From the NCBI GenBank assembly GCA_050012255.1, contig JBEKHN010000027.1:1-19593 (forward strand): a stretch of 19,593 nt of DNA, read 5' to 3'. Below are positions 1-19,593 of this stretch, piece by piece. The position numbers and the translations under genes were made by a program. The notes beneath the pieces are model-generated. The model was not told where the DNA came from, did not search any database, and saw only the letters and a program-made list of their open reading frames with translations. Numbering within the stretch: the first letter of the stretch is position 1; each line of letters opens with the position of its first letter. This DNA is from Candidatus Bathyarchaeia archaeon. Lineage in GTDB: Archaea > Thermoproteota > Bathyarchaeia > Bathyarchaeales > Bathycorpusculaceae.

Positions 1-75
1 ATCCGACAGGCAATCAAAGTAAACAGTAAGTTTTTCGAAGCATTGAACAAATGGATGGAGAGCATAAGAACTTAG
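1..75 (+). CDS. 3' end of an unidentified gene (partial, enters from left edge)
   Basis: Frame 1 is open from the window edge (IRQAIKVNSKFFEALNKWMESIRT) to TAG at 73-75; protein-like, but too short to identify. Confidence 0.45.
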   Translation: MRQAIKVNSKFFEALNKWMESIRT

Positions 76-99
76 GCAGTCGGCAGAAAGCGTAGTCTA

Positions 100-150
100 T
101 TTCGGTTCGGCTATAACTTTTCTGCAAAATCGAAAAACTGGCTTAACAAG
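100..150. repeat. Junction repeat family 1, copy A
   Basis: TTTCGGTTCGGCTATAACTTTTCTGCAAAATCGAAAAACTGGCTT; 100-131 matches 2334-2365 at 31/32 positions. Confidence 0.85.
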
Positions 151-193
151 ACCGATAGAGAATAGTCCAGCACAAAAACATGCGTGTGCCATC

Positions 194-1024
194 TCAAGCT
201 TTGGTAAGAAAACTCAATATAGCCTCATTGAATTCTCTTGGAGTTTCCATGTTTGACAGGTGTCCCGCTCCTTTCAGGGTCATTCTCTTAGAATTTTGTA
301 TCTTCTCACTCAGGATGTCAGCAATTCTGTGAAAATCTGGCAAGTCACGCTCACCCACGATAATGAGGGTCGGAACTTTAATCTCCTGAAGTCGTTCTAT
401 TGCGGGCGGGTCTAAAGAGCGTAGTGGGTCGGGGTTGACAAAGTGCCAGCCAGAGTAGTCAGAAATCATTTGTTTGAGTCGAAAAGCCACGTTTGGCTTC
501 TCGCAAGCTGGTTTAAATATGAGGCAATTCTTCCACATGTCTTTTGCTGCCTCTACGCCCTTTTCTTTAGCTTCTTTCCAGAGAGATTCCATCAATTCTC
601 TATAGGTCTTTGACCAATCTTGAAACCCTCCAAGAATGGAATCAACAAGTATGAGAGCCTTAGTCACTTCTGGATATTCAAGAGTGAAATCAAGAGCAAT
701 TCCGCCGCCCATAGAAAGACCGACAACGCATGCGTAGTCAATCCCCAATTGATTCAGAAGGGCTTTCAAATCCTTCGTGTGGCTGTATTCTTCCCCGATT
801 GTTGGAAGTGTTGACTTGCCAAAGCCACGCACATCGTAACGCACCACTTTGAAACGTTTTGCAAAGACCTCAAGCTGATCATCCCACATTTTAGAATTAA
901 GGGACCGTCCGTGAACAAGCACTAACGGGTGCCCACTGCCAACTATCCCGTAGTAAAGTCTAGTGTCATTCACTTCTGCAAAACCCTTGTCTACCAAACG
1001 CCAGACACTCAAACGAGTTAGCAA
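194..1024 (-). CDS. Alpha/beta fold hydrolase
   Basis: LVLVHG oxyanion motif, YDVRGFGKS, GLSMGG nucleophile elbow, GERD acid and GAGH catalytic His; true start may be TTG at 997 (MVDKGFAEVN). Confidence 0.93.
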   Translation of the reverse strand: MLTRLSVWRLVDKGFAEVNDTRLYYGIVGSGHPLVLVHGRSLNSKMWDDQLEVFAKRFKVVRYDVRGFGKSTLPTIGEEYSHTKDLKALLNQLGIDYACVVGLSMGGGIALDFTLEYPEVTKALILVDSILGGFQDWSKTYRELMESLWKEAKEKGVEAAKDMWKNCLIFKPACEKPNVAFRLKQMISDYSGWHFVNPDPLRSLDPPAIERLQEIKVPTLIIVGERDLPDFHRIADILSEKIQNSKRMTLKGAGHLSNMETPREFNEAILSFLTKA

Positions 1025-1044
1025 TGCCCATTCTGTTATATTTT

Positions 1045-1088
1045 AGCTTATGGCTTTTCCGCAAAACCAAAAACTGACTTTCTTCAAG
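1045..1088. repeat. Junction repeat family 1, copy B
   Basis: AGCTTATGGCTTTTCCGCAAAACCAAAAACTGACTTTCTTCAAG; its right end contains the TGA stop of the GNAT at 1084. Confidence 0.85.
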
Positions 1089-1620
1089 CAGTCTTTGTTA
1101 GTATTCTTGGTTCTTTCCATTCTTCTCGGAGAATGCTGAACATGAACATGTCTGTCCATTCTCCTCTGCAGAAGTAGCACTTTCGCATTGTTCCTTCTCT
1201 CTTAAACCCAACCTTTTCCAGAATCTTCTGAGAAATCACATTCTTGGTGTGAGTCGTTGCTACTATTCGAACAATGTCCTTTGAAAGGAAAAGATAGTCC
1301 ACCATTAGCTGAGCAGCTTCAGCGCAATAGCCTTTTCCTCTTTCACTTGGAACGAGACCATAGGCCAGTTCAAGCATATTCATATAAGTATTAAGAAAGT
1401 TGAAATGCATAATCCAACCAATTTTGCTTCCGTCTTTCTTCTCAATGATAAAATGCTTCGTTTCGAGAACAGTACTCTCTAGGAACCTCTCCATCCCTGC
1501 CCTAGTACCCTGTGTTGGAGAGAAATATTCAGCAAAGTCTGGGTTACTCCACCAGTCCACAAGAAATGGCACGTCCTCTTTCTCCGCTACCCTCAGGTTC
1601 ACATTCATGCCTTCAAGCAA
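1084..1620 (-). CDS. GNAT N-acetyltransferase, RimJ/RimL family
   Basis: VNLRVAEKED start, ERGKGY acetyl-CoA motif, N-x-x-S-x-x-x-LEKVGFKREG, C-terminal SILREEW. Confidence 0.93.
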   Translation of the reverse strand: MLEGMNVNLRVAEKEDVPFLVDWWSNPDFAEYFSPTQGTRAGMERFLESTVLETKHFIIEKKDGSKIGWIMHFNFLNTYMNMLELAYGLVPSERGKGYCAEAAQLMVDYLFLSKDIVRIVATTHTKNVISQKILEKVGFKREGTMRKCYFCRGEWTDMFMFSILREEWKEPRILTKTA

Positions 1621-1654
1621 TCAACGTCACCACTCAAAACGATAAGAGCAGTCC

Positions 1655-1698
1655 AGCTTTAACTCTTCCGCAAAACCAAAAAACTGGCTTTCTTCAAG
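1655..1698. repeat. Junction repeat family 1, copy C (left arm likely BRE/TATA promoter of the GNAT on the minus strand)
   Basis: AGCTTTAACTCTTCCGCAAAACCAAAAAACTGGCTTTCTTCAAG; about 36 nt upstream of the TTG start at 1620. Confidence 0.85.
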
Positions 1699-1725
1699 AG
1701 GCGTGCTTTCAAGGCAAATGAGCAA

Positions 1726-2307
1726 TCAAAAGATTATCTTGGTTGCTTCATATTTATCTCTAACAATTTCTTTTGCCTCAGGGATTAGTTTGCTCCAACT
1801 TCGGTTCAATTTATCCCTCAACCATTTCGTACCTTCATCTATATCCATTCCAAGTCTAACAAAAACAAAGTAAAGAAGTGCAGGTATTCGGTCAAAGTGT
1901 GCCATCGCATCGGCACTTGCAACGCATTTTGCGTCTAGAGTTTCTCTGTTAATTGCCTTACTCCCTCTGTGGGAATAAATACAATGCTTGACTTTTTCGA
2001 TTTTTTCTTGCGGATACTTGAACCTTTTCAGAATCTTTTCCGCCTCTTCAGCACCGAGCGAGTGGTGGTTCTCATAGTTGTCTCTATCCTTAATGCCTGC
2101 AATGTCGTGTAGCAAGGCTGCAATTTCCACGATTTCTTCATCAGCATGCAATTTCCTCGCAAGAAACTTACCATATCTTACAACAGAAAGAATATGATAA
2201 GTCCAAATCTCGTCGCCGAAAGTGTTTGTATCCTTTTTGCATTCTTCTTCGACAAGTTTTCTAATCTTCTCAACAATCCTCGAATCCATATTCCTGCCCT
2301 CAAGCAA
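1726..2307 (-). CDS. HD-domain metal-dependent phosphohydrolase
   Basis: YHILSV...AALLHDIA...HHSLGA...SHRG...ADA HD motifs. Start placed at TTG 2307 (MLEGRNMD) or ATG 2289; the ORF-track extension to 2421 runs through a repeat and is unlikely. Confidence 0.9.
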   Translation of the reverse strand: MLEGRNMDSRIVEKIRKLVEEECKKDTNTFGDEIWTYHILSVVRYGKFLARKLHADEEIVEIAALLHDIAGIKDRDNYENHHSLGAEEAEKILKRFKYPQEKIEKVKHCIYSHRGSKAINRETLDAKCVASADAMAHFDRIPALLYFVFVRLGMDIDEGTKWLRDKLNRSWSKLIPEAKEIVRDKYEATKIIF

Positions 2308-2333
2308 TCCAAATAACCAATCCACACAGTCAC

Positions 2334-2381
2334 TTTCGGTTCGGCTATAACTTTTCCGCAAAATCCCCTTTTTTCTAAGAA
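2334..2381. repeat. Junction repeat family 1, copy D (hybrid: family-1 left arm plus CCCCTTTTTTCT right arm)
   Basis: TTTCGGTTCGGCTATAACTTTTCCGCAAAATCCCCTTTTTTCTAAGAA. Confidence 0.85.
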
Positions 2382-2429
2382 TGTGAACTGTGGTTCTTGT
2401 TGACGGAGTTCCGCCGCGCACGCTATTGA

Positions 2430-3413
2430 TTATTCCACCAATAGTTTTCCATTCTGTATAAGCAAGCGCTTGTCAATCTTGACGGTTGGCTGAAGGAGGA
2501 TTCCGTCTAAATGAATGTTGCTCTTCGTGTGTCCACCAGGAAATGATGTGTTGTCTCCCACGGCAATATGCACTGTTCCCAACACTTTTTCATCTTCCAA
2601 CACATTTCCTATCAGGCGAGCCTTCGGATTGGTTCCAATACCCAGCTCGGCAATGTTGTAGGCGTTCTTGTCAGCTGCTTCCAAGATGCTCTTGAGTTTG
2701 GCTGCATCAGGACCAACGAGGCTTCGCGCCCTTCCGTCTTTCACGGCAATTTTTAGTGGCTGCGTTACCGACAGCCCCAGAGCGGTATCCACGAGGTTAT
2801 CTATGACCAGAGTTCCGCTTGTTGACCCTTCAACTGGTGCTAAGGCGACTTCTCCTGCAGGCAGGTTTCCAAAGTCCCCAGGCTTGTGAATCAAGCCCGT
2901 GTCTCTCATCGGTGGGCGTTCCTTGATGCTCATTGTCAAATCTGTTCCTGAAGGAGTTGAGATAGTGACTGCTGAACACTTTTGCACAAGCGTTGCCACC
3001 TTCTCCGTCAAAGATGCTACCTTTTTGTAGTCAGCTGTAAGTCCACCGACGCTCATCATGCCTTCAGTTATGCTTGGCATGCTGGCGATTCTTGCACCTT
3101 GTTTGGACGCGTTGCGCCGAGCGTCAGTATTTGAAAGCGACATGTAAGTAGGTGCAAGCACAACGTCAGCTGCTTTCATGGCTTCGGCAACGGGCTTTGG
3201 AGGCTCATCTCCATGACGTCTAGTAGGCTCCATAATCATAATGGTTGTTTTGGCTCCTATCGATGCTGCAGAACAAGCCAGAGCCTCAGCTATCTTCAGC
3301 ATCTTTGTATCAGTGACTATTAGAACGGTTTCCTCTGGTCTGATTTTCATGCAAGTCTCAACCGCGATTCGTGCACCTTTCATCATGGACATGTTCTCAA
3401 ACAAACGAGACAC
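2430..3413 (-). CDS. Aminopeptidase, thermophilic metalloprotease (M29)-like
   Basis: GNLPAGEV, ELGIGTN, EDEKVLGTVHIAVG and HLD metal-ligand motifs. Confidence 0.88.
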   Translation of the reverse strand: MSRLFENMSMMKGARIAVETCMKIRPEETVLIVTDTKMLKIAEALACSAASIGAKTTIMIMEPTRRHGDEPPKPVAEAMKAADVVLAPTYMSLSNTDARRNASKQGARIASMPSITEGMMSVGGLTADYKKVASLTEKVATLVQKCSAVTISTPSGTDLTMSIKERPPMRDTGLIHKPGDFGNLPAGEVALAPVEGSTSGTLVIDNLVDTALGLSVTQPLKIAVKDGRARSLVGPDAAKLKSILEAADKNAYNIAELGIGTNPKARLIGNVLEDEKVLGTVHIAVGDNTSFPGGHTKSNIHLDGILLQPTVKIDKRLLIQNGKLLVE

Positions 3414-3505
3414 CTCTTCCTCACTGGGGCGTTTCTTTCACGCCAAAAACACATGGTAGGAAGTTGCTTAAAAAAGGGTGCACATCAACAGCCCGCTCGA
3501 TAGTC

Positions 3506-3554
3506 GGGATTTGAACTATCTCCAGTGGCGATGTCTCCCGAAAAGTCCACTCTT
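3506..3554. repeat. Diverged junction repeat family 2 copy
   Basis: GTGGCGATGTCTCCCGAAAAGTCCAC resembles GTGACGTCGTCTCCCGCATTTTCCAC at 13000-13025. Confidence 0.5.
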
Positions 3555-3641
3555 AGCCTGGATTTCTCGTTTTTCCCAAGAATCAACTGGTCAAACATGC
3601 TTAAAAGGACTGATAGAAGCGTCTTCTATTTCGCGGGCGTA

Positions 3642-4226
3642 TTACAGCTTTATTTCTTTTGAACTGACGACCGTTCGTTCTATGTGCAGAGACGTGTGTA
3701 CTTTCAAGATTACTTTGTTCAGAACCAGTCTATCAACAGTGTCAAAGGTGTCTATCTTGAGAGATTTCGCTTCTTTCAATGCTTGGGAATACTGTTTCGC
3801 GTCAAAGTCAACTATTTTTGGGTCTAGAGCATTGTAACCAGCGTCTTTCTTGACAAACAAGCCAATACCGATATGGGGAATATACTCGATATCTCTCCTT
3901 AGGAGAGGCGACAAAATGCCAGTGTACAGTTCATCATGCAAGGCAATTGCTTTTTCATTTCCTTTTTTCAGTAGAAGAAGCAACCAGTGGTCCCAAGATT
4001 TCGTAAAACCTCCTATTTGAATGGGGAAAGGTTTCCATTTCTTCAATACGGTTTCAACGTGCTCTGTGAATTTCTCTTCTTCTATCTCATTGGAAGGAAC
4101 TGGGAATATGAACGGTATGTGTGGTTTCCAACAATCTACGAATGAATCATATTTTCTACGAAAAGCCTCGATATTCTCCTCAGTCTTCCTTTCAAACTTC
4201 GGATAATGAACCAACGAGTAATGCAT
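3642..4226 (-). CDS. 2H phosphoesterase / 2'-5' RNA ligase-like (YjcG-like) protein
   Basis: FRRKYD...PHIPFIFP and YIPHIGIG occupy the two HxT/S motif positions of the 2H fold. Confidence 0.75.
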   Translation of the reverse strand: MHYSLVHYPKFERKTEENIEAFRRKYDSFVDCWKPHIPFIFPVPSNEIEEEKFTEHVETVLKKWKPFPIQIGGFTKSWDHWLLLLLKKGNEKAIALHDELYTGILSPLLRRDIEYIPHIGIGLFVKKDAGYNALDPKIVDFDAKQYSQALKEAKSLKIDTFDTVDRLVLNKVILKVHTSLHIERTVVSSKEIKL

Positions 4227-4286
4227 AATAAAAGAATATGATGGCGACCTTCCTTTTTAAAACCCTAGCACAAGAGGTCTTTCGAA

Positions 4287-4328
4287 AGCTATAGCTCTTC
4301 TGCAGAATCGGAGACTGGCCCTCTTCAA
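4287..4328. repeat. Junction repeat family 1, copy F
   Basis: AGCTATAGCTCTTCTGCAGAATCGGAGACTGGCCCTCTTCAA; includes the TGA stop of the GNAT at 4325. Confidence 0.75.
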
Positions 4329-4867
4329 ATGGTTTTTGTCAATATCTTCGGTTCTTTCCATTCTTCTCTCAGAATGCTGAAGATGGCAAAGTCTGACCAT
4401 TCTCCTCGAATGTGGAAACATTTCCGCATTACGCCCTCTTTTTTGAAGCCTACCCTTTCCAAAACTCTCTGTGAAGCAACATTCTTTACAAGCGTAAGGG
4501 CTTGAATGCGAGGAGCTTCTTTGCCGAGGAACAGATAGTCCACCATTAACTGTGCAGCTTCGGTCCCGTAGCCCTTTCCCCTCTCACTTGGCATCAAAGC
4601 GTAGCCTATCTCCAGCAGTTTCCCAACGGGGCTTAACATGTTGAAATGAGATATGGTGCCGATTTTGGTTCCATCTTTCTTCTCTATAATGAATCTCTTT
4701 GATTCGTAGGGATTAGGTTCCAAAAATGCCTTTTCTGTTTCTGTCATAGACCTCTGAATTGGGAAGAGAGCTTCGCCCAAGAATTCTGGATCGTTATACC
4801 ATTCTGCAAAAAGCAGCAAATCCTCTTTCTCCATAATCCTCAGGTTCACATTCTTGCCTTCAAGCAA
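4325..4867 (-). CDS. GNAT N-acetyltransferase, RimJ/RimL family (paralog of 1084-1620)
   Basis: MLEGKNVNLR, ERGKGYGTEAAQLMVDYLFL, NVASQRVLERVGFKKEG, SILREEWKEPKILTK. Confidence 0.93.
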   Translation of the reverse strand: MLEGKNVNLRIMEKEDLLLFAEWYNDPEFLGEALFPIQRSMTETEKAFLEPNPYESKRFIIEKKDGTKIGTISHFNMLSPVGKLLEIGYALMPSERGKGYGTEAAQLMVDYLFLGKEAPRIQALTLVKNVASQRVLERVGFKKEGVMRKCFHIRGEWSDFAIFSILREEWKEPKILTKTI

Positions 4868-4896
4868 TCAGCGCCACCAGTCTACTTGTTTAACCA

Positions 4897-4931
4897 GGTT
4901 CAACTATAACTTTTCCGCAAAAGCGCGCGCT
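4897..4931. repeat. Junction repeat family 1, copy G, fused to an AGCGCGCGCT palindrome
   Basis: GGTTCAACTATAACTTTTCCGCAAAAGCGCGCGCT; about 36 nt upstream of the TTG start at 4867. Confidence 0.8.
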
Positions 4932-5199
4932 CCCTCAACGGTCGCGCTCCACCAAAAAAACAGAAAAACACTCACAACCTAACCAAACGAAAACGAGAAC
5001 AACCAACACAAGCACCAAAACCATCAACATCAGAATGACACAACTTACACTAGCAAAATAGCATCTGCGGTTAACCTCAAGAAAATAAACATCACTTCGA
5101 ACAAAATGCTCACAAACCTCATAAGCGCGCGCTTGCTTCTCTTCAAAACCTCAACTCGTTTTCGATGAACACAAGAAAAAAGAGGATAGTTGGAGTTCA

Positions 5200-5478
5200 C
5201 TATTCTTTTTTGCTTTCAGCCTCTATGCCAAGCAAATGCTTGGCGACCACTAGATGCATATGGGGAACTACAGCATGCAGACTAGCAAAGATTGCCAGCA
5301 ATAACCAAATCATTGGTTGTAGGCCAAGGGTGGTGTTCAAAGCGTCACCAGTGATTCCTAACGCAGCGAATAGAAAGCTAAAATACTGACCAACGCTACC
5401 AGCTAATGCACATCTTCTAATCTCAGCTATTACGTGCTCACGGTTCTTGAAAGGTTGCTGTTCTAAACGGGTTGCCAT
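5200..5478 (-). CDS. Small hypothetical membrane protein
   Basis: 92 aa, two hydrophobic segments, GGAGG upstream of ATG. Confidence 0.75.
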   Translation of the reverse strand: MATRLEQQPFKNREHVIAEIRRCALAGSVGQYFSFLFAALGITGDALNTTLGLQPMIWLLLAIFASLHAVVPHMHLVVAKHLLGIEAESKKE

Positions 5479-5653
5479 ATTGGATATCGCCTCCCTTTTC
5501 TTCCTAACAATAGCAGAATGTCAATAGCTTTCTTGCCCAGCGAATTGTATTAAAGACTTGGGAGAGGTATCAAAAGAAGACAGGAATCTGGGTTTAGCTC
5601 GCGGGAAAGAGCATATAAAAAAGGGATATTCGATATTGCGTATGTCTGGAAAG

Positions 5654-5974
5654 CTACTTAGTCGTCTCTGCGAGGATTTTCCATGCCTCTCTTGTGGCTG
5701 CCTTTCCCTTTTCCCAGGGGATTATCTCCTGTATCTCGAATTCTTCGAAGGGTATGAACATGCACACGTCTCGCAGGACAGTTGTGGATTCTCCTTCGCC
5801 GATTGCGTATCCTGATTTCCCGTCTAGAAACCATCCGAACTCTTTTATTTCGCCCGTTTTCATGAGCTTGTCTATGCCCGCCCACATCGTTTCCATGAGC
5901 TTTGCGGTTTCTTTAAGGTCTTTAGGCCATGGTGCTACGGGATTTCTGTGCCATAGTATCAAAAATCTTGCCAT
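5654..5974 (-). CDS. Hypothetical protein, possibly DUF3303/muconolactone-isomerase-like alpha+beta barrel
   Basis: 106 aa, GGTGG upstream, TATA-like element about 38 nt upstream; family assignment by resemblance only. Confidence 0.7.
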   Translation of the reverse strand: MARFLILWHRNPVAPWPKDLKETAKLMETMWAGIDKLMKTGEIKEFGWFLDGKSGYAIGEGESTTVLRDVCMFIPFEEFEIQEIIPWEKGKAATREAWKILAETTK

Positions 5975-6142
5975 TCAAAACCACCCGTTTACGATTATCT
6001 GTTCGTAAGCGTATAGCTCTTTTGGTAGTTCAATTCTTGAGCGCGCGCTAGACTTGTCCCTTTGTTATGCGTGCGCACTTGAACAGCCCGCACGGCTCCC
6101 TATCCAACATGAACAGCTTTACTGTTTTCAATGATGCTCGTT

Positions 6143-6180
6143 AAGTGTATATGCAAAGTGTATATGCAAAATGTATATGC
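6143..6180. repeat. Triple tandem 13-bp repeat AAGTGTATATGCA
   Basis: Copies at 6143-6155, 6156-6168 and 6169-6180 (third imperfect), between divergent genes. Confidence 0.9.
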
Positions 6181-6273
6181 TTTTAATTATGCGCTTTTTG
6201 CGAATTTAACGACAAGCCAGCGCGCTGCAGCGAAAAAGACGAAGTAGCTATATAGCGCAGTGGTGATGAGGGT

Positions 6274-7050
6274 TTGAGACAGCCTATGGACGGAATAATG
6301 CTCGAGTCGGTGACGAAATCCTTCGGCGACAACGTGGCCGTAAAAGACCTGACACTGTCCGTGTTGCCGGGTAAGGTTCATGGTCTTCTCGGTCCCAACG
6401 GGTCAGGGAAAAGCACAACGATGAAGATGGTCATGAGCATAGTCAAGCCTGATTACGGCAAGATCAGCCTCTGCGGCATAGATGTGCTGCGGCAACCCAT
6501 CGAGGCGAAAAGACTCGTGGGCTACGTCCCAGAAATGCCGTATCTTTACGATTACCTGACGGCTTCAGAGTACCTGGACTTCGTAGGCACAGCGTACGGC
6601 ATCGACCTGAAGACCAGGCGAGAGAAGGTTGATGAGCTGCTTAAGGCGCTGCAGATGAGCGAACACGTGAATGAAGTCATGAGCGGCTTCTCCCAAGGAA
6701 TGAAGCAGAAAATAGCAATCACAGCGGCTCTTCTTCACCATCCACGTGCCCTCGTTCTGGACGAAGCGTTGAACGGTTTAGACCCTAGGTCAGCCAAGAT
6801 CGTTAAGGATGTCCTTCAGCGCCTAGCCGGCGAAGGCGTCTCAATTCTCTTCAGTACGCACGTTCTCGAAATTGCAGAGGCCATGTGCAGCAGGATCACC
6901 ATCATGAACGAGGGAAGCATCATCGCCGAGGGAACGGTGCAGGAACTGAGATCAAAGGCTGGGATGCCCGGTTCGACGCTGGAAGACACTTTCCTGAAGC
7001 TAACCGGCAGCGAAGACACCGAGAAGATCGTTGAGGCATTGAAGCTTTGA
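6274..7050 (+). CDS. ABC-2 type exporter ATP-binding protein
   Basis: Walker A GPNGSGKST, signature FSQGMKQ, Walker B LVLDE, H-loop STH. Confidence 0.96.
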   Translation: MRQPMDGIMLESVTKSFGDNVAVKDLTLSVLPGKVHGLLGPNGSGKSTTMKMVMSIVKPDYGKISLCGIDVLRQPIEAKRLVGYVPEMPYLYDYLTASEYLDFVGTAYGIDLKTRREKVDELLKALQMSEHVNEVMSGFSQGMKQKIAITAALLHHPRALVLDEALNGLDPRSAKIVKDVLQRLAGEGVSILFSTHVLEIAEAMCSRITIMNEGSIIAEGTVQELRSKAGMPGSTLEDTFLKLTGSEDTEKIVEALKL

Positions 7051-8687
7051 ACCGGTCAACGGTCATCAGCCTCGCTGCTGTTCTCTTCAAATCATACTTC
7101 AGAGCGAGCCGCTTTGGACGCAGAAGCCGCCTCTCAGACCCCGCAGTGCTAGTTTCTATAGACATAGCTCTCTTCGTCGCTCCGTTCGGGCCGCTTCTGT
7201 ATTTTCTCCCTCAGGTTCCGTCTGAATTAACGAGCCTGGTTCAAACGCTTGCAGTTCAGTCCCTCATCGTGCTCCCGGTCATTCTCACTTCGGCAGTCAC
7301 CTTGGCCGGAATACTGTTTGAACTTGGGCAGGGCAGCGGTCTCGCTTCAAGCGAAGCGGTGAACTGGCTTCCAGTGTCTCCTGGAGAGTACGTCGTCGCG
7401 TCAAGCGTTTCGGTGCTGTTCACCTACTCGCCTCTCCTGTTCATCGGTCTGGGAGTCACCATACCGCTTGCCCTGAACATCGGCATGGCTTCGGTTGTTC
7501 CCTTCTTCATCTTGATTTCCACTGTCGCCTACGTTTGGGGAGCAGTGATAGTAGAAGTGTTGAGGTCCGTGATGAACCGTATCTCCACAACGCTTTACAA
7601 GAAGAGCGGAAGACTCGGCATCATCCTCCGCATCGTCCTCGTCGTCGTACTGCTGGTCGCGGTGCAAACAGCCTTCAACCCATACATCCTTTACACCGCC
7701 CTTTCAGGCATCGTCAACGGCGTCAACCTAGCCTGGTTCGTGCCCGTAATCTGGCCCTCAGTCGCCGTCGTCTCCTTCCTAACCCTGGACGTGACAAGAG
7801 CAACCGTTTTTGCCATGCTTTCCATACTATTTACATTACTGATTTTCGAAGCCGCAACTCAACTAAGAGCTAGGTACTGGTCCCCCGTACCCGTCACCAT
7901 CACCGTGTCCACTTCAACTGTCTACATCCCTCAAGGAAAGTCATTCTTGTGGCTAGACCCAGTCGCTTTCGCAGTAGCCTCCAAAGAGTTAAGGTCTCTT
8001 GCAAGACGAAAAGAAATGGCAAGGTTCCTAGCCATACCCGTGCTGCTTGTAGTGTCCTCCTTGCTCCCCGTATTGACAAGCGGCGCGGATCCAAGAAATG
8101 CCCTATCAGGCGTGAGTCTCGTGCTTCTCGCTGAAACATCCCTCATTCTGCCCATGATGCTCTCCTCCATCAGCATAGGACAGGAAGGAAGCTCCATCGC
8201 CAACATCTACATGCTTCCCATCTCAGCTGACGAACTGGTCAAAGGAAAGCTCTTTCTCCCATGGATCATTTCAGGCGCTGGAATCTTGGCAGTCGCTTTT
8301 CTCATGCAATTCCTGGCTCCTGTTGCCCTGGGCATGTTCTTGGCAACTTTGTTCGCCGCAGCCTTCAACATGATAATACAAGGATACGTGGGCCTTGGAA
8401 CAGGCTCACGACATCCCAGCTTCAACGTGGGACCAAGAGCAAGATACCTTACGTTCACAGGATTCATAATAGCCTTCGTTATAGGAGGCTTGGCAACGGT
8501 GGCAACTCTAACCCCTTTGATACTGTACCAAGCAACGGGATTTCTAGCGATGTTGGGAGGTGGACCAGCTGCCTCGGTCTTGTTGACAACTATCTTGACA
8601 GCGGCAGTTGGAACATTCCTACTTGTGTTGACGCGCTACTATTGCATGCAAGGTGTAAAGAAACTCCTTTCTAGTATGGAAGCATAG
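7047..8687 (+). CDS. ABC-2 type exporter permease
   Basis: 546 aa with many TM helices, 4-nt overlap with the ATPase, KELRSLAR and LPIS...LVKGK motifs typical of such permeases. Confidence 0.88.
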   Translation: MNRSTVISLAAVLFKSYFRASRFGRRSRLSDPAVLVSIDIALFVAPFGPLLYFLPQVPSELTSLVQTLAVQSLIVLPVILTSAVTLAGILFELGQGSGLASSEAVNWLPVSPGEYVVASSVSVLFTYSPLLFIGLGVTIPLALNIGMASVVPFFILISTVAYVWGAVIVEVLRSVMNRISTTLYKKSGRLGIILRIVLVVVLLVAVQTAFNPYILYTALSGIVNGVNLAWFVPVIWPSVAVVSFLTLDVTRATVFAMLSILFTLLIFEAATQLRARYWSPVPVTITVSTSTVYIPQGKSFLWLDPVAFAVASKELRSLARRKEMARFLAIPVLLVVSSLLPVLTSGADPRNALSGVSLVLLAETSLILPMMLSSISIGQEGSSIANIYMLPISADELVKGKLFLPWIISGAGILAVAFLMQFLAPVALGMFLATLFAAAFNMIIQGYVGLGTGSRHPSFNVGPRARYLTFTGFIIAFVIGGLATVATLTPLILYQATGFLAMLGGGPAASVLLTTILTAAVGTFLLVLTRYYCMQGVKKLLSSMEA

Positions 8688-8856
8688 TTTCCGATTCCTC
8701 TTGTGCCCGCATAAACAAGCAGCGCGCGCTAGAAGAGACGAATGTAGAGTCAATTTACATTCTAGATTTCAAATTTCTAAGCGTAGAGACCTTACGTCAT
8801 CAAATCAAGAATTTTATGATATCTGCTCTCCCGTCGCAGGAGGAGTCATGGAAAGA

Positions 8857-9264
8857 TTAACTGACAGGTTTTCTTATCACTAGCGTCGCTTCTTTGATGC
8901 CTTGGAAGTGTGGGTCACCTGTCAGGATTCTTGTTCCAAGTTTTCTTGCTGTGGCCAATACAAATGCGTCGGCCAGTCCGAAGTCTTTCTTGCTCTTTCG
9001 CATTTCAGCGTGGATCATTCCTGTTTGCTTCGACAATTCCTCATCTACATCAATGACATCCGAGTTACTGAGCAAAATGCGATACGCAGTACACACGTCC
9101 TGCTCTTCGCGAGCAATCTTGCTTATCACCTCTCCAAGCGTCACAGCGCTTGTGTAAATCCCGTTACTCTCATCTTCAAGTATGACCTTGACTCTTGCGC
9201 CGATTTCGCTTCCAATCAGATACTCTATCCAAGCATATGCGTCAACCACATATTCTCTAGTCAT
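8857..9264 (-). CDS. vapC: VapC-family PIN-domain toxin
   Basis: YVVDAYAWIEY, TLGEV, GLADAFVLATA and LTGDPHF acidic PIN motifs. Confidence 0.92.
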   Translation of the reverse strand: MTREYVVDAYAWIEYLIGSEIGARVKVILEDESNGIYTSAVTLGEVISKIAREEQDVCTAYRILLSNSDVIDVDEELSKQTGMIHAEMRKSKKDFGLADAFVLATARKLGTRILTGDPHFQGIKEATLVIRKPVS

Positions 9265-9451
9265 GGCCGTTCAACTCGTCTTCTGCCGTGAACGGTTTCA
9301 GCATTCTAAATGCTCCGAACCCATCTATCTTAACCTTCCTCACGCTTATCTCCACCAATTCTCCTTCCTTGATCTTCTTACTATCGATGAGTTTCTTGGG
9401 TATTGTCACGACCAGCGAACCGCCAACTCTTCGGGTTTTCGTTACGCTCAT
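9257..9451 (-). CDS. AbrB/MazE/SpoVT-family antitoxin
   Basis: KTRRVGGSLVVTIPK...IKEGELV swapped-hairpin motif; overlaps vapC start by 8 nt; ORF open to 9484, ATG 9451 preferred. Confidence 0.9.
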   Translation of the reverse strand: MSVTKTRRVGGSLVVTIPKKLIDSKKIKEGELVEISVRKVKIDGFGAFRMLKPFTAEDELNGHD

Positions 9452-9571
9452 GAAGTATCCCTTATCCATCACAAAATAACACACAAGTTACACTTAACTC
9501 TTACTACAAACACTCTAAAGCTCTGATTAAGCACTCCAGAAAGACAAATATCCATTAGACAAGTTTCTGCA

Positions 9572-9644
9572 AGGGCCGGCGTGTTGGTCGTAACACTTCT
9601 TGCGTTGGAGACATCATCCGCAATCCGCCTTTTCTTCTGCAATC
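9572..9644. repeat. Junction repeat family 2, full copy
   Basis: GGCCGGCGTGTTGGTCGTAAC (20/21 match to 12970-12990); 9572-9631 aligns ungapped to 12837-12896 at 40/60; ends CCGCAATCCGCCTTTTCTTCTGCAATC. Confidence 0.8.
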
Positions 9645-9705
9645 TGATGTGAATAAAGTGATTGAATAATGCAGGATCGGCCGCACAGTCGTGCGTGAAC
9701 TTCGC

Positions 9706-10122
9706 TTATATTCTCCTTTTGAGGATGGTAATTATTGTTTCGTAGGCAAAATATGCGGCGGCCAAAGCCAGCATTGACGTGGAAAACAGGTATTCCCTCG
9801 TGAGTTGAGATGGCCTGAAGAGGATTATTTGGAACAGTACGGCTGTCGCAAAAACTGCGAAATAAAAGAGATATTTGGGCAGAAGGAGCTGGCGGAGTCT
9901 CACGAAGTTTTCGAGCACCAGTTTCTCCACAACATACCCGCCTGAGGTTTGTTTCAGTAGCCCTGCTTCTTCCAGTTTGTCCAGGTGGTAGGCTGCGAGC
10001 GTCGGGCTGCTCAGCTTAAGCGCTCTCTGAACCTCTCTGACGCCGACTGGTTTTCTCTGTTTTATGGCATACCTGTAGACTTCAGCAGTGTTGCCGGTTA
10101 AGACGTCATTTTCATCTTTCAC
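9706..10122 (-). CDS. Winged helix-turn-helix regulator with two C-terminal TM helices
   Basis: VGVREVQRALKLSSPTLAAYHLDKLEEAGLL wHTH followed by two hydrophobic helices. Confidence 0.88.
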   Translation of the reverse strand: MKDENDVLTGNTAEVYRYAIKQRKPVGVREVQRALKLSSPTLAAYHLDKLEEAGLLKQTSGGYVVEKLVLENFVRLRQLLLPKYLFYFAVFATAVLFQIILFRPSQLTREYLFSTSMLALAAAYFAYETIITILKRRI

Positions 10123-10176
10123 GTCCCAGGTCAGCTCAGTAGAAGTTAACCTTTCAACATTATTTCTGGTTATCGA

Positions 10177-10204
10177 TGTACAACAGAATTGTACGACTGT
10201 ACAA
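10177..10204. promoter_or_regulatory. Candidate operator: three TGTAC(A/G)A boxes in divergent promoter
   Basis: TGTACAA (10177-83), TTGTACG (10189-95) and TGTACAA (10198-204); the first two form an inverted repeat. Confidence 0.55.
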
Positions 10205-10246
10205 GAATGAAGGATTAAGTGAAAGCATCTTCCACGTAGTTAAGCG

Positions 10247-11092
10247 GTGAAATCAATGAGCCTATCAAAGAAAAAAGTAGCAAGATTAGTGGTCATCGGC
10301 ATAATTTCCGTCGCTCTTTTCGCCGCAACCATCTACTACACAGTTCCAGACAGTCTCCACCTCAGATCAATCGTGTTTGCCCTTGGTCCTAACCAATCCG
10401 CCTCTATGAACTCTGCAAATTCCTCCGTGTACTCACTCATAGCAGAGATAAATGTGACGTTTCAGAACGGAACAACATGGGTCACTGACCTCAATCTGCC
10501 CGATTGGCCTGGCGCCGTGGGAGCGGGAGAACTGAATTCAACAGAAATCAAGGATGTCCGACTCTACCCCTTCCCCGGCTATAGCGGTGGCCTCGATCTT
10601 CCAAAGCCCTATTTGGCCGCAATCGAGTACGCAGCAGATTGGGAGATTCGCACGAGTCTCACGGGAGAAGAAACAGTGAGTCTGGGCGTGTTAAGCGTTG
10701 TCAATTACACTTTTGGCTTTGGCGAGTCGAGTGGCATGCACCTGCCACCGGATTTCAGAGTTCCTACACTCAACTACACACTTTGGAAGGATGCTACAGG
10801 CTACTGGGACCTGGGCACGCTTCCTTATGGCCCATGGAATTGGCATATAAACAGCGATCAAATCCATGATATCCTCGCTAACACGACAGGTTCTGCCAGC
10901 ATATCCTTTGACGTGGACCTCAGCATGAACGTTTTCTATCAGGTCACCACCGAAGACGGTACCCAGACAGGCAGTGCCATTGTGGAATGGTCAGGAAGGT
11001 GGGGTACGCTTCAACTACTGAATGACGGCGACGGATTAATTGGACTGCGATACAGCTTTTCAGAAATAAGCCTAAGAATGATGGCCACTTAG
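10247..11092 (+). CDS. Membrane-anchored/secreted hypothetical protein
   Basis: Basic N-terminus plus TM helix, many N-x-S/T sequons, beta-rich composition. Confidence 0.8.
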   Translation: MKSMSLSKKKVARLVVIGIISVALFAATIYYTVPDSLHLRSIVFALGPNQSASMNSANSSVYSLIAEINVTFQNGTTWVTDLNLPDWPGAVGAGELNSTEIKDVRLYPFPGYSGGLDLPKPYLAAIEYAADWEIRTSLTGEETVSLGVLSVVNYTFGFGESSGMHLPPDFRVPTLNYTLWKDATGYWDLGTLPYGPWNWHINSDQIHDILANTTGSASISFDVDLSMNVFYQVTTEDGTQTGSAIVEWSGRWGTLQLLNDGDGLIGLRYSFSEISLRMMAT

Positions 11093-11112
11093 AACCTGCG
11101 CAGCGAGTGCTA

Positions 11113-11149
11113 AAAAATGGGAAGCTGCCAAGAATCCACCTTTTCTTCT
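11113..11149. repeat. Two back-to-back right-arm fragments of the junction repeat
   Basis: 11113-11128 reverse complement GCAGCTTCCCATTTTT resembles 13234-13249; 11133-11149 AATCCACCTTTTCTTCT matches 9622-9638 at 16/17. Confidence 0.6.
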
Positions 11150-11219
11150 CTTTTCTGGCAAACATGTAGTGCACCGGCTTGTCATCCGCAGACTTACCAT
11201 TCCTCATTTGCGAGGTCGG

Positions 11220-11963
11220 ATGATTAGGTTGCGCGTCCCAGTTGCCTTCTTGTTGTTGTTCATTGGCATCTTGCCTTTCGCATTGCACAGTGCAGAAGCA
11301 CAGGAACAAGGACTTGTGAGAATGTACATGATCAACCCGCTCACTGGGAACGAAACCTTCAACCTTCGTGACTATCCCGTCAACAGTGCTTTCACGGTGG
11401 ACTTCTACATAGGGAACGTTACAGACCTCATCACCTGGCAGATCCACCTGACCTACAACCGCACACTGATCAACTATGCGAAAGCATGGTTTCCAGACGA
11501 CAACGTGTTCAAGCAGGCAATCGACAAAGGCGCAACACCGATGAAAGGAATATCAGTCAACGTGGACAACGCCACCGACGTAGGAGACCTGTTGATCGTC
11601 ATGACCTGCACATACCCTCCAAGTGGCTCCCTTAAGTATCCGGTCACTGTTGAATCGAAAGAACTTTTGTGCAGAGTGAACTTCACGGTTGCAATGCACT
11701 CAACCTTCACGCAAATAGTCTTCGTTGCTAAGCAAGAGAACCCCTCAAGCCTCTACGTCGCGCCGCCTTACTACTTGGCCGGTTACGGAACGTCTGTGGA
11801 AACGCTCAGCGGCACGTACCTTGCAGACGGAGAGCCTGCAGTCATTTACGACCCGACCCCTATACCGGAAGCTTCAGTTTTGCTCATTCTGATATGGATT
11901 CCATCAACTCTGGCGCTTATCCTGACAAGAAAACGAACGAAGAGATGTGACCACGATCGCTGA
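11220..11963 (+). CDS. Cell-surface protein, cohesin-like domain with PEF-CTERM-like tail
   Basis: Signal peptide from ATG 11220 (GAGGT upstream); FTVDFYIGNVTDLITWQIHLTYN resembles the archaeal cohesin-like domain; C-terminal PIPEAS-TM-RKRTKR. Confidence 0.78.
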   Translation: MIRLRVPVAFLLLFIGILPFALHSAEAQEQGLVRMYMINPLTGNETFNLRDYPVNSAFTVDFYIGNVTDLITWQIHLTYNRTLINYAKAWFPDDNVFKQAIDKGATPMKGISVNVDNATDVGDLLIVMTCTYPPSGSLKYPVTVESKELLCRVNFTVAMHSTFTQIVFVAKQENPSSLYVAPPYYLAGYGTSVETLSGTYLADGEPAVIYDPTPIPEASVLLILIWIPSTLALILTRKRTKRCDHDR

Positions 11964-12086
11964 GATATGCGCCTAGTTTGCAGCGTCTGTACCTGTTCGA
12001 TGACCATTTGCAGCGCGGGGCAAAGCATCAGGCTTTTCAGAAAACGCAAACAACTCGCCCATAGAAAAGTAGGCGTATTAGTTTAG

Positions 12087-12110
12087 AAGGCTGGCGTGTT
12101 GGCGCGCGCG
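12087..12110. repeat. Truncated family 2 repeat fused to GCGCGCGC
   Basis: AAGGCTGGCGTGTTGGCGCGCGCG. Confidence 0.7.
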
Positions 12111-12114
12111 AAAT

Positions 12115-12765
12115 CTACACAGATTGCGATGGTGGAACTTGCTGCTCTGCAGAGAGCGATGTTCTCCTAGTTCTGCGCATCGCAAGGGCTGCACCGACGA
12201 TGGCCACCGCAATGACGATAGAAATTGCCAGCCAAAGCCACCAATCGAGCCCCAGAAACTTTAGCCCTTCAGATCCTGTTACCATGAAGGTCTGGATGCT
12301 TGATTCAAACTCGGCAAGGTGATTCTGGTACGCCAAAGGTGAAGAACCGTAGGCCATCACGAAGGCCTTTCCACCAGTAATCAGTACCACTTCTTTTTCC
12401 TGCACAGTGATGCCAGAAGAGACAATGGTGAAGACGAATTCGTAAGCGCTGATTCCGTTGACCTGACGAGATCCCTCAGAGATTAGACTGTAACCGGGTA
12501 GAATTTGCAGCTGCTGTCGGCCTGCTGCAATGTATCCTTCCAGGGAAAGGCCCGTTGATTCGACTTGAACATTGATGTTAGTTCTGAAACCAAGTTCTGT
12601 TGGTCCGCAAAACACGACTGCTGCATATGAGATTGTATCGTCAACAGTCCAAGCACTCGGGGGGTCAATAGAGAAGCCATATCGTCCGTTTTTATAGGCT
12701 TGAACTTCGCTTGTCTGAATTAACACAAAAGAGATAACCAATGCCAGAACGATGAGTTTCCTCAT
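12115..12765 (-). CDS. PsbP/DcrB-like domain surface protein with signal peptide and C-terminal TM
   Basis: YKNGRYGFSIDPPSAW, NINVQVE, FESSIQTF pattern of the PsbP-like fold; start MRKLIVLAL at 12765. Confidence 0.78.
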   Translation of the reverse strand: MRKLIVLALVISFVLIQTSEVQAYKNGRYGFSIDPPSAWTVDDTISYAAVVFCGPTELGFRTNINVQVESTGLSLEGYIAAGRQQLQILPGYSLISEGSRQVNGISAYEFVFTIVSSGITVQEKEVVLITGGKAFVMAYGSSPLAYQNHLAEFESSIQTFMVTGSEGLKFLGLDWWLWLAISIVIAVAIVGAALAMRRTRRTSLSAEQQVPPSQSV

Positions 12766-12836
12766 GCGTTTCACTCTTTCAACTAAGAGTTTTGTCGCAC
12801 TTAAACATAACTCAAAGAGCGTGTCCATCACCTCAG

Positions 12837-12900
12837 AAGGCTAACATGCTGGCTTTAACACCACTGGCGGTGGAGACGTCTCCGGCAACTCCCCTTCTTT
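12837..12900. repeat. Junction repeat family 2 copy containing palindrome GGAGACGTCTCC
   Basis: Ungapped 40/60 match to 9572-9631; palindrome at 12872-12883. Confidence 0.7.
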
Positions 12901-12969
12901 CTTTCTTCCTCATTTCCCAGAGTACAGTGAATACTTCAGCGGTGGAAATGTCGGCATTCAGTTGTGTAT

Positions 12970-13031
12970 GGCTGGCGTGTTGGTCGTAACCGCGTAGAGG
13001 TGACGTCGTCTCCCGCATTTTCCACCTTTTT
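12970..13031. repeat. Junction repeat family 2 copy
   Basis: GGCTGGCGTGTTGGTCGTAAC...CCCGCATTTTCCACCTTTTT. Confidence 0.8.
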
Positions 13032-13081
13032 AGGGAATGAGATAAACTTGATGGAAAGCCCATGTTTGGAGGTGTAATGTT

Positions 13082-13216
13082 GTGGAGGTCCAAGAAGTAG
13101 TCAAGTGTTCTCAGTGTAGCTGTACGCGAGTGTACAAAGATGGAATCCGTTACACACCGTTTGGACAAGTGCAGCGATATTTGTGTCGAGATTGTTGTTA
13201 TCGGTTTTCATGCTAA
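13082..13216 (+). CDS. 44-aa zinc-ribbon protein (IS1 InsA-like CxxC...CxxC), absent from the ORF track
   Basis: GGAGGTG 7 nt before GTG; MEVQEVVKCSQCSCTRVYKDGIRYTPFGQVQRYLCRDCCYRFSC*. Confidence 0.75.
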   Translation: MEVQEVVKCSQCSCTRVYKDGIRYTPFGQVQRYLCRDCCYRFSC

Positions 13217-13231
13217 GCAGTATTCCACGCC

Positions 13232-13257
13232 CCGCAACTTCCCATTTTTCTGCAATC
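13232..13257. repeat. Core plus right arm of the junction repeat
   Basis: CCGCAACTTCCCATTTTTCTGCAATC resembles CCGCAATCCGCCTTTTCTTCTGCAATC at 9618-9644. Confidence 0.65.
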
Positions 13258-13319
13258 CTCAAGAAAAATCGCTATGGTTGGCTTTTTTGTTGCGTGCCGC
13301 TTTTCGAATGATCAGATAT

Positions 13320-13390
13320 CATTATTTTTATTTCTCTAAACCTTAGTGATTCAGACATAACTACTAAGGAAATGAGAAAAAATTATAATG
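13320..13390. promoter_or_regulatory. Long imperfect inverted repeat upstream of abiEi, candidate autoregulatory operator
   Basis: Arms 13320-13347 and 13363-13390 match at 21/28, including CCTTAGT/ACTAAGG and TTTCTC/GAGAAA; 15-bp spacer. Confidence 0.7.
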
Positions 13391-13414
13391 AAGATTGATG
13401 TATTACTGCAATAG

Positions 13415-14641
13415 GTGATGTCAGAAATGGAACGTGATCTAGAAGCGTATGCTTCAAGGGAGATTATGAGGCTATATGGAAAACACACGCTCATAGCAAC
13501 GAATGAAACACTACCGGGTCAAATCAAAATTGACTTCCATCTGAAAGACGCGAATGATGCTGATGTGTTCGTAGAGATCTCAAACCGTAGAATAGAACGT
13601 TCCATGCTTAGCAAGATACTCAACCTATATTCCTCGATTTCTAACATCGAGCCTTCTCTAAAGAAATTCGAGTTAGTGATCATAGGGCGTGAGGTTGCTT
13701 CATCAGTGAAAAGGGAGCTTGAGAGACTTCCTATCAGACTTCTTACATTCAGAGAGCTAGGCATAACGAAGACAAAACTGCTAGAGATTGAAGAGGAGCG
13801 AAGACAGTTTAGAATTCGAAAACTGTCTCCCGAAGGGGCCAGTTTAGTGGCCAGGTGGGAGATTGAGAAGAAGACTACGATTCGACCGACAGATGTTCAA
13901 GAAATTCTGCATTGCACACTTGATCACGCCTACTTTCTGCTTCATAATCTAGAACGGAAGAAATGGCTTGAAAGAATAAACACCGGTATCTACCAGTTTG
14001 TCCCCGCTGCCTATGGTTATCCGGAGAAAATCCCCCCTGCCAATGCTTTCGTCGTGGGAGCAGCATTTGTAGAGCCATATTACTTCAGTTACTATACGGC
14101 GAATAGTCACTATGGTTTCACCACCCAAATGCCCTTTACTTTGTTCATTGCGACGCCAAAGAAGAAGCCCAATGTCGAATGGCAGAGTGTCACTTTTAAA
14201 TTTGTGACGTTGTCCAAAGAGAAATTCTTCGGTTTTCGTCGCGAAGGGGTTTTCGGTATTGAAGTGTGTATGGCTGAACCCGAGAAGTCTTTGGTTGACT
14301 CTTTTGACAAACCACATTATGCTGGAGGAATAGAGCAACTGGCAAGAATCACCTGGCTTGGGTTGGCAAGGACCGATCAAAGAAAGTTGGTTGATTATGC
14401 GGTTAGAATGAAATCACATGCATTGGTTCAACGATTGGGGTTCATCCTTGACTTCTTGGCAAAGGAAGGATTGACTACACCGCTGTCTTCTAATCTTAGA
14501 ATTGCGTTGTTGAACCATGTTGGGAAGACGCCGATATATCTCGACAGGAAAAAGGCGAAATCTGGTTCTTACGCCAGAGAATGGAAAGTTGTCAACAACC
14601 TATCTAGAGAACAACTTCTGAGCGAAATTGAAGTGCGGTGA
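13415..14641 (+). CDS. abiEi: Type IV TA antitoxin AbiEi family with an extra N-terminal endonuclease-like domain
   Basis: wHTH (LHNLERKKWLERINTGIY), YFSYYTANSHYGFTTQMP, EPEKSLVD and QRLGFILD motifs; directly upstream of AbiEii. Confidence 0.88.
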   Translation: MMSEMERDLEAYASREIMRLYGKHTLIATNETLPGQIKIDFHLKDANDADVFVEISNRRIERSMLSKILNLYSSISNIEPSLKKFELVIIGREVASSVKRELERLPIRLLTFRELGITKTKLLEIEEERRQFRIRKLSPEGASLVARWEIEKKTTIRPTDVQEILHCTLDHAYFLLHNLERKKWLERINTGIYQFVPAAYGYPEKIPPANAFVVGAAFVEPYYFSYYTANSHYGFTTQMPFTLFIATPKKKPNVEWQSVTFKFVTLSKEKFFGFRREGVFGIEVCMAEPEKSLVDSFDKPHYAGGIEQLARITWLGLARTDQRKLVDYAVRMKSHALVQRLGFILDFLAKEGLTTPLSSNLRIALLNHVGKTPIYLDRKKAKSGSYAREWKVVNNLSREQLLSEIEVR

Positions 14642-14647
14642 CAGAGA

Positions 14648-15550
14648 ATGCTGGACCAGAAATATGTGACATTCTACGCTCGATCGAGCGGAGTCCCATT
14701 GGATGTAGCAGAAAGAAACGTGGTTCTGACCTATGTCTTGCGGATCCTGTCGGAGAGCGCTCTGCCAGAGTTAGCTTTCAAAGGGGGAACATGCCTGAAG
14801 AAGACCTACTTTGGAAGAACTGGGCGGTTCTCGATGGATCTGGACTTCACGAGTTTAGGTGTGACCGTGGAAGAACTCCGAAATGTGCTCGGAGGTCAGC
14901 TACGTAACCATAGTCATTATGGCATTAACTTCAAAATTGCAGAGGAAAATGTCAGGGCAGGATTCGGTGCTGGTGCTGAGTCTTACATGGCCGTCGTCGA
15001 CTATGCTCACAGTTGGAATGCCAGTGGGTTCACGCTTGAGGTCAGTTACAGAGAGAATCCACTTCTTCCTCCCCAGGATGTGCTTATTTCGGATGAGTTG
15101 TATTTCAAGTTCCTTGAGTTTCAGAGATTTGCTCTAAGATGCTTGCAGAAAGATGAGCTTCTGGCCGAGAAGCTACGGGCAGCATTCCAGAGAATTCGAG
15201 GACGTGATCTTTACGACTTGTATTTGTTCTCGGAAAGGCCGTTTGACAGAGATTTGGTTAGAAAGCTTGTTGTTGTCAAATGCTGGAATGTCAGAGAACC
15301 GTTCGTTCCAGAGTCGCTCTTGGATCAGATAGCGACGGAAAGATACGATTGGGCCGATCTGCAGCGATTGGTCAGAAAGGGAGATCTGCCTTCTGAAGCA
15401 GCGCTCGTTAGAAAAGTCGTTAAAGAGTATGGGTTCCTGAAAGATTTGGACAGTGATCTAAACAAGATAGTCAAAGATTCCAAATCTCATAGGAACAGCA
15501 GGCTAGTGGCAGAAGTTCTGAAGGCTGCAGCAAAGCAAAGCGCGCGCTGA
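14648..15550 (+). CDS. abiEii: AbiEii/AbiGii-family nucleotidyltransferase toxin
   Basis: FKGGTCLKK...RFSMDLDF, AEKLRA and RDLYDLY motifs. Confidence 0.93.
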   Translation: MLDQKYVTFYARSSGVPLDVAERNVVLTYVLRILSESALPELAFKGGTCLKKTYFGRTGRFSMDLDFTSLGVTVEELRNVLGGQLRNHSHYGINFKIAEENVRAGFGAGAESYMAVVDYAHSWNASGFTLEVSYRENPLLPPQDVLISDELYFKFLEFQRFALRCLQKDELLAEKLRAAFQRIRGRDLYDLYLFSERPFDRDLVRKLVVVKCWNVREPFVPESLLDQIATERYDWADLQRLVRKGDLPSEAALVRKVVKEYGFLKDLDSDLNKIVKDSKSHRNSRLVAEVLKAAAKQSAR

Positions 15551-15563
15551 ACTTGCTCAACCT

Positions 15564-16076
15564 CTAAAGCTTCTCTAAAGCTTCAATAATCTTCGCATAA
15601 CTTTCAACGCTGCATCGCCAACCGACAAAAACCATTTCGTTCACAGCTTGCTTAGCTCTTTCTTTAGTAAACAACCCCTCATAAACAGCCCTCACCAGAA
15701 CGTATGGCGTACCCACGTAGGCTATCCCGTAAACCTTCGCGGTGTTCCTCGCCACCTCATCATCCACCACAGCCACACCGTTCAACTCCTGGGCAAGAGC
15801 CAAAACCTCCGCGTCAGTCACATGAAGTCCCCTCGTCTTCAACAATCTCGACAAAAACTCCTCATCCTTCGGCTCAACAACCTGAAACACTCTGCTGTCA
15901 AACAGCTTTTCCAAGACAACCGCGTCAGGAACACCCTTACGCTTGCCTTCATCCACAACCTCGCGTTTAACCTCCGGCGAAGTTACCTTTTCACCCTTCA
16001 AACCATCAAGAACCTTGCTCAACCCCACTTTAGCCAAGTAAATCAATGGCGTAGAATTGAAAACAAGCAGCTTCAC
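15564..16076 (-). CDS. DUF3368-family PIN-like protein (putative toxin)
   Basis: FNSTPLIYLAK, DAEVLALA, VVDDEVAR and GTPYVL pattern. Confidence 0.87.
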   Translation of the reverse strand: MKLLVFNSTPLIYLAKVGLSKVLDGLKGEKVTSPEVKREVVDEGKRKGVPDAVVLEKLFDSRVFQVVEPKDEEFLSRLLKTRGLHVTDAEVLALAQELNGVAVVDDEVARNTAKVYGIAYVGTPYVLVRAVYEGLFTKERAKQAVNEMVFVGWRCSVESYAKIIEALEKL

Positions 16077-16411
16077 TTACGCTTCGCCGCCGAAGCTTCC
16101 CTGAACTCTTTCTCAATCTCTTCAGGCGTAAACCTAACCCATTCCACATTACGCTGCTTCACCAGATCAGCGAATTCCCAAAGCGAAAGCCTGGCCATCT
16201 CTGCAGCCTTGGCAAACGTGGCTTTCCCGTCTCGCAACAACTCCAGAGCCATCTGCTTCCTCCACTCCGCAATTCCCAATTCAAGAAGATTCCTAACAAC
16301 AGTAGCCTTGTCCAACTTTGCACGCTCGACCAATTCGAGGATTTCCTTCTCGATTTCCTCAGGTATCCTTACCGCTAAAGGTTTAAGCGTCAACACGCTC
16401 ACCGTATACAA
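16073..16411 (-). CDS. UPF0175-family protein (putative antitoxin)
   Basis: RHH-like AVRIPEEI N-terminus and ATFAKAAEMARLSLWEF HTH; 4-nt overlap with the DUF3368 gene; real start probably 16402 or 16393. Confidence 0.87.
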   Translation of the reverse strand: MYTVSVLTLKPLAVRIPEEIEKEILELVERAKLDKATVVRNLLELGIAEWRKQMALELLRDGKATFAKAAEMARLSLWEFADLVKQRNVEWVRFTPEEIEKEFREASAAKRK

Positions 16412-16697
16412 AAGATATCAATTGCATACATAAATACCTTACGACAGCCCAGGCGATGGATCAAAAATAAGCTATCTTATCTTTCTATTCTCTTAGCGTA
16501 CGCGCTTCGTTAGATGCATGGAAAAAATCCCAAGTAAAGGGAATTGAAAGATCAAAAAATCATTGTACTGCTCAGAAGCATGCGCGCGTTCAACATATCC
16601 ACCATCTGGCACTGCTCTGAAGGTTTTTCGCAGACTGTGAGCTTCAACGTCGCGCCGATCCTTGATGCCAGCTTTTCTCGCTGTCTTCTATGCGATT

Positions 16698-19058
16698 CTA
16701 GTGAGGCGCCGTTGATCCATCGGTTTTCTTAATCCTTCCTCTTTTGCGGACTATGACTGCTAGAAGCGTTGTTGCAATGGCTAGTGACGGAATAGTTGGT
16801 GATGGGAACTCTGGAACCACGTTTGTTCCTTTGATGGTTACTTGAAACGTGGAATCGAACGTGCAAGTGAACTGTATGAACGTGTGTGTTGCGTTTTCCG
16901 TTGGCGCGAGGAAGTTAGGAGCTAGAAGCTGTGTGCCGTTAAGCCACACGGTCCAATCGTCAAGACTTGTGCAGTTCATCAGAGACTTTGGAATTGTAAC
17001 GTTGAAATATCCAACGGTGCCAGATTCGCCGGAGACGTTGAGCTTTATTTGTGATTGATCCAAGATGAGATCTGACACGGTTGAGTTGCTTTCCGTGACT
17101 ACGTGGAAAACTTTTCCGTTCACTTGAACAGTGTGATCAGCAACTGTGACGTTCTGAGGGGTAGGCGTTGCTACGACTGCTCCGTGATACACTCTTACAG
17201 CGCTGTCGGTGGACCCAAGGATGAAAGTGCTGGCATCGCTTGATATCGCTGCAAACAGTGGTCTTCCAAAGTCGGGTGGCACCCACTTCGTCGCCGTGGT
17301 GTTCCAGAAGTCACTCCAGAGGAGAGTGCCGTTCACGTCAAAAAGCAGAGCTCCGTTTGGAATGGTATCGCTTCGGAAGGCGGTGTTGCCGGAGGTGCCT
17401 GCGAGAATGTAGCGGCCATCTGGTGTTACAGCTCCTGCAGTCACGTCGCCAAGCCAAGGGAGGCGGGCTTCGAGGCCAGTGAGTCCCCAAAGCAGGTTTC
17501 CCTTCTGGTTGAAGATTCTGAGGCCGTCTCTTGCTCCCGTAGCGACAACTGAGCCGTCGCCTGACATGGAGACCCAATTAACTGCGCTGTTTCCAGTGTC
17601 GACCTCCCACTTGACGTTGCCGTCGCCGTCCATGGCCCAGATGCTGCCACCCTTCCCAGTGCCGACGACTATGAATGAAAAGTCGGGTGTCGCAGCGATC
17701 GCAGTCGGCCAGATGAACCCGCTTGTCGCTCTTGTCCAGAGCAGCGTGCCGTTGGCAGTGTCGAACAATCGCAGCACTGAAGTTCCAACCAGCAGTTTGC
17801 TGCAGTCGGCGCTGAAGAGAATCGCCCTGGGATTTGCAAGCTCGTAGGCGGGCGCTGTCCAGAAGATCGTGCCTGTCGTTGCGTTCCTGCATTCTATCCA
17901 GCTACCGCCGGAACCGTCCACTAAGTAGTTTCCGTCTGGAGAAAACCGTTCAAACTGGGCCGTTGAAGCGTTTTCGGCGGTTCTGGTGATGTTCCACAGC
18001 AGGCCTTGTCTGTTGAAGACGAAGAGTTTTCCATCGGTGGTTCCCGCCGCTGCTAAGGAACCGTCTGCAGTTATGGTGGCGCTCCAGAACCCTCCGTAAG
18101 TGTCGCTTGAGTCTGTCAGAGGCCCGAACCTCCAGAGCAGCGTTCCGTTCGTATCGTACATGTAAACGTAGTAAAGATTGCTGAAGGACGGGTCTGGCAA
18201 TGCGTGGTAACTCGCGGTTCCATGTTCTCCCCCTGCTAGGATCATGGTCTTGAAGTCGGATGAGATCGCCCCGTAGTAGATGGGGCTCAGCAGGGTTGAG
18301 TTCCATTCCAAGCTGTAGTTTCCTAATGTCCCAGAAGGGATCAGTTCAAAGTTCTGCTGGATGCGCTGGTCAGGTTTTGGAGTCACATAGTAGTCAGCGT
18401 TGACGTATGTCTGATACCCGAGGGCCAATGCGACCGCGGTGCTGGTGGTTCCAGGAACCACAGTGTACTCCGCATAGCTTCCGTCGGCCTGCGAAACACT
18501 CGCAGGTCCAGGGCCTACTCCGAACTCGCCTGGTACCCCGAAGCCGACGTAAGCCCCGGAAATCGGAGCTGAAGTCTCAGCATCAAGCACCTGTCCGCTG
18601 GCCTGATAGTACTGTTGGCCGTCCCATGAAACAAGTATAGTCCAAGTTATGGTCACGTTCGCAGCCACGTAGTTTCCAGGGGCGTTAGCGTGATCCGCGA
18701 TCACAGCGTAGTACGCCGTGTAGGTCGTTCCGTTATAGTTGAGATCAGGACCGTGGCATCCCAATGTGACCCATACCGTGTCGACTGCGTTTGGTGGAGC
18801 CTTGAATATATAATCATCGCGCTCCACCCAATCCGGCAACGGTTCGTGCTGAATCATAAACGGCCTCGCCTCAGTGCCAGAGTTGGTTACGTTAAAGTTA
18901 AACCGGAGCATCTGAGTGTACACGAGATTCACAACAAAATGCTGCGTCAGCGGCGTCACCTGAAGATCCGAATCAACGTCCGCTGAGACTCTCTGAACCG
19001 GAATCACAAGAAAAACTATCAGCAGAAATAGCAATAATACAAAGGCTCGACAGTTCAT
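16698..19058 (-). CDS. Large cell-surface beta-propeller (PQQ/WD40-like) protein with carboxypeptidase-regulatory-like domain and PEF-CTERM tail
   Basis: Signal peptide; SGQVLDAETSAPISGAYV; repeated GTLLW/GNLLW and SxDG blades; C-terminal VPEFPS-TM-RKR. Confidence 0.9.
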   Translation of the reverse strand: MNCRAFVLLLFLLIVFLVIPVQRVSADVDSDLQVTPLTQHFVVNLVYTQMLRFNFNVTNSGTEARPFMIQHEPLPDWVERDDYIFKAPPNAVDTVWVTLGCHGPDLNYNGTTYTAYYAVIADHANAPGNYVAANVTITWTILVSWDGQQYYQASGQVLDAETSAPISGAYVGFGVPGEFGVGPGPASVSQADGSYAEYTVVPGTTSTAVALALGYQTYVNADYYVTPKPDQRIQQNFELIPSGTLGNYSLEWNSTLLSPIYYGAISSDFKTMILAGGEHGTASYHALPDPSFSNLYYVYMYDTNGTLLWRFGPLTDSSDTYGGFWSATITADGSLAAAGTTDGKLFVFNRQGLLWNITRTAENASTAQFERFSPDGNYLVDGSGGSWIECRNATTGTIFWTAPAYELANPRAILFSADCSKLLVGTSVLRLFDTANGTLLWTRATSGFIWPTAIAATPDFSFIVVGTGKGGSIWAMDGDGNVKWEVDTGNSAVNWVSMSGDGSVVATGARDGLRIFNQKGNLLWGLTGLEARLPWLGDVTAGAVTPDGRYILAGTSGNTAFRSDTIPNGALLFDVNGTLLWSDFWNTTATKWVPPDFGRPLFAAISSDASTFILGSTDSAVRVYHGAVVATPTPQNVTVADHTVQVNGKVFHVVTESNSTVSDLILDQSQIKLNVSGESGTVGYFNVTIPKSLMNCTSLDDWTVWLNGTQLLAPNFLAPTENATHTFIQFTCTFDSTFQVTIKGTNVVPEFPSPTIPSLAIATTLLAVIVRKRGRIKKTDGSTAPH

Positions 19059-19390
19059 ATGCGACTACCTACTGTGCACGTGACTTTTCACCTTCTGAAG
19101 AAATTAGCCTTGTGAACCCCAAATCAAGAGCAGAGATAAGGGCCTTCCAACGTTTCATAGCTCGCGCAAGCGCCGTTCTTTGATTCTGGACCGCCGATGC
19201 TCGTCATTCAGAATGAACCGTCGCCCGTGAGATAAGCGCGCGCTCTCTCGAACTTATCGCATCGCCTTGTAAGGGACTGTGTCGATTATTGCTTCGAACT
19301 ACTCTGCTTAACAGTTGATCAGTCCTACGCGCTGGAGATGTTACATATTTGGCTCCAAATATGCATGATACATTGAAACCGAGGAGGGGT

Positions 19391-19593
19391 ATGAGACACC
19401 GCTCCACGTTCGGACGCATACAGAGAAGACTCTGCTATGCCGCGGACAAGTACAACGTTGACATGCAGAAAATCAGGTTCGAACTCATCCTTGAACTCAA
19501 GGCTCTCGCTGAACAAGCGCAACAAAAAGCCATCGATACGCACCCTGCTAAAGTCGAAACGAAGCAAAACTGGTCCCGCCTAGCAGCGTACAT
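19391..19593 (+). CDS. Hypothetical protein, partial (runs off right edge)
   Basis: GAGGAGG then ATG; MRHRSTFGRIQRRLCYAADKYNVDMQKIRFELILELKALAEQAQQKAIDTHPAKVETKQNWSRLAAY with no stop in the window. Confidence 0.7.
   Translation, partial: MRHRSTFGRIQRRLCYAADKYNVDMQKIRFELILELKALAEQAQQKAIDTHPAKVETKQNWSRLAAY

Follow-up and report, generated by a model that had tools for sequence, protein, structure and literature searches.

The window analysed here is the whole 19,593-nucleotide stretch of a Candidatus Bathyarchaeia archaeon contig (genome G000), and near its start lies an array of small genes separated by six copies of a short repeat. The initial annotation had described these six copies as sharing one orientation; their positions and orientation were confirmed, and the genes lie on the minus strand (Table 1). 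Read along the minus strand, the motif runs from a T-rich right arm (..AGCCAGTTTTTGG) through a core, TTTTGCGGAAAAG, into GTTATAGCTGAACC, which is BRE/TATA-like. The 13 bp of the core are common to the copies; the left arm, TTATAGCTGAACC(GAAAG), lies on the gene-downstream side of the core, and the right arm, which in gene direction carries two to three oligo-T runs (..TCTATCAGTCCTTTTAAGCCAGTTTTTGG), is part of the 3' end of the upstream gene. The repeat is best explained as a junction module of ~45-60 bp, restricted to this lineage of archaea, at the borders of self-contained units of accessory genes.

Table 1. Junction copies (sites) and genes of the array, in window coordinates; the core column gives the 20-mer.
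Feature	Position	Strand	Core	Details
Site A, terminal copy	100..160	-	110-129	core TTTTGCAGAAAAGTTATAGC; both arms; profile E 2.2e-10
Alpha/beta hydrolase cassette gene, 276 aa	194..1024	-		Abhydrolase_1, 1.2e-24
Site B	1040..1097	-	1047-1066	right arm + TTTTGCGGAAAAG, then CCATAAG replacing TTATAGC
GNAT1 cassette gene, 178 aa	1084..1620	-		Acetyltransf_3; TGA stop inside site B right arm
Site C	1648..1706	-	1656-1675	core variant TTTTGCGGAAGAGTTAAAGC; right arm CTTGAAGAAAGCCAGTTTTTTGG
HD-domain cassette gene	1726..2291	-		ATG at 2291; ORF open to 2421
Site D	2334..2365	-	2344-2363	perfect 20-mer; left arm present, right arm absent
M29-peptidase-like gene, 327 aa	2430..3413	-		without junction copy upstream
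Orphan distal right arm	3599..3621	-		minus strand CGCTTCTATCAGTCCTTTTAAGC; class-1 right-arm consensus
2',5' RNA ligase / 2H-phosphoesterase-like cassette gene, 194 aa	3642..4226	-		80% identical copy in G001
Site E, degenerate copy	4282..4338	-	4288-4307	core TTCTGCAGAAGAGCTATAGC; profile E 0.0024
GNAT2 cassette gene, 180 aa	4325..4867	-		TGA stop inside site E right arm
Site G, array head	4896..4930	-	4903-4922	no right arm; GCGCGCGC (4923-4930) abuts core base 1

Several details of the initial annotation held on re-examination: each GNAT ORF takes its TGA from the right arm and ends 17 nt ahead of the core, sites D and G keep the core and left arm with unrelated sequence immediately upstream of TTTTGCGG, and the first in-frame TTG lies 35-36 nt past the 20-mer for GNAT1, GNAT2 and the HD gene. 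Its picture of one gene per junction needs one correction, at the M29-peptidase-like gene, which has no copy upstream, so that the stretch from D to E is a two-gene unit. This gene splits the orphan right arm from core D, and it is missing from alternative contigs (runs X1, X4 and X9) that join position 2363 to 3599 via a 9-10-nt right-arm piece; in the relative G008, a ligase gene and a 327-aa gene are likewise flanked as a pair by two sites. Site A has no co-oriented gene downstream and faces a plus-strand frame already open at the contig start, with its stop at 73-75, and the arrays of the relative G001 likewise close with a terminal copy facing a convergent gene. Error-free contigs from run X1, possibly the sample behind the window's assembly, span all six sites (pieces 69-1127, 1623-3675 and 4236-5600). 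No tRNA was found in the window, and Rfam models run against the whole of it gave no match at gathering score.

The repeat exceeds chance expectation both locally and genome-wide. The 12-mer TTYYGCARAAYC, allowing one mismatch, has 11 matches in the window against 2.46 expected, a number reached in 1 of 200 shuffles, and TTTTGCGGAAAAGTTATAGC, allowing four mismatches, has 20 matches in the whole genome (6 of them within the first 5 kb of the window) against 2 for the reversed word. The initial annotation had proposed scanning the genome and its relatives with a profile of the motif. An nhmmer profile seeded from 28 copies with at most three mismatches, which therefore left sites B and E outside the seed, recovered 19 copies at E<0.01 in the 2.35-Mb genome G000, including B (3.8e-6) and E. 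The 20-mer, with at most one mismatch, is present in 50 of 301 genomes of the family and in 26 of 70 genera, with a patchy distribution, and is letter-perfect in most copies across those genera; the reversed 20-mer was found in 0 of the 301. Copies are frequent at contig ends, and arms without a core (half-sites) were never found in the search. The arrays carry one co-oriented site per gene and a closing terminal site, such that n genes come with n+1 sites, and they are short (2-6 sites, at 5-8 places per genome).

Among the findings that would undo its proposal, the initial annotation had named that the motif is a plain promoter of housekeeping genes or that it merely accompanies GNAT paralogs as their flank. 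In the genomes examined, the genes beside sites are accessory types (GNAT, HD, methyltransferases, hydrolases, flavodoxins, DUF4760 and 2',5'-ligase-like proteins), and a GNAT leader follows 24 of the 99 perfect copies found in other species. The site is neither a housekeeping promoter nor a GNAT-paralog flank alone.

By the criterion used, an archaeal promoter has an A/T-rich TATA box centred ~26 nt before the transcription start and, immediately ahead of that box, a purine-rich BRE. GGAAAAG followed by TTATAGC matches this form, and TTATAG stands ~40 nt ahead of gene starts. Upstream of G000 genes, the hexamers TTATAT, TTTATA and TTAAAT are 8-fold enriched. The earlier reading of the left arm as BRE/TATA-like is thus plausible from form, spacing and hexamer enrichment, and less so from TTATAG itself, which occurs in only 9 of 340 upstream regions. 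We infer that GGAAAAG and the left arm form a putative BRE and TATA box for the gene that follows, whose transcription is predicted to start near +42, and that the right arm is a putative archaeal terminator. The same promoter-sized sequence is found upstream of non-homologous genes.

Comparison with relatives (G001, G003, G006, G007, G008 and G009) was used to ask what the sites delimit; all genomes are metagenome assemblies, and the loci were picked for holding the motif. Window positions 1054-2363, containing GNAT1 and the HD gene, are 98% identical to G001 and end inside cores B and D, with unrelated flanks and a backbone identity of 91-94% at the G001 loci compared. At site B the homology to G001 stops at core base 13, and at site D a 98.9% match to the same genome begins at core base 1; site C is the only site with both flanks kept in a relative. 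GNAT1 is 93-98% identical in G001, G003 and G007 with differing upstream neighbours, GNAT2 is 92% identical in G007 with a different leader (homology from +55), and the ligase-like gene has an 80% identical copy in G001 whose site lies downstream instead, while the alpha/beta hydrolase cassette has no match among five relatives. Elsewhere in G000, positions 296259-297022 of contig C1 are 97.25% identical to G008 from core base 1; the best non-cassette match of the window in G008 is 77%. In G009, a solo degenerate site lies 3' of an AP-endonuclease-fold gene, and G001 has a three-cassette array there. Contigs from three metagenome runs connect sites in other combinations, e.g., 2363 to 3599, with the short sides of these joints measuring 21-44 nt and possibly deriving from other arrays.

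One 400-nt flank at 85% identity or more is shared by 33 copy pairs, which are not independent since one GNAT family supplies many; of these, 22 share the downstream flank only, 10 the upstream flank only and 1 both. Under stricter ungapped criteria applied to 161 distinct copies, 14 pairs were downstream-only, 3 upstream-only and none both. Nine downstream gene families have at least two different upstream neighbours, and linkage across the site has been lost even between copies with flanks at 94-99% identity. Random points of these loci served as a control: both flanks remained adjacent in 60 of 108 cases with at least one conserved flank, as against 1 of 11 motif points, i.e., one flank was lost at 44% of control points and 91% of motif points. 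Homology of the upstream gene often extends into the core of the next site. The initial annotation had asked whether breakpoints of gene gain, loss and reordering between close relatives map to the motif, and homology does end in the module or at its edge. The comparisons show that units of core, left arm, gene, right arm and core have been duplicated, deleted, reordered and passed between species, and the site bounds gene-sized units that occur in varied contexts in related genomes. The comparative data support cassette shuffling at the site.

A fixed crossover point in the CCGCAA core, as had been suggested, was not borne out: switch points are spread from the left of core base 1 out to ~+25, and some fall at the GNAT leader or stop. 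Blocks shared on the downstream side begin at -26 to 0 (mostly -10 to 0), and those shared on the upstream side end at +12 to +27, five of them at +12. The switch at site B lies at or before +12; copies on G000 contigs C1 and C21 share the right arm and a C13 variant, which places their switch at +13 or later; a ligase-like paralog is cut at +19/20; and L010:4442 and L041:555 have the upstream side in common and differ at core bases 1 and 7. Within G000, sites A and D are 92% alike over 38 nt, and the HD cassette differs from that of G001 at 2 of 13 bases in +13 to +25 and at ~1% beyond. Several copies, hybrid or truncated, have their end point precisely at core base 1 or just past G13 (D, G, B and L008:7341), and the same holds for a G008 copy capped by CGCGCGCG and for an inverted left arm joined at +13 in L092. 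In terminal copies TTTTGCGGAAAAG stays perfect and the TATA part decays. The variability of the switch points favours short-homology recombination with gene conversion.

We also searched for a recombinase. No serine recombinase was found in any of six motif-rich genomes, and PF00589 hits numbered 9-21 per motif-rich genome examined, with Xer-like ones among those of G000 and G001. None of the 14 hits in G000 lies on the window's contig, and the 9 in G001 are all away from the four arrays there. One of the 14 has a close G001 ortholog (88% aa); it is not array-adjacent, and the distribution of this sole integrase common to both genomes is not motif-linked. G000, G003 and G006 each have an integrase one gene downstream of a site; the three are homologous (58-59% aa), and the G000 member has no G001 ortholog (best 26%), though G001 has ~12 sites. 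No conserved integrase was found beside the arrays. Of the promoter-carrying recombination site served by a dedicated system that had been proposed, the recombination junction is supported, and the fixed crossover point and the co-occurring recombinase are not. Folding of 95 copies (-40 to +30) with DNA parameters gave a mean dG of -5.2 kcal/mol for one strand and -4.8 kcal/mol for the other, with a median z of ~-0.5 against shuffles, in agreement with the earlier statement that the site is unlike attC. Together with the empty Rfam result, this indicates no structured RNA or single-stranded DNA hairpin, a point counted in favour of the promoter/terminator reading. On inspection, GTTATAG mismatches GTTRRRY, and the dyad symmetry of the consensus is weak by eye (TTTT-GCGG-AAAA plus a weak outer pair).

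The mechanism that we tentatively prefer, at slightly less than even confidence, is short-homology recombination with gene conversion on a conserved terminator-promoter module. The general recombination machinery of the cell would perform crossovers and gene conversion on near-perfect identity of 26-45 bp, conversion would hold the copies identical (concerted evolution), every junction would be a hotspot, and illegitimate events would occasionally set new coding sequence between a GNAT-type leader and tail; a dedicated integrase would be unnecessary. In its favour we count the varied switch points, the GNAT-type leader and tail of the HD cassette and the GNAT tail of the contig C6 methyltransferase, the likeness of sites A and D, the denser differences of the HD cassette in +13 to +25, the negative search for serine recombinases in the six genomes and the single close tyrosine-recombinase ortholog in G001, which is not beside an array. 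Its weak points are that a letter-perfect yet patchy 20-mer exceeds the requirements of a promoter and would be expected from a sequence-specific enzyme or a shared mobile pool, and that loss of linkage at 94-99% flank identity implies a rate high for so short a homology. The copies ending at core base 1 or G13 and the perfect TTTTGCGGAAAAG of terminal copies were also counted against general recombination. The main rival, a real possibility that we rate as the less probable of the two, is a true site-specific cassette system, like integrons or Xer-dependent dif modules, with a candidate recombinase acting in trans. The likeliest enzyme would be one of the 10-21 tyrosine recombinases present in these genomes, exchanging strands inside the 13-bp core, and cassettes would excise as circles and insert at other sites. 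The taxonomic spread of the perfect 20-mer with its empty reversed control, the array layout with a terminal site, the copies broken exactly at G13|T14, the solo site in G009, the 32 of 33 flank-sharing pairs that are unlinked, the site-adjacent integrases of G000, G003 and G006 and the PF00589 hits in every motif-rich genome examined all fit such a system, as do the sharp homology edges, which are all compatible with exchange in bases 1-13. Against it stand several switch points outside those bases, the weak dyad and missing attC-like fold, and an integrase record in which none is conserved beside arrays or lies on the window's contig, the site-adjacent one of G000 has no ortholog in G001 and the shared one does not follow the motif. 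Its fullest form, a Bathyarchaeia family with an integron analogue made of different parts, in which a putative trans-acting recombinase would cut the 13-bp core between terminator and promoter and single-gene cassettes with their own expression signals would pass both inside a genus and from one genus to another, we consider less likely than not.

Two further explanations give recombination at the site a smaller role or a different one. The module may be a plain cis-regulatory element, i.e., the promoter and operator of an accessory or stress regulon under a lineage-specific transcription factor, with recombination playing no special part and the homology edges reflecting selection for intact promoter-gene units and co-duplicated GNAT-family flanks. 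Archaeal activators bind just upstream of the BRE, where the T-rich quasi-palindrome TTTT-GCGG-AAAA lies, and the BRE/TATA-like sequence has the right distance to the start; Lrp/AsnC-type HTH genes occur <1.4 kb from sites in four loci, and 6 of the 19 G000 copies lie upstream of GNAT paralogs, with arms resembling GNAT leader and tail sequences. However, this HTH family has at least 13 copies in G000, most of them distant from sites, just the 24 of 99 perfect copies noted above stand ahead of a GNAT leader, and operators are not usually letter-perfect from one genus to the next. Site A and the terminal copies of three G001 arrays lack a gene that they could drive, and after some sites the next gene runs on the opposite strand (e.g., L046:1526 and L041). 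Upstream-gene homology regularly enters the next core, and flanks are lost far more often at motif than at control points. We consider this explanation unlikely. Least probable by far is a small non-autonomous mobile element (MITE-like or a "mobile promoter") inserting itself between pre-existing genes, which would account for the copies at many contig ends and for highly similar short sequences ahead of unrelated genes, as in the available portion of the account of reused promoters (PMC3575422). The copies lack terminal inverted repeats and target duplications, no polymorphism in which the element inserts alone was seen, arms are never met apart from the core, and genomes differ in the gene between two sites, not in the site between conserved genes. 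No orthologous gene pairs differing only by a 45-60-bp element were found among the loci compared. A MITE or insertion sequence was accordingly rejected as a class, with no inverted ends, half-sites or element-only difference.

In this group of uncultured sediment archaea, small accessory genes have been swapped, copied and lost singly at a near-invariant promoter-like word, in the manner of bacterial integrons but lacking their known parts. Bacterial integrons are also the main known case of genes being exchanged one by one through site arrays. In widespread archaea of peat, wetland and sediment, such genes appear to form insulated promoter-gene-terminator units, which travel from genome to genome and genus to genus at a junction that present tools would all miss. 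Should a dedicated enzyme exist, this would be a new class of cassette system, and in an integron analogue each inserted gene would arrive insulated and switched on; should there be none, the module would be a clear natural case of a promoter module that doubles as a portable recombination hotspot, its copies held identical through gene conversion. Either reading offers a handle for finding the flexible gene pool of uncultured archaea, for why assemblies break at such loci and for promoter and terminator function.

Among known systems, lambda-type tyrosine integrase attachment sites have variable arms around a short identical common core. The present sites share this plan, with a 13-bp core at whose edges partner homology ends, and differ in having no integrase, arm-type binding sites or defined overlap region and in some exchanges lying outside the core. 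Integrons, as far as the available parts of the descriptions go (sedentary chromosomal arrays with Vibrio VCR; archaeal integrons, PMC9668308), also hold mostly single, co-oriented, unrelated small genes with one lineage-specific repeat each, genes are gained, lost, duplicated and transferred cassette by cassette, and the content is rich in GNATs, methyltransferases and hydrolases; here too, cassettes occur as independent units in different arrays and orders. In contrast to integrons, the present arrays are short and scattered, have no attC hairpin and no IntI beside them, and carry at each site a promoter-like BRE/TATA, so that cassettes would be self-expressed instead of Pc-driven. Taking attC as a 57-141-nt imperfect palindrome that folds as single-stranded DNA (R''-L''/L'-R'), we rejected an integron: the fold is absent, and no IntI/attI-type recombinase stands at an array head among the PF00589 hits of G000 and G001. 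The portion available of the archaeal integron study (Ghaly et al. 2022, PMC9668308) describes detection with attC and IntI models, which the present sites would not match.

The dif modules of Acinetobacter plasmids, in the available excerpts of their descriptions (PMC6449649, PMC13141974), are discrete accessory-gene modules between short conserved sites, shuffled between replicons, with no recombinase gene in or beside them and a host enzyme acting in trans, and the present arrays resemble them in their modules, boundary sites, shuffling and lack of such a gene. Those excerpts give 28-bp XerC/XerD sites (11-6-11) in alternating orientation on plasmids; the arrays here are chromosomal and archaeal, with direct repeats of weak dyad symmetry. 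A dif module in the strict sense (28 bp, two 11-bp inverted arms and a 6-bp spacer) was rejected, all array sites being direct repeats with limited dyad. Reused or "mobile" promoters, as portrayed in the part available of their source, are near-identical promoter-sized sequences upstream of non-homologous genes within and between prokaryotic genomes (PMC3575422), a likeness that holds here; unlike them as so portrayed, the present repeat is found behind genes as well, closes arrays with no gene after it and coincides with the homology edges of gene-sized units on either side.

GNAT-type sequence also occurs around and within other genes. The HD cassette has a GNAT-type leader (2292-2327) and, beyond its own stop, a GNAT-type tail word (repeat family D2), and a methyltransferase on G000 contig C6 terminates with the GNAT tail KEPKILTKRA.

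The six junction-repeat copies that the initial annotation placed in window bases 100-4931 are all present in a single orientation, and their 20-mer cores (sites A, B, C, D, E, and G) could be positioned by coordinates in a region, window bases 1-5000, that holds six minus-strand genes. Read along the genes, the consensus runs from the T-rich right arm (..CTTGAAGAAAGCCAGTTTTTGG), at the 3' end of the upstream gene, through TTTTGCGGAAAAG to TTATAGCTGAACCGAAAG. As had been described, the TGA stops of GNAT1 and GNAT2 both lie within the right arm. Copies D and G are without that arm; copy B deviates from the consensus directly after TTTTGCGGAAAAG. Copy A forms the end of the array and, at the contig start, opposes the end of a plus-strand frame whose stop lies at 73-75. 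The proposed layout of one gene per site holds except for the M29-like gene, which has no copy upstream. At the other end, a plus-strand A/C-rich low-complexity tract (window 4931-5100) adjoins the array head, and CA-rich tracts also precede several array heads of other species (e.g., at the motif-bearing loci L093, L118, and L016:5255), in no constant orientation. A 92-aa ORF at 5200-5478, with neither a family match nor an upstream site in the window, is a site-flanked cassette in the related genomes G008 (87%) and G009 (81%).

Coordinates of the array features in the window and of integrases adjacent to sites elsewhere
Feature	Position	Strand	Remarks
Alpha/beta hydrolase	194-1024	minus	
GNAT1	1084-1620	minus	
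HD-domain protein	1726-2291	minus	frame open to 2421
M29-peptidase-like protein	2430-3413	minus	no site copy upstream
2',5' RNA ligase-like protein	3642-4226	minus	
GNAT2	4325-4867	minus	
20-mer core, site A	110-129		
20-mer core, site B	1047-1066		
20-mer core, site C	1656-1675		
20-mer core, site D	2344-2363		
20-mer core, site E	4288-4307		
20-mer core, site G	4903-4922		
Orphan distal right arm	3599-3621		
Intergenic GCGCGCGC words	4923-4930, 5125-5132, ~15540-15549		
Site-adjacent integrases	G000 C1:296259-298639; L038:1406-3600; L051:1913-3943		58-59% aa identity, 430-475 aa

A degenerate 12-mer matched the window 11 times against 2.46 matches expected, and in the whole 2.35-Mb genome (G000) the 20-mer with up to 4 mismatches matched 20 times against 2 for its reverse. 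An nhmmer profile retrieved 19 copies at E<0.01 in G000, including B and E, which were outside the seed; no part of the site was found standing alone, and the window contained no Rfam match and no tRNA. In a first sample, the 20-mer (up to 2 mismatches) occurred in nine of ten other genomes of the genus at 1-15 copies per genome. Family-wide, with at most 1 mismatch, it was found in 50 of 301 genomes and 26 of 70 genera, with a maximum of 28 copies per genome, versus 0 matches for the reversed 20-mer at the same stringency in the same 301 genomes; two large genera are nearly motif-free (2 of 89 genomes in one, 0 in the other). The left arm and BRE/TATA part are confined to this archaeal family. 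The exact 20-mer was present in 115 stretches of a species-representative collection, and among the 80 stretches listed, 75 bear Bathyarchaeia or Bathyarchaeota titles. The remaining five (L068, L079, L096, L104, and L129), on contigs of 3.6-31.5 kb with bacterial or methanogen (Methanomicrobia) titles, carry the exact 20-mer with typical arms and are probably mis-binned archaeal contigs, transfer being the lesser possibility. These genome and collection counts indicate a patchy, multi-genus spread of mostly letter-perfect copies. A virus collection had the 20-mer on one contig, where the 7 ORFs near the site matched no PHROG and gave a single, unrelated Pfam match. Many contig ends lie within a few hundred bases of sites (window base 1, G000 contig C23, and genomes G003, G007, and G016), and the arrays are thus break points of short-read assemblies, which is what repeats or strain variation would lead one to expect.

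The co-oriented ORFs downstream of sites in G000 encode six GNAT paralogs, an HD protein, two hydrolases, two 2',5'-ligase-like proteins, two DUF4760 proteins, one phosphorylase-superfamily protein, and proteins without a Pfam match, and upstream of sites there are a methyltransferase and a GNAT from another family. The relatives add flavodoxins, FMN reductase, SnoaL-like, DsrE, OsmC, and polyketide cyclase proteins, glyoxalase, NUDIX, and creatininase; no housekeeping gene was found beside sites in G000 and the relatives examined. Among 99 perfect copies from other species, the downstream sequence is a GNAT leader in 24, a DUF4760-type start in 15, and something else in 60, and upstream a GNAT tail occurs in 10 and a second conserved right-arm class (..TCTATCAGTCCTTTTAAGCCAGTTTTTGG) in 31. 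With no housekeeping gene among these neighbors and most perfect copies not followed by a GNAT leader, the site fits neither of the two readings that the initial annotation had set against its own: it is not a housekeeping promoter and not a mere GNAT flank. An Lrp/AsnC-type HTH gene was rejected as a fixed "platform," since G000 has at least 13 copies of the family and the recurrent "head" word TTTCTGTCTTTGAGG is also seen where no such gene is present.

To follow the flanks between genomes, we compared the surroundings of 96 motif copies from eight relatives and G000, all of them metagenome assemblies (G001 being a single contig), at loci selected for motif presence. GNAT1 and the HD gene (window 1054-2363) are 98% identical to G001 in a match that ends within cores B and D; neither flank of this segment matches at the G001 loci, around which the backbone is 91-94% identical to G000. 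For other window genes, the matching place differs from relative to relative: the M29-like gene matches in G009 (93%, beginning at a contig end), the ligase-like gene in G001 (80%), GNAT2 in G007 (92%), and the 92-aa ORF in G008 and G009. All of these come to about 60 nt or less from a site, apart from the G001 ligase-like match, which is about 100 nt from one. On the largest G000 contig, a cassette is 97.25% identical to one in G008 over 764 nt, starting from core base 1; outside the cassettes, the window matches G008 at 77% at best. Where G001 carries a three-cassette array, G009 has a solo site of degenerate sequence instead.

In 46 in-register pairwise alignments (positions counted from core base 1), blocks on the downstream side start at -26 to 0, mostly at -10 to 0, with one at +55, and blocks on the upstream side stop at +12 to +27. 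By identity thresholds and crude ORF calls, 33 copy pairs were at least 85% identical in one flank, 22 of them downstream only, 10 upstream only, and 1 on both sides; many of these pairs come from one GNAT family, and they are not independent of one another. Nine downstream gene families each stand behind at least two different upstream neighbors. A stricter ungapped test of 161 distinct copies gave 14 downstream-only pairs, 3 upstream-only pairs, and none sharing both flanks, and flanks were still adjacent at 60 of 108 control points (same loci, at least one conserved flank) versus 1 of 11 motif points. With flanks unlinked, homology ending in cores, and cassettes recurring in other contexts, the comparative data support the cassette shuffling first proposed from the window.

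One metagenome run, X1, contained 0.91 of the words sampled from window 1-5600 and may be the sample from which the window was assembled; 23 runs from 15 other studies (peat, wetland, and sediment) contained 0.16-0.28. Exact X1 contigs span all six window junctions, and contigs of four runs cover single cassettes at high identity. Contigs accumulated at the sites, with a summed depth of 145-6530 in site-containing bins; along the window's own path in X1, depth was 12-16. Run contigs also link sites in other combinations, among them a joint 2363->3599, seen in three runs, that bypasses the M29-like gene via a 9-10-nt right-arm piece. As the sides of the joints are short, we attribute them to other arrays present in those communities rather than to circles.

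The site copies have no single-strand fold, which agrees with the earlier view that they are not attC, and integron membership was rejected on this folding result and on the absence of an adjacent integrase, none being encoded on the window's contig or beside the G001 arrays. Searching for a co-occurring recombinase returned no serine recombinase in six motif-rich genomes, and of the tyrosine recombinases, at 9-21 per genome, none is conserved together with the arrays. The only G000 integrase with a close G001 ortholog (C5 14983-15990) was rejected as the array enzyme, as its family is widespread, multi-copy, and, across 41 genomes, distributed without a link to the motif. In several genomes, a few sites do have an integrase within ~2 kb, a nearness that by rough estimate is only few-fold over chance, with both features in variable regions. 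Three homologous tyrosine integrases, in G000, G003, and G006, are each one gene downstream of a site, and G001 has no ortholog of them; they may represent cassette-carrying or site-using integrative elements. Related tyrosine recombinases also occur as tandem pairs (G000 C1:303292-306029 and L016:7643-9999); these belong to a multi-copy family with at least six members in G000, and one such pair in G007 lies 1.8 kb from a GNAT2-type cassette.

GGAAAAG followed by TTATAGC takes the form of a BRE/TATA of archaea, and related TATA hexamers show an 8-fold enrichment upstream of G000 genes; "promoter-carrying" is a plausible description of the module. With a predicted start near +42, the hydrolase mRNA would be leaderless, and the GNAT and HD starts would be preceded by a short leader containing GAAGG. 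The right arm together with TTTTGC contains two or three oligo-T runs, a known form of archaeal termination signals. From the BRE/TATA form and these runs, we infer a putative terminator plus promoter, by which each unit would be insulated and self-expressed.

As judged from sequence comparison, the data show recombination within the module, and for its mechanism we tentatively favor general short-homology recombination with gene conversion. Action of a trans-acting site-specific recombinase is possible, though we give it less credence. Such a specific enzyme would suit the letter-perfect conservation across genera combined with the patchy distribution, the sharp edges at base 1 and after G13 in several hybrid or truncated copies, the retention of the core in terminal copies while the TATA part decays, and the almost complete loss of linkage. 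However, the copies reveal no single cleavage point: the switch lies at or before +12 in B, at +13 or later between two copies from contigs C1 and C21 of G000, to the left of base 1 in L010/L041, at +19/20 in a ligase-like paralog (contig C6 of G000), and at +55 between GNAT2 and G007. Also against one cleavage point are an HD gene placed between a GNAT-type leader and tail, a methyltransferase with a GNAT tail peptide, and the homogenization of copies A and D within G000. Two further explanations fare worse than either form of recombination: that the site is purely the promoter of a regulon, for all its BRE/TATA form, is unlikely given the unlinked flanks, and that it is a small mobile element is very improbable.

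The HD gene has a GNAT leader and, 25 nt past its stop, a GNAT tail word (window 2267-2327 and 1698-1725), and the 253-aa methyltransferase at G000 C6:62080-62841 ends in KEPKILTKRA, like GNATs. Such GNAT-framed non-GNAT genes look like coding-sequence replacements inside a GNAT unit.

The arrays are akin to known kinds of arrangement, namely integron-like arrays, repeat-bounded modules, and reused promoters (compare PMC9668308, PMC3575422, PMC6449649, and PMC13141974). No earlier description of gene cassettes in Bathyarchaeia was found in the literature searched: by title or abstract, nothing on Bathyarchaeota and integrons was relevant, nor was anything among the matches listed for Bathyarchaeia mobile elements. 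Within that literature, no archaeal arrangement of this kind is in print.

Several short words and repeats were also noted around the sites and in the rest of the window. GCGCGC lies within 140 nt of 18 of 192 site copies and is 2.8-fold enriched upstream of genes; GC palindromes were rejected as a site feature, their occurrence being near the genome-wide rate of 0.98 per kb by rough estimate. Site G has the first of the GCGCGCGC words directly against its core base 1, and words like it cap truncated copies at G000 C6:41055, L011:9824, and L023:5028 and in one G008 copy. The ~185 bp of window 6043-6227 recur at 73-89% identity in dozens of G001 and G007 locations, apparently as a dispersed repeat family with no relation to the junction site. 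At the right window end, a 46-bp word at 19344-19389 (extending up to 19593) is, by its 91-94% identity to many contigs of G008, G009, G001, G003, and G007, another short dispersed repeat.
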